Source of the DNA: an uncultured Alphaproteobacteria bacterium
GTDB taxonomy: Bacteria > Pseudomonadota > Alphaproteobacteria > HIMB59 > GCA-002718135
Reading direction: 5' to 3'
DNA: 64,000 nucleotides
NCBI GenBank assembly: GCA_902623545.1
Contig: CACNUI010000003.1
Location: forward strand, 36,436-100,435
Below the pieces are notes generated by a model. That model did no database searches and had not been told where the DNA came from. It was given only the letters and a program-made list of their open reading frames with translations. How positions within the stretch are numbered: position 1 is the first letter of the stretch; each line of letters begins with the position of its first letter. Shown here in pieces: positions 1 to 64,000 of this stretch. The position numbers and the translations under genes are program-made.

Positions 1-348
1 ATTAGATTTTTCAGTTAAATCATCAAAATTCTGAGAAAAAAAAGTATCAATTTGATCAATTACATTTTGTGAATTGCCCTTTAATGGCCATGATGGACGG
101 TTCCAAATAATATCTTCTCTCATAGATGTTTCTATCTGATCTACTGATAAACCTTTATAAAAATCCCATGACTTATTATATTCTTTCACATGTTTTAAAC
201 AGAAAAAGAAGTACTGATTTAGTAATACTCTCGATTTCGGTGCTTTGAATTCGCCTTTTTCATTACAATTAATTTTATCACATTTCCTATGATTAGTTTT
301 TTCCCATGAGAGTTGGTTTTTTCTAATATCTAATTTTGGTTTTACCAC
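1..348 (-). CDS. J-domain (DnaJ-like) protein, N-terminal 116 codons only; gene runs off the window start
   Basis: The minus-strand frame is open from 348 to position 1 (hand translated, no stops). The only start candidate is GTG at 348-346, with an in-frame TGA just upstream at 354-352. The peptide MVKPKLDIRKNQLSWEKTNHRKCDKINCNEKGEFKAPKSRVLLNQYFFFCLKHVKEYNKSWDFYKGLS resembles the Cys-rich N-terminal module of alphaproteobacterial J-domain proteins encoded next to bolA (recalled, not searched). Absent from the ORF track because it is truncated. Confidence 0.5.
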   Translation of the reverse strand, partial: MVKPKLDIRKNQLSWEKTNHRKCDKINCNEKGEFKAPKSRVLLNQYFFFCLKHVKEYNKSWDFYKGLSVDQIETSMREDIIWNRPSWPLKGNSQNVIDQIDTFFSQNFDDLTEKSN

Positions 349-371
349 ATATCATATATAGTATTAAAATA

Positions 372-626
372 ATGAATCGTAAGCAAAGAATTCATAATTT
401 ATTAAAAAAAAAATTTAAAAATTTTTTAATAAATGTTCAAGATAACTCAAATTTACATGCTGGTCACAATGACTTCTCAGGTGAGGCAGGTACACATTTA
501 AAAATAATTTTGATTAATAAAAATATTGCTGAAATAAACAAACTTAAAATACACAGAGATATATACAGTATGTTAAAAAAAGAATTTGAAAATGGATTAC
601 ATGCATTGGAGATAAAAATAAATTAA
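372..626 (+). CDS. bolA: BolA family protein
   Basis: Track ORF 336..626 carries the BolA-like core HAGHNDFSGEAGTHLKIILI...IHRDIYSML...LHALEIK. I prefer the in-frame ATG at 372 (MNRKQRIHNLL) over TTG 336, which would overlap the divergent gene. Confidence 0.8.
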   Translation: MNRKQRIHNLLKKKFKNFLINVQDNSNLHAGHNDFSGEAGTHLKIILINKNIAEINKLKIHRDIYSMLKKEFENGLHALEIKIN

Positions 627-1867
627 TTTTTTGAAATTTCAATTTTAGATATTTGCTTTCTCGAATGTGATAAAACTTTATAATTAAATGATTCATCTTT
701 AACTTCCTCACCATAGAAAGGGATTTTTTTAGCTATCTCTAATATATGACCAGCAATTGTAGATGACTCACTTTCAGGTGGCTCTAAATCAAAACTTTTA
801 TATAAATCTCTTAAATTTTTTTCACCATTCACTATAATTTTGCCTTGATTATTTAGTTTGAAATCATTTTCTGGAATATCAATTTCATCAACTATTTCAC
901 CAACAATTTCTTCTATTATATCCTCTAAAGTTATTAATCCAAGTAGTTCGCCATACTCATCAACTACAAAAGCTAAGTGCTCATTTCTTTTTCTAAATTC
1001 AACTAATTGTTCCAATAAATTAGTTGTGTCAGGAATAAACCATGGTTTAATAATTTTATCAAAGATTATTTCTTTAGATTTATCGTGATTTTTTAAATCA
1101 ATATTTAAAGTCCTTACATTTAAAACACCGATAATATTTTCTGGGTCTTTTTTCCAAAATGGAATTCGAGTAAACCTAGAGCTATTAATTTGATCTATTA
1201 TTTTCTTAGTTTCTAGATTAGAGTCTATTGAAAAAATATTTTTCCTGTGAGTAAAAATTTCTCGGACAGTAATATCATTTAATTGTAGAATACTTTGTAG
1301 CATATCCTTTTCTGTTAAATAATCTGGATTAGAAGTTCTGTATAAATCAATAACACCTTTTAATTCTTCTTCAGATTGAATATCTCTGTTTTTAGGATCA
1401 TTTTCTGATTTCCTAAAAATAGATCTAACAATAAGATTTATAAAAAAAATGAAAATAAAAAGAGATTTATTAAGATAGAAAATTATTGGAGAGATTAGTA
1501 AAGCTGTTCTTGTTGGTCTATTTATTGCATAAGTTTTAGGTAAAACTTCAGCAAATATAACCAAGACAACAGTCATTATAAGAGTTGAATAAAAAATACC
1601 CTTCACTCCAAATAAATCATAAAAAAAAGCAGTTGCTAATGATGATGCTAAAATATTAACTAAGTTATTTGAAAGCAATAAAGAAGAAATTACATTATCT
1701 TTATTATCCAAAATTTTTAATACATATTTTGCTTTCTGATTACCTCTCTTTACCTGATAAATAATTCTGGCCTTTGATGTTGCTGTAATAGCAGTCTCAG
1801 AACCTGATAAAAAACCAGATAATAATACAAGAAAAATAATCAAACAAAGCAGAATTAATGAAATCAC
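623..1867 (-). CDS. Hemolysin-family/CNNM membrane protein (DUF21 TM domain + CBS pair + CorC_HlyC), TlyC/CorC-like
   Basis: 414 aa. N-terminal TM region with LSGSETAIT, a central CBS-pair-like region and a C-terminal transporter-associated domain. GTG start. Confidence 0.85.
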   Translation of the reverse strand: MISLILLCLIIFLVLLSGFLSGSETAITATSKARIIYQVKRGNQKAKYVLKILDNKDNVISSLLLSNNLVNILASSLATAFFYDLFGVKGIFYSTLIMTVVLVIFAEVLPKTYAINRPTRTALLISPIIFYLNKSLFIFIFFINLIVRSIFRKSENDPKNRDIQSEEELKGVIDLYRTSNPDYLTEKDMLQSILQLNDITVREIFTHRKNIFSIDSNLETKKIIDQINSSRFTRIPFWKKDPENIIGVLNVRTLNIDLKNHDKSKEIIFDKIIKPWFIPDTTNLLEQLVEFRKRNEHLAFVVDEYGELLGLITLEDIIEEIVGEIVDEIDIPENDFKLNNQGKIIVNGEKNLRDLYKSFDLEPPESESSTIAGHILEIAKKIPFYGEEVKDESFNYKVLSHSRKQISKIEISKN

Positions 1868-1870
1868 AGT

Positions 1871-2938
1871 TTAAATTTTATTTAATATTTGTTTAATTTT
1901 ATGAGCACTTATATTTTGATAAAAAATAGCATTACCAATATTCTTTAATAAAACCATATTAATTTTACCACCAAAATTTTTTTTATCTTTATATATATTA
2001 CTCAAAATTTTATTTTGATTAAATTTTATACTTTTTATCTTCAATTTTGTTTTTTTAAAATGAGATATGATTATATTAAGTTCATTTTTTGATAGAAATT
2101 TTAATTCATTAGAAATCATTGACTCAGCAAGCATTCCAATAGAAACTGCTTCTCCATGATTCAGATTTCTACTATAATTATAAAAAGTTTCAAGAGAATG
2201 GCCAATTGTATGGCCAAAGTTTAATATGGATCTAGAATTTTTATTTTTTAATTTTTCAAATGGATCTTTATTTACATAAAACATCTTAATTTTTATAGAT
2301 TTGTAAATTGCATCTTCAATTAATTTTGTTTCTAAATTAATTAATTCATTAAAATTTTTATCAAGCCAGTAAAAAAAATTTTTATCTTTTATTAAAGCAT
2401 GTTTAATAATTTCTGCATATCCAGATTTTAATTCTCTCATAGGTAAGCTTTTAAGAAAATCTATATCGATTAATATTTCAGTTGGATGATAAAAACTACC
2501 AATTTGATTTTTTCCATATTTTGTATTGATACCATTTTTACCACCAATTGAACTATCAACTTGTGATAAAAGTGTAGTTGGAACTAACTTAAACTCTACA
2601 CCTCTTAAAATAGTACTAGCAACAAAGCCACAAAGATCACCTAAAGTTCCACCACCCACAGCAATTAATATTGAACTTCTATCTATCCCTTTACTTAACA
2701 ACTTCTCACATAGAAAAGAATAATTATTTATATTTTTCAGAGTTTCGGATGAATGAATATAAATAAATTCGATATTTTTAAAACTGATATTTTTAAAGAC
2801 AGATTTAACTTTAGAATCTACTATACAGTAAGTTTTTCGATCTTTATTAGATACATTAAATAAAAATTTCTTAACAAAATTTTTTTTTATTATAATTGTA
2901 GTTTTGTGTGTAGTATTTTTAAAAGTAATTTTTTTCAT
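1871..2938 (-). CDS. aroB: 3-dehydroquinate synthase
   Basis: 355 aa with GGGTLGDLCGF, VDSSIGGKNGIN and HGEAVSIGM motifs. Overlaps the aroK stop by 4 nt. Confidence 0.93.
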   Translation of the reverse strand: MKKITFKNTTHKTTIIIKKNFVKKFLFNVSNKDRKTYCIVDSKVKSVFKNISFKNIEFIYIHSSETLKNINNYSFLCEKLLSKGIDRSSILIAVGGGTLGDLCGFVASTILRGVEFKLVPTTLLSQVDSSIGGKNGINTKYGKNQIGSFYHPTEILIDIDFLKSLPMRELKSGYAEIIKHALIKDKNFFYWLDKNFNELINLETKLIEDAIYKSIKIKMFYVNKDPFEKLKNKNSRSILNFGHTIGHSLETFYNYSRNLNHGEAVSIGMLAESMISNELKFLSKNELNIIISHFKKTKLKIKSIKFNQNKILSNIYKDKKNFGGKINMVLLKNIGNAIFYQNISAHKIKQILNKI

Positions 2939-3462
2939 AATTGGTTTAACGAATTTTCTATTAATGAAATGACATAATTTTTACTTTGATTGTTCTTTAA
3001 AATTAAATCAGCTTTATCATAATAAACTTTTCTTTCATTTAATAAATCTTTAAGTATATTTTCTTTATTTTCAGTTTTCAAAAGAGGTCTTTTATTGGAG
3101 TTATTTAATCTTTTTAACAATATTTCAATATCAACTTTTAAATATATTGAAAAGGAATTCAAAAAGATTAATCTTCTTATTCTTTCATTTATAACACTTC
3201 CTCCACCTAAGGAAATAACGCAATTTTTTTTTGAAAGTAATTTTAAACAAACTTTTTCTTCTAATTCTCTAAAATATTTTTCTCCCTTTTTTTTAAATAT
3301 TAAGTTAATACTTTGACCGGCCATTTTTTCAATTTCTAAATCACTGTCATGAAAATCTACATTAAAATATTTGCTGATATCTCTTCCTACAGACGATTTA
3401 CCGGAGCCCATTAATCCAATTAAACTAATGTTTTTTTTACCTATTTTTTTAAAATTGATCAT
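2935..3462 (-). CDS. aroK: Shikimate kinase
   Basis: 175 aa with P-loop GLMGSGKSSVGR and LGGGSV. Lies upstream of aroB in the classic aroK-aroB order. Confidence 0.93.
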   Translation of the reverse strand: MINFKKIGKKNISLIGLMGSGKSSVGRDISKYFNVDFHDSDLEIEKMAGQSINLIFKKKGEKYFRELEEKVCLKLLSKKNCVISLGGGSVINERIRRLIFLNSFSIYLKVDIEILLKRLNNSNKRPLLKTENKENILKDLLNERKVYYDKADLILKNNQSKNYVISLIENSLNQL

Positions 3463-3563
3463 TATCTAGCAATTTCTTATTCTTGACAAATTTTGATTGC
3501 ATTAAGAAAATTCTTAAAAAAAAATTTTATTCATATAATACTCTTTTTTTTTAAGTTTTTTAT

Positions 3564-3692
3564 ATGAAAAGTAAATATATATTCTACATTTCTGCAATCT
3601 TCTTTATAATAATGATTTCAGTATTATATTTTGTGGAAATACCCTCACCATCAATAAAAATTAATGAAGAATATTTGTTAGAAATTAAATGA
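3564..3692 (+). CDS. 42-aa predicted single-pass membrane micro-protein (hypothetical)
   Basis: Hand-translated ATG ORF: MKSKYIFYISAIFFIIMISVLYFVEIPSPSIKINEEYLLEIK. It has one hydrophobic helix. Its TGA (3690-3692) overlaps the ATG (3689-3691) of the next gene, an ATGA coupling. Below the track size cutoff. Confidence 0.35.
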   Translation: MKSKYIFYISAIFFIIMISVLYFVEIPSPSIKINEEYLLEIK

Positions 3693-5446
3693 AAATAATA
3701 CTAAATTTTTTGTTGTTAACTATAATTGCTTTAAAAATAAACGCTAATGAGAATGTAGAAATTATTCAACTGCATACAACTCCCAATCTTGATCAAATAG
3801 TTCTTGAACATAATGAAGTTCAAGACAATGCAGATGAAAATACACAAATTGATGATGAAGATTTAATTGAAGTTGACGATACCAATACTGAATTACAAGA
3901 AAATATTGATCAAACAGTTGTATACAATGAAAATTTTTTAAGTCTTTCAAACCAAAATGACATAGATAACTATTTAAGTAATCTTAAAAATATTAAATCT
4001 GATATTCTGAAAAAGGAATTGTTCCAACTTTTAGAAGAAGTTAGCTTAGACTACAACACAAAAAAAAATAAAGATATTTTTTATAGTATTATAAAATATT
4101 TTTATGAGAATGGAAATATTTCAAGAGCTTATAATATGCTATCAATATATAGTTTTGAAGATGACGAGAGACTTGATTATTATAAAATGATTGAAATAAA
4201 TTATTTGTTATCTACTTTTCAACTAGAGAAAGTTTGCAATATTAAAGATAATTTAAGTACAGAAGTAAAACTAAAAAATTTCTTATTAGAAAAAATTGAT
4301 ATTTTTTGCATGGTTCTTTCTAATAATTTAGCAGAGGCTGAGTTATTAAATACAATTATAATTGAATCAGAAAATGAACTAGATGAAAACTTTCAAAGTT
4401 TATATTCTTTAATTAATTTCAATGATGTTAATACTGATGAGTTAATATTTAAAACTGAAATAAATCCAAATCTAATTTTCTTATATAGTGCTATGGCTCG
4501 AATAGCTGAAGTACCACTGGATGAAAATTTTTTAAAAGTAGATCCAAAGAACTTATCAATTCCAATTATTTTAAATAAATCTTCACCCATTGAAATAAGA
4601 ATAAAGGCAGCAACTCAAAGTTATATAAATAAAATTATTTCGATTGAAAGTTTATCTGCTTTATATCAATCTGTAGATTTTAGTTCCGAAGAATTAAATA
4701 ATAAAAATAAAACTATCGAAACTTTATCAGATAATCCTGAACTAGTAATGGCATATTATTTTCAATTGATTAATATACAGATCTTTCCCTCAGAAAGATT
4801 AAAAGCTCTAATAGAATTTTGGAATTATGCTAAAGAAAATAAATTAGAAAAAATAGCATATGCATTAACATATCAAATAGTAGAAACAATTGAAGTTTCT
4901 TCGGATAATCTAGAATTTGGGCAAGAAATAGCAAAATGTTATATTTATAACAAACAGTACGATAAAGCTTTATCTTGGATTGAGCATTATGAAAAAAATA
5001 ATCAAATAGAAGATAAAAGTTCACATGCTCGGTCATTACTAAAATTACATTTTAATACTGAAGAAGAATACTTTATTGAAATAATTGATAGTTATATAGA
5101 TAAGAATAATATTGAGAAATTCAAAAATTATGAAGAACTAAAATACATTTTACAGATTTCACTTGACCTAGAGATAAGCGATAAAATTTCTGAAGAATTT
5201 ACTGATATATATGATCAAAGATTTTTACCTTCAATGTTCATAATTAAAAACATTAAAGAGGCAAAAATTAATAATAATGATGATAAATTTTTAATATTTT
5301 CGATGCTATCTATTGATAATAAAAATTGGAATGAAATACATCCAGAACATTTACTATTAATATTAAATGGTTACATTTCCTATAAAAATGGAAATTTACT
5401 AAAGGAGATAATTATTGAAATTTTTGAAGACTATCAAATCTTATAA
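3689..5446 (+). CDS. Secreted hypothetical protein with an acidic N-terminal region and a helical-repeat body
   Basis: 585 aa. Signal-peptide-like MKIILNFLLLTIIALKINANE, then an acidic stretch (DNADENTQIDDEDLIEVDDTNTELQENIDQ). No catalytic motif recognised. Confidence 0.7.
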   Translation: MKIILNFLLLTIIALKINANENVEIIQLHTTPNLDQIVLEHNEVQDNADENTQIDDEDLIEVDDTNTELQENIDQTVVYNENFLSLSNQNDIDNYLSNLKNIKSDILKKELFQLLEEVSLDYNTKKNKDIFYSIIKYFYENGNISRAYNMLSIYSFEDDERLDYYKMIEINYLLSTFQLEKVCNIKDNLSTEVKLKNFLLEKIDIFCMVLSNNLAEAELLNTIIIESENELDENFQSLYSLINFNDVNTDELIFKTEINPNLIFLYSAMARIAEVPLDENFLKVDPKNLSIPIILNKSSPIEIRIKAATQSYINKIISIESLSALYQSVDFSSEELNNKNKTIETLSDNPELVMAYYFQLINIQIFPSERLKALIEFWNYAKENKLEKIAYALTYQIVETIEVSSDNLEFGQEIAKCYIYNKQYDKALSWIEHYEKNNQIEDKSSHARSLLKLHFNTEEEYFIEIIDSYIDKNNIEKFKNYEELKYILQISLDLEISDKISEEFTDIYDQRFLPSMFIIKNIKEAKINNNDDKFLIFSMLSIDNKNWNEIHPEHLLLILNGYISYKNGNLLKEIIIEIFEDYQIL

Positions 5447-6384
5447 TGATTAAATACTTTGATTTTGAAAAAGAAATTAAAAATATTGATACAACAATAG
5501 ACAAATACTTAAACGAAGATACTGAAAATATAGCAAAAATACAAAAACTTGAATTAAAGAAAAAACAACTGTTTAATAAAATTTACTCTTCCCTTGAGCC
5601 TTGGCAAAAAGTTCAAGTTTCAAGACATAATGAGAGACCACATACCATTGATTATTTGAAACTTATTTTTGAAGATGTTATCTTTTTACATGGAGATAAG
5701 AAGTATGCTGATGACCAAGCTATTATAGGCGGTTTTGCTAAAATAGATAATCAATCAGTAATTTTTATTGGAAATGAAAAAGGGAATTCTATGAATACTA
5801 GAATTCAACATAATTTTGGAATGGCAAAACCAGAGGGATATAGAAAAGCACAACGATTGCTTTTGCTTGCTGAAAAATTTAATCTTCCCGTTGTAACATT
5901 TGTAGATACTGCAGGAGCTTTTCCAGGTAAAGATGCTGAGGAAAGAGGTCAATCAGAATCTATTGCATCTTCAATTATGTTATTTTTAAAAGTTAAAACA
6001 CCGACTTTATCTATAATTATAGGGGAGGGTGGTTCAGGTGGAGCAATTGGAATTGCATCATCAGATAGAGTGTTAATGCTTGAACACGCGACTTATTCAG
6101 TAATTTCTCCAGAAGGATGCGCTTCAATTTTATGGAGAAGTACAAATTTCGCTCAAGATGCTGCAAAAACCCTGAAGCTGACATCTGAAGATTGTAAAAA
6201 TTTTAATATCATAGACAAAATAATTCCTGAAGTTGCTGGAGGTGCTCACAGATATCCTAAAATTCAAGCCAGTTTAATTAGGGATAGTATTATAGAAAAT
6301 CTAAGAGATTTAAATAAGTTGCCAATTGAAGAGATTGTAAAAATTAGAAAAGATAAATATTTAAATATTACTTCAAATATTTAA
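5446..6384 (+). CDS. accA: Acetyl-CoA carboxylase carboxyltransferase alpha subunit
   Basis: 312 aa with FVDTAGAFPGKDAEERGQSE and IIGEGGSGGAIGI motifs. Confidence 0.95.
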   Translation: MIKYFDFEKEIKNIDTTIDKYLNEDTENIAKIQKLELKKKQLFNKIYSSLEPWQKVQVSRHNERPHTIDYLKLIFEDVIFLHGDKKYADDQAIIGGFAKIDNQSVIFIGNEKGNSMNTRIQHNFGMAKPEGYRKAQRLLLLAEKFNLPVVTFVDTAGAFPGKDAEERGQSESIASSIMLFLKVKTPTLSIIIGEGGSGGAIGIASSDRVLMLEHATYSVISPEGCASILWRSTNFAQDAAKTLKLTSEDCKNFNIIDKIIPEVAGGAHRYPKIQASLIRDSIIENLRDLNKLPIEEIVKIRKDKYLNITSNI

Positions 6385-8885
6385 TTTCCATGACATTGTT
6401 TGTACTTTTTCCCTGACCCACATGGACAAGGTTCATTACGTCCAACTTTTTTTGAAATTATCCTTCTTGTGTTGTTTGTACTAACACCATCACTTTTACT
6501 AACTAATTCTATATTAAATAGAGTTTTTAATACTCTTTCATTTTGATTGGATAACATCTCATCAAAATAATCAAATGATTCTTTCTTATATTCATAAAAT
6601 GGATCTTTTCCTCCTAAAGCTCTAAGATTTACACTACTTCTTAATGAATCCATTGCAGCTAAATGATCTCTCCAATCTTTATCTATTTGAAACAACATAA
6701 CTCTTTTTTCTGCAAATTTTAATAATTCCGCAGAATACCTCTCTTTTTTTTCTAGGTAACTTTGAGTTATTTGGTCATGGAGTCTTTTCTTAACCTCTTC
6801 TTCATCAACACCTTCTTCTTCAAACCACTTTTCTACCTCTATATTCAAATTAAAAACTTCTTTAATCTTAGCTTTTAGTAATGGAGCATTCCATTCATCA
6901 CTATATTTTTTTGGAGGAATGCACTCAATAAGGATAGCTTCAACATAGTCAATTATCATTTCTGATATAATTTTTGACTGATCGTTAGTAGTAAGAATAT
7001 CTTTTCTGTTTTGGTATATTATTTTACGTTGATCATTTAAGATATCATCAAACTTAAGAATTTGTTTTCTTAAATCATAATTATGAGACTCCACTTTCTG
7101 TTGGGCTCTCTCTAAAGATTTTGTGATCATGGAATGTGTAATAACTTCACCATACTTTAAACCAAGTTTTGACAATACAGTTTCTAAAGTTTTTGCTCCA
7201 AATATTCTCATCAGGTCATCTTCTAAAGATAGAAAAAATATACTTTCACCTATATCGCCTTGTCTACCTGATCTTCCTCTTAGCTGATTATCAATTCTTC
7301 TGCTTTCATGTCTTTCTGTACCAATAACTAACAAACCACCTGCTTTAATTGCCTGATCTTTTAATTTTTCATTGTCATTACCTAGTTTTATATCAGTTCC
7401 TCTACCAGCCATGTTTGTAGAGATTGTAACATTTCCTGGAATACCTGCTTTAAGAATAATTTCAGCTTCTTCTTGATGATTTTTTGCATTAAGTACATTA
7501 TGTGAAATTTTAGCATCAAATAATAATTTTGAAATTTTTTCTGAATTTTCTACTGATGTTGTGCCAATTAAAATTGGCTGATTTAATTCATATCTTGATT
7601 TAACCAAATCTATTACAGCTTCATATTTTTCTTTTTTAGTCATATAGATTTGATCATTTTTATCGTTTCTATTTATTTGCAAATTAGGCGGAATATCTAC
7701 AACTTCCAAATTATAAATTCCTTCGAATTCTTTTGCCTCAGTTAATGCAGTTCCAGTCATTCCACTTAATTTTTTGTATGTTCTAAAGAAATTTTGATAT
7801 GTAATAGAAGCTATGGTCTGATTTTCTTTTTGTATAACTAAATTTTCTTTTGCCTCAATTGCCTGATGCAAACCATCACCAAATCTACGCCCTTCCATTG
7901 GTCGTCCTGTAAGTTCATCAATTATTATAACATTCTTATTCTTAACAATATAATCAATGTCTTTTTTAAATAATTTATTTGCTCTTAGTGCTTGAACAAT
8001 ATTATGATTTAAAGATATATTTTCTATATCTTGAAGGGTACCTTGCTTAATAAATCCATTTTCTTTTAAAAGAGTTTCAGTAAGTTCCATACCCTGCGTT
8101 GTAAGAAGTATACTTTTGTTTTCTTCGTTCAATTCAAAATCTTCATTTTTAAGATATTTAATAATTTTATTTATTGCGGGATACAATTTAGTATTTGTAT
8201 TTGACTCAGCTGAAATTACTAAGGGTGTTCTAGCTTCATCTATTAATATACTATCTACTTCATCAACAATAGCAAAGGCATCATTTTTAAAACATAAACT
8301 GTTATAATCATTTTTTAGATTATCCCTTAAGTAGTCAAAACCAATTTCGTTATTTGTTGCATAAACTATATCGCAGTTGTATTGTATAGGTCTACTAATA
8401 TGATCTAAATCGGATGTTATACATCCTACAGTTAGCCCTAAAAAATTAAAAACTTTACCCATCCAAACTGAATCTCTTTTTGCTAAATAATCATTAACTG
8501 TAATTATGTGGACAGAATTGCCAATTAACGAATTTGCATAAGCTGCAAGAGTAGCAACCAGAGTTTTACCTTCTCCTGTTTTCATTTCTGCAATCTTTCC
8601 TTCATGAAGTACTTTTCCCCCAATTAATTGAACATCAAAATGCCTCATGTTTACAGTTCTCTTTGATGCTTCTCTTACAACAGCGAATGCCTCAGGTAAT
8701 ATCTCCTCTATCACAGAACCTTTACTTAATTTTTCTTTAAATTCTTTAGTTTTATTCTTAAAGTCAACATTCTCTAAAATTGAGATATCATCTTCAAATC
8801 GATTAACTTGATTTACAAAATTATCGTACTTCTTTAATGAATTTGAGCTAATAGATTTAAAAAGTTTGTTAACAATACTAACCAT
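6381..8885 (-). CDS. secA: Preprotein translocase ATPase SecA
   Basis: Walker A MKTGEGKTLVATL, a DEAD-like IVDEVDSILIDEA, and the C-terminal zinc motif CPCGSGKKYKQCHG. The start is moved from 8909 to the internal ATG at 8885 (MVSIVNKLFKSI), which matches typical SecA N-termini. Confidence 0.95.
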   Translation of the reverse strand: MVSIVNKLFKSISSNSLKKYDNFVNQVNRFEDDISILENVDFKNKTKEFKEKLSKGSVIEEILPEAFAVVREASKRTVNMRHFDVQLIGGKVLHEGKIAEMKTGEGKTLVATLAAYANSLIGNSVHIITVNDYLAKRDSVWMGKVFNFLGLTVGCITSDLDHISRPIQYNCDIVYATNNEIGFDYLRDNLKNDYNSLCFKNDAFAIVDEVDSILIDEARTPLVISAESNTNTKLYPAINKIIKYLKNEDFELNEENKSILLTTQGMELTETLLKENGFIKQGTLQDIENISLNHNIVQALRANKLFKKDIDYIVKNKNVIIIDELTGRPMEGRRFGDGLHQAIEAKENLVIQKENQTIASITYQNFFRTYKKLSGMTGTALTEAKEFEGIYNLEVVDIPPNLQINRNDKNDQIYMTKKEKYEAVIDLVKSRYELNQPILIGTTSVENSEKISKLLFDAKISHNVLNAKNHQEEAEIILKAGIPGNVTISTNMAGRGTDIKLGNDNEKLKDQAIKAGGLLVIGTERHESRRIDNQLRGRSGRQGDIGESIFFLSLEDDLMRIFGAKTLETVLSKLGLKYGEVITHSMITKSLERAQQKVESHNYDLRKQILKFDDILNDQRKIIYQNRKDILTTNDQSKIISEMIIDYVEAILIECIPPKKYSDEWNAPLLKAKIKEVFNLNIEVEKWFEEEGVDEEEVKKRLHDQITQSYLEKKERYSAELLKFAEKRVMLFQIDKDWRDHLAAMDSLRSSVNLRALGGKDPFYEYKKESFDYFDEMLSNQNERVLKTLFNIELVSKSDGVSTNNTRRIISKKVGRNEPCPCGSGKKYKQCHGN

Positions 8886-8909
8886 AATATGATAAATGGC
8901 TGTTAACAT

Positions 8910-10175
8910 ATGAATAAGAAATCTTCTACAACGGAATTAAAACTTACTAGTAATGAAAGACTTTCTTTAAATAATAAAATTAACCTTTATCCAAAAAAAT
9001 ACATAAATTTTGTCCCTGAAGGACTACAATTATTCACTTTTAATTCAGGCTTTAAAAAACAACTTGATGATCTTTTAATAGTTGTATTTGACCAGGTTGT
9101 TAATTGTAAATCAGTTTATTCAAAGACTTCTACACCTTCTGCCCCAATTATATGGGATAAAAAAAATAATAAAGGTAATGTAAAAGCTTTAGTAGTAAAT
9201 TCAGGAAATGCTAATGCATATACTGGTAGCAAAGGTATACAAGTTATAAACGAGTATGTAGATTTTCTATGTTCCAAAATTAAATGCAAGAAAAGTGAAG
9301 TACTAGTTTCTTCAACTGGTGTTATTGGAGAAATATTTAAATCAACAAAAATTATTAAAAATATAGCGAAAATTTACAAAACTAAAAATACTAGTTTGTT
9401 AAATGCAGCTAAGTCAATAATGACAACTGATACATATCCAAAAATATCTATTCAAAATGTTAAAATAGACAATATTAAATTCAAAATCTATGGCATAGCC
9501 AAAGGATCTGGAATGATAAAGCCTAATATGGGCACAATGCTTGCCTATATATTTATAGAAATATCAGTTTCAAAAAAAATTTTAGAAAGATTGCTTAAAT
9601 ATAATCTTGATAATACTTTTAATGCGATTTCTGTTGATAGTGATACATCTACAAGTGATACATTAGTATTATTTTCTTTAAATAAAAAAAAAGTAAATCT
9701 ATTAAAAAATAAGAATTTATTAGTTTTAAACAAAGCAATTTATAAAATAATGCACGATCTTTCATTAAAAGTTATACAAGATGGTGAGGGTTTATCAAAA
9801 TTAATAAAAGTTAATGTTCAAAAAAGTAAATCAAAAAATCAAGCAAAAAATATTGCATTTTCAATTGTAGATTCTCCTTTGGTAAAAACTGCTATTGCAG
9901 GAGAAGACGCAAACTGGGGAAGAGTTATTATGGCAATTGGAAAATCTAAAGAAAGAATTGAACAAAATAATTTAAAAATATTTTTCGGAAAAAATTTAGT
10001 ATGTGAAAATGGAAAAAAATCAAAAAAACTAAATTTATCTAAGTTGAACAGATATATGAAAAATAATACAATAGAAATTACAATACTAATTCAAAATGGA
10101 AAATTTAATCATACTGTTTATGGTAATGATTTGACTTATAAGTATATAAAAATAAATGCAGATTATAGGTCATAA
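8910..10175 (+). CDS. argJ: Bifunctional ornithine acetyltransferase / N-acetylglutamate synthase
   Basis: 421 aa with IMTTDTYPK and the autoprocessing-site-like KPNMGTMLAYIF. The C-terminus ends INADYRS, as is typical of ArgJ. Confidence 0.9.
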   Translation: MNKKSSTTELKLTSNERLSLNNKINLYPKKYINFVPEGLQLFTFNSGFKKQLDDLLIVVFDQVVNCKSVYSKTSTPSAPIIWDKKNNKGNVKALVVNSGNANAYTGSKGIQVINEYVDFLCSKIKCKKSEVLVSSTGVIGEIFKSTKIIKNIAKIYKTKNTSLLNAAKSIMTTDTYPKISIQNVKIDNIKFKIYGIAKGSGMIKPNMGTMLAYIFIEISVSKKILERLLKYNLDNTFNAISVDSDTSTSDTLVLFSLNKKKVNLLKNKNLLVLNKAIYKIMHDLSLKVIQDGEGLSKLIKVNVQKSKSKNQAKNIAFSIVDSPLVKTAIAGEDANWGRVIMAIGKSKERIEQNNLKIFFGKNLVCENGKKSKKLNLSKLNRYMKNNTIEITILIQNGKFNHTVYGNDLTYKYIKINADYRS

Positions 10176-10955
10176 TTATTTTTTCCAAGCTGTAATTATA
10201 TTTAAATCAATATCTAAAATATAGTTATTGTTTTTAAAGTATTGGTTTTCATAAGTATCTTTTAGCATTCTAAAGTACTGCTTGTTTTCAATAAATTGTC
10301 TTTTATCATTATAACAATATGAAAGATTCATAGTTTTAATATCATTTAGTAATTTATCAAAATTTGAATATTCTATTCTTATCTTATCAGCATTAATTGT
10401 TGGTGCGTCAAACCTAAGTTTTTTTAGTAATTTAAATATCTCATTGACACTAACTGTGGGGTTGTGCCTTGAGTAACTGCCACTGTAAAGCATTTGATCT
10501 ACCTTATACATTGAATTAATTAATTGATAAATATTTTCACTACCTGGAATTATAAAGATAAATAAACCATTAGATTTAAGACTATCGAATATACTTTGTA
10601 AATTTTCTTCAATATTATCACAAATATGTAAAAAAAAATTACTGTAGACAATATCATATGTATTTTTTTTCAATTCTAAATTAGAGATATTGATTTTTAA
10701 ATAGTTTATTAATTTTTTATTTTGAAATTTTGACTCACAAATATCTCCCCTTGTAATTTTGCAATTAGAGAATTTATCTTTAATATAATCAAAAGTTAAA
10801 TCTTCGTTGATACCTATTTCTAAAATATCAGTAGCTGAAATCTTAAGCAGATCTAGAGAATCATTTATTCTTTTTGCAATTATTTCATAAATAAAGTTAT
10901 TCTTATTATATTTATTTTGTGATCTTAATAGTTTTAAAAATTTTTTATTTATCAT
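10176..10955 (-). CDS. Class I SAM-dependent methyltransferase-like protein (degenerate motif I)
   Basis: 259 aa. Methyltransferase-fold spacing (ILEIGINED ... YDIVYSNFFLH ... LKSNGLFIFIIPG). Substrate unknown. Confidence 0.55.
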   Translation of the reverse strand: MINKKFLKLLRSQNKYNKNNFIYEIIAKRINDSLDLLKISATDILEIGINEDLTFDYIKDKFSNCKITRGDICESKFQNKKLINYLKINISNLELKKNTYDIVYSNFFLHICDNIEENLQSIFDSLKSNGLFIFIIPGSENIYQLINSMYKVDQMLYSGSYSRHNPTVSVNEIFKLLKKLRFDAPTINADKIRIEYSNFDKLLNDIKTMNLSYCYNDKRQFIENKQYFRMLKDTYENQYFKNNNYILDIDLNIITAWKK

Positions 10956-10981
10956 TTGAATGTTTTGTGTAATATAATGTT

Positions 10982-11458
10982 ATGGATCTAGCAAATCAAA
11001 TTACTAATATTTTGACAGATGAATTATCGAACATTAGTGATAAATCAACGGGTATAGTTTTTTTAGAAAAATTAAAATATAAATTAATTGAAAAAATAGA
11101 AACTAATATTAAAAATAAAAATTTTAATGAATTTGAAAATATTAATCAAACAAAAATTGAAATAAATAAAAGAAAAATTAATTTTAAACTAATTATCTCT
11201 AGTTCTCCAAAAATATATTTAAATACGAAAATTAAAGCAAATCTTCTAGTTATTTGTCTCAAAGAAAGTCTAGGAATTAACATTCAAAATCAAAATAATA
11301 AAAAAAATTTTACGTTTAATTGTATTCCATTTACAGGAATAGTTTTACCTATTGATACAAAATGTAGTTTAAATCTAAATAAAAAATCGGTAATATTAGA
11401 GATATATTATGAAGACGATTTCTTGGATATTGAAAATACCAAAAAAAATATAATATAA
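10982..11458 (+). CDS. Hypothetical protein
   Basis: 158-aa ORF sitting in a tight coding context. No motif recognised. Confidence 0.55.
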   Translation: MDLANQITNILTDELSNISDKSTGIVFLEKLKYKLIEKIETNIKNKNFNEFENINQTKIEINKRKINFKLIISSSPKIYLNTKIKANLLVICLKESLGINIQNQNNKKNFTFNCIPFTGIVLPIDTKCSLNLNKKSVILEIYYEDDFLDIENTKKNII

Positions 11459-11463
11459 AGTAA

Positions 11464-11877
11464 ATGATAGTATTTAATCTTAGATGTAAAGATTGTGAAT
11501 TTAATTTTGAAGGATGGTTTGAGTCATCTGCTGAATTCATAAAGCAAAATAAAAAAAACCTAATCAATTGCCCGTCATGTGAAGGTGCTAAAATTGAAAA
11601 AGCTTTAATGGCACCAAATTTGAATAAAAAAAGTAACTCTAAACAAAAAAAATTAAAGAAATCAGTTGCCTCCAATATTACAAAACTAAAAAAGATAATT
11701 GAAAAAAACTTTGATTATGTTGGTGATAAATTTACAGAAGAAGCAAAGAAAATTAAATATGGAGAAGCAAAGGAGAGATCAATATATGGCGAAGCAACAT
11801 TAGATCAAAGAAGAGAATTAATTGAAGAAGAAATTGATATTATGCCCTTGCCATTTTCTACAAAGAAAAATAATTAA
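11464..11877 (+). CDS. DUF1178 family zinc-ribbon protein
   Basis: The N-terminus MIVFNLRCKDCEFNFEGWFESSAEF...CPSCEG matches the DUF1178 pattern (C..C..FE.WF.SS..F....CP.C). Confidence 0.75.
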   Translation: MIVFNLRCKDCEFNFEGWFESSAEFIKQNKKNLINCPSCEGAKIEKALMAPNLNKKSNSKQKKLKKSVASNITKLKKIIEKNFDYVGDKFTEEAKKIKYGEAKERSIYGEATLDQRRELIEEEIDIMPLPFSTKKNN

Positions 11878-11882
11878 AACAA

Positions 11883-12587
11883 TTAATTATACTCATATGT
11901 ACAAAAATAATTTATATTTGTATTATTAGTAAGTTTCCATTCATAATCCAATAAGCTAAATTCTAAACCTTTAATGTCCTTAAATTTTAAATTATTATTT
12001 TTTAAACAATTATGAATTTCACTTGGTTTTATAAATTTATTAAATTCGTGAGTGCCTTTTGGTATCCATTTAAGTATATTTTCAGCAATATAAATGGCAG
12101 AGATTTTAGAAATAACATTTCTGTTAATAGTGGATATAATTAAAATACCATTTTTCTTTAAATTTTTTTTAATTTTCATGATAAAAACTTTCCAATCATC
12201 TAAATGCTCTAAAATTTCAAACATAATTATTACATCAAACTTTTTTTTAATTTTTAATTTTTCTATATTTTGATTAATATAATTAATATTTAAATTATTT
12301 TTAGATGCGTGATCATTAGCAATTTTAATATTTTCTTTTACAAAATCAACACCAGTAACTACCGCACCTAATTTTGCTAATGACTCACTTACCAAACCGC
12401 CACCACATCCTAGATCCAAAATTTCTGCTTCTACGATATTTTTATTATTTAATTGATCTAATATATATCTAATTCTTAATGGTCTTATCTTATGAAGGAC
12501 ACTGAATTTACCATCTTCATCCCACCATTCCTTAGATAATTTATCAAAAAAATCATGTTCCTTATTATTTGTTTTAGTATTCATCAA
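11883..12587 (-). CDS. ubiG: Ubiquinone biosynthesis O-methyltransferase
   Basis: 234 aa with WWDEDGKFSVLHKIRPLRIRYI and the SAM motif LDLGCGGGLVSESLAKLGAVVTGVD. Confidence 0.88.
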   Translation of the reverse strand: MMNTKTNNKEHDFFDKLSKEWWDEDGKFSVLHKIRPLRIRYILDQLNNKNIVEAEILDLGCGGGLVSESLAKLGAVVTGVDFVKENIKIANDHASKNNLNINYINQNIEKLKIKKKFDVIIMFEILEHLDDWKVFIMKIKKNLKKNGILIISTINRNVISKISAIYIAENILKWIPKGTHEFNKFIKPSEIHNCLKNNNLKFKDIKGLEFSLLDYEWKLTNNTNINYFCTYEYN

Positions 12588-12649
12588 AATTCTTGTTTTT
12601 TATTACAATAATTATAATACCAAAGTTAATTAAATTTTAAATATAGTCA

Positions 12650-13867
12650 ATGAGTCTTATCGTAATGAAATTTGGAGGCACATCAGTTGCTGATATAAAT
12701 AAAATTAATAATGTTGCAGACATAGTATTAAAAGAACTTAAATCTAATAAAATAATAGTGGTATTATCTGCAATGGCTGGTGTTACTAATAAAATGCAAG
12801 AATATATTAATAATATAGAATCTAATGAAAGAATTGAAAATGATTTAATTTTAACTTCTGGTGAAAGTGTAACAATTGGAATTCTTTCATCAATTTTAAA
12901 AAAAAGAAATATAAAATCTCTTCCTCTACTTGGTTGGCAGGTTCCAATAGTTACAGACGATAATCATCAAAAGGCAAAAATTTTAAATATTGATAAAAAG
13001 AGAATTAATACTTTTCTTGAATTTAATGATGTATTAGTTATAGCAGGTTTTCAAGGTGTTGATCTTAGCGGAAACATTACCTCTTTAGGAAGAGGTGGAT
13101 CTGATACAACTGCAGTAGCCATAGCATCTGCAGTTAACGCAGACAGATGTGATATATATACTGATGTTGATGGAGTTTATAGCGCTGACCCAAACATTGT
13201 ATCTAAGGCAAAAAAAATCCCACAGATGGCTTATGAAGAAATGTTAGAAATGGCTTCAACTGGAGCGAAAGTTTTACACACGAGATCTGTTGAGTTAGCA
13301 ATGAAAAATAATCTTGTTTTACAAGTGTTGTCATCAATAACTAAAAAATCTGGAACTTTAATTTTGGATGAAAAGAATTTAATTGAAAAAGAAATAGTTA
13401 GTGGAGTAAGCTATAGTATGGCTGAATCTAAAGTAACTATCTCAGGTATACCTGATAAACCAGGTATTTCTGCACAAATATTTGGACTCTTAGCAGATCA
13501 AAATATTAATGTAGATATGATAGTTCAAAATATATCTCAAGATGGTATAAATGCTAATATTACTTTTACAGTACCAAACAATGAATTAAATTTAGCAAAA
13601 GAAACGTTAAAAAATAACTTGAATAAAATAAATTACAAATCCTTGCAAACAGATGAAAATGTTTCTAAAATATCTGTTATTGGTATGGGAATGATGTCAC
13701 AATCGGGAGTAGCTCAAAAAATGTTTAAAACATTAGCAGATAATTCTATAAATATACTTGCAATATCTACATCTGAAATAAAAATAAGCGTATTAATTGA
13801 TGAAAGATATACTAATATTGCTGTAAAATCTTTACATGAAGCATATAATTTAATTAATAAAAAATGA
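12650..13867 (+). CDS. lysC: Aspartate kinase
   Basis: 405 aa with MKFGGTSV and LGRGGSDTTA, plus two C-terminal ACT-like domains. Confidence 0.94.
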   Translation: MSLIVMKFGGTSVADINKINNVADIVLKELKSNKIIVVLSAMAGVTNKMQEYINNIESNERIENDLILTSGESVTIGILSSILKKRNIKSLPLLGWQVPIVTDDNHQKAKILNIDKKRINTFLEFNDVLVIAGFQGVDLSGNITSLGRGGSDTTAVAIASAVNADRCDIYTDVDGVYSADPNIVSKAKKIPQMAYEEMLEMASTGAKVLHTRSVELAMKNNLVLQVLSSITKKSGTLILDEKNLIEKEIVSGVSYSMAESKVTISGIPDKPGISAQIFGLLADQNINVDMIVQNISQDGINANITFTVPNNELNLAKETLKNNLNKINYKSLQTDENVSKISVIGMGMMSQSGVAQKMFKTLADNSINILAISTSEIKISVLIDERYTNIAVKSLHEAYNLINKK

Positions 13868-14667
13868 AAACAGTTGGTGAATTATTAAAATCTGCAAGAC
13901 TCGATAATAACTTATCTTTAGATGATGTTTCAAAAGAATTAAATGTATCTAAAGATATAATCGAAAAGTTTGAGTTAAATGATATTCAAGTTGATAAAGA
14001 TATAGTTTTTTATATCGGTCATTTAAGGTCATATTGTAATTATTTAAAAATTGATGCTGATTTTATTTTAGAAAATTTTAAAAAGGAAATATCTTATTTT
14101 AAAGTTGATGTAGTAGATGAGCTTCCTAAGCCATCTATAGAAAATAGAAATTTTAGATTTAAAAAATATTTTCCAATAACAACAATCGTATTTATATTTA
14201 TTAGTTTTTATATACTATTTGTAAATGACTTTAGTACTGATGAACAATATGCTTTGATTCCTGACCTACCTGAAAACTATATTCCAGTAATTGAAATGGC
14301 AGATATGAATAAAGTAGTAGAATTAAAATCAAAAAATAATGAACCACCAAAAAATCTTGAAATAAATAATTTTACTTCAGCAAACGCATCGACTGAACAA
14401 AATATTAATGAACAAAAACACAAAGTAACATTAAAAATTTTAAATCCAACTTGGCTTCAATTAAGGAATGATAAAAATGATATAATTATTAGCCGATTAA
14501 TGGAGAAAGATGAAGAATTCAGCTATGATATGAATTTAGAATATAACATTACATCAGGAAACGCTGGAAATATATTAGTAATTATAGACAATAATGTACG
14601 TGGAAAAATTGGAAAATATGGTGATATTGTTGATTCTTTTATTTTAGATAAAAATTTTAATAACTAG
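13864..14667 (+). CDS. RodZ-like HTH membrane protein (HTH + TM + DUF4115)
   Basis: 267 aa. N-terminal HTH (VGELLKSARLDNNLSLDDVSKEL), a central TM helix and a C-terminal DUF4115-like domain. Sits upstream of ispG as in many proteobacteria. ATGA overlap with lysC. Confidence 0.75.
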   Translation: MKTVGELLKSARLDNNLSLDDVSKELNVSKDIIEKFELNDIQVDKDIVFYIGHLRSYCNYLKIDADFILENFKKEISYFKVDVVDELPKPSIENRNFRFKKYFPITTIVFIFISFYILFVNDFSTDEQYALIPDLPENYIPVIEMADMNKVVELKSKNNEPPKNLEINNFTSANASTEQNINEQKHKVTLKILNPTWLQLRNDKNDIIISRLMEKDEEFSYDMNLEYNITSGNAGNILVIIDNNVRGKIGKYGDIVDSFILDKNFNN

Positions 14668-14671
14668 CTAA

Positions 14672-15769
14672 ATGCTAAGACCCTACCAAAATATAGAAAG
14701 AAGAAAATCACGCGTAATTAACGTCGGGAATATAAAAATAGGTGCAAACAATCCTATAGCTGTTCAAACAATGACAAATACTTTAACATCAAATCCAATT
14801 GAAACAATTTCGCAAATAGAAAGATGCGCTAAATTAGGTGCAGATATAGTTCGTGTGTCTGTACCTGATAAGGAATCGACAAATGCTTTAAAAGAAATTT
14901 GTAAAAAAAGTAGAGTTCCAATTATTGCAGATGTTCATTTTCATTACAAAAGAGCAATTGAAGCTGCAGAAAATGGAGCATCTTGTTTAAGGATAAATCC
15001 AGGAAATATTGGAAGTGTAGAAAGAATTAAAGAAATCATAAAAGCAGCAAAAAATAATAATTGTTCTATAAGAGTTGGTGTAAACGCCGGCAGTCTTGAA
15101 AAACAAATACTTGAAAAATACTCTGAGCCTAATCCAGAAGCATTAGTAGAGAGTGCAAAACTTAATATAAAAATTCTAGAAGATAATTATTTCACTAACT
15201 TCAAAATTAGTGTCAAATCTTCTGATATATTTATGTCTATTAGTGCCTACAATAAACTGGCAAAAATATGTGATTATCCACTACATTTAGGTATTACTGA
15301 AGCTGGAGGCAGAAGAACTGGATCGATAAAATCATCTATAGGAATAGGTAATTTATTATTGTCTGGAATTGGAGATACAATAAGAGTATCATTATCAGAT
15401 GATCCTGAGGAGGAAGTTAAGGTCGGATTTGAAATTTTGAAAAGTCTAGGTCTTAGAAATAGAGGTGTAAAAATTATATCTTGTCCTTCATGTGCTAGAC
15501 AGCAGTTTCAAGTAATAAATACAGTAAAAAATTTAGAAAGAAGATTAGAGGATATTTCTACACCAATTACTGTTTCAATAATAGGCTGTGTAGTCAATGG
15601 GCCAGGAGAGGCAACAATGACAGATATAGGAATTACAGGTGGTGGGAATAATACACATATGATTTATTTAAATGGAAAAAAAAATAATGTCGTAAAAAAT
15701 ATTGATTTAGAAGATTATCTAGAAAATTTAATTCGAAAAAAATCAAAGGAAATGGAGTTATCAAGCTAA
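14672..15769 (+). CDS. ispG: 4-hydroxy-3-methylbut-2-en-1-yl diphosphate synthase
   Basis: 365 aa with [17 protein letters not shown] and [10 protein letters not shown] motifs. Confidence 0.95.
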
Positions 15770-15770
15770 T

Positions 15771-17012
15771 ATGAAATTACGATCTGTAAGAGGAACTCAT
15801 GATTTGTATGGTCACGATATTAATAAATATAATAGGATTTATAACATCGTGTCAAAACACGCCTTGTTAAATAATTTTATAGAATTACAAACCCCTATTT
15901 TTGAATTTACAGATTTATTTTCTAAACCTTTAGGCGATCAATCAGATGTTGTCCTTAAAGAAATGTACACTTTTAAAGATAGAAATGAGGATTTGTTAAC
16001 TTTACGTCCAGAATATACGACGCCTATGATTAGAGCTGCAATTACAAATAATCTTTTAGAGGAACTGCCTTTAAAAATTTATGGTTTAGGCCCAATGTTT
16101 AGAAGGGAAAGACCTCAAAAAGGAAGATATAGGCAATTTAACCAAATAAACTTTGAAGTTTTCGGTTCAAGTGATTTTATTATTGACCTAGAACTAATAT
16201 CTTTAGCTAATGAAATATTAAATTCAATAATACCTAGTGATAAATATACACTAAATATAAATTCTCTTGGAGATTACAAAAATTTAAAAAATTATAAAGA
16301 AAGCTTAAGTAAATATTTTAATCAAAATAAAACAAAACTCTCAATTGAGAGTAAAATAAAAATTGATAAAAATCCAATTAGAATTTTAGATTCAAAAAAT
16401 GATGATGATATAATGGTTTCAAAAAATGCTCCAAAAATTTATGAATTTCTATCTGATGAATGTAAAATACATTATGAAAATATTAAAAAAGGTTTAGAGC
16501 TTTATAATATAGATTATGCAGAAAATTCTAATTTAGTTAGAGGTTTAGATTATTATTGCAGTACAGTCTTCGAATTTAAAACAAAAGATCTTGGTAGTCA
16601 GGATACTCTTATTGGTGGTGGGAGATATGATGGTTTGATAGGATCACTAGGCGGACCTAATATTCCTGGAATTGGATGGGCTGCAGGAGTTGAAAGAATT
16701 TCAATGTTAATGGAAGAAATTAATGTTGACGAACCCCGTATTCATATTGCGATCTCAGATGAGAAATTTAAAAACCACCTTATAAAAATTATAAATTATT
16801 TTAGAAAAAACGAGATTATTTTTTTCTGGAATTATAAATATAATTTAAAAAAATCATTATCAAAAGCTAATTTTAAAAATGCAGACTTTGTTGTGATAAT
16901 TGGAGAGAATGAATTTAACAATAATTTTTATACATTAAAGCAACTAAGCACAGGTAATCAATTCGAGCTGGATATTGATAACATTAAAAAATTTTTAAAT
17001 GATAAATTTTGA
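15771..17012 (+). CDS. hisS: Histidine--tRNA ligase
   Basis: 413 aa with [28 protein letters not shown] (motif 2) and GGGRYDGL (motif 3). Confidence 0.95.
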
Positions 17013-18075
17013 TACTCAATTTACAAATATATTAGATAAATATAATAAAATTGAAAACTCATTGAATACTATGGATAATTCAAATTCAGAAAATTTGATA
17101 AAACTAAATAGGGAATATGCAGAATTAAAACCAATAGTTGATAAAATAGAAGAATATAGAAAAGAGCAGCAAGAAATATTAAACCTTGGTGAATTAATTA
17201 AAGACTCTGATCAAGAAATAATTAAAATTGCTGAAAAAGAGTTAATTGAAAAAAAGAATATAATAAAATTACTTGAGAACGAACTATTACGTTTATTATT
17301 ACCCAAAGATTTAAATGATTCAAAAAATTCAATCTTAGAAATAAGAGCTGGTACAGGTGGAGATGAAGCATCTTTATTTGCATCGGATTTATTATCAATG
17401 TATCAAAAGTATGCCGATCTAAATTCATGGAATTTTGAAATACTATCAATATCGGAAACTGGCTTAAAGGGTGTTAAGGAAGTTATATGTAATATATCTG
17501 GCAACAATGTATTTGCAAAGCTTAAATATGAATCTGGAGTACACCGAGTTCAAAGAATTCCAACAACTGAGAGTAATGGCAGAGTTCATACTTCTGCAGC
17601 GACTGTTGCAGTTCTACCAGAGGCAGAAGAAATTGATATAGATATACAGGAAAAAGATTTAAGAATTGATGTATTTAGGTCAAGTGGTCCAGGTGGACAA
17701 TCTGTTAACACAACCGATAGTGCAGTTAGGATTACACATATACCTAGTGGAATAGTAGTGTCTCAACAAGATGAAAAATCACAACACAAAAATAAAGCTA
17801 AAGCTATGAAAATTTTAAGATCAAGATTATTAGATAATGAAATTCAATTAAAAAATAAAGAAAGATCTGAAAATAGAAAAACACAAGTTGGCTCAGGTGA
17901 TAGATCAGAAAGAATTAGAACTTATAATTTTCCACAAGGAAGAGTATCCGATCATAGAATTAATTTAACTCTTTATAATTTATCTGAAATTTTGGCTGGA
18001 AAAATTGAAGACTTAATTAATCCATTAATAGCTGAGGAAGAAAGTAAAAAACTTGCAGATATGCAAAATGAATAA
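16999..18075 (+). CDS. prfA: Peptide chain release factor 1
   Basis: 358 aa with the GGQ motif ([16 protein letters not shown]) and the RF1-type recognition loop [15 protein letters not shown]. Overlaps the hisS end by 14 nt. Confidence 0.95.
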
Positions 18076-18898
18076 CATTATAAAAAGTAGCCTTCTTGAA
18101 TTAAAAAAAAAAAATTTTTTAAATCCTGAGCTTGACTTGAAATTACTTCTTCAAGAAGCTTCATATAAAAAAAAAGAAATAATATTAAGTAATTTAAATA
18201 TTGATGACATTGACATTAATTATTTTAATTTATTAATTTCAAAAAGATTAAATAGGGAGCCAGTATCCAAAATTCTCAAAAGAAAATATTTTTGGAAAAA
18301 TCAATTTTTTGTTAATTCTGATGTATTAGACCCTAGGCCAGAATCAGAATTGATAATTGAAGAAGTATTGAAAAACATAAATGACAGAGATAAGAGTATG
18401 AAAATATTAGATGTAGGTACAGGATCTGGCTGTTTGGCAATTTCATTAGCAAAAGAATTAAAAAATTCCAAAGTTACAGCTATCGATGTTTCACAAAAAG
18501 CTTTGGCAGTGGCCAAAAAAAACGTGAAGCTACATAATATGGGCAATCAAATAGAAATAAAAAATAGGAAAATAGAAAATATAAAAAATAAATTTGATAT
18601 TATTGTTTCTAATCCACCATATATAAATGAAAATGAATATAGAAACCTACAAGTAGAAATTAGAAATTTTGAACCAAAGGTTGCATTGCTGGGTGGGGAA
18701 GATGGATTAAAATTCTATAGATTATTTGCAGAAAATGTTGAAGGAATAATGAATAAAAACTCAATATTTATTTGTGAAATTGGTAGTAGTCAGTTAAATT
18801 CATGTAAATCAATCTTTAGTAAAACAAACTTAATTTTAAAAAAAATATCAAAGGATTTACAAAATATTGACAGAACACTGACATTTTTAAAGATATGA
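18068..18898 (+). CDS. prmC: Release factor glutamine N5-methyltransferase
   Basis: Motifs [13 protein letters not shown] and VSNPPYI. I prefer ATG 18068 (MNNIIKSS) over the track TTG at 18053. Confidence 0.9.
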
Positions 18899-18988
18899 GT
18901 TGAATTTTTTTTTTATCTATATATAGATGCGATAAATAAATTAACATTTTTAATTAAAAATTAAATATATTAATTTCCATTAAATATT

Positions 18989-19405
18989 ATGTATAAAAAA
19001 AATATCGGTAGAACGACGTATAAATCAAATCGGAGAACAACTTTTAAAAAAAGTGGTTACCAAAATTTTAAAGGTAGAAATAAAGGTAATATATCTCAAC
19101 AATATAATAAATATTTAAAATTGGCTAAGGAAGCATTTAGATCAGGTGATCGAGTCCAATCAGAATATTATTATCAATTTACAGATCACTATTATAGATT
19201 AATGATTGAACTAGGTATTAATATTGAAGATACTTCACAACTTGAAGAATTAAAAGAAATATCAACTGAAGAAAAAGATAATTCAAACTCAGATGTATCT
19301 TCTAATGAACCTGAAACAGAAAAAGAATCTAATCAAGACTCAATTGAATCAATACCTTTCATTGCAGAGCCATCAAAGGATAAAAGAACTAGATCTAATA
19401 AATAA
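18989..19405 (+). CDS. DUF4167 domain protein
   Basis: 138 aa. QQYNKYLKLAKEAFRSGDRVQSEYYYQFTDHYYRLM matches the DUF4167 core, which commonly follows prmC in alphaproteobacteria (recalled). Confidence 0.75.
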   Translation: MYKKNIGRTTYKSNRRTTFKKSGYQNFKGRNKGNISQQYNKYLKLAKEAFRSGDRVQSEYYYQFTDHYYRLMIELGINIEDTSQLEELKEISTEEKDNSNSDVSSNEPETEKESNQDSIESIPFIAEPSKDKRTRSNK

Positions 19406-19406
19406 A

Positions 19407-20708
19407 TTATTCATATAAAAGATTTAAATGGTCAGCGTATATCTTTTTATATTCTTTGTTAAATCTTTTTAATTCATCTCCTTTTAATATTTTTCCTGAC
19501 GGTAATTTTAAATTTAAGGGATTTATTTGTTTATTCTTAAATAATATTTCATAATGTAAATGTGGACCTGTAGATCTCCCGGTAGAACCTACATATCCAA
19601 TTATATCACCTTGATTAACTCTTACACCTTGTGAAATTCCTTTTTTATAATTTGATAAATGAGCGTAAGCTGTTTTATAATCATTATTATGTCTAATTCT
19701 AATATATTTACCATATCCACCATTGTAACCTATATATTCGACAACTCCATTTCCACCAGCGTATATAGGGGTTCCTATTGGAGCGGCAAAATCGACTCCT
19801 TTGTGCATCTTATTAAATCCAGAAATAGGATGTTTTCTCATTCCAAAGTTAGATGAAATCCTTGCACCGTCAAGAGGAGTTTTTAAGATTGATTTTTTAA
19901 CATTTTTACCTTCTCTATTAAAATAATCAGTATAACCCTCATCTGTTAAAAATTTAAAATATTCAATTTTTTTTTCATTAATAGAAATTAATGCATAATT
20001 TATGTCTTTGTACTTAATTGAATTATTTTCTTTAATTTCTATATACTCAAAAGAAAGAGAAACTAATGTATTTACTCTTATATCTCTTTGAAAATCTAAA
20101 TCAAAACTAAACAGTTTTATTAAATCTATTAATATGCTTTGTGGAATATCATTTTTCAATCCATCGGAATATAAGGATTCAAGTATATAAAATTCTTTTG
20201 ACACTTGATGAATTTCTTTTTTAAGTTTTTTTTCAAAAACATTAATTTTTTCTGACATTTCAATAACTAATACATTATCAATTTCTTTATATATTTCTAT
20301 TTTTTGAACTTCTTTATTATTATTTAAAAAGAAATTAATTTCCTGGCCAATGTTTAACTTACGTAAATCAAAATATGCCCCAATTATATTAATTATTTCA
20401 AAAATTTCTCTTTCAGATAGATTAAATTTATTTAAGATTGATGAAAAAGTATCTCCTTTTAAAACGTTTATTTTTTGTTTTTGAAATTCTTCACCTACTT
20501 TTTGAAGTGTAATTTTTTTATTATTATTTTCAATTTGTATTTTTGTTATTTCTTCAAAATTATCTGATTCTTTATTTTCTATTTTACTGGTTTTGATATG
20601 ATTGTTTGAAAAGTTGACCTTAATTAAATTTAAATAGTTAGTATAAATAAAGTAAAACCCTATAACTATCAAAGTTAAATAAACAAAGTACTTAATATTT
20701 AGAATCAC
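19407..20708 (-). CDS. M23 family metallopeptidase (membrane-anchored)
   Basis: 433 aa. N-terminal TM helix. C-terminal HKGVDFAAPIGTPIYA and GPHLHYEI zinc-binding motifs. Confidence 0.9.
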   Translation of the reverse strand: MILNIKYFVYLTLIVIGFYFIYTNYLNLIKVNFSNNHIKTSKIENKESDNFEEITKIQIENNNKKITLQKVGEEFQKQKINVLKGDTFSSILNKFNLSEREIFEIINIIGAYFDLRKLNIGQEINFFLNNNKEVQKIEIYKEIDNVLVIEMSEKINVFEKKLKKEIHQVSKEFYILESLYSDGLKNDIPQSILIDLIKLFSFDLDFQRDIRVNTLVSLSFEYIEIKENNSIKYKDINYALISINEKKIEYFKFLTDEGYTDYFNREGKNVKKSILKTPLDGARISSNFGMRKHPISGFNKMHKGVDFAAPIGTPIYAGGNGVVEYIGYNGGYGKYIRIRHNNDYKTAYAHLSNYKKGISQGVRVNQGDIIGYVGSTGRSTGPHLHYEILFKNKQINPLNLKLPSGKILKGDELKRFNKEYKKIYADHLNLLYE

Positions 20709-21172
20709 TTTATATAATTTGAATTATAATAATTTAGAGGTTTTAACTTATCATTACTTTTTACTCTTAGTACTTCACAAATAAAAATTATATGATCTCC
20801 TTTTTTAATTTTATCTATTAATTTGCATTCTAAATACCCAATACAATTTGGTAAAAAAAAAGTATTGTGAATACCTTTAAGAAATTTAATTTTTTTAGTA
20901 TCTGGATTTTTTTGTGAGAAATGATCTGAAAATTTTTTTTGATTTTGTGAAAGTATATTTACAGTTAAGTATTTTGAGTTAAGAAAAGTATTTATTGATG
21001 AAGAATAATTACCTAATGAAAATAATATTAAGGGCGGGTTTAAAGATAAAGAATTAAAAGAGTTTACTGTTTTACCATGAACTTGGCCATTTTTTTCTGC
21101 AAAAATAACTGTCACTCCAGTAGTAAATTTACTTAATGTTTTTTTAAAATTTTTTTTGTTAGTTTTTCTCAT
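20705..21172 (-). CDS. Flavin reductase-like protein
   Basis: 155 aa. TTGVTVIFAE...GKTVNSFNSLSLNPPLILFSL fits the flavin reductase domain pattern. Confidence 0.75.
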   Translation of the reverse strand: MRKTNKKNFKKTLSKFTTGVTVIFAEKNGQVHGKTVNSFNSLSLNPPLILFSLGNYSSSINTFLNSKYLTVNILSQNQKKFSDHFSQKNPDTKKIKFLKGIHNTFFLPNCIGYLECKLIDKIKKGDHIIFICEVLRVKSNDKLKPLNYYNSNYIK

Positions 21173-21669
21173 AATTTTTTTTGCATATAAACTGAATCAA
21201 TCCACTTATTTTTTTTAAAACCGATCTTTTTTAAAGTTCCAATATGTTTAAATCCATTTTTTTCATGAATTTTAATTGAAGCAATATTATCAGAACCTCC
21301 AATCACCGCTATAAGATTTTTTATTTTTTTATTTTTTTTACATTCATTTATTAATTTTCTTAAAAGTAAAGATCCAAGTCCTTGATTAGTGTTATTTGGG
21401 CTAATATAAATTGAGTGTTCGAAAGTAAATCTATAACCACTTTTTTCTCTAAACTTATTTACAAAGGCAATTCCTACAACTTTATTTTGTATTTTCAATA
21501 AAAGTAATGGTAGTTTGTTTTGTCTGATTGCAATTAGCATTTCATTGAATTTTTGGATTGAGAGGACTTTTTCCTCAAAATTAGATAAAGAATTTAAAAT
21601 GAAATAATTATATATTTTTAAACCCTCTATAATTTCTCTTCTATCAATATTATTTGTTTTAATTTCCAT
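21169..21669 (-). CDS. GNAT family N-acetyltransferase (phosphinothricin-acetyltransferase-like)
   Basis: 166 aa with the acetyl-CoA motif QGLGSLLLRKLINECKK and HEKNGF. Confidence 0.8.
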   Translation of the reverse strand: MEIKTNNIDRREIIEGLKIYNYFILNSLSNFEEKVLSIQKFNEMLIAIRQNKLPLLLLKIQNKVVGIAFVNKFREKSGYRFTFEHSIYISPNNTNQGLGSLLLRKLINECKKNKKIKNLIAVIGGSDNIASIKIHEKNGFKHIGTLKKIGFKKNKWIDSVYMQKKL

Positions 21670-21722
21670 TTTACTTGGATATCTATAGATTTATTTAAAT
21701 TTAGGAATATTTATTTAAATAT

Positions 21723-21797
21723 GGGTGTGTAGCTCAGCGGTAGAGCACTGCCTCGACACGGCAGTGGTCACAGGTTCAATCCCTGTCACACCCACCA
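21723..21797 (+). tRNA. tRNA-Val (anticodon GAC), CCA encoded
   Basis: Hand-folded cloverleaf. Acceptor GGGTGTG/CACACCC, D arm GCTC-AGCGGTA-GAGC, anticodon arm CTGCC-TCGACAC-GGCAG, T arm ACAGG-TTCAATC-CCTGT, then ACCA. 75 nt. Confidence 0.92.
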
Positions 21798-21853
21798 TTT
21801 AAATTTATTAATTAATGTTCTTGAATTTTAATAATACGATCTAAATAGATTAT

Positions 21854-22264
21854 ATGTTAAAATGCTTTATACTTGCAACACTATTTTCGTCTATAGTTTT
21901 TCTGATTATTGATGTGATTTGGTTAAGTTATGCAACTAAGTCATTTTATAGACCATTAATTGGAAACCTTTTAACAGATAAGCCGGTTTTATGGGCAGCA
22001 GCACTCTTTTATATTTTATATGTTGCTGGAGTCGCAATAGTTGTAATTCAGCCATGCATACATGATAGCAGTATAATGAAAACAATATTTATAGGTTTTA
22101 TATTTGGTCTTGTTGCGTATGGAACATATAATTTAACAAATATGGCTGTTTTGAAAGGATGGTCTCCTACAGTAGTATTTGTAGATATGATTTGGGGAGG
22201 TTCTCTAACTGCATTTTCAGCAGGTTCAGGAATATTCATTGCAAAAAAAATATTAAATATATAG
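21854..22264 (+). CDS. Small integral membrane protein (DUF2177-like)
   Basis: 136 aa with about four hydrophobic helices. The family assignment is recalled, not searched. Confidence 0.6.
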   Translation: MLKCFILATLFSSIVFLIIDVIWLSYATKSFYRPLIGNLLTDKPVLWAAALFYILYVAGVAIVVIQPCIHDSSIMKTIFIGFIFGLVAYGTYNLTNMAVLKGWSPTVVFVDMIWGGSLTAFSAGSGIFIAKKILNI

Positions 22265-22268
22265 CAAC

Positions 22269-23150
22269 TTAATACAATCTTTTTAATCCATATTCCAAAA
22301 TATTCAAAAGTATTCCGTTTGATCTTAAAAAATTTTTATATTTTTTTTTAAAATTCTTAATTTTATTATTACAGATTTCTAATGCCTCTTCTTTACCTAC
22401 AGCTTTAGATAAAATACTTTTGCCTTGTTTAATATCTTTGCCTGGTGTTTTACCAATTTTTTTAAATGTCCCATTTTCATCAATAAAGTCATCAGCTATT
22501 TGAAATATTAATCCAAACAATAATCCATATTCCTTTGCAAATTTTATCTTCTCAGCTTTACAGTTTGCCAAAATAAATGGTGATGCGAAACAAAATTCAA
22601 ATAATCTACCAGTTTTATTTAAATACATATTTAAAATTTTATTCTTACCAATATTTTTATTTTCAAATTCTAAATCTAATGATTGACCTAATGCGAGACC
22701 TTTATGTCCCAGACATAAGGAAAGGTAGTTTACAACTTTTAAATTTGTACTGAAGTTTACATTTTTTAAACTACTAGATATTAACTCATATGCTAAATCA
22801 TGTAACGAGTCTCCTGCTAAAATTGCAGTGGCTTCGTTAAATTTTTTATGTGTGCTTAATTTTCCCCTTCTATAATCATCATCATCCATGCATGGTAAAT
22901 CATCATGAATTAATGAATATGAGTGAATACATTCTATAGAGGCACCTAGAATAAATGAGTTATTGTCATTGATTTTAGCAATTTTTGATGCCTGATTCAC
23001 TAAGAATGGCCTTATTCTTTTACCTCCATTATTTGAGCCATAATAAATTGCTTTTGATAGAGTTGAATTGTTAAGTTTTTCTTTTAGTAGTTTTTTAAAT
23101 TTTCTATCAAATTGTATTTTATTACCATTTATTAACGTTTTTAAATTCAT
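22269..23150 (-). CDS. ispA: Polyprenyl (farnesyl/geranylgeranyl) diphosphate synthase
   Basis: First Asp-rich motif LIHDDLPCMDDDDYRRG and second FQIADDFID. I prefer ATG 23150 (MNLKTL) over the track TTG at 23159. Confidence 0.9.
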   Translation of the reverse strand: MNLKTLINGNKIQFDRKFKKLLKEKLNNSTLSKAIYYGSNNGGKRIRPFLVNQASKIAKINDNNSFILGASIECIHSYSLIHDDLPCMDDDDYRRGKLSTHKKFNEATAILAGDSLHDLAYELISSSLKNVNFSTNLKVVNYLSLCLGHKGLALGQSLDLEFENKNIGKNKILNMYLNKTGRLFEFCFASPFILANCKAEKIKFAKEYGLLFGLIFQIADDFIDENGTFKKIGKTPGKDIKQGKSILSKAVGKEEALEICNNKIKNFKKKYKNFLRSNGILLNILEYGLKRLY

Positions 23151-23208
23151 TTCTAACAATTGTGTTTGAGATAATTTTTAAATTATTTAATACATTAAAA
23201 CTATTATT

Positions 23209-24246
23209 ATGAGAATAGAAGAAGAAATAAAGCTAGATTATTCAGATGTCCTTTTCAGACCTAAGAGAAGTACTTTAAAGAGTAGAAAAGACGTTGATTT
23301 AAATCGTACCTATAAATTTAAATATTCAAATTTTATATGGAAAGGTACACCAATTATTGCCTCAAATATGGATGGTGTAGGCGAAATAAACTTAGCAAAA
23401 AAATTATCATCTTATAAGTTGATGACTGCTCTAACTAAACAACATACAATCAAGCAAATTGAAGCTATATATAAGCTAAAAGATTTACCTAATTTTGTTG
23501 CTTTAAGCTGTGGTACAAATTTAGATAGTTTTACTAGATTAAATAAAATTTTAAAAAAATATCCAAAATTCCAATTTATATGTATTGACGTAGCTAATGG
23601 CTATTCAGAAAACTTTAGTCACTTTGTATCAAATGTGAGAAAAAAATATCCAAAAAAAACAATTATTGCAGGTAATGTTGTTACTGCAGATATGACTCAG
23701 GAACTAGTTTTAAGTGGCGCAGATATTGTAAAGGTTGGAATTGGGCCCGGAAGTGTTTGTACAACAAGAATTCAAACAGGAGTAGGCTATCCACAGCTTA
23801 GTGCAGTAATGGAGTGTGCTGATGCAGCACATGGATTAGGCGCTCATATAATTGCTGATGGTGGCTGTACATGCCCTGGTGATGTTGCAAAAGGATTTGG
23901 AGCTGGAGCAGATTTTGTAATGCTTGGTGGTATGTTAGCAGGACATAGAGAAGGTGGAGGAAGTATTATTAAAGAAAAAGGAAAACAATTTATTGAATTT
24001 TATGGATCTAGCTCTGAAGAAGCTAATGAAAAACATTACGGAGGTTTAGCTGATTATAGATCTTCAGAAGGTAAGAAAGTAAAACTACCTCTTAAAAATT
24101 CTATTGATAAGACAATTAAAGATATTTTAGGAGGAGTAAGGAGTAGCTGTACATATGTTGGAGCACCTTCATTAAAACAACTAAGTAAGTGCACAACATT
24201 TGTAAGAGTAAATAATCAATATAATGATACTTTTGGAAAAATATAA
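23209..24246 (+). CDS. guaC: GMP reductase
   Basis: 345 aa IMPDH/GMPR-fold protein without a CBS insert. Motif [14 protein letters not shown]. Confidence 0.9.
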
Positions 24247-24247
24247 C

Positions 24248-25834
24248 TTAGTAGCCAATGGCCATACCATCTTTCCTAGGGTCTGAACCACCAACTAAAA
24301 TTCCATTTTTTCTATCGATCTTGATACACTGACCACCTCCAATTGCATTTTTTTCTATTGATATAGTGTGACCAATAGACTGTAATTTTTGAATTACCTC
24401 AGTATTTAACGATTTTTCTACTTTAAGAACATTATCTAAAGCAAATGTTCGAGGAAAGTCTAATGCCTCCTGAACACTCAAATTATAATCAATTATGTTT
24501 TGTAAAACATGAGTTTGACCAATTGGTTGATATTGACCACCCATTACTCCATAACAAAGAACAGTTTCATTATTCTCATTTGTCACTAGTCCTGGTATTA
24601 TTGTATGAAGAGGTCTTTTGCCACCTTCAATAGAATTTGGATGACTGTCTTCTAATCTGAAATTTACTCCACGGTTTTGAAAAAGAATTCCAGTTTCTTT
24701 ACTTGTTATACAACTTCCAAAACTATGACATATTGAATTAATAAAAGAAACAGCATTTAAATCTTTGTCAACAACTGATAAATAGACTGTTTCTGGATTT
24801 GAGGTTACATATAACTTTTTAGATGTATAAACTTTATTTAAATCAATTTTTGAAGATAAATTATTTATCGAATCTTTATTTAATAATTTTTCTGTTTCAA
24901 CTTTATTAAATAATGGATCACCAAATAAAGTTTCTTTTAATTCATAACATACTTTCGTTATTTCAGACTGTAAATGATATCTTTCAAAACTTGACTGACT
25001 ATATTGACTAGTTTTTAATTTTTCATGTAAAGCCATCATTAATAAAACTACAATTCCAGGACCATTAAGAGGGCATTGATGTATTTTTAATTTTTTATAG
25101 TCATCATAAATTGTTGGTGAAAATATTGTTTTCTGAGAATTAAAGTCATCTTCAGTATGTAAGCCACCTAAATTTTTTAATGTCTCAACCATATCTTTTG
25201 TTATTTCACTATTGTAAAAACCTTCAATTTTATTTTTGCTTATTTTTTTTAATGTATTTGCCAAAGGAATATTTTTAAATATTTCTCCAAATTTGTAACT
25301 TTTATTATTTTTTAAAAAAATTTTTTTACTAAATTCATTTTTTAAAAGTAATCCCTCTTTTTCTTTCCAAGATTTTGCTTCTACTTCATGTATAGGAAAA
25401 CCATTTCTTGCATAATTTTCAGCACCTTCTAGTACTTCTTCCAAATCTAGACATCCATATTTATCATGCATCGAGCACCAAGCATGAACTGCACCTGGAA
25501 TTGTTACTGAATGTGCGCTTGTTAATCCAATTTTATTTATTTTATTTTTATTAAAGAATTCCAAATTAGCTTTTTTAGGCGCAATACCAGATCCATTTAC
25601 TGATACGGGATTTTTACCATTCAATGCGATTATAGCAAAACAATCACCACCCAAACCTGTTGCACTTGGACAAACAACAGATTGTACAGCACTCGCAGCA
25701 ATAGCCGCATCTATCGCGTTTCCTCCTTTTTGCAGTATTTTTACAGCCTCCATTGAGCTAAGAGGATTTGAGGTTGCTGCCATTCCATTTTGGGCTAAAA
25801 CATTGGATCTTCCAGGAAATGATAACTGTCTCAT
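24248..25834 (-). CDS. ggt: Gamma-glutamyltransferase family protein (no obvious signal peptide)
   Basis: Autoprocessing-site-like PETVYLSVVD (compare TTHYSVVD in E. coli GGT), GLGGDCFAI and GGSDPRKDG. I prefer ATG 25834 (MRQLSFPGRS) over the track TTG at 25870. Confidence 0.85.
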   Translation of the reverse strand: MRQLSFPGRSNVLAQNGMAATSNPLSSMEAVKILQKGGNAIDAAIAASAVQSVVCPSATGLGGDCFAIIALNGKNPVSVNGSGIAPKKANLEFFNKNKINKIGLTSAHSVTIPGAVHAWCSMHDKYGCLDLEEVLEGAENYARNGFPIHEVEAKSWKEKEGLLLKNEFSKKIFLKNNKSYKFGEIFKNIPLANTLKKISKNKIEGFYNSEITKDMVETLKNLGGLHTEDDFNSQKTIFSPTIYDDYKKLKIHQCPLNGPGIVVLLMMALHEKLKTSQYSQSSFERYHLQSEITKVCYELKETLFGDPLFNKVETEKLLNKDSINNLSSKIDLNKVYTSKKLYVTSNPETVYLSVVDKDLNAVSFINSICHSFGSCITSKETGILFQNRGVNFRLEDSHPNSIEGGKRPLHTIIPGLVTNENNETVLCYGVMGGQYQPIGQTHVLQNIIDYNLSVQEALDFPRTFALDNVLKVEKSLNTEVIQKLQSIGHTISIEKNAIGGGQCIKIDRKNGILVGGSDPRKDGMAIGY

Positions 25835-25896
25835 AATTAATTGTTTATTATTATATGTTTGACAAAACAAATCCTAGAATTTAAAGGCTTTTTTTT

Positions 25897-26022
25897 ATGA
25901 AAGTCAAATGCTCACTTAAATCAGCTAAAACGAGAGATAAGGATTGTAAACTTGTGCGAAGAAAAGGTAGAATTTATGTTATTAACAAGAAAAATCCTAG
26001 AATGAAAGCTCGTCAAGGCTAA
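25897..26022 (+). CDS. rpmJ: 50S ribosomal protein L36
   Basis: Hand-translated 41-aa [44 protein letters not shown], typical of alphaproteobacterial L36. Below the track size cutoff. Its 3' end overlaps the trxB stop by 4 nt. Confidence 0.9.
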
Positions 26023-26960
26023 AAACTTTCAGCAATATATTTCTCTGCCTCTAAAGCTGCCATACAACCAGTTCCGGCTGCTGTCACAGCTTGTCTATAA
26101 ATTTTGTCTTTAACATCTCCTGCAGCAAAAACCCCCTTTACACTTGTTTGAGTACTATCATTTTTTGTAATAATATAATTTTCATCGTCCATCTCTAATT
26201 TACCCTTAAATAATGATGTTGCAGGATCATGACCAATTGCAATGAATGCACCATTTGTATCTATTGTTGATTTAATCTTATTTTTTGTATTTTCTAATAT
26301 TACTTTTGTTAAAGTATATGGATTCTCATAACCAATGAACTCTAAAACTTTATGATTCCAAATTACTTCAATTTTATTATTATTAAATAGTCTATCTTGA
26401 AGTATTTTCTCTGCTCTCAATTGATCCCTTCTATGCACAAGTATAACTTTTGATGCAAATTTTGTAAGAAATAAGGCTTCTTCTACAGCACTGTTTCCAC
26501 CCCCAACAACAATAACTTTTTGATCTTTAAAGAAAAAACCATCACAAGTTGCACAGGCTGATATTCCAAATCCCTTAAATTTATTCTCACTTTCTATATT
26601 TAACCATCTAGCTTGTGCTCCAGTTGCAATAATAACTGATTTAGAATTAAATTCTGTACCAGACTCCGTTTTTGAGACAAACGGATTTCTTGAAAAATCT
26701 ACTGATGTAACTATGTCATTATGAAATATTGTACCAACATTTAGTGCTTGCTTTTTCATTTCTTCCATGAGCCATGGACCTTGAATAACATCACCAAACC
26801 CTGGATAATTTTCAACATCTGTTGTAATTGTTAATTGACCACCAGGTTCTAATCCAGATACTAAATGAGGTTTTAAATTGGCTCTTGCTGCATATATTGC
26901 AGCAGTGTATCCTGCTGGCCCAGATCCAATTATTAGAACATTATTCTCAATTTTATTCAT
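26019..26960 (-). CDS. trxB: Thioredoxin-disulfide reductase
   Basis: 313 aa with [14 protein letters not shown], the redox centre CATCDG and [10 protein letters not shown]. Confidence 0.95.
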
Positions 26961-26981
26961 TAATATTATGCAATTAATATT

Positions 26982-27602
26982 TTAATTATTTTTTTCAACA
27001 GGCCAATCAGTTATAAAAGAAACATAGTTAACCTGAATACATCTTCTTTCTTTTTTAATTTCTTTTAATTCAAGACCGTGCCACGTATCTTCTCCAGATG
27101 AAAAAAAATAACCAGAATTATGGATATATTCAATAGTCTTTACAAGTTTAAAATTATTATTATATAAATCGGTTCCTAAATTTGAAGACTCATTATAAGG
27201 ATTAGCCCAAATCATCATTGTCATTAATTTTTCTGAAATATCTTTATGCGGCTTTAACCAAAATCCTTTTTTATCACCAATTATTTCTAATCTTACGTAA
27301 GAATTTGATAGATCTTTGTTTATTAGATTGGAAATTTGGTTGACTAAATTTGAGCTTTGAAGTGAATTTATTAAATTTTTAAGATTTGGAAAATTATTGC
27401 AATTATTTTTATCAACAAATAGTCTTAATTTACCATCCAGCCCCTTTCCAGTGTGATCTGCAGCTCTTGTTCCATCATATGCCCGATCACCGCTTGGTAG
27501 ATCTGAATATGAAATCTCATCTAATGTGTCTTTGTCTAGGCAATTGTTAAAGATCCAGTGTTTGAATGGGTATTCTTCATGAGTTATATTAGATAGATTC
27601 AT
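26982..27602 (-). CDS. Putative 2OG-Fe(II) oxygenase-fold protein (hypothetical)
   Basis: 206 aa. Candidate facial triad HxD...H (LKPHKD ... DTWHGL) and a distal Arg (ERRCIQVNY), arranged as in 2-oxoglutarate dioxygenases. Weak, motif-level call. Confidence 0.5.
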   Translation of the reverse strand: MNLSNITHEEYPFKHWIFNNCLDKDTLDEISYSDLPSGDRAYDGTRAADHTGKGLDGKLRLFVDKNNCNNFPNLKNLINSLQSSNLVNQISNLINKDLSNSYVRLEIIGDKKGFWLKPHKDISEKLMTMMIWANPYNESSNLGTDLYNNNFKLVKTIEYIHNSGYFFSSGEDTWHGLELKEIKKERRCIQVNYVSFITDWPVEKNN

Positions 27603-28548
27603 TAATTCCTTCTATAATCCTTTCTTTTATAATTCCAGCGATTCTTTTACTTTCATCAAGTTTATTATAAGTCCAATATTCAAGTTTCTTAGTAAACTCA
27701 AGATCTCTAGTAATATTCAATTTTCTAAACTCATTATGGAACCTTTCAAATCTTAGACTTTTTCTTTTAAATGGTAATTGATAAACATAAATTGGTTTTC
27801 CAGATATTGAAGCCTCAGAAATCATTGATGTTGAATCTGATGTAATAATAAAATGTTTTGAATTATAGATTGCAAATTCATATGGATTTTTTCCATTGCC
27901 CAGCCACAGATTGGCAATTGATGATAATTCATTACTTAAAAAATCTTTAATCTTCTTACTTGTGCGTCTTGAAGTAATTATTAGTAATTCTATTTTTTTA
28001 TTTTCTTGTTTTAAGAGTTTAATTTGTTTACAAATATTATAGGCCTCTTCTAAATTAAATAAATAATGGTTATTTTCTCCACCAATTATACATGAAACTA
28101 AATTTTTTGTATTTATATTAAAATTTTGATTAGAAACTTTTTCTTTCTTAAAATTATGAATAGAGCCAACAGAGTTTATTACATTTCGACCTATAAAATC
28201 ATCATGATTTGGTGCAATTATGTAATTGAAATATTTTGAAGACATTTTTGGATTTTGTATATGAATGTTAATAACTTGAGGAAATTTTTTTTTGAGATAA
28301 GTAGATAGATATACACTTTTTCTTCCACAACTAATTATAATATTTGGATTACTATTTGGTAATTTATTTTTAAATATCCATTTATAAACAGGTAAAAATC
28401 CAGGTTGTAATTTATTCCATGGAAAAAATACATCTGTTTTTATTTCTGCAATATTTTTACCTAATTCAAATGCTAATCCTCGTGTTTGGCTAATCATACC
28501 TTGAGAGCCATCAGTTAATGTCCAGATTTTTGGATTATTTATGTTCAA
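27589..28548 (-). CDS. ELM1/DUF1022 family protein (mitochondrial-fission-ELM1-like, GT-B-like fold, function unknown in bacteria)
   Basis: 319 aa. The N-terminus IWTLTDGSQGMISQTRGLAFELG and overall length match my recollection of the DUF1022/ELM1 family. Overlaps greA by 4 nt and the downstream ORF by 14 nt. Confidence 0.6.
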   Translation of the reverse strand: MNINNPKIWTLTDGSQGMISQTRGLAFELGKNIAEIKTDVFFPWNKLQPGFLPVYKWIFKNKLPNSNPNIIISCGRKSVYLSTYLKKKFPQVINIHIQNPKMSSKYFNYIIAPNHDDFIGRNVINSVGSIHNFKKEKVSNQNFNINTKNLVSCIIGGENNHYLFNLEEAYNICKQIKLLKQENKKIELLIITSRRTSKKIKDFLSNELSSIANLWLGNGKNPYEFAIYNSKHFIITSDSTSMISEASISGKPIYVYQLPFKRKSLRFERFHNEFRKLNITRDLEFTKKLEYWTYNKLDESKRIAGIIKERIIEGINESI

Positions 28549-29018
28549 ATGTACTTTACAGATATTATTGTATAGCTTTTTATACCTTTTGGGCTATTAA
28601 TTTCAACACTGTCATCTTTTGATTTTCCAATTAATCCTCTTGCCAATGGACTGTTAATTGATATTTTTTTATTTTCTATATCTGATTCATATTCTCCAAC
28701 AATTTGATATTTCTGTTTTTTTCCATCATCATCATCTTCTATTTCGACGGTTGCACCAAATTTTATATCTTTGCCGCTCATATTTTTTATATCGATAACT
28801 TCAGCTCTACTAATTGAACTTTCTAAGTCTGCTATTCTTCCTTCAATAAGGCTTTGTTGATCTTTGGCATATTGATATTCAGCATTTTCTGATAAATCAC
28901 CATGTCCTCTTGCTTCAGCAATCGCAGCTATAATATTAGGCCTATCTTCTGATGTTAATTTTTTTAATTCATCTTGAAGTTTTAAATAACCCTCTTTTGT
29001 CATTGGAATTTTATTCAT
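28545..29018 (-). CDS. greA: Transcription elongation factor GreA
   Basis: 157 aa with MTKEGYLKLQDEL and the acidic tip GDLSENAEY. Confidence 0.95.
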   Translation of the reverse strand: MNKIPMTKEGYLKLQDELKKLTSEDRPNIIAAIAEARGHGDLSENAEYQYAKDQQSLIEGRIADLESSISRAEVIDIKNMSGKDIKFGATVEIEDDDDGKKQKYQIVGEYESDIENKKISINSPLARGLIGKSKDDSVEINSPKGIKSYTIISVKYI

Positions 29019-29024
29019 AAATAC

Positions 29025-29053
29025 ATGATGTTTTATTTATTTTTTTAAGTCAA
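29025..29053 (-). promoter_or_regulatory. Candidate sigma-70 promoter for greA (TTGACT-17 nt-CATCAT), which would give a near-leaderless mRNA
   Basis: On the minus strand, TTGACT lies at 29053-29048, followed by a 17-nt spacer, CATCAT at 29030-25, 6 nt, then the greA ATG at 29018. The -35 element lies inside the proximal copy of the tandem repeat. The -10 is weak. Confidence 0.25.
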
Positions 29054-29084
29054 CAAAATTAATTTTTTAAGTCAACAAAATTAA
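29041..29084. repeat. Perfect 2 x 22 bp tandem direct repeat (TTTTTTAAGTCAACAAAATTAA)
   Basis: Copies at 29041-29062 and 29063-29084 are identical by direct reading. The second copy overlaps the carB stop codon (29081-83). On the minus strand each copy contains TTGACT. Confidence 0.95.
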
Positions 29085-32000
29085 TTTATAGTCTGCAAGC
29101 TCCTAATCGTAAAATCATTATTTCTAATATGATCTATTGCATCAACTGCAATTCTAGCTCCAGCTATTGTTGTGTAATATGGTATATTATACATCAATGA
29201 GGTTCTTCTTATACTATAACTATCTCTTATTGAGGTTTGAGACTTTGTAGTATTAATTACTAGATCAATTTCATTTTTTATTAAAGAGTCAACTATGTGC
29301 GGGCTTCCTTCTTTAACTTTATTAATTTGCGTAGCATTAATATTATTATCATTTAAATATTTTGCAGTTCCTTTTGTTGCAATCAATTTAAATTTCATCT
29401 CAAGTAATTTTTTTGCTGTAGAAATAATATTTTCTTTATTACCATCGTCGATAGAAATAAATACATTGCCTTTTGATGGCAATAAATTTCCACAAGCAAT
29501 TTGACTTTTTATGTAAGATGATAGAAAAGTTTTATCTATTCCCATTACCTCACCAGTAGATTTCATTTCTGGTCCTAAAATTAAATCCACACCATCAAGT
29601 TTATTGAAAGGAAAAACTGATTCTTTAACACTATAAGTTGTTAATTTTGATTGTTTATAATTCGCTAGAATATCTTTTAAATTATCTCCAATCATGGTCT
29701 TTGCTGCAATTTTTGCAATTGGAATTCCTCTTGCTTTAGCAACAAAAGGAACTGTTCTACTAGCCCTAGGATTTACTTCTAAAACATAAATTTTTTTATT
29801 TTTAATAGCTAACTGAGTATTCATTAACCCTATAACATTAATTTTGTTTGCGATACTGCTGACCCATTCAATAATCTGATCTTGAACATCTTGATTAATA
29901 GAGTAAGGTGGAAGTGAACAAGCACTATCACCAGAATGTATACCAGCCTCTTCAATATGTTCCATTATTCCTGCAACAAATATTTCTCCATTTTTATCTC
30001 TAATTATATCAACATCAATTTCTTTGGCATTTTCTAAATATTGATCAATCAAAATTACATTGTTAGCTGAAACTTGCATTGCTTCATTTGCAAAAGAGTA
30101 TAAATTTTCAGAATTGTAAGCAATTTGCATTGCTCTACCTCCTAATACATATGATGGCCTTATTAAAACAGGATAACCAATTTCTGAAGCTATGCTTTTA
30201 GTTTGTTCTATAGAATTTGCAAATCCATTCTTAGGTTGATTAATATTTAATTCATTTAATATTTCACTAAATCTGTCTCTATCCTCTGCAAGATCAATTG
30301 CTTCAGTTGAAGTGCCGATAATTTTTATACCCGCCAACTCAATCTCTTTAGCAATTTTTAATGGTGTTTGACCACCGAATTGTACTAAAGCTCCCAGCAC
30401 ATTTCCATTCGATGACTCTTTATTGTATATCTCTATAACACTTTCTGCAGATAGTGGCTCGAAATATAATCTATCAGCAGTATCATAATCGGTAGAAACA
30501 GTTTCAGGATTGCAATTTATCATTACAGTTTCAATACCTTTTTCTTGCAATGCATAAACAGCGTGAACACAACAATAATCAAATTCAATTCCTTGACCAA
30601 TCCGGTTTGGCCCGCCACCCAATATTATAACTTTATTTTTATTTGTGGGGTTAGATTCGCAAAATTTTATATTTTCAAATTCCCAGTCATAAGTTGAATA
30701 TAGATATGGTGTCTTTGATTTAAATTCACCTGCACATGTATCAACTAATCTGTATACGGGATTAATTTTATTTTTGTTTCTAAATTCTCGTATTTCTAAT
30801 TCTGTTATATTTAAAATTGATGAAATTTTTTTATCTGAGAATCCATTTTTTTTAGCAAGTAGAATTGTATTTTTATCTAATTTATTTTTAGACAATAAAC
30901 TTTCTAAATCAATTAGATATTTAATTTGTTTAATAAACCATTTGTCGTATTTTGTTGCATTATGAATATCTTCAATTTTCTCTCCATTTCTTAATGCTTC
31001 ACCTACAAGTAACAACCTTTCTGAGGACTGTAATTTGAGCTCTTCAATTATATTTGAATTTAATTTATTTTTATTTTGAGGTTTATCTAATCCAGAAAGA
31101 CCATATTCAAGAGAGCTAAAACCTTTTTGTAAAGACTCATTAAATGACCTTCCAATACTCATAGCTTCACCAACTGATTTCATTGATGTTGTTAAGTATG
31201 AGTCAGCACCTTCAAATTTTTCAAATGTGAACCTAGGAATTTTTGTTACTATATAATCAATTGTTGGTTCAAAACTTGCTGGAGTTGTTGTAGTTATATC
31301 ATTTTGTAATTCATCCAACGTATATCCAATAGCAAGTTTGGCAGCTATTTTAGCTATGGGAAAGCCTGTTGCTTTTGAAGCAAGCGCTGACGATCTACTT
31401 ACTCTAGGGTTCATTTCAATAACATTTATTTCGCCATCTAAAGGATTTATTGCAAACTGCACATTTGATCCACCTGTATCTACGCCAATTTTTCTTAAAA
31501 CTTTTATGCTATCATTTCTTAAAACTTGATATTCTTTATCCGTTAATGTTAAGGAGGGTGCAACAGTAATACTATCTCCGGTATGAACTCCCATAGGATC
31601 TACGTTTTCAATAGAACAAACAATAATACAATTGTCTTTATTATCTCTTACAACTTCCATTTCAAATTCTTTCCATCCAGATACAGATTTTTCAACTAAT
31701 ATTTGATTTGTTGGACTTGCATTAAGACCTCTTTCAGATAATTTTTTAAATTCTATATCACTATATGCTACACCTCCTCCAGTACCTCCTAATGTAAAGC
31801 TTGGTCTAATTACTAAAGGTAATCCTAATTCTTTTTTAACTTTCTCGGCTTTATTTATATTATCTACAACAAAACTTTTAGGACATTTTAAACCAATTTC
31901 CCTCATAGCATCTTTAAACTTTTGTCTATCTTCAGCTATCTCTATTGCATCAGGATTTGCTCCTATCATTTTTACGTTGTATTTTTTTAGTATACCTGCT

Positions 32001-32311
32001 TTAAACAAATCCATGGAAACGTTTAATGCAGTTTGACCTCCCATTGTTGGAAGAAGAGCATCTGGTTTTTCAATCTTTATTATTCTTTCAACAAATTCTT
32101 TAGTTATTGGTTCAATATATGTTTGGTCAGCTAATTCTGGATCAGTCATAATCGTAGCTGGATTTGAATTAATCAAAATTATTTCATAACCCTCATCCTT
32201 AAGAGATTTACAAGCTTGTGCACCAGAATAATCAAACTCACATGCCTGACCAATTACAATTGGCCCAGCGCCCACAATCAAAATCTTTTTAATATCAGTT
32301 CTTTTTGGCAT
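29081..32311 (-). CDS. carB: Carbamoyl-phosphate synthase large subunit
   Basis: 1076 aa with duplicated ATP-grasp halves and a C-terminal MGS-like domain. The N-terminus [26 protein letters not shown] is typical. Confidence 0.97.
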
Positions 32312-33464
32312 ACTTAACTATAAGATTATAAAATTCTAAAAAAAGATAATGACTATCATGGGGACCAGGTGAGGCTTCTGGATGATACTGAACACTAAAT
32401 ACAGGCTGAGTTTTATGTTTAAAGCCTTCATTAGTTCCATCAAATAAAGAAATATGTGTTTCAATGATATCTTTTGAAAAAGATTCTCTATCAACTTCAA
32501 AACCATGATTTTGAGAAGTTATTTCAACAAAACTAGTTAAGAGGTTCTTAACAGGATGATTTGAACCTCTATGACCCTGAAACATTTTTTTTGTTTTAGC
32601 ACCTAAAGCCAAGCTTAATATTTGATGTCCTAAACATATTCCAAAAATTGGTATTTCTTTATCAATTAATTTTTTTAATGTATTAATTATATTTGTACCA
32701 GTTGCAAAAGGATCGCCAGGACCATTAGATAAAAATATTCCATCAGGTTTAGTTTTAATAATATCCTCATAACTACTTGATAAATTTAATACTGTAGGAT
32801 TTAGATTATATTCATGCAAATTTCTTAAAATATTATGTTTTATTCCAAAGTCTAAACAAGTTACATTAAATTTTTTTTTGGATCCATTTACACTCTTTTT
32901 ACTCCAAGTATTTTCTGCCCAATTGTAACCAATATTTGTTGAAACAACTTTTGCTAAATCTAAATTTTCTAAACCAGACCAATTAGCTATTTCATGATGG
33001 AATTTATTAAGTGATTCTTTATTAGTTCCAAAATTTATTAATGCAGCTTTCATTGCACCTTTATTTGCCAGTATTTTTGTTAAATATCTCGTATCTACAC
33101 CATACAGACATGGTATGTTGTTTTTTATGAAAAATGAATTAAGATCTTCTTCAGCTCTCCAATTTGAATAAAAATTATTTGGCTGATTAATTATACAGCC
33201 ATCAGCATAAATTTGACTTGATTCTTGATCTTCTGAGTTAGTACCCACTATTCCAATATGTGGAAAAGTAAATGTAATGATTTGTTTTGTATAAGAGGGG
33301 TCTGTTAAAGCTTCTTGGTAACCTGTTTGGGATGTATTGAAGCAAAGTTCACCTATAACAGCTTTTTTGACACCAAGACCATATCCTAGCAAAACTTCAC
33401 CATTTTCTAATACCAATGCGGCGCTTTTATTTGTGGGAAAATTAATTTTTTTTAAGCTTTCCAT
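32295..33464 (-). CDS. carA: Carbamoyl-phosphate synthase small (glutaminase) subunit
   Basis: 389 aa with the catalytic-Cys motif GICLGHQ and [13 protein letters not shown]. Confidence 0.96.
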
Positions 33465-33587
33465 TATTTTTGTTTAAGCAAAATGATATTTACTAGGCAT
33501 TTATACTTATCTAGTCAAGGATTAGTTGAAAATAATAAGAAGAATTATATTAATATAATAATTATAAAAATTTATAACTAGGAGTAA

Positions 33588-34049
33588 ATGAGCCAGATGA
33601 ATTTAATAGATAAAATAGATGAAAAATATAAAAATTCGATTAAAGAAAAAGACAGTAATTCAATAAATACTTTAAGACTTATTAGAAGTGCAATAAAGGA
33701 TAAGGAAATTTCTCTTAGGGGAAAACAGGTAAATATTACAGACAATGATGTACTATTATTACTTCAAAATCTAATAAAGCAGAGACATGATTCAATAGAA
33801 GCTTTTAAGAAAGCGAATCGAGACGACTTAATTGAAAAGGAGAAAGCAGAAATTAATGTTATAGAAAGATTTTTGCCTGAGCAAAAAAATGAAAAAGAGA
33901 CTGAAGAAATTATAAAAGAAATAATTAAAGAAAATAATCTCTCTACAATAAAAGATATGGGTAAAGTAATGAATATTATTAAATCAAAATATACAGGAGT
34001 CATTGATATGGGAGTAGCAGGCAAAATTGCTAAGAGTAACTTAGGTTAA
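33588..34049 (+). CDS. GatB/YqeY domain protein
   Basis: 153 aa with LRLIRSAIKDKEI and ERFLPEQ motifs. GGAG lies upstream of the ATG. Confidence 0.85.
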   Translation: MSQMNLIDKIDEKYKNSIKEKDSNSINTLRLIRSAIKDKEISLRGKQVNITDNDVLLLLQNLIKQRHDSIEAFKKANRDDLIEKEKAEINVIERFLPEQKNEKETEEIIKEIIKENNLSTIKDMGKVMNIIKSKYTGVIDMGVAGKIAKSNLG

Positions 34050-34051
34050 GC

Positions 34052-35788
34052 ATGTCATTTTCGAAAAATGATCTTGAAATTATTAAATCTAAGATTTTAC
34101 TTTCAGACGAGCTTCGTAAAAAAGTAAATGTAATTAAAAAAGGTAACGATTATTGGTGTTGTTGTCCTTTTCATGAGGAAAAAACTCCATCATGCAAAAT
34201 TAATGATGATTTTGGCTCATACTATTGTTTTGGATGTGGAGCGAAAGGTGATATCTTTACAATATATACTGAATTATACAACTATACTTTTCCAGATGCA
34301 GTTAAAGAATTAGCTCAAAAAGTTGGTATCAAATTAACTGAAGATAACTTTAAGCAAAATAAAAAAAATGAAAATATTTTCAGAATTCTTGAAATTTCAA
34401 CAAATTGGTTTCAAACTAACCTTCAAAATAACGAAAATTGCAAATTATATTTAAAAAAGAGATTAATTTCAGAAAAAACAATTAATGATTTTAAAATTGG
34501 ATATTCATTTAATTCAAAATCTTCTCTTTATATGTACTTAAAAGAACAAAATTTTTCTGATGATGATATTATAAAAAGCAATTTAGTAAAAATTGATAAT
34601 AATAAAAAAATAAAAGATTTTTTTTACAAAAGATTAATTTTTCCTATAGCAAATGAACAAAACAAAATAGTCGGTTTTGGTGGAAGAGTATTAGATAATT
34701 CTATGCCTAAATATATTAATTCCCCAGAAAGTTTTTTTTTTAAAAAAAGGGGCATTTTATACAATCTCAATCAAGCAAAACAAAATATAAGATCAAAAAA
34801 AAATATTCTTATATGTGAAGGATATATGGACGTTATAAGTTTGTATGAAAAAAATATTAAAACCGCTGTCGCGCCTCTTGGTACTGCTCTAACAGAAACA
34901 CAACTTTCCTTAGCATGGAAATATGCGAACAAACCAACTATAATGTTTGATGGTGATCTATCGGGTGTAAAAGCATCTTATAAAACCGCTTTGATGGCTT
35001 TAAAATATTTATCACCAAATAAATATTTGCAATTTATAAAATTACCACTTAACTATGATCCAGATAGTTATATTAATCAATTTTCATACAATAATTTTAT
35101 TACAATATTAAAAAAACCAATTTCTATAATTGATTTTATTTTTGAACAATCTTCATCTTCAATTGATTTGAGTCAAGCAGATAATAAAATAAGTTATGAT
35201 AAATATATTGATGATTTAATTGAAACAATAGAAAATAAAAAAATTAAGTATTTTTACAAAAATGAATTTAAAAAATTATTTTATAGTAAAATAAAACAGA
35301 AAAATAAGTCTTCAATAAATTCACAAAATAAATTACCTACTCAACCGCTCTTTGAAAAACAAATTGACTCTTTCGTCCTATCATACCTAAATCATATATC
35401 TATAAGGGATGATCTATTTAGCATGTTAAATGAAAGTAATTTATTAGATAAGAGCAAATTAGAATTCCTAAGTTTTTTTCAAAACTCAAAATACAAGACG
35501 TTTCTATTTAAAGACTTAAAAAATTTAAACCTACCAAAATCAATCGAAGAAACACTAAGTAAAATTAATAATAATAGCGTTTTGAGCCTTTTTCCCTACT
35601 CAAAAAATGAAAACAATTCCTTGGAAAGCCTTAATGAAATCAAAGAATCTATCGAAAATTTGAACACAAGACTTTTAAATTTGAAAAAAATAAATAAAAG
35701 CCTAAATGATTTAGACAATAATTTAACATCTTTGACTTGGGAAGATTTGAGGAAAATTACATCTGATTTCCATTTCAGTGATGAATAA
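34052..35788 (+). CDS. dnaG: DNA primase
   Basis: 578 aa with the zinc finger CCCPFHEEKTPSCKIN...CFGCGAKGD and the TOPRIM motifs ICEGYMDVI and FDGDLSG. Confidence 0.95.
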   Translation: MSFSKNDLEIIKSKILLSDELRKKVNVIKKGNDYWCCCPFHEEKTPSCKINDDFGSYYCFGCGAKGDIFTIYTELYNYTFPDAVKELAQKVGIKLTEDNFKQNKKNENIFRILEISTNWFQTNLQNNENCKLYLKKRLISEKTINDFKIGYSFNSKSSLYMYLKEQNFSDDDIIKSNLVKIDNNKKIKDFFYKRLIFPIANEQNKIVGFGGRVLDNSMPKYINSPESFFFKKRGILYNLNQAKQNIRSKKNILICEGYMDVISLYEKNIKTAVAPLGTALTETQLSLAWKYANKPTIMFDGDLSGVKASYKTALMALKYLSPNKYLQFIKLPLNYDPDSYINQFSYNNFITILKKPISIIDFIFEQSSSSIDLSQADNKISYDKYIDDLIETIENKKIKYFYKNEFKKLFYSKIKQKNKSSINSQNKLPTQPLFEKQIDSFVLSYLNHISIRDDLFSMLNESNLLDKSKLEFLSFFQNSKYKTFLFKDLKNLNLPKSIEETLSKINNNSVLSLFPYSKNENNSLESLNEIKESIENLNTRLLNLKKINKSLNDLDNNLTSLTWEDLRKITSDFHFSDE

Positions 35789-35800
35789 TATTTTATTATT

Positions 35801-37952
35801 ATGAAAAAAAAGAAAAAAAAAGTAATCAAAAAAAAGTCTACAAAAAAAGTAACCAAAAAAAAGGTTACAAAAAAAGTAAAAAAAACAAAATCTAAAAAAA
35901 CAGTTTCTAAACCCAAATCCGTTAAGAAAAAAAAGAATTTCTAAAACAACTAAAAAACCAAAAAAAAATGAAGTTAATCAACATAATAAAAATAAATTAA
36001 ATTCAAAACCTAAAAAACAAAAGATTAGTTTTGACGATAAGCTAAAAGAATTTTTTGAAAAATTAATTAATAAAAATAAAATTGACGGTATTTATACTCA
36101 AAAAATAATTGAAAAAGCTATTCCAAAAAAATTCAGAGAACCTGAAAATATTAAAAAATTTAAAGACTTAATCATAGCTAGTAATATAAAAATTTATTCT
36201 GAAGATGAAGCAAAAGAAATTATAAAAAATAACAAATCCGAAAACTTAAAATCAGAAGATAATACAGATGAAGATGGAAAAAAACAGACTGGAAAAACTG
36301 ATGATCCAGTAAGATTATATTTGAGAGATATGGGTGCAGTTGAACTCTTAAGTAGAGAAGGTGAAATAGCAATTGCTAAAAGAATAGAGGCTGGTAGGGA
36401 AAAAATGATAGGCGCAATATGTGAAAGTCCTATGACAATAAGATCCATTATTAATTGGAAAGATTCTATTAAAGATGGAACGATGCTTTTAAGAGATATA
36501 GTTGATTTGGAAGCTACCTACGATATGTCTGATATTTCTGATAATAAATTAGAGGACACTTTTAAATTAATAGAAAATGCAGATAGTAAAGAAAATGAAA
36601 AGAAAGACGATATTAATGCAAAGAAAGAGGAATCTGAAAATGATCCTAATTCATCACAGGAAGATGATGAAGATGAAGGACTTAATGTTTCACTTGCAGC
36701 AATGGAAGAAAAACTTAAACCAAAAGTATTAAATGACTTTAATGAAATAACAAAGCTATTTAAAAAACTTCAAAAATCAAGTTTAGAACTAATTAATTCT
36801 GATAAAAAAAATGAAAAAAATTTTATAAATTTAGAAAAAAAATATAAAAAAATTCAAAAAGAAATGATTTCAGCAATGAAAGCAGTTCATTTTAATTCTT
36901 CTACGATTGAAGCATTAATGGAAGCGTTATATGAATTGAATAAAAAACTCTTACTTAGAGAAGGTAAAATGCTTAGAATGGCTACAAATTCTGGAGTTAA
37001 AAGAGAGGATTTCATTGAACAATATTTAAATTTTAATTTTGAAAAAAACTGGATACAAAACTTATTATCAACAAATAATAAGAATTGGGAAAAATTTATT
37101 AATAGAAATCATTTAGAAATTAATAAGTTAATTGATGAAATTAAGGAAATTCAGGAAGCATCTGAATTGCCATTAAAAGAATTTAGAAGAATAGTAAGTA
37201 CTGTTCAGCAAGGTGAAAGATCAGCAAATAGAGCTAAAAAAGAAATGATAGAGTCAAACTTGAGGTTAGTAATTTCTATAGCAAAAAAATATACTAATAG
37301 AGGTTTACAATTTTTAGATCTTATACAAGAGGGTAATATTGGATTAATGAAAGCTGTAGACAAATTTGAATATAGAAGAGGTTACAAATTTTCAACGTAT
37401 GCAACCTGGTGGATTAGACAGGCAATTACAAGATCCATTGCAGATCAAGCAAGAACTATAAGAATTCCAGTACATATGATAGAAACAATTAATAAAATCG
37501 TAAGAACTACTAGACAAATTATGTCTGAGATTGGAAGAGAGCCAACTCCTAATGAGTTAGCAGATCGTTTACATATGCCGTTAGATAAAGTAAAAAAAGT
37601 TTTAAAAATAGCAAAAGAACCAATAAGTTTGGAAACGCCAGTAGGTGATGAGGAAGATAGTTCACTCGGGGACTTTATAGAGGATAAAAATGCACTCATT
37701 CCTATAGATGCAGCTGTAAAGAGCTCTCTTAGGGATACAACAACACGAATATTATCATCTCTAACTCCAAGAGAAGAGAGAGTTTTAAGAATGAGGTTTG
37801 GTATTGGAATGAATAGTGATCACACTTTAGAAGAAGTTGGGCAGCAATTTAGTGTTACTAGAGAAAGAATACGACAGATTGAGGCTAAAGCTTTAAGAAA
37901 ATTAAAACACCCAACAAGAGCAAGAAAACTAAAAACATTTTTAGATGAATAA
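35801..37952 (+). CDS. rpoD: RNA polymerase sigma-70 factor RpoD; as sequenced, needs a +1 frame change in an A-run between 35880 and 35941 (the uninterrupted part is the track ORF 36321..37952)
   Basis: Regions 1.2-4.2 are unmistakable: [78 protein letters not shown]. The same frame is open back to 35880 and encodes a region-1.1-like sequence, but has no ATG, GTG or TTG before 36321. ATG 35801 is offset by one frame and stops at 35942-44. See finding. Confidence 0.7.
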
Positions 37953-38780
37953 ATGGAGCTAACACTCCTAGGTACAGGGTGTCCTAAAGTAGATCATAAA
38001 AGATTTGGACCATCTAACTTAATTACTTCAAAGCAAGCTAAAATATTAATAGATTGTGGATCAGGTGTTACCCAAAGATTAGATGAAGCTAAAGTTTCAA
38101 CTGCTGACATAGATGCTTTATTCTTAACACATCTTCATTCAGATCATGTAGTAGATTTATATCAGCTTATTATCTCGTCATGGCATTCATATAGAATCAA
38201 ACCTTGGAAAATATTTGGACCAAAAGGAACAAAAAAATTTGTTACAAACATTATGAAGGCTTGGCAAGATGAGAGAAATTTAAGAATAAAATATGAATCA
38301 AGATCTTCAACAAAAGCATTTAAAACCACAATTAAAGAATTTAAAAATTTAGGAAAAGTAAAAATTAAAGATATAAATATTGAATATTTTGAAGTAGATC
38401 ACAGACCAGTAAAATATGCCTATGGTTTTAATTTCTTGTATAAAAGAAAAAAACTAACAATAAGTGGTGATACAAAACCATGTGAAAACTTAATAAAATA
38501 TGCACAAAATGCTGATGTTTTACTTCATGAAGTTTTTATTGATGGCGAATTCAAAGAAACAAACAAAATGCGAACTAAAAAAACATTACACAATGTAAGA
38601 AATTATCACACACCTTCAACGATAGTTGGAAAGGTTGCTAAATTAACTAAAGCTAAAAAATTAATTTTAACTCATTTAGTTCCCACAAAGTTTGATGAAA
38701 AAAAATTAAAAAAAACAGTTAAAATAGACTTTGGAAAAAATCCAATTATTGGTAAAGATCTTTTGAAAATTAGAATTTAG
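37953..38780 (+). CDS. MBL-fold metallo-hydrolase (RNase Z/BN-like)
   Basis: 275 aa with LIDCGSG and the zinc motif HLHSDH. Starts immediately after the rpoD stop. Confidence 0.8.
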   Translation: MELTLLGTGCPKVDHKRFGPSNLITSKQAKILIDCGSGVTQRLDEAKVSTADIDALFLTHLHSDHVVDLYQLIISSWHSYRIKPWKIFGPKGTKKFVTNIMKAWQDERNLRIKYESRSSTKAFKTTIKEFKNLGKVKIKDINIEYFEVDHRPVKYAYGFNFLYKRKKLTISGDTKPCENLIKYAQNADVLLHEVFIDGEFKETNKMRTKKTLHNVRNYHTPSTIVGKVAKLTKAKKLILTHLVPTKFDEKKLKKTVKIDFGKNPIIGKDLLKIRI

Positions 38781-38790
38781 TATTATTTAA

Positions 38791-38819
38791 TTGAAAGTTG
38801 TAACATAGAGATGTATTAG
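38791..38819 (+). promoter_or_regulatory. Candidate promoter for tRNA(CAT): TTGAAA-17 nt-TATTAG
   Basis: TTGAAA at 38791-96, a 17-nt spacer and TATTAG at 38814-19, ending 9 nt before the tRNA 5' end. AT-rich background, so specificity is low. Confidence 0.3.
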
Positions 38820-38828
38820 CTGATTTTA

Positions 38829-38905
38829 GGGCTCTTAGCTCAGTTGGTTAGAGCGCCCCGCTCATAACGGGGTGGTCCGGGGTTCAAGTCCCTGAGGGCC
38901 CACCA
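38829..38905 (+). tRNA. tRNA with anticodon CAT: elongator tRNA-Met or lysidine-modified tRNA-Ile2 (not an initiator); CCA encoded
   Basis: Hand-folded cloverleaf. Acceptor GGGCTCT/AGGGCCC, D arm GCTC-AGTTGGTTA-GAGC, anticodon arm CCCCG-CTCATAA-CGGGG, variable TGGTC, T arm CGGGG-TTCAAGT-CCCTG. The G1-C72 pair and the lack of the GGG/CCC anticodon-stem signature argue against tRNA-fMet. 77 nt. Confidence 0.9.
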
Positions 38906-39000
38906 TTCTTAATATTTTTAACATAAAATTTGTAAAATTTAGTATTTTAAATGTATTTGTATATGTTACACATAAAATAGAATTTTTCATGGGAGGAAAA

Positions 39001-40221
39001 ATGAAAAAATTATTAACTTTAGTAATTTTATTTACCTCAACTATAGCCTCTGCAGGTACATTGGTTGTTAACTCTAACCAATCTGGAGAACCTTCTAAAT
39101 CTGCTTTTGATGCATATGTTGCTGCATTCAGTGCAGCTCATCCAGAAGTAACAGTTGTTGTAAATGAATTTGAACATGAAGCATATAAAACTGCTATTAG
39201 AAACTTTCTTACTGCTGAAGCACCAGATGTTGCAATTTGGTTTGCAGGTAATAGAATGAAATTTTTTGTTGATCAAAATTTATTTCAAGATGTAAGTGAT
39301 GTATGGGCAGATGCTGATCTTAATGACTCAATGGCTTCTTCTAAGGGATCCCTCACAGTTGATGGAAAACAATATGGTGTTCCATGGGGTTACTATCAAT
39401 GGGGTGTATATTACCGAAAAGATTTATTTGACCAACTTGGTTTAAATGTTCCACGTGATTGGGCTGAATTTAAATGGGTTTGTGCTATGCTCAAAAAAAA
39501 TGGAATTACTCCAATCACAATTGGTACTAAGTTTTTATGGACTGCTGGTGGATGGTTTGATTATTTAAATCTTAGAATTAATGGTTATCAATTCCATATG
39601 GATTTAACAGCTGGTAAAGTAAGTTATGAAGATCCAAGACTTGATGCTGTTTTTGATCATTGGAGAGAATTAATTGATCCAGGATATTTCCTTGAAGATC
39701 ATGCTTCTTTCTCATGGCAAGATGCACAAGCTCCACAAATTAATGGTGAAGCTGCTATGTACTTAATTGGTAATTTCTATGTACCAACTTTTGAGGCAGC
39801 AGGTATAGGTGATCAAATGGATTTCTTCCAATTCCCTACAATTTATAAAGGTGTAGGCGTAGCTGAAGATGCTCCAACTGATACAATGCATATTCCTAGT
39901 GGTGCTAAAAATGTTGAAGATGCAAAGAAATTCTTAGCATTTATGTCAAACAAAGAGGCTGCTACCAACTGGGCTAAAATGGGTGGTATGTTAAGTCCAA
40001 ACAAATATGCTGATAAACCAACAAATAGATTCTCAATAATGGGAGCTAAGATGCTCGCAGCTGCAGATGATATTGCACAATTCTGGGATAGGGACGCTAA
40101 CCCAGATATGGCTGGTGCAGCAATGGAAGGTTTCCAAGAATTTATGGTTAAGCCTGATCGTGAAGATAAAATTAGAGCTCGTCTTGAAAAAGAGAGAGCT
40201 AGAATTCACGGAGCATTATAA
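39001..40221 (+). CDS. ABC transporter periplasmic substrate-binding protein, carbohydrate (CUT1) family
   Basis: Signal peptide MKKLLTLVILFTSTIASAGT. Trp/Tyr-rich sugar-SBP-like body (GVPWGYYQWGVYYRKDLF). I prefer ATG 39001, which is preceded by GGGAGG (38991-96), over the track ATG at 38989. Confidence 0.88.
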   Translation: MKKLLTLVILFTSTIASAGTLVVNSNQSGEPSKSAFDAYVAAFSAAHPEVTVVVNEFEHEAYKTAIRNFLTAEAPDVAIWFAGNRMKFFVDQNLFQDVSDVWADADLNDSMASSKGSLTVDGKQYGVPWGYYQWGVYYRKDLFDQLGLNVPRDWAEFKWVCAMLKKNGITPITIGTKFLWTAGGWFDYLNLRINGYQFHMDLTAGKVSYEDPRLDAVFDHWRELIDPGYFLEDHASFSWQDAQAPQINGEAAMYLIGNFYVPTFEAAGIGDQMDFFQFPTIYKGVGVAEDAPTDTMHIPSGAKNVEDAKKFLAFMSNKEAATNWAKMGGMLSPNKYADKPTNRFSIMGAKMLAAADDIAQFWDRDANPDMAGAAMEGFQEFMVKPDREDKIRARLEKERARIHGAL

Positions 40222-40233
40222 ATTAAATCTTAA

Positions 40234-40259
40234 ATAGAGGTGTAAATTTACACCTCTAT
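40234..40259 (+). terminator. Intercistronic perfect hairpin (11-bp stem, 4-nt loop) after the binding-protein gene; partial terminator or mRNA-stabilising element
   Basis: ATAGAGGTGTA-AATT-TACACCTCTAT is a perfect palindrome by direct reading, 12 nt after the stop codon. It is followed by a moderately T-rich sequence, not a clean U-tract. Confidence 0.55.
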
Positions 40260-40315
40260 ATTCAATTATTTAAATTTAATATTATAAAATAAATACAAAT
40301 AAATATTATAATCAA

Positions 40316-41230
40316 ATGAGTTTTTGGGAACGTAATCAATTAAAAATAGCGCCATTTCTTTTTCTTGCTCCAGCAATTCTAATTTTTTTAGTTTATGTAA
40401 TTTATCCTATTTTTGACTCTATATGGGTAAGCTTTCATGAATGGAATGGAATGGATAAAAGTGGAACAAGAGCTAACGGAAAACCAAACTGGGAGTTTGT
40501 TGGCTTTAAAAATTATATCACCTTATTTACGGATGATGATGAATTTTATGTTTCTCTTTTTAATAATGTCAGATGGTTAATCTTTAGCTTACTTGCTGTT
40601 CCAATTGGATTAGCTTTAGCTCTTTTTGTTAATCAACGAATTTTAGGTATTAGATATATAAAGTCATTATTTTATTTTCCATTTGTAATAAATGCTGTTG
40701 TCATAGGAGTAATATTTACTTGGTTTTATAATCCAAAATACGGTGCCTTAAGTCTTGTGCTAGGTTTTTTTGGTTTAGATCCTATCCCAATGTTAGCAGA
40801 TGAAAGTTTAGCAACATATGGAATTATTATAGCATCATTTTTTCCAGGTATAGCTTACACAATGATATTGTATATTACTGGATTGACAGGTGTAAGCAGA
40901 GAAATGATTGAAGCTGGAAGGATAGATGGTGCATCAGGATTTACAATGTTATGGCATATTGTTCTTCCTCAATTAAGACCAGCAACACTTATTGCGATAG
41001 TTGTAACATTAGTTGGAGCACTCAGAGCATTTGATTTGATAGCAGTTATGACAGCTGGAGGCCCTTGGGGGAGTTCAGAAGTTCTAGCCTATAAAATGTA
41101 TCAAGAGGCATTATTCAATTTTAGAATGGGTTATGGGGCTGCCATTGCCACAATTCTTTTCCTAATCATGGATATTTACATTGCTTGGTTTTTATATCGT
41201 TTATTTAAGAATGAAAGGTCTGAAAAATAA
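40316..41230 (+). CDS. ABC transporter permease (CUT1, MalF/UgpA-like)
   Basis: 304 aa with 6 predicted TM segments and the EAA loop EAGRIDGASGFTMLWHIVLPQLRP. Confidence 0.9.
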   Translation: MSFWERNQLKIAPFLFLAPAILIFLVYVIYPIFDSIWVSFHEWNGMDKSGTRANGKPNWEFVGFKNYITLFTDDDEFYVSLFNNVRWLIFSLLAVPIGLALALFVNQRILGIRYIKSLFYFPFVINAVVIGVIFTWFYNPKYGALSLVLGFFGLDPIPMLADESLATYGIIIASFFPGIAYTMILYITGLTGVSREMIEAGRIDGASGFTMLWHIVLPQLRPATLIAIVVTLVGALRAFDLIAVMTAGGPWGSSEVLAYKMYQEALFNFRMGYGAAIATILFLIMDIYIAWFLYRLFKNERSEK

Positions 41231-42081
41231 TGTTTCCAACTCCAATCCAAAATTATTCTTTAAAAATAAATATTGGTTACAGGGTTTTACTTGTTTTCAC
41301 ACTTATAATTTGGTTGTTACCACTATTAGCTGTTATGCTTACTTCAATTAGAACCTTCGATGATGTTCTTGCAGGTAATTATTGGACATTTCCAGAAGAG
41401 ACAGCTTTAGTTTCTAATTATACTGCAGTATTTGCAGATGGAAAAATGGCAGGCTTTTTTCTCAACAGTCTTATCATTACAATTCCAACAGTAATAGGCA
41501 CATTATTTTTAAGTTCTCTAGCAGGTTACTCTCTTGCTATGCATAAATTTAAATTAAATTTATTAGTATTTGCTATGTTTATAGCAGGAAATTTTGTTCC
41601 ATACCAAATATTGATGATACCAGTACGAAATATATCAATTGAATTAGGTATGTATAATAGTCATTTGGGATTAATTATTTTTCATATTGCTTTTCAAACT
41701 GGTTTTTGTACTTTCTTTCTAAGGAACTTTATTAAAGAATTACCATTTGAACTTATTGAAGCAGCTAGAGCTGATGGTGCAACTGAATGGATGATATATA
41801 GAAAAATAATAATTCCACTTACAATACCCGCACTTGCAGCACTCGGTGTTTTGGAGTTTACTTTTATATGGAATGATTATTTTTGGGCATTAATTTTAAC
41901 ACAAGGGGATACTGTAAAACCAATAACTGTTGGTTTAGATGTTTTAAGAGGTCAATGGACAACAGCTTGGAATTTAGTTTCAGCGGGTTCTGTTGTGGCA
42001 GCTCTACCTCCAGTAATAATGTTCTTTATTTTACAAAGACAATTTATTCATGGTTTAACCTTTGGAGCAGTTAAAGGATAA
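41230..42081 (+). CDS. ABC transporter permease (CUT1, MalG/UgpE-like)
   Basis: 283 aa with the EAA loop EAARADGATEWMIYRKIIIPLTIP. Overlaps the previous gene by 1 nt. Confidence 0.9.
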   Translation: MFPTPIQNYSLKINIGYRVLLVFTLIIWLLPLLAVMLTSIRTFDDVLAGNYWTFPEETALVSNYTAVFADGKMAGFFLNSLIITIPTVIGTLFLSSLAGYSLAMHKFKLNLLVFAMFIAGNFVPYQILMIPVRNISIELGMYNSHLGLIIFHIAFQTGFCTFFLRNFIKELPFELIEAARADGATEWMIYRKIIIPLTIPALAALGVLEFTFIWNDYFWALILTQGDTVKPITVGLDVLRGQWTTAWNLVSAGSVVAALPPVIMFFILQRQFIHGLTFGAVKG

Positions 42082-42082
42082 T

Positions 42083-42111
42083 TTGTTGCAAATAAAATAG
42101 TAAAATATAAT
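42083..42111 (+). promoter_or_regulatory. Candidate internal promoter for fba: TTGTTG-17 nt-TATAAT
   Basis: A consensus TATAAT at 42106-42111 ends 8 nt before the fba ATG (42120). A weak -35 TTGTTG lies at 42083-88 with a 17-nt spacer. TATAAT is expected by chance in this composition. Confidence 0.3.
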
Positions 42112-42119
42112 AGACTTTT

Positions 42120-43184
42120 ATGCCTTTAATATCACTTAGACAACTTTTAGACCACGCAGCTGAAAACAACTACGGAGTTCCTGCATTTAATGTTAACAAT
42201 TTAGAGCAAATTAGAGCAATTATGGAAGGTGCTAACGACCTCAATAGCCCAGTTATCATTCAGGTATCCAAATCAGCTAGAAAATATGCTGGCTCTATAT
42301 TTTTAAAAAATATGGTGCAAGCAGCTACTCAAGAATTTTCAGACATTCCTGTTGTTCTCCATCAAGATCACGGTGGTTCGCCTGAAGATTGTAAAAGTTG
42401 TATTGAATTAGGTTTTACATCAGTGATGATGGACGGCTCATTAAGAGAGGATCAGAAAACACCCTCTGATTTTCAGTATAATGTTGAAGTAACAAAAAAA
42501 ACTGTTGATATGGCTCATTATCTTGGAGTTTCTGTAGAAGGTGAACTAGGTTGTCTTGGATCACTTGAAACAGGAACTGGCGAAAAAGAAGATGGTGTAG
42601 GTGCAGAGGGTATATTAACTCAAGACCAATTATTAACTGACCCTGATGAAGCTTCAACTTTTGTTAGTCAAACAAAAGTAGATGCTCTCGCAATTGCTAT
42701 TGGAACAAGTCACGGTGCATATAAATTTTCTAAACCACCCACTGGCGAAACACTTGCGATGGAAAGAATAAGACAAATTCATTCAAAAATACCAAATACT
42801 CATCTAGTTATGCATGGATCTTCTAGCGTACCCAAAAACTTAATTGCTGATATAAACAAATATGGTGGAGAAATTAAAGAGACCTATGGTGTACCAGTTG
42901 ATGAAATTAAAGAAGGAATAAAAAATGGAGTTAGAAAAGTAAATGTGGATACTGATTTAAGATTAGCATCAACTGCTGCAATAAGAAAATATCTTTTTGA
43001 AAATCCATCTGATTTTGACCCAAGAAAATACCTTTCACTCTCAAAAGATGCAATGAAAGAAGTTGTTAAAAATAAATTAGAGGAATTTGGAGCTGCTGAA
43101 AATGCATCAAAAATAAAACCTTCATCATTATCAATTATGGCCTCCAGGTATCAATCTGGAGAGTTAAGCTCGATAATAAATTAA
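42120..43184 (+). CDS. fba: Class II fructose-bisphosphate aldolase (about 354-aa long form)
   Basis: N-terminus [30 protein letters not shown], with [25 protein letters not shown] and VMHGSS motifs. Confidence 0.92.
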
Positions 43185-44222
43185 ATGAATAAAATACGTT
43201 GGGGTATAATTGGTCCAGGTTCAATTGCAAACAATTTTGCAGATGCTCTCTTACAAACATATTCTGCTGAATTAACAGCAATTGCTAGTTATAATGATGA
43301 AAGGCGAAAAATTTTTGGAGATAAATATAATATTTCAAATAATTTAAGATTTGATGATTATGATTCTCTATTAAATTGCGAATTAGTTGATGCTGTTTAC
43401 ATATCAACACCACACACACTTCATGCTGACTTATCAATTAAAGCGGCTGGAAAAGGTAAGCACATTTTGTGTGAAAAACCAAGTGCAGTAAATTTTAAAC
43501 AAGGAGAGAAAGTAATACAAGCAGTTCAAGATGCAGGTGTTTTCTATAAAGAGGGATTTATGTACAGATGTCATCCACAAATTCCAGCTTTATTAGAAAT
43601 ATTAAAAAATAAAACTATAGGTGATATAACTAAAATTTCATCTTCTTTTGGTTTTGATATGACCAAAGTAATACCTGAACATAGACTTTTTAATAAAAAT
43701 TTAGCGGGTGGAGCTATTTTGGATGTTGGCTTATATCCTGTTTCACTTTCAAGAATGATCGCAGGAGTGCAGTCAGGTAAAAAATTTGTGAATCCAATTA
43801 AATTATCAGCTGAAGCACAAATTGGACAAACAGGTGTAGATGAAATATCATCAGCTATAATGGAATTTGATAATGGAATTACAGCTAAAGCAGATACTGC
43901 AATTATGCAAAATATGGATAATAACGCAATTATTGAAGGTTCATGTGGTAAAATTATTGTTGATAATCCATGGATGCCAGGAAGAGATGGCGGTCCATAT
44001 CATTCAAATATAAGAATAATTAAAAATGGTCATGAAGAAGTCAGAGAATTTAAAGGTCCAGAGCATCTATTTTTTTTTGAAGCTGAACTTTCCAGTCAAT
44101 CAATTCTAAAAGAAAAACAACAGGTTCCACATCCAGGAATGACATGGGAAGACACCTTAGGTAACCTTAAAGTTTTAGATCTATGGAGACGAAAAATTAA
44201 TTATAAAATAAATGAAGATTAA
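43185..44222 (+). CDS. Gfo/Idh/MocA family NAD(P)-dependent oxidoreductase
   Basis: 345 aa with the Rossmann N-terminus IRWGIIGPGSIA, the family EKP motif (HILCEKP) and GGAILDVGLYPVS. Substrate unknown. Confidence 0.88.
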   Translation: MNKIRWGIIGPGSIANNFADALLQTYSAELTAIASYNDERRKIFGDKYNISNNLRFDDYDSLLNCELVDAVYISTPHTLHADLSIKAAGKGKHILCEKPSAVNFKQGEKVIQAVQDAGVFYKEGFMYRCHPQIPALLEILKNKTIGDITKISSSFGFDMTKVIPEHRLFNKNLAGGAILDVGLYPVSLSRMIAGVQSGKKFVNPIKLSAEAQIGQTGVDEISSAIMEFDNGITAKADTAIMQNMDNNAIIEGSCGKIIVDNPWMPGRDGGPYHSNIRIIKNGHEEVREFKGPEHLFFFEAELSSQSILKEKQQVPHPGMTWEDTLGNLKVLDLWRRKINYKINED

Positions 44223-44224
44223 AT

Positions 44225-45193
44225 ATGCAGTATGATAAAATAAAAGGTCTAGAAAAAAATATCTCAAAACTTATTATGGGAAATGATAACCAAACTAATT
44301 ATGATGAAGCCGCTAAATTATGGGACCACTGGATAGAGGTAGGGGGAAATGCATTTGATAATGCTCATATCTATGGTGGAGGCTCTATGGAAACTCTTTT
44401 AGGTAAATGGCATAAATCAAGAAACAATTTAAATGATCTTGTAATAATTGCCAAAGGCGCACATACACCAAATTGCAACCCAAAAAGTATCTCAATTCAA
44501 CTTACTGAGTCATTGGATAGATTAGAATGTGATACTGCTGATATTTATATAATGCATAGAGATAATTTAGAGATACCTGTTAGTGAGTTTATTGATGTTT
44601 TAAATGAAGAAAAACAGAAAGGTAGAATAAAAATATTTGGTGGCTCAAACTGGGGCTTAAAACGCTTTCAAGAAGCTAATGAGTGGGCAAAAATAAATAA
44701 TAAATTAGGATTTAGTATTTTAAATAATAATTTAGCACTTTGCAAAATGATTAATCCTCTTTGGGCAGGATGTGTTTCATCAAATGATAATAAGATCCTA
44801 AAATATCTTGAAAATACAAACACAGCTCATCTTTCATGGTCAAGTCAAGGAAGAGGATATTTTCTACCAGATGAAATTACTCAAAAGATTGAAGATGAAA
44901 TTACTCAAGCTGAAACATGGAGACAGCCTGGAGAGCATTCTAGTGGACCACTTAGTTGTTTTGATAGTGAAGAAAATCGTGAAAGAAAAAAAAGAGCTAT
45001 TGCACTTGCTTTAAAGATGAAAACTAATGCACAAAATATTGCTGGTGCTTGGCCAATTAATTTAAACTTTCCTTCATTTGCTTTAATTGGACCAAGGAAT
45101 ATTGAAGAAATTGACTCAAGTTTAAAAAATTTAAAAATTGATTTGGATGATGACCAAGTTAATTGGCTAAATCTTGGAGATATAAAAATATGA
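44225..45193 (+). CDS. Aldo-keto reductase family oxidoreductase
   Basis: 322 aa with FDNAHIYGGG (Asp/Tyr of the tetrad), DIYIMHRD and IKIFGGSNW. Contains an in-frame DEITQ duplication. Confidence 0.8.
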   Translation: MQYDKIKGLEKNISKLIMGNDNQTNYDEAAKLWDHWIEVGGNAFDNAHIYGGGSMETLLGKWHKSRNNLNDLVIIAKGAHTPNCNPKSISIQLTESLDRLECDTADIYIMHRDNLEIPVSEFIDVLNEEKQKGRIKIFGGSNWGLKRFQEANEWAKINNKLGFSILNNNLALCKMINPLWAGCVSSNDNKILKYLENTNTAHLSWSSQGRGYFLPDEITQKIEDEITQAETWRQPGEHSSGPLSCFDSEENRERKKRAIALALKMKTNAQNIAGAWPINLNFPSFALIGPRNIEEIDSSLKNLKIDLDDDQVNWLNLGDIKI

Positions 45194-45960
45194 ACAAAGC
45201 TAATATTTCATTTCAACTATACACTGCGAGAAAATTTCAACCTTTTAAAGATGTACTTAATTACATTGCATCAACCGGAATAAAAAATGTTGAACTATTT
45301 GCTCTAGCAGATTTCGATGAAAAAGAGTTAAAAGATTTACTAGAACAAAACAATCTAACTTCAATTTCTGCCCATGTTAGTTTAGAAAGTTTTGAGAATT
45401 TACAAAATCTTTTAAATAAAATTAAATATTTAAATATTAAACATGTGATTATTCCAGCTCCAAAAGCAATACCTGGAAAAAATTTTGAAGAATTTTTCAA
45501 TCTAAGTGAAAATGACTGGATCAATCTTGGTAAAGAAATATCAAATTATATTAAAGTATTTAAAGATAACGATTTAACCCTTGGTTACCACAATCACTCA
45601 TTTGAGTTTATTAAGCTTTCTAGTGGAAAATATCCAATGGAACTAATTTTGGATCAAAATGAAAATCTTAAATTTGAAATTGATCTTGGTTGGGCTACTG
45701 CAGGAAAAGTTAATCCTGGTGATTGGATTGAAAAATATAAAAATAGAATAATTGCTTGTCATTTAAAAGACTTTTATACAAATAATGATATGCTGAATCA
45801 TTCAAATCAATCTTCTATAGGTGAGGGATTTATTAATTGGAAAGAATTATTATTCAAAATCTCTACCACTCCTTGTGAAGTTATTGCAATAGAGCATGAT
45901 GATCCTAATAATTATAAAGAATATATAAAAAAATCTTTAGATTATTTAATGAAAATATAA
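45190..45960 (+). CDS. Sugar phosphate isomerase/epimerase (xylose-isomerase-like TIM barrel) family protein
   Basis: FQLYTAR at the N-terminus, with HNHSFEF, LGW and EHDD metal-ligand-like positions. I prefer ATG 45190 (ATGA overlap with the AKR stop) over the track TTG at 45163. Confidence 0.75.
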   Translation: MNKANISFQLYTARKFQPFKDVLNYIASTGIKNVELFALADFDEKELKDLLEQNNLTSISAHVSLESFENLQNLLNKIKYLNIKHVIIPAPKAIPGKNFEEFFNLSENDWINLGKEISNYIKVFKDNDLTLGYHNHSFEFIKLSSGKYPMELILDQNENLKFEIDLGWATAGKVNPGDWIEKYKNRIIACHLKDFYTNNDMLNHSNQSSIGEGFINWKELLFKISTTPCEVIAIEHDDPNNYKEYIKKSLDYLMKI

Positions 45961-45961
45961 A

Positions 45962-47086
45962 ATGAATATAGGCATTGTTGGTTGTGGGAATATTTCAGAT
46001 ACATACTTTAATGCTCAAAAGATTTTTAAAAATTTAAAGATTGTAGCATGTTCTGACATAATTAAAGAACTAGCAGATAAAAAAGCGAAAGAATTTAATA
46101 TTAAATCTTATAGTGTAGATGATTTATTAAAAAATAAAGAAATAGATATAATATTAAACTTAACAATACCATCTGCACATAAAGAGATTATTATTAAGTC
46201 ATTAGAAAATGGAAAACATTGCTTTAGTGAAAAGCCTTTAGCAATAAACTTTGAAGATGGATTAGAAATAAAAAATGTATCTAATAAAAAGAATTTACTC
46301 GTTGGTTGTGCCCCAGATACTTTTTTAGGAGCAGCTGGTCAAAAGGCACGTAATATAATCGAAAATAACGAAATTGGTAAAGTAGTTTTAGGAACATTTA
46401 ATATCATGTCTCATGGAATGGAAGATTGGCATCCTAATCCAGATTTTTTCTTTAAACCAGGTGCGGGACCAGTATTTGATTTAGGTGTTTATTATATAAC
46501 GCAATTAATTAATCTCAATGGTCCTATAATGAGTGTAAATTCAACTAGTGCTACCCCATTTAACGAGAGGATAATAACAAGTTTGCCTAGATATGGTGAA
46601 AAAGTAAAAGTTGAAACACCAACTACATTGTTAGGTGTATTAAACTTTCATAATGAGTCAAAGTTTCAATTTTTTTGTTCATGGGATGTGTGGTATCATA
46701 CACATTCAAATATGGAAATCTATGGATTGGATGGATCTTTAGTTATTCCAGATCCAAATTTTTTTAGTGGAGATATTTTACTTTCTAAAAAAAATAACGA
46801 ACTGAAAAAAATTAATAATGATAATATGTTATTAGGTATTCCTAATAAAAATGATAATACTGGATCAAAAATTGCAAATTATAGAGGTATTGGTTTATCT
46901 GATATGATCAATTCAATTAAAGAAAACAGAAAACCTAGATGTTCTTTAGACTTATCATTGCATGTTTTAGAAACTATGGAAGCAATTATACAGTCTGCAA
47001 AAATCAATAAAGAAATTACTTTAAATACAAAAACTAATAAACCTCAAATTCTTAAAGAAGATGAAGTAATAAAATTATTTAAATAA
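45962..47086 (+). CDS. Gfo/Idh/MocA family oxidoreductase (second copy, divergent)
   Basis: 374 aa with NIGIVGCGNIS and the EKP motif (HCFSEKP). Confidence 0.85.
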   Translation: MNIGIVGCGNISDTYFNAQKIFKNLKIVACSDIIKELADKKAKEFNIKSYSVDDLLKNKEIDIILNLTIPSAHKEIIIKSLENGKHCFSEKPLAINFEDGLEIKNVSNKKNLLVGCAPDTFLGAAGQKARNIIENNEIGKVVLGTFNIMSHGMEDWHPNPDFFFKPGAGPVFDLGVYYITQLINLNGPIMSVNSTSATPFNERIITSLPRYGEKVKVETPTTLLGVLNFHNESKFQFFCSWDVWYHTHSNMEIYGLDGSLVIPDPNFFSGDILLSKKNNELKKINNDNMLLGIPNKNDNTGSKIANYRGIGLSDMINSIKENRKPRCSLDLSLHVLETMEAIIQSAKINKEITLNTKTNKPQILKEDEVIKLFK

Positions 47087-47090
47087 TCTA

Positions 47091-47696
47091 TTAATTAATT
47101 ATTTTTGAATAACTTTCATTATTTTGATCAAGTAATATTTGATTAAATTTATCTAAATTATAATCAACACTTTTCAATAATGAATTAAATTCTGATCTTT
47201 TTGTTACTACCAATGAAATATCAGCTACAATTAGATCAATAATAAAAAATCTACCCTTCGATTCTTTTACTCTCCAAGTCACAACTACGGAATCTGTTTC
47301 AGAAAATATTTCCATATCAATTAAAATTATATTATTTTTCGTGTCAATTTTAGCTTCTGATAATGCATATTTTTGATTTGAATAACTTTGCATCATTGAA
47401 GCTATATTAAGTGCTAAATGCCTTTTGAAATTAACTACATATTTTTTTTTTACATCTTTAGAAGCTTCTGACCAAGCTTCTCCTGCAACAAATTTTGCAA
47501 TACCCGTACCTGCAAAATTGTTATTTATAGTTTGTTCTATCATTAAAAATCTATTTTCATTTGGTAAATCATTATTTTGATATGAAAATAATATTTTATC
47601 TATTTCATTTTTAAGCCAATTTACTGGTTCATTGGCAGACAATACATTTGAGTTTAATAGAAAAATAAAAAATATTAAGAGCAGTTTCTTTTTCAT
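47091..47696 (-). CDS. mlaC: MlaC/Ttg2D-like periplasmic phospholipid-binding protein
   Basis: 201 aa with a signal peptide. Size and position immediately downstream of mlaA fit the call. Motif-level support only. Confidence 0.65.
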   Translation of the reverse strand: MKKKLLLIFFIFLLNSNVLSANEPVNWLKNEIDKILFSYQNNDLPNENRFLMIEQTINNNFAGTGIAKFVAGEAWSEASKDVKKKYVVNFKRHLALNIASMMQSYSNQKYALSEAKIDTKNNIILIDMEIFSETDSVVVTWRVKESKGRFFIIDLIVADISLVVTKRSEFNSLLKSVDYNLDKFNQILLDQNNESYSKIIN

Positions 47697-48481
47697 TACT
47701 CAAATTCAATGCTAATTAAAGGCAGAGGAGTCAGAGCATTATCATCCACATTATTTATAGCTGCATTTCTGTTTTGATAGTAGGAGCTTCTAACTGCAGC
47801 ATAATAATCTACAGAATTATCTCTTAAAGCATTTACTTCATCTATAATTTTTGATCTTTGATCAACGGCGTTTGCCGCAGTCCTCATTGGTACAATCCAA
47901 GCTTCTCCTTCACTTACGGCAAATGCATTTATAGGATCAGTAAGCATAGTCATTATCATACCTGTAGTATCTCTTACGTTTGAAGGTCCAAATAAGGGTA
48001 ATACAATGTAAAATCCATCACCCACACCCCAAGTTGCAAGTGTTTGACCATAATCTTCTTCTTTTTCTTCTAATCCTATTTTTTCTGCCACATCAAATAA
48101 ACCAAAAACACCTACAGTACTATTAATTAGAAATCTACCTGTAGATTCAAAAGCATTTTCACCTTGACCTTGTAATACTTGATTTATAACTACGATTGGC
48201 GCTCTTAAATTACTTAAGAAATTACTAATACCACTTTGAATTGGTGATGGTAACTTTTCATATCCTTTTGCAACAGGTTCAAGTATTATTTTATCAGCAA
48301 CATTGTTAAAACTAAATATTGCTCTGTTAATTGGTTCAAGTGGATCATATATTTCATCTTCAATTTGTGTAGTTTCAAAATCATCAGGTTCAGCTATGAC
48401 CTGATCAGAAGCTGCACCATACAAGTTGAATGAAAACAATATGGTAAAAAATATTATAAAAAAAGGAGATGTAATTTTCAT
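47696..48481 (-). CDS. mlaA: MlaA/VacJ family outer-membrane lipid asymmetry protein
   Basis: DPLEPINRAIFSFNNVADKIILEPVAKGYEKLPSPIQSGISNFLSNL matches the MlaA signature region. Confidence 0.88.
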   Translation of the reverse strand: MKITSPFFIIFFTILFSFNLYGAASDQVIAEPDDFETTQIEDEIYDPLEPINRAIFSFNNVADKIILEPVAKGYEKLPSPIQSGISNFLSNLRAPIVVINQVLQGQGENAFESTGRFLINSTVGVFGLFDVAEKIGLEEKEEDYGQTLATWGVGDGFYIVLPLFGPSNVRDTTGMIMTMLTDPINAFAVSEGEAWIVPMRTAANAVDQRSKIIDEVNALRDNSVDYYAAVRSSYYQNRNAAINNVDDNALTPLPLISIEFE

Positions 48482-48550
48482 AATCTATCAAATAAATAAT
48501 TAAAGTTTATATAGTTTATAAATTAAATATAGTTATATTATAGCAGAAAA

Positions 48551-53593
<5,043 letters not shown>

Positions 53594-53626
53594 TTATATA
53601 TATATATCTTATAAATAATATTTTGA

Positions 53627-54376
53627 ATGAAATTAATAAATAAATTTAAATCACCTAACTTTAATACAAGGAGATACAAAAAAATATCCTTTATAATTAT
53701 TCATTATACAGCATTAGAAAGTTGTGAAAAAGCAATATCATATTTATGTGATAAAAAAAATAAAGTTAGTTGTCATTTTTTAATATCTCAGAATGGAGAC
53801 GTATATAATTTAGTTAATTTGCAATACAGGGCATGGCATGCGGGAATGTCTTTTTGGAATGATCAACATGATTTAAATTCAATTTCAATTGGAATAGAAC
53901 TAGATTATAGCTTTAACAAATTAAATGATAAATATTCAAAAAAAATGATTAACTCTTTGATAATATTAATAAAAAAAATTAAAAATAAATATAAAATAAA
54001 TAATTTAAATGTTCTTGGACATTCAGATATTGCGCCATTTAGAAAAAAAGATCCAGGAAGCAAATTTCCTTGGAATAAACTTCAAAATGAAAATATATCA
54101 TTTAAGCCAAAAATCATAAAAAATATTGATCATAATATTATTATTAGATGGTTTAAAAAAAATAAAATTACTTCACTAAAGAAAATTTCTTTATTTATTT
54201 TTGGTTACATCGGGTATGATACTTTTGGTCTAAACAATTATAGAAAATCATATAGACAACTATTGCTTGCTTACCAGTCACATTATTTACAAAAAAATGT
54301 TTCTGGTAAAATAGATAAAGTGACATTTGAATTTTTAATAAATCATTTTTTAAATAAGTTATTGACGAAAAGTTAA
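53627..54376 (+). CDS. N-acetylmuramoyl-L-alanine amidase (AmpD/amidase_2 family)
   Basis: 249 aa with IIIHYTA, AWHAGMSFW, IGIEL and GHSDIAPFRKKDPGSKFPW motifs. Confidence 0.88.
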   Translation: MKLINKFKSPNFNTRRYKKISFIIIHYTALESCEKAISYLCDKKNKVSCHFLISQNGDVYNLVNLQYRAWHAGMSFWNDQHDLNSISIGIELDYSFNKLNDKYSKKMINSLIILIKKIKNKYKINNLNVLGHSDIAPFRKKDPGSKFPWNKLQNENISFKPKIIKNIDHNIIIRWFKKNKITSLKKISLFIFGYIGYDTFGLNNYRKSYRQLLLAYQSHYLQKNVSGKIDKVTFEFLINHFLNKLLTKS

Positions 54377-54396
54377 AAAAATTTAAAAAGCATAAT

Positions 54397-54730
54397 GATG
54401 GTGCGATGATCGCTTGAGTAATCAAGAGGAAAGTCCGGGCTCCACTGGAAAAAAAACCAGGTAACTCCTGGCAGGTGTAAGCTTAGGGAAAGTGCAACAG
54501 AAAATATACCGCCTAAAAAGGTAAGGGTGAAATGGTAAGGTAAGAGCTTACCGCTTTTTTGGTAACAAAAAAGGCTTTGCAAACCCTTTTTGGAGCAAGG
54601 TCAAATAGGAATGGTAATCAGTTCCAGCTGGGCCATTCGGGTAGACTGCTTGAAACAAATGGTGACATTTGTTCTAGATTAATGATCATCAATTTTTTAT
54701 TAAATTACAGAACCCGGCTTATGCACCATC
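54397..54730 (+). ncRNA. rnpB: RNase P RNA, bacterial type A
   Basis: Conserved blocks read directly: GAGGAAAGTCCGGGCTCC (P4 5' strand), AGGGAAAGTGCAACAGAAA, GGTAAGGGTGAAA and ACAGAACCCGGCTTA (P4 3' strand). P1 pairs GATGGTGC (54397-404) with GCACCATC (54723-30). Ends are accurate to about +/-5 nt. Confidence 0.93.
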
Positions 54731-54746
54731 TATATTTATTAAGAAC

Positions 54747-54765
54747 ATACAAAGAACATTTGTAT
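54747..54765 (+). terminator. Weak AT-rich hairpin after rnpB (possible terminator)
   Basis: ATACAAA-GAACA-TTTGTAT forms a 7-bp stem with one G-C pair, followed by TTAATTTAT. Marginal stability. Confidence 0.25.
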
Positions 54766-54777
54766 TTAATTTATATA

Positions 54778-54812
54778 CCCATTGACGCCCATATATTCCC
54801 ATGATAACCCAT
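54778..54812 (+). promoter_or_regulatory. Four phased CCCAT (= TGGGN on the opposite strand) repeats; putative MraZ operator
   Basis: CCCAT occurs at 54778-82, 54788-92, 54798-802 and 54808-12, an exact 10-bp period. The minus strand reads TGGGT, TGGGA, TGGGC, TGGGT with 5-nt spacers. The last repeat ends 5 nt before the mraZ ATG. Confidence 0.6.
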
Positions 54813-54817
54813 AATTC

Positions 54818-55282
54818 ATGGATTTGTTTGTATCTAAATATATTAATAAAATAGATAAGAAGGGAAGAGTTTCTCTACCTTCTAGCTTTAGAAATGTACT
54901 TCCAAAAGCTAATAGAAGTGAAATTATTTTATACAAATCTATAAAAACACCTTCTATTGAAGGTTGTGGTGTTGGAAGATTAAAAGAAATCGCAAAAAGA
55001 ATTAATAATTTAGATTTCTTTTCAGAAGATTATGATGATTTCTCAACATCTATATTTTCTGAAATAGTAACAACTAATATTGATAAAGAAGGAAGATTTT
55101 TAATTCCTGAAGAATTAAAATTATACGCTAGTATTAAAACTGAAGCTGCTTTTTTTGGTCAAGGCCATTACTTTCAAATTTGGGAACCACAAAAAGGACA
55201 AAAAAATACTGAAGATTCAAGAAGACGTCTTTTAAATGAAAAAAAATCATTACGAATGATGTTAACACAACAAAAAATATGA
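54818..55282 (+). CDS. mraZ: Division/cell wall cluster transcriptional regulator MraZ
   Basis: 154 aa with two SpoVT/AbrB-like halves (DKKGRVSLPSSFR and DKEGRFLIPEEL). Confidence 0.93.
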   Translation: MDLFVSKYINKIDKKGRVSLPSSFRNVLPKANRSEIILYKSIKTPSIEGCGVGRLKEIAKRINNLDFFSEDYDDFSTSIFSEIVTTNIDKEGRFLIPEELKLYASIKTEAAFFGQGHYFQIWEPQKGQKNTEDSRRRLLNEKKSLRMMLTQQKI

Positions 55283-56220
55283 AAAATTTACATAAGTCAG
55301 TAATGATTAATGAAATAATATCTTTTCTTCCATTAACAAGATCTATAAATATAATAGATGCAACTTTTGGTGGTGGTGGCTATACAAAAACTATTCTTGA
55401 AAAATTTAATGTAAATCAATTGTTAGCAATAGATAGGGATCCAATTTCAAAAATATTTGCAAAAGAAATAGAATCCAAATTTTCAAATTTTACTCTTATA
55501 AATGATAAATTCAGTAGAATTGAAGAAATAGTAAATAATTCAAAGTTTAAAGATAAAAAATTTGACATAATTCTTTTTGATATAGGTACAAGTTCAAATC
55601 AAATAGATAATGCGCAAAGAGGTTTTTCATTCAACAAATCTGGACCACTTGATATGCGCATGGGTGCTTCAGATAAAAATGCCTATGATATAATTAATAA
55701 TTATGAAGAAAAAAATTTAGCTGACATAATTTATCAATATGGAGAAGAACGTTATTCAAGAGTTATTGCAAAAGAAATAGTAAAAAAAAGAAAAATCAAA
55801 TTTATAAGTGACACGATAGAATTATCAAACATTATTAAAAAATGTTTACCAAAAAAAAATAATCAATTAAAAAACAAGACTCATCCAGCTACAAAAACAT
55901 TTCAGGCAATTAGAATTTATGTAAATGATGAGTTAAGTGAATTAAAGACGAGTCTAGAAAAAACTTTAAAAATTTTAAATAAAGATGGTTTAATTTTAGT
56001 AGTTTCTTTCCAAAGTCTAGAAGATAGAATTGTGAAAGATTTTTTTAACCACAATAGTGGTAAACGATGGCGTTCCTCCCGCCACTACCCGGAGTTACCT
56101 GATAAACTGGCAACTCAACTAAAAATAATCACCAAAAAACCAATATTGCCATCAGCTTCTGAGATTTTAGAAAATCCCAGATCTAGATCAGCAAAACTTC
56201 GGGTAGCTCAGAAAATTTAA
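55279..56220 (+). CDS. rsmH: 16S rRNA (cytosine1402-N4)-methyltransferase
   Basis: 313 aa with DATFGGGGYT, FDIGTSSNQID and PATKTFQAIRIYVN motifs. Confidence 0.95.
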   Translation: MKNLHKSVMINEIISFLPLTRSINIIDATFGGGGYTKTILEKFNVNQLLAIDRDPISKIFAKEIESKFSNFTLINDKFSRIEEIVNNSKFKDKKFDIILFDIGTSSNQIDNAQRGFSFNKSGPLDMRMGASDKNAYDIINNYEEKNLADIIYQYGEERYSRVIAKEIVKKRKIKFISDTIELSNIIKKCLPKKNNQLKNKTHPATKTFQAIRIYVNDELSELKTSLEKTLKILNKDGLILVVSFQSLEDRIVKDFFNHNSGKRWRSSRHYPELPDKLATQLKIITKKPILPSASEILENPRSRSAKLRVAQKI

Positions 56221-56222
56221 TA

Positions 56223-56537
56223 ATGAAGTATACTAAATCAATTATATTCTTTTTAATTCTAAATTTAATACTGGTTTTTTCAATGATTTTTATTGCTAAC
56301 AATACAAGAGAAATCGAAAAAAATAATCTTAATTTGAAAATGAATATTTCTAAGATTTCTGAAAACTTAAAAATCAATAAGATTGAACTAGCTGCTCATC
56401 AAAATAGCTCATATTTAAAAAAACTATATGAATTGTATTTTGATGAAACTCAAAACAATAAAGTTCCTCTTATTGTAGAAATGAAAGAACTTTCAAATCA
56501 AGATAAAAATATCAAGCTTGTTAGTTCAAATAATTAA
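56223..56537 (+). CDS. ftsL: Cell division protein FtsL-like (single TM + coiled coil)
   Basis: 104 aa with an N-terminal TM helix. The call rests mainly on its position between rsmH and ftsI. Confidence 0.65.
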   Translation: MKYTKSIIFFLILNLILVFSMIFIANNTREIEKNNLNLKMNISKISENLKINKIELAAHQNSSYLKKLYELYFDETQNNKVPLIVEMKELSNQDKNIKLVSSNN

Positions 56538-56540
56538 TTA

Positions 56541-58190
56541 ATGTTAAGTAAACTAAAATTATTTGATAGTGATTCTTTAAAATTACTTCATAGAAGAGTT
56601 TTCTTTTCAATTACAATTTTTATCTTTGTCTATTTTATTTCTATTTATAGAATCTCGTCAATTATGCTCTTTCCTGATCTGAATGATGATACAACTAATT
56701 ATATAAAAAAAGATATTAGGGGTAGTATTTATGATAGGAATGGAAATATAATTGCTACTTCAATTGAAAGTATCTCTTTGTCAATTAACCCTAATAAGAT
56801 TAAAAATAAAAATGAACTTGCCAATAAATTGGGATTAATTCTTGATTTAGATATAAAAAAATTAGAAAAAAAATTATTATCAACAAGTAAATTTATTTGG
56901 ATAAAAAGAAATATATCTCCAGTTGAATATCAAGAAATAATTAATCTTGGCGAAATAAACATCAAAGCACATAAGGAATTTAAAAGAATATATCCTTATA
57001 AGAATACGTTGTCACATATTCTTGGATATGTAGATATTGATCAAATTGGTCAGAGTGGAATTGAGAGGTATTTTGAAAATGATCTCTCAAAATCAAAAGA
57101 TATAAATATTAGCTTAGATGTTAATTTACAGCAGTTGGTTAGAGAAAATCTTTTAAAAACCATAAATAATTATAAAGCTGAATCTGGTTTAGCTATAGTT
57201 ATGGATATTACTAACGGTCAAATCTTATCATCAGTAAGTTTACCTGATTATAATCCTGAGGACAAATCCTCATATAATAAGAATAATTTAATGAATAGAG
57301 TTTTTCAGTCTAATTATGAAATGGGATCAACTTTCAAACCAATCACTGCAACTATAGGATTTGATTTAGATATTTTAGATCCTCAAATGACTTTTGATGT
57401 TACAAAAAAATATTTAAATATTAGTGATCATGATAAATATAAAGATAATGGCATTTATGATGTTGAAAAAATAATTGTTGAGTCATCAAATATTGGTACT
57501 GCGCAGATTGCTACTCTGATTGGAAAAAAAAATCAAAAAGAATTTTTTGAAAAAATAGGTTTTAATAAAAAAATAAATATAGAAAATAAAGAAAGTGCAG
57601 CCCCTTTAGGAAACATAAATAATTGGGGTAAGTTAGAAACAGCAACTATAGGATTTGGTCATGGATTTGCAATTACACCTCTTCATTTAGTTAAAGCTTA
57701 CGCTTCATTAGCGAATAATGGGAATGAGGTTTTTCCTACACTTCAATTAAACAAACAATTTGAACAAAAACAAATTTTTAATAATAAAGAATCATCTAAA
57801 TTCTTTATCAATTTATTAAATTCTGTTGTTCTCAAAACTGAATATACTGGTCCCAGAATAAAAGTAGATGGTTATTCTGTAGGTGGGAAAACGGGAACAT
57901 CAGAATTACTTAATCCAAATGGTGGATATTATAAGGATAGAAACTTAACCTCATTTATTGGAATATTCCCAACAAATAATCCACAATATGTAATTTACAC
58001 TGCTATTGAGTACCCAAAAAAGGAAACAGGCACTAAACAAAGAATGACTGGAGCGAGAGTAAATGCACCCTTGGTAAAAGATATTATTATTAATATTATA
58101 AGACTCTTTAATATTTCAAAAGATAAAAATGATGAACTTCTAAAAGTAGACACAAATTTTTTATATAGAAAATTAAATGCTACTGTCTAA
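56541..58190 (+). CDS. ftsI: Peptidoglycan D,D-transpeptidase FtsI (PBP3)
   Basis: 549 aa with SxxK (GSTFKP), SxN (ESSNIG) and KTG (GGKTGTS) motifs. Confidence 0.93.
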   Translation: MLSKLKLFDSDSLKLLHRRVFFSITIFIFVYFISIYRISSIMLFPDLNDDTTNYIKKDIRGSIYDRNGNIIATSIESISLSINPNKIKNKNELANKLGLILDLDIKKLEKKLLSTSKFIWIKRNISPVEYQEIINLGEINIKAHKEFKRIYPYKNTLSHILGYVDIDQIGQSGIERYFENDLSKSKDINISLDVNLQQLVRENLLKTINNYKAESGLAIVMDITNGQILSSVSLPDYNPEDKSSYNKNNLMNRVFQSNYEMGSTFKPITATIGFDLDILDPQMTFDVTKKYLNISDHDKYKDNGIYDVEKIIVESSNIGTAQIATLIGKKNQKEFFEKIGFNKKINIENKESAAPLGNINNWGKLETATIGFGHGFAITPLHLVKAYASLANNGNEVFPTLQLNKQFEQKQIFNNKESSKFFINLLNSVVLKTEYTGPRIKVDGYSVGGKTGTSELLNPNGGYYKDRNLTSFIGIFPTNNPQYVIYTAIEYPKKETGTKQRMTGARVNAPLVKDIIINIIRLFNISKDKNDELLKVDTNFLYRKLNATV

Positions 58191-59595
58191 TTTATCAAAA
58201 ATTATAAGAGTAAATAAAACTTACAACTTTAATAAAAATAATTATTTCTCTGCAATTACCTCTAATTCAAAATTCACTAATAACAAAACATTGTTTGTTT
58301 ATGATAAAAATACAAAAGTAAAAAAGATTTATTTAGATGAAGTAGTTAAGAATAAAACTCCTGCTATAATTTCAAATAAATATATTAAAAACTTAAAAAT
58401 TCCTCAATTTGTTGTATCTAATATTAATTATGAGAGATATTATTTATTAAGTAAGCTTCATAATACTCTTCCCTTTAAAACGATAGCGGTTACAGGTACA
58501 AATGGAAAGACATCAGTTGTTTGGTATATTTCAAAAATTCTTAATTCACTTAAATACAACAATACAACGGTCGGTACCTTAGGGCATTTTATAAACGGAA
58601 AAAAAATAAATGATATAAATTTAACAACACCTGCTTATGAGGAATTATTTAGATATGGATCTTCGAATAAAAAAGAAAAAAATATTTATATTTTTGAAGC
58701 CTCAAGTCATGCTTTAGAACAAAACAGATTAAAAAATTATCCTATAAATATTGCAGCTATTACAAACATTTCAAAAGATCATCTTGATTACCATAAAACA
58801 TTCTCAAATTATAAAAAATCTAAAATTAAACTTTTTTCTAATCATTTAGCAAATAGTGGATTTGCTGTAGTTAATTCAAGATTAAACATCTTATCTGAAT
58901 TAAAAAAAACATTGATAAAAAAAAACGTACAATTTAAATATTTTGGAAATAAAAATATTAAATTAATTAAAATCAATGATTGTGTATATTTGAATATAAA
59001 CAATACAAAATATAAACTAAAAAATTTAAAACTTAAAACAAATATAGAATTAGAAAATTTAGAATGTGCAATTACTTGTTGCTTAGCACTTAATATTAGT
59101 CAAAGTAAAATTATAAGAGTATTATCAAAAGTTACAAATCCTTCAGGTCGTTTGGAAACAATTGAGTATAAGAAAAAAAAATCAAAAATTATTATTGATT
59201 ATGCACATACACCAGATGCTTTAAAAAAAATTCTACTTGCTTATAAAATCAAAAGAATGAAACCATCAATTTTATTTGGTTGTGGTGGTAATAGAGATAA
59301 AAGTAAGCGAAAATCTATGGCATTAATTGCAAATAAATATGCTGATAAAATTTATATAACGGATGACAATCCTAGAAACGAAAATCCATCTAAAATAAGG
59401 AAAAATATCCTAAATTATTGCCCTAGAGCTATAGAAGTATCTGATAGAAGAAAAGCAATTAAATTAGCTATTAAAGAATTAAAAATGAATGAAATTTTAA
59501 TAGTAGCAGGTAAAGGGCACGAAAAATTTCAAGTTTTAAAACATAAAACAATTAAGTTGGATGATTTTACAGTTGTGAAACAATTATTAAATTAA
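58177..59595 (+). CDS. murE: UDP-N-acetylmuramoyl-L-alanyl-D-glutamate--2,6-diaminopimelate ligase
   Basis: 472 aa with GTNGKTS and the DAP-specificity motif DNPR (TDDNPRNE). Confidence 0.92.
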   Translation: MLLSNLSKIIRVNKTYNFNKNNYFSAITSNSKFTNNKTLFVYDKNTKVKKIYLDEVVKNKTPAIISNKYIKNLKIPQFVVSNINYERYYLLSKLHNTLPFKTIAVTGTNGKTSVVWYISKILNSLKYNNTTVGTLGHFINGKKINDINLTTPAYEELFRYGSSNKKEKNIYIFEASSHALEQNRLKNYPINIAAITNISKDHLDYHKTFSNYKKSKIKLFSNHLANSGFAVVNSRLNILSELKKTLIKKNVQFKYFGNKNIKLIKINDCVYLNINNTKYKLKNLKLKTNIELENLECAITCCLALNISQSKIIRVLSKVTNPSGRLETIEYKKKKSKIIIDYAHTPDALKKILLAYKIKRMKPSILFGCGGNRDKSKRKSMALIANKYADKIYITDDNPRNENPSKIRKNILNYCPRAIEVSDRRKAIKLAIKELKMNEILIVAGKGHEKFQVLKHKTIKLDDFTVVKQLLN

Positions 59596-60959
59596 TGATC
59601 GAATTAAATCAATTAGAGAAATATATAATATCTAAAAAAGATAAAATTCAAATATCAAGTAAAGATATCAAAAGTGGTGATATATTTCTTGCTTTAAAAG
59701 GTAAAAGGTTTCATGGAAATAAGTTTTTGAATGAAGCAATAGATAAAGGTGCAAAATTTTGTGTAACTGATAATAAAAATTTCAAAGAAAATAAAAAAAT
59801 TTTATATGTAAATAATATTTATAAATATCTTTCAAAAATAGCAAAAACGAAACGAGATTTATATAAAGGTAAAGTAATAGGCATTACTGGCAGTGCTGGT
59901 AAAACTACTTTAAAGGAAACTTTAGCATTTTTCTTAAAAAAAGATCATATCATTTCTTACTCAAAGAAAAGTTATAATAATCAGTTAGGTGTATTAATTT
60001 CTTTACTAAATTTAAATTTAAAATCAAATTTTGCAATTTTTGAAATTGGAACAAATAATTTTGGTGAGATAAAATTTCTTAGTAATTTAGTCAAACCGTC
60101 AGAGGTATTTATTACAAATATACAATCTACTCATCTTGAAAATTTTCAAACTAAAAATAATATTGCCAGAGAAAAAGCTGATATATTTATTTCTAAATAT
60201 AATAATAATAGGGAAAAGCTATATCTCAACGTTACTTCTAAATCTGAAAATATTTTAATCACAAAAGCAAAAAAAGAAAAAAATCTTAAAATAATTCGTA
60301 TTGATAATTCCTCAAAAAAATATTTTATTAAAAAAATATCTCCCTATAAAAAATTGCATAAAGTAACTTTATCAATTAATAAAAAACAGGTTAACATAGT
60401 TACTAATGCAATAGTAATGCATAGATTAAATAACTTATTATTTTGTCTTGCTTTTTATAATGAAAATTCTCTGAACATTAAATCAGTTGTAAATCGTTTC
60501 AAGTCTTTAAAACCAGTGGAAGGTAGGGGATTAATTCATAAAATTTCTTTAAACAAAAAAAAAATAAATATTATTGATGAATCTTATAATGCTAATCCTG
60601 ATACAATGTTGCAAAGTATAAAGAACTTAGAAAATATCAAAGTAAAAAATAATAAAAAAATAATAATTCTAGGTACAATGAATGAATTAGGAAATAATTC
60701 TTACAAAATTCATTATAAATTACTACAACAATTAGACGATACTATTTTTAAATTTGTAATTTTATGTGGCGAATTCTTTGAATTATCTGTAAAAAATTTA
60801 AATCCAAATAATGAATTTATCCATTTTAAAAATACGAACAAAATTATGCAATTTTTAAAAGAGAAAGTGCATAATAATGACATTATTTTAATTAAATGTT
60901 CTAATTCGACAAAAATAAATAAGTTTGCAAAAATATTATTAAAACAGGTATCGATTTGA
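59595..60959 (+). CDS. murF: UDP-N-acetylmuramoyl-tripeptide--D-alanyl-D-alanine ligase
   Basis: 454 aa with GITGSAGKTT and IDESYNANPDTM motifs. Confidence 0.92.
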   Translation: MIELNQLEKYIISKKDKIQISSKDIKSGDIFLALKGKRFHGNKFLNEAIDKGAKFCVTDNKNFKENKKILYVNNIYKYLSKIAKTKRDLYKGKVIGITGSAGKTTLKETLAFFLKKDHIISYSKKSYNNQLGVLISLLNLNLKSNFAIFEIGTNNFGEIKFLSNLVKPSEVFITNIQSTHLENFQTKNNIAREKADIFISKYNNNREKLYLNVTSKSENILITKAKKEKNLKIIRIDNSSKKYFIKKISPYKKLHKVTLSINKKQVNIVTNAIVMHRLNNLLFCLAFYNENSLNIKSVVNRFKSLKPVEGRGLIHKISLNKKKINIIDESYNANPDTMLQSIKNLENIKVKNNKKIIILGTMNELGNNSYKIHYKLLQQLDDTIFKFVILCGEFFELSVKNLNPNNEFIHFKNTNKIMQFLKEKVHNNDIILIKCSNSTKINKFAKILLKQVSI

Positions 60960-62044
60960 TTAAATATTTGGCCTTTGAATACCAATCTTTATTTAGTTTT
61001 CTAAATATTTTTAGCTATATAACATTTAGAGCTGGCGCCTCTATTCTTACTGGATTATTTTTTTCTCTCATATTTGGAAATTATATTATTAACAAATTGT
61101 CAAATGTTCAGCCAACTGGTCAGCCAATAAGAGATGATGGTCCAGAGTCACATATAATTGCAAAAAAAGGTACTCCTACAATGGGTGGCCTGTTGATTAT
61201 TCTAAGTGTTTTTGTTTCAACAATTATTTGGGCTGATTTACAAAATATTTTTATATGGATTTTACTTTTAACTATTTTAATCTTTGGATCTATTGGTTTT
61301 GCAGATGATTACAGTAAAATTAAATCAAATACAAGTAAGGGTATTTCATCAAAAATAAGAATTATATTTCAAATAATTTTTTCTTTTTTCATTACATATT
61401 TAATTCTTATCAATTTAGATCCAAGTATAAGCAAATCTATGACATTTCCTTTCTTTAAAAATTTAATTATAGATTTTGGAATATTTTATTTTCTAATTTC
61501 CATATTTATAATTATTGGATCAGCTAATGCTGTAAATCTAACGGATGGACTGGATGGTTTAGCAATTGTCCCTGTAATGATAGTTGCTATGTCTTTTGCT
61601 TTCATAGCTTATATATCAGGCAATATAGTTTTCTCTAATTATTTACTTATCCAATATATTCCTGGAACTGGTGAATTAGCTGTTTTTTGTGGTTCTTTAA
61701 TTGGAGCTGCTTTAGGTTTTCTATGGTTTAACGCACCACCAGCTAAAGTTTTTATGGGTGATACTGGATCTTTGGCATTGGGAGGCTCTTTAGGCTCATT
61801 AGCAATAATTTGCAAACATGAAATTCTTCTTGCTATAATAGGAGGGTTATTTGTTCTAGAAACCTTATCTGTTTTAATTCAAGTATTTATTTTTAAAATT
61901 ACGGGAAAAAGAGTTTTTTTAATGGCTCCACTACATCATCATTTTGAAAAAAAAGGATGGCCTGAGTCAACAATAGTTATACGTTTTTGGATAATTACTA
62001 TTGTATTAGCTTTAATAGGTCTAGCAACTTTGAGAATTAGATAA
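60956..62044 (+). CDS. mraY: Phospho-N-acetylmuramoyl-pentapeptide transferase
   Basis: 362 aa with NAVNLTDGLDGLA, FMGDTGSLALGG and PLHHHFE motifs. Confidence 0.96.
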   Translation: MIKYLAFEYQSLFSFLNIFSYITFRAGASILTGLFFSLIFGNYIINKLSNVQPTGQPIRDDGPESHIIAKKGTPTMGGLLIILSVFVSTIIWADLQNIFIWILLLTILIFGSIGFADDYSKIKSNTSKGISSKIRIIFQIIFSFFITYLILINLDPSISKSMTFPFFKNLIIDFGIFYFLISIFIIIGSANAVNLTDGLDGLAIVPVMIVAMSFAFIAYISGNIVFSNYLLIQYIPGTGELAVFCGSLIGAALGFLWFNAPPAKVFMGDTGSLALGGSLGSLAIICKHEILLAIIGGLFVLETLSVLIQVFIFKITGKRVFLMAPLHHHFEKKGWPESTIVIRFWIITIVLALIGLATLRIR

Positions 62045-63360
62045 TGTATTTAATTTATGGAATTCAAAAATCAGGACTTTCTATAGTAAATTATTTTGAA
62101 AATAAAAAAATAAAATTTAAGATGTGGGATGATAACCCGATAGTAAGAAAAGCTATAAAAAAAAATTATAATAAAGATTATTTTTTTAATATTAACAAAG
62201 ATAATTTGAATGATTTTGAAAAAATTTTCGTTAGTCCTGGAATATCTTTAAGACAAAAAAAATTTCAAAGAAAAAATATATCTAAAAAAGTAAATAGAGA
62301 CTTAAATCTATATATTTCAAATTTAACAAATCAAAAAATTGTAGCTATTACTGGTACAAATGGTAAATCAACAACAACTAAATTAATAGGAGATATTTTA
62401 AAAAAAAATAAAATTAACACATTTGTTGGTGGCAATATTGGAGAATCATTATGTAATGCTTTTCTTTTAAAAAAAAAATATAATGTTCATGTTATCGAAT
62501 TAAGCTCTTTTCAATTAGAAACTGTTAAGTCACTTGATAGTAAAATATCAGTAATAACAAATTTATCTGGTGATCATTTAGATAGGTACAAAAGTATAAG
62601 CGATTATATTAATCAGAAAAAAAATATTATTTCTAAAAATGGAATTAATCTGATATCCATTGATGATATTTATTCAAGAAAGATATTTAATCAAAAAAAA
62701 ATAAAAAATAAAATTAGTTTTTCTTTAGTAGATAAATCAGCTGATTGTTTTGCTAATAATGATTATATTTTAGATAATTACTTCAAAAAAGGCAGGAAAT
62801 TATTTATAAAAAAAATTTCAAAAGATTTAGAGGGTCAATTTAATATCCAAAATATTTTAATAGCATACATATGCAGCAAAATATTAAAACTTCCAGAAAC
62901 AAATTTTTTTAAGGTTATTAGAACATTTAAGGGCCTACCATTTAGATCATCTACAATTTTTACAAACAATAAATTAAAAATAGTAAATAATAGTAAATCG
63001 ACTAATTTAAATTCAACAATAAATTCAATAGTAAATTACAATAATATTTACCTAATATTAGGAGGTATCGCTAAAGAAAAAAATTTTGAAATTCTTCTAA
63101 AATATAAAAATAAAATTAAATGTGTTTATACTTATGGTAAATCTCGATCTTTTATTGAAAAAAAATTGAAAAAAGAATTAGTTGTAAAAAGGTCAGAAAA
63201 TTTAAAATTAGTTATAAAAAAAACTCTCGAGGATATTAAAAAAGATTCAAATAAATCAACTATATTGTTTGCCCCTGCGTGTGCCTCTTATGATCAATAC
63301 AAAAATTTTGAAGAAAGAGGTACGCATTTTAATGAATTAATTAAAAAAAGTTTAAATTGA
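62044..63360 (+). CDS. murD: UDP-N-acetylmuramoylalanine--D-glutamate ligase
   Basis: 438 aa with ITGTNGKSTT and SPACASYDQYKNFEERG-like (APACASYDQYKNFEERG) motifs. Confidence 0.93.
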   Translation: MYLIYGIQKSGLSIVNYFENKKIKFKMWDDNPIVRKAIKKNYNKDYFFNINKDNLNDFEKIFVSPGISLRQKKFQRKNISKKVNRDLNLYISNLTNQKIVAITGTNGKSTTTKLIGDILKKNKINTFVGGNIGESLCNAFLLKKKYNVHVIELSSFQLETVKSLDSKISVITNLSGDHLDRYKSISDYINQKKNIISKNGINLISIDDIYSRKIFNQKKIKNKISFSLVDKSADCFANNDYILDNYFKKGRKLFIKKISKDLEGQFNIQNILIAYICSKILKLPETNFFKVIRTFKGLPFRSSTIFTNNKLKIVNNSKSTNLNSTINSIVNYNNIYLILGGIAKEKNFEILLKYKNKIKCVYTYGKSRSFIEKKLKKELVVKRSENLKLVIKKTLEDIKKDSNKSTILFAPACASYDQYKNFEERGTHFNELIKKSLN

Positions 63361-63362
63361 CT

Positions 63363-64000
63363 ATGGAATATTTTAAGAATTGGTGGGGCTCAATTGATAG
63401 AATTAACATAATATTAATATTAGCATTGGGTTTTACGGGATTAATTCTTTCATTTTCCATAGATGAAAATTTATCCATAAATAGACACTCTATTTTTTTC
63501 CTTTTTTCAATTTTTTTACTTATTGTACTATCAGACTTAGATAGCAAAAATATAAGAAGGATTTCATTATTTTTATTTGTTATTTTATTATTAATAATAC
63601 TTCTAATACTTTTTTTAGATTACGAAGTTAAAGGTGCTAAGAGATGGTTCCAAATATTTAACTTTACACTTCAGCCATCAGAGATAATTAAGCCCATTTT
63701 CGTCATATTGACAGCATGGTGTATAACTAAATCAATAGAAGATAAAAAATTTTATTTACCTCTACTGTTTGTTTTTTTCTTCTTACTTTTAACTTTAATA
63801 CTAATGCAACCTGATTTGGGAATGACAGTATTGCTATCAGCAACTTTTTTTTGCCAGTTATTTGTTGCTGGTCTATCAATTTTTTTAGTTATTATTGCAT
63901 TTCTATTTATATTAGGAATTTCAATTTTTTCTTATTTTATTTTTGATCATGTTCAATCAAGAATAAATTCATTTCTTGGTGGATTAGGAGGAACTGACAC
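63363..64000 (+). CDS. ftsW: Cell division peptidoglycan polymerase FtsW (SEDS family), 5' part; runs off the window end
   Basis: Hand-translated from ATG 63363 with no stop before 64000. A multi-TM protein with LQPSEIIKP and MQPDLG motifs. Absent from the track because it is truncated. Confidence 0.88.
   Translation, partial: MEYFKNWWGSIDRINIILILALGFTGLILSFSIDENLSINRHSIFFLFSIFLLIVLSDLDSKNIRRISLFLFVILLLIILLILFLDYEVKGAKRWFQIFNFTLQPSEIIKPIFVILTAWCITKSIEDKKFYLPLLFVFFFLLLTLILMQPDLGMTVLLSATFFCQLFVAGLSIFLVIIAFLFILGISIFSYFIFDHVQSRINSFLGGLGGTD

Follow-up and report, generated by a model that had tools for sequence, protein, structure and literature searches.

Apparent loss of the rpoD start codon in an AT-rich alphaproteobacterial contig probably reflects one surplus A in an A-run

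The gene for the primary sigma factor RpoD, as assembled in the 64,000 nt stretch of DNA that was analysed here (in the following called the window), has no single uninterrupted ORF from a canonical start codon, whereas such an ORF is present in all six near-identical contigs that were found. The cause is a single-base difference, eight instead of seven As in one run, which is private to this assembly, the gene being intact in the relatives. We infer, with a probability of about 0.8, that the extra A is a sequencing or assembly artefact and not part of the genome of the organism. Judged by its sequence, the gene is best read as a 716 aa primary sigma factor RpoD that starts with ATG 35801. The organism would then possess an ordinary SAR11 (Pelagibacteraceae) rpoD of 716 aa, beginning at this ATG with a tail of approximately 75 residues, followed by regions 1.1 and 1.2, the non-essential region and regions 2–4. 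The run at 35927–35934 would be one A too long, and this only in the present assembly, leaving a 47 aa ORF and a start-less body. The surplus A would have been introduced during amplification, sequencing or assembly, within the most homopolymer-dense and quasi-repetitive 200 nt of the window, and no special decoding would be involved. The features of the locus are listed in Table 1.

Table 1. The rpoD locus as assembled, with its two neighbouring genes (positions refer to the window)
Feature	Position	Strand	Remarks
dnaG (DNA primase, 578 aa)	34052..35788	+	Directly 5' of rpoD; intact, with undisturbed T10 and A9 runs; no indel compared with the Tara contigs; homologous gene matched by Pfam Zn_ribbon_DnaG/Toprim
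True 5' end of rpoD as proposed here, read as a separate 47 aa ORF	35801..35944	+	ATG 35801, lysine-rich, TAA 35942-44; frame lost at 35927-34
Lesion, A8 run	35927..35934	+	A7 in 6/6 near-identical contigs; one A fewer gives a single 716 aa ORF
rpoD frame 3' of the lesion	35880..37952	+	Open from 35880; first canonical starts TTG 36321 and ATG 36330, both within region 1.2
Region 1.1-like segment	36048..36269	+	Start-less part of the frame; weak PF03979 match (E = 4.6e-4, 20.5 bits, cut-off 22.5)
Sigma-70 region 1.2	36303..36401	+	PF00140, E = 5.9e-12, residues 168-200 of the repaired protein and of P0001; holds TTG 36321 as well as ATG 36330, the start in the public annotation
Metallo-beta-lactamase-fold gene (275 aa)	37953..38780	+	3' of rpoD; handle for the frame-blind retrieval of contigs

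Downstream of its in-frame TAA (35877–79) the rpoD frame opens at 35880, but no ATG, GTG or TTG is found in it before TTG 36321, and the first ATG follows at 36330. Since both of these codons are located inside the Pfam match to region 1.2, neither of them qualifies as the true start. The only well-placed start codon is ATG 35801, which follows the dnaG stop codon after a spacer of 12 nt and opens the short lysine-rich ORF in the other frame. Both frames are open together only between 35880 and 35941, and this overlap contains three A-runs, A8 (35878–85), A7 (35894–900) and A8 (35927–34), the last of which is the one that differs from the relatives. This arrangement of frames and A-runs had been described in the initial annotation, made from the letters of the window, including the statement that TTG 36321 is not the real N-terminus, and it was found to be correct in each of these points.

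The start-less leader of rpoD measures 441 nt. It is by far the longest among the gene-matching open frames of the window, the runner-up being a leader of 93 nt just 3' of a tRNA, and it is no chance pattern. It encodes RpoD sequence, as the NCBIfam RpoD equivalog model NF004208 could be aligned from profile position 4 (to 631). The region 1.1-like segment that the initial annotation had recognised in this part is covered by the same alignment, but its match to the Pfam model of region 1.1 stays below the cut-off (Table 1). In the public annotation of the contig, rpoD starts at ATG 36330 and is 540 aa long; this product matches profile positions 127–631 of NF004208 only and is devoid of region 1.1 and of part of region 1.2. 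Among approximately 15 billion proteins this fragment has a single occurrence, from this contig only, and the 47 aa peptide of the window has no copy there. For curation this means that the annotated 540 aa RpoD should become the 716 aa protein from 35801.

Deletion of one A from 35927–34 yields a product of 716 aa, very close to the RpoD of about 715 aa with a poly-lysine tail that the initial annotation had expected from such a change. Over its full length this repaired protein is approximately 99% identical (3–5 substitutions) to P0001 and P0002, which come from Tara Oceans metagenomes and are likewise exactly 716 aa long, and the first 44 residues of the 47 aa ORF are those of P0001. The score of the repaired protein against NF004208 is 813 bits (cut-off 555, profile positions 4–631). 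PF00140, PF04546, PF04542, PF04539 and PF04545 each score above their cut-offs, showing that regions 1.2, the non-essential region and regions 2, 3 and 4 are present. The repaired 716 aa sequence of the window itself was not found in the public protein collection, nor was an independent assembly of an identical strain.

Primary sigma factors are essential, and a second sigma-70 family gene that might compensate was not found in the 64 kb window, where rpoD is the only one. A promoter and terminator scan of 35400–36500 gave no evidence of an internal transcript start, promoter-like sites being fewer than in shuffled sequences. The same scan marked a perfect 6 bp inverted repeat in the tail-coding part, GTAACC-A8-GGTTAC (35849–35868 on the plus strand, approximately 60 nt 5' of the affected run), as terminator-like on the minus strand; there is no evidence that it is of relevance here. 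On the other side of rpoD, the 275 aa gene begins at the base right after the rpoD stop codon and carries a precomputed Pfam match to Anti-Pycsar_Apyc1 (PF23023). The order dnaG, rpoD and metallo-beta-lactamase-fold gene is kept in all related contigs.

Six marine metagenome contigs from six samples (L001, L002, L003, L084, L088 and L089) are 98.2–99.6% identical to the window, and each of them encodes an intact 716 aa RpoD. The run that has eight As in the window has seven in every one of them. L001 to L003 are the contigs of the protein matches, L088 and L089 were reached through cluster members and L084 through a pattern search in which a run length of 6–10 was allowed. An alignment of the 5' region with the rpoD of relatives had been proposed as a check in the initial annotation; when it was made at the DNA level with L001 to L003, the A8/A7 difference at 35927–34 was the sole indel within the gene, and the same is true for L084, L088 and L089. 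In none of the six contigs do the remaining A-runs of the 5' region differ in length from those of the window, except for one run in L084 that is interrupted by a substitution. Over a longer distance (32802–38878), covered by two spanning contigs, 37 of the 38 A/T runs of at least 7 nt are equal in length to those of the window, including the T10 and A9 runs of dnaG.

The only other indel is located in the spacer between dnaG and rpoD (35791; spacer of 12–13 nt), where the window, L001 and L084 have T4 and L002, L003, L088 and L089 have T5. This variant is common to independent contigs and therefore a genuine population variant, unlike the A8. Because five of the six contigs had first been found via an intact protein, which might bias the sample, the retrieval was repeated via the neighbouring 275 aa gene and was thereby blind to the frame of rpoD. 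All four contigs that reach the site in this second search have the intact 716 aa gene (a further one, L096, extends downstream only, and the site is outside its coverage). Such short-read contigs are also not error-free: at 1885–1937 of L003 (identical with L091; TARA_SAMEA6047393 scaffold_11901) a 53 bp segment of dnaG is inverted, splitting the dnaG product into 335 and 253 aa, and this inversion is an assembly artefact in the relative.

What was found is a one-base homopolymer change against the population consensus that is private to one assembly. The explanation put first among three in the initial annotation, an error in homopolymer length, is the one favoured by the A7 run and the intact gene in the six contigs. 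The surroundings of the lesion are also the place in the window with the highest density of A-runs, 10 runs of at least 7 nt being located within 200 nt. A repeat search detected a 27 nt quasi-repeat of the tail and an 18 nt near-repeat that includes the affected run, and nothing else; these repeats suggest a region that is hard to assemble and do not prove an error. There are 107 A/T runs of at least 8 nt in the window, yet rpoD is its only disrupted gene, and one broken gene despite so many runs fits a sporadic error. In a benchmark of single-cell assembly approximately 3 indels per 100 kb were obtained with one workflow (PMC6122165). One indel in 64 kb fits this expected order, provided that the source is a single-cell assembly of the benchmarked kind.

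Some points count against an artefact. No other frameshift was found in the rest of the window, and miscalls of an 8-base run are rare in short-read assemblies. Furthermore, SAR11 genomes are reported to be devoid of mismatch repair, in which case real mutations from A7 to A8 would be relatively frequent in single cells. A real private A8 allele, all its versions taken together, nevertheless appears unlikely to us.

One such version, which we regard as improbable, holds that A8 is a true mutation of this cell or strain and that some full-length sigma-70 is made by an RNA polymerase dropping one A or by a ribosome slipping by +1. The overlap offers the opportunity, because loss of one A at the RNA level from any of its three A7–A8 runs restores the frame, and a +1 slip on AAA AAA AAG, from AAA 35930–32 to 35931–33, gives exactly the wild-type sequence ...SVKKKRISK.... 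The window is AT-rich (26.8% G+C), and AT-rich endosymbionts tolerate poly(A) frameshifts in essential genes, including dnaG and dnaX, by transcriptional slippage (PMC3017870, citing Tamas et al. 2008). However, in those endosymbionts conservation across populations or species is the hallmark of a maintained frameshift (PMC3017870), and here the frameshift is seen in none of the six near-identical contigs and in none of the 120 best homologues. A frameshift rescued by slippage, the second option of the initial annotation, is thereby not supported as a feature of the lineage and would be conceivable as a private allele only. Rescue would moreover require the deletion of 1 nt or the insertion of 2 nt in the RNA, and deletion is the disfavoured direction at A-runs: when slippage at A/T runs was measured over the transcriptomes of E. 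coli and Buchnera, it gave rise to insertions, 80% of them of a single nucleotide, whereas deletions were rarely tied to homopolymer runs, and the frequency of slippage rose exponentially with run length (PMC5574713). A run of 8 nt is short, and with A8, A7 and A8 the overlap stays below the approximately 9 A/T taken here as the minimum for efficient slippage. Even in endosymbionts only about 30% of the transcripts were full length (PMC3017870). At the level of the ribosome, a +1 stimulator was not visible when the sequence was read by eye, as there is neither a stop or rare codon beside the run nor a Shine-Dalgarno-like motif. SAR11 bacteria are free-living and have very large populations, in which an allele that cripples the only primary sigma factor would not be expected to last. 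The stricter claim that A8 is real and that the sole housekeeping sigma factor is made only through slippage of RNA polymerase or ribosome on A-runs is very unlikely. If it were true, frameshift rescue by polymerase infidelity would reach beyond bottlenecked endosymbionts to an ocean bacterium that is free-living and highly abundant.

Another version combines a real A8 with a start at a non-canonical codon, so that RpoD would be made without most of its tail. Two ATT codons, at 35937 and 36024, are in the rpoD frame, the second of them just 5' of region 1.1. The upstream ORF ends at 35942–44 and overlaps ATT 35937, so ribosomes are delivered there and termination-reinitiation is conceivable. 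No relative uses such a start, however; in every one of them region 1.1 shares its frame with the conserved ATG and the tail, and the ATT start considered in the initial annotation is thus not needed. AUU is a poor initiator in bacteria, a Shine-Dalgarno-like sequence is absent, the yield of an essential and abundant protein would fall far below its normal level, and the reading needs a real A8 in the first place. We consider it highly improbable.

A programmed, conserved recoding signal that tunes the dosage of sigma-70 throughout the lineage is barely conceivable. Only the local density of A-runs, the maximum of the window, speaks for it, whereas the ORF is single and uninterrupted in all relatives that were examined, the closest being 99.6% identical in DNA and the most distant approximately 82% identical in protein. 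At the lineage level a conserved or programmed frameshift is ruled out, as the two-frame arrangement occurs neither in the six contigs nor in the 120 homologues.

In the tail-coding part (35801–35970) the lysine codons alternate between AAA and AAG, giving runs of A8, A9, A8, A7, A8, A7, A8, A7, A7/8 and A9, none of them longer than 9. In the window as a whole the numbers of A-runs fall sharply beyond this length (72 of A7, 49 of A8, 19 of A9, 3 of A10 and 1 of A12), a pattern that would agree with selection acting on runs that exceed the RNA:DNA hybrid in length. The two longest homopolymers, A12 (18103–18114) and T11 (52774–52784), are in frame within intact genes: the former encodes the KKK of ...LELKKKNF..., close to the 5' end of the gene at 18068, and the latter the MKKK N-terminus of a minus-strand gene starting at 52787. 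A bacterial class A RNase P RNA (54394–54737, plus strand, 309 bits) fills the one large gap that the ORFs of the window leave, and tRNA genes were found for Val (21723–21797) and Met (38829–38905).

The best 120 homologues are 716–741 aa long and all start with M(A/K)KKK; the sole one with a source name is from Pelagibacteraceae. Lysine makes up 40–53% of the N-terminal tail in all 120, and in the 102 with a locatable boundary the tail extends over 73–96 aa before region 1.1. Its sequence diverges among the homologues but the frame is always kept, and in the repaired protein residue 62 is the first to be covered by the RpoD profile. Since the frame of the tail is kept and the A7 allele has no other start codon 5' of region 1.2, the tail is translated, with its frame under selection. 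These sequence comparisons indicate that the lysine-rich tail is a normal, conserved part of the SAR11 RpoD.

Outside this group the picture is different. A contig search with the repaired protein listed matches mostly from distant Alphaproteobacteria; two SAR11 single-cell genomes (L004 and L005) were among the matches listed. Altogether 79 other rpoD loci were scored, one of which has no region 1.2 motif, so that 78 were counted. Among these matches listed, the lysine-rich N-terminus is missing in 75 of 78, including loci at 35–36% G+C, and the usual acidic start is found instead. The three loci that have it belong to the two SAR11 single-cell genomes and to one Neomarinimicrobiota MAG (L007). 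The latter possesses a still longer tail of AKPK repeats, with 310 aa ahead of region 1.2. The initial annotation had called the basic tail unusual for RpoD, which is appropriate for RpoD in general but not within SAR11. A literature search found no published description of the SAR11 RpoD tail.

Similar extensions are known from other primary sigma factors. Streptomyces HrdB and the RpoD of Bordetella pertussis likewise carry a lysine-rich, low-complexity N-terminal extension before region 1.1 (PMC5714199, PMC9205884), and these lysine-repeat extensions have been described as typical of GC-rich genomes (PMC5714199). In contrast, the SAR11 tail comes from a genome of approximately 27–29% G+C and is encoded by dense A7–A9 runs. 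By analogy with HrdB (PMC9205884), a putative role of the SAR11 tail would be to bind DNA or to modulate the holoenzyme. Encoded in A7–A9 runs, it would expose the main sigma factor of the cell to slippage errors. The conserved tail is of modest biological interest and might merit a separate follow-up.

With regard to known slippage systems, the closest parallel is provided by the poly(A) frameshifts of Buchnera and Blochmannia (Tamas et al. 2008; PMC3017870), which likewise affect A-runs of otherwise undegraded, essential information-processing genes in AT-rich genomes. The endosymbiont frameshifts are conserved across populations or species and affect longer tracts, such as one of 11 As (PMC3017870), whereas the run described here has 8 As, is private, belongs to a free-living host and would need a deletion. 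Thus, rpoD of the window resembles an endosymbiont poly(A) frameshift but differs from it in conservation and tract length, and it agrees with an artefact in every respect that could be tested. Programmed transcriptional slippage, as in Thermus dnaX (A9), IS elements and the type III secretion genes of Shigella (PMC5009743), also takes place on a slippery A-run in the overlap of two frames. Unlike these cases, the two-frame arrangement is not conserved here and there is no alternative functional product, the upstream product being a 47 aa fragment of the tail. For AT-rich draft genomes it follows that essential genes without a start codon should first be compared with population contigs, and only then should recoding be considered. 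The locus is most similar to the homopolymer indel errors of draft genomes, single-cell or metagenome-assembled, in which a private one-base change of an A-run likewise breaks a conserved essential gene; here, too, the other run lengths agree with those of the population contigs, and it is from this comparison that we infer the error itself.
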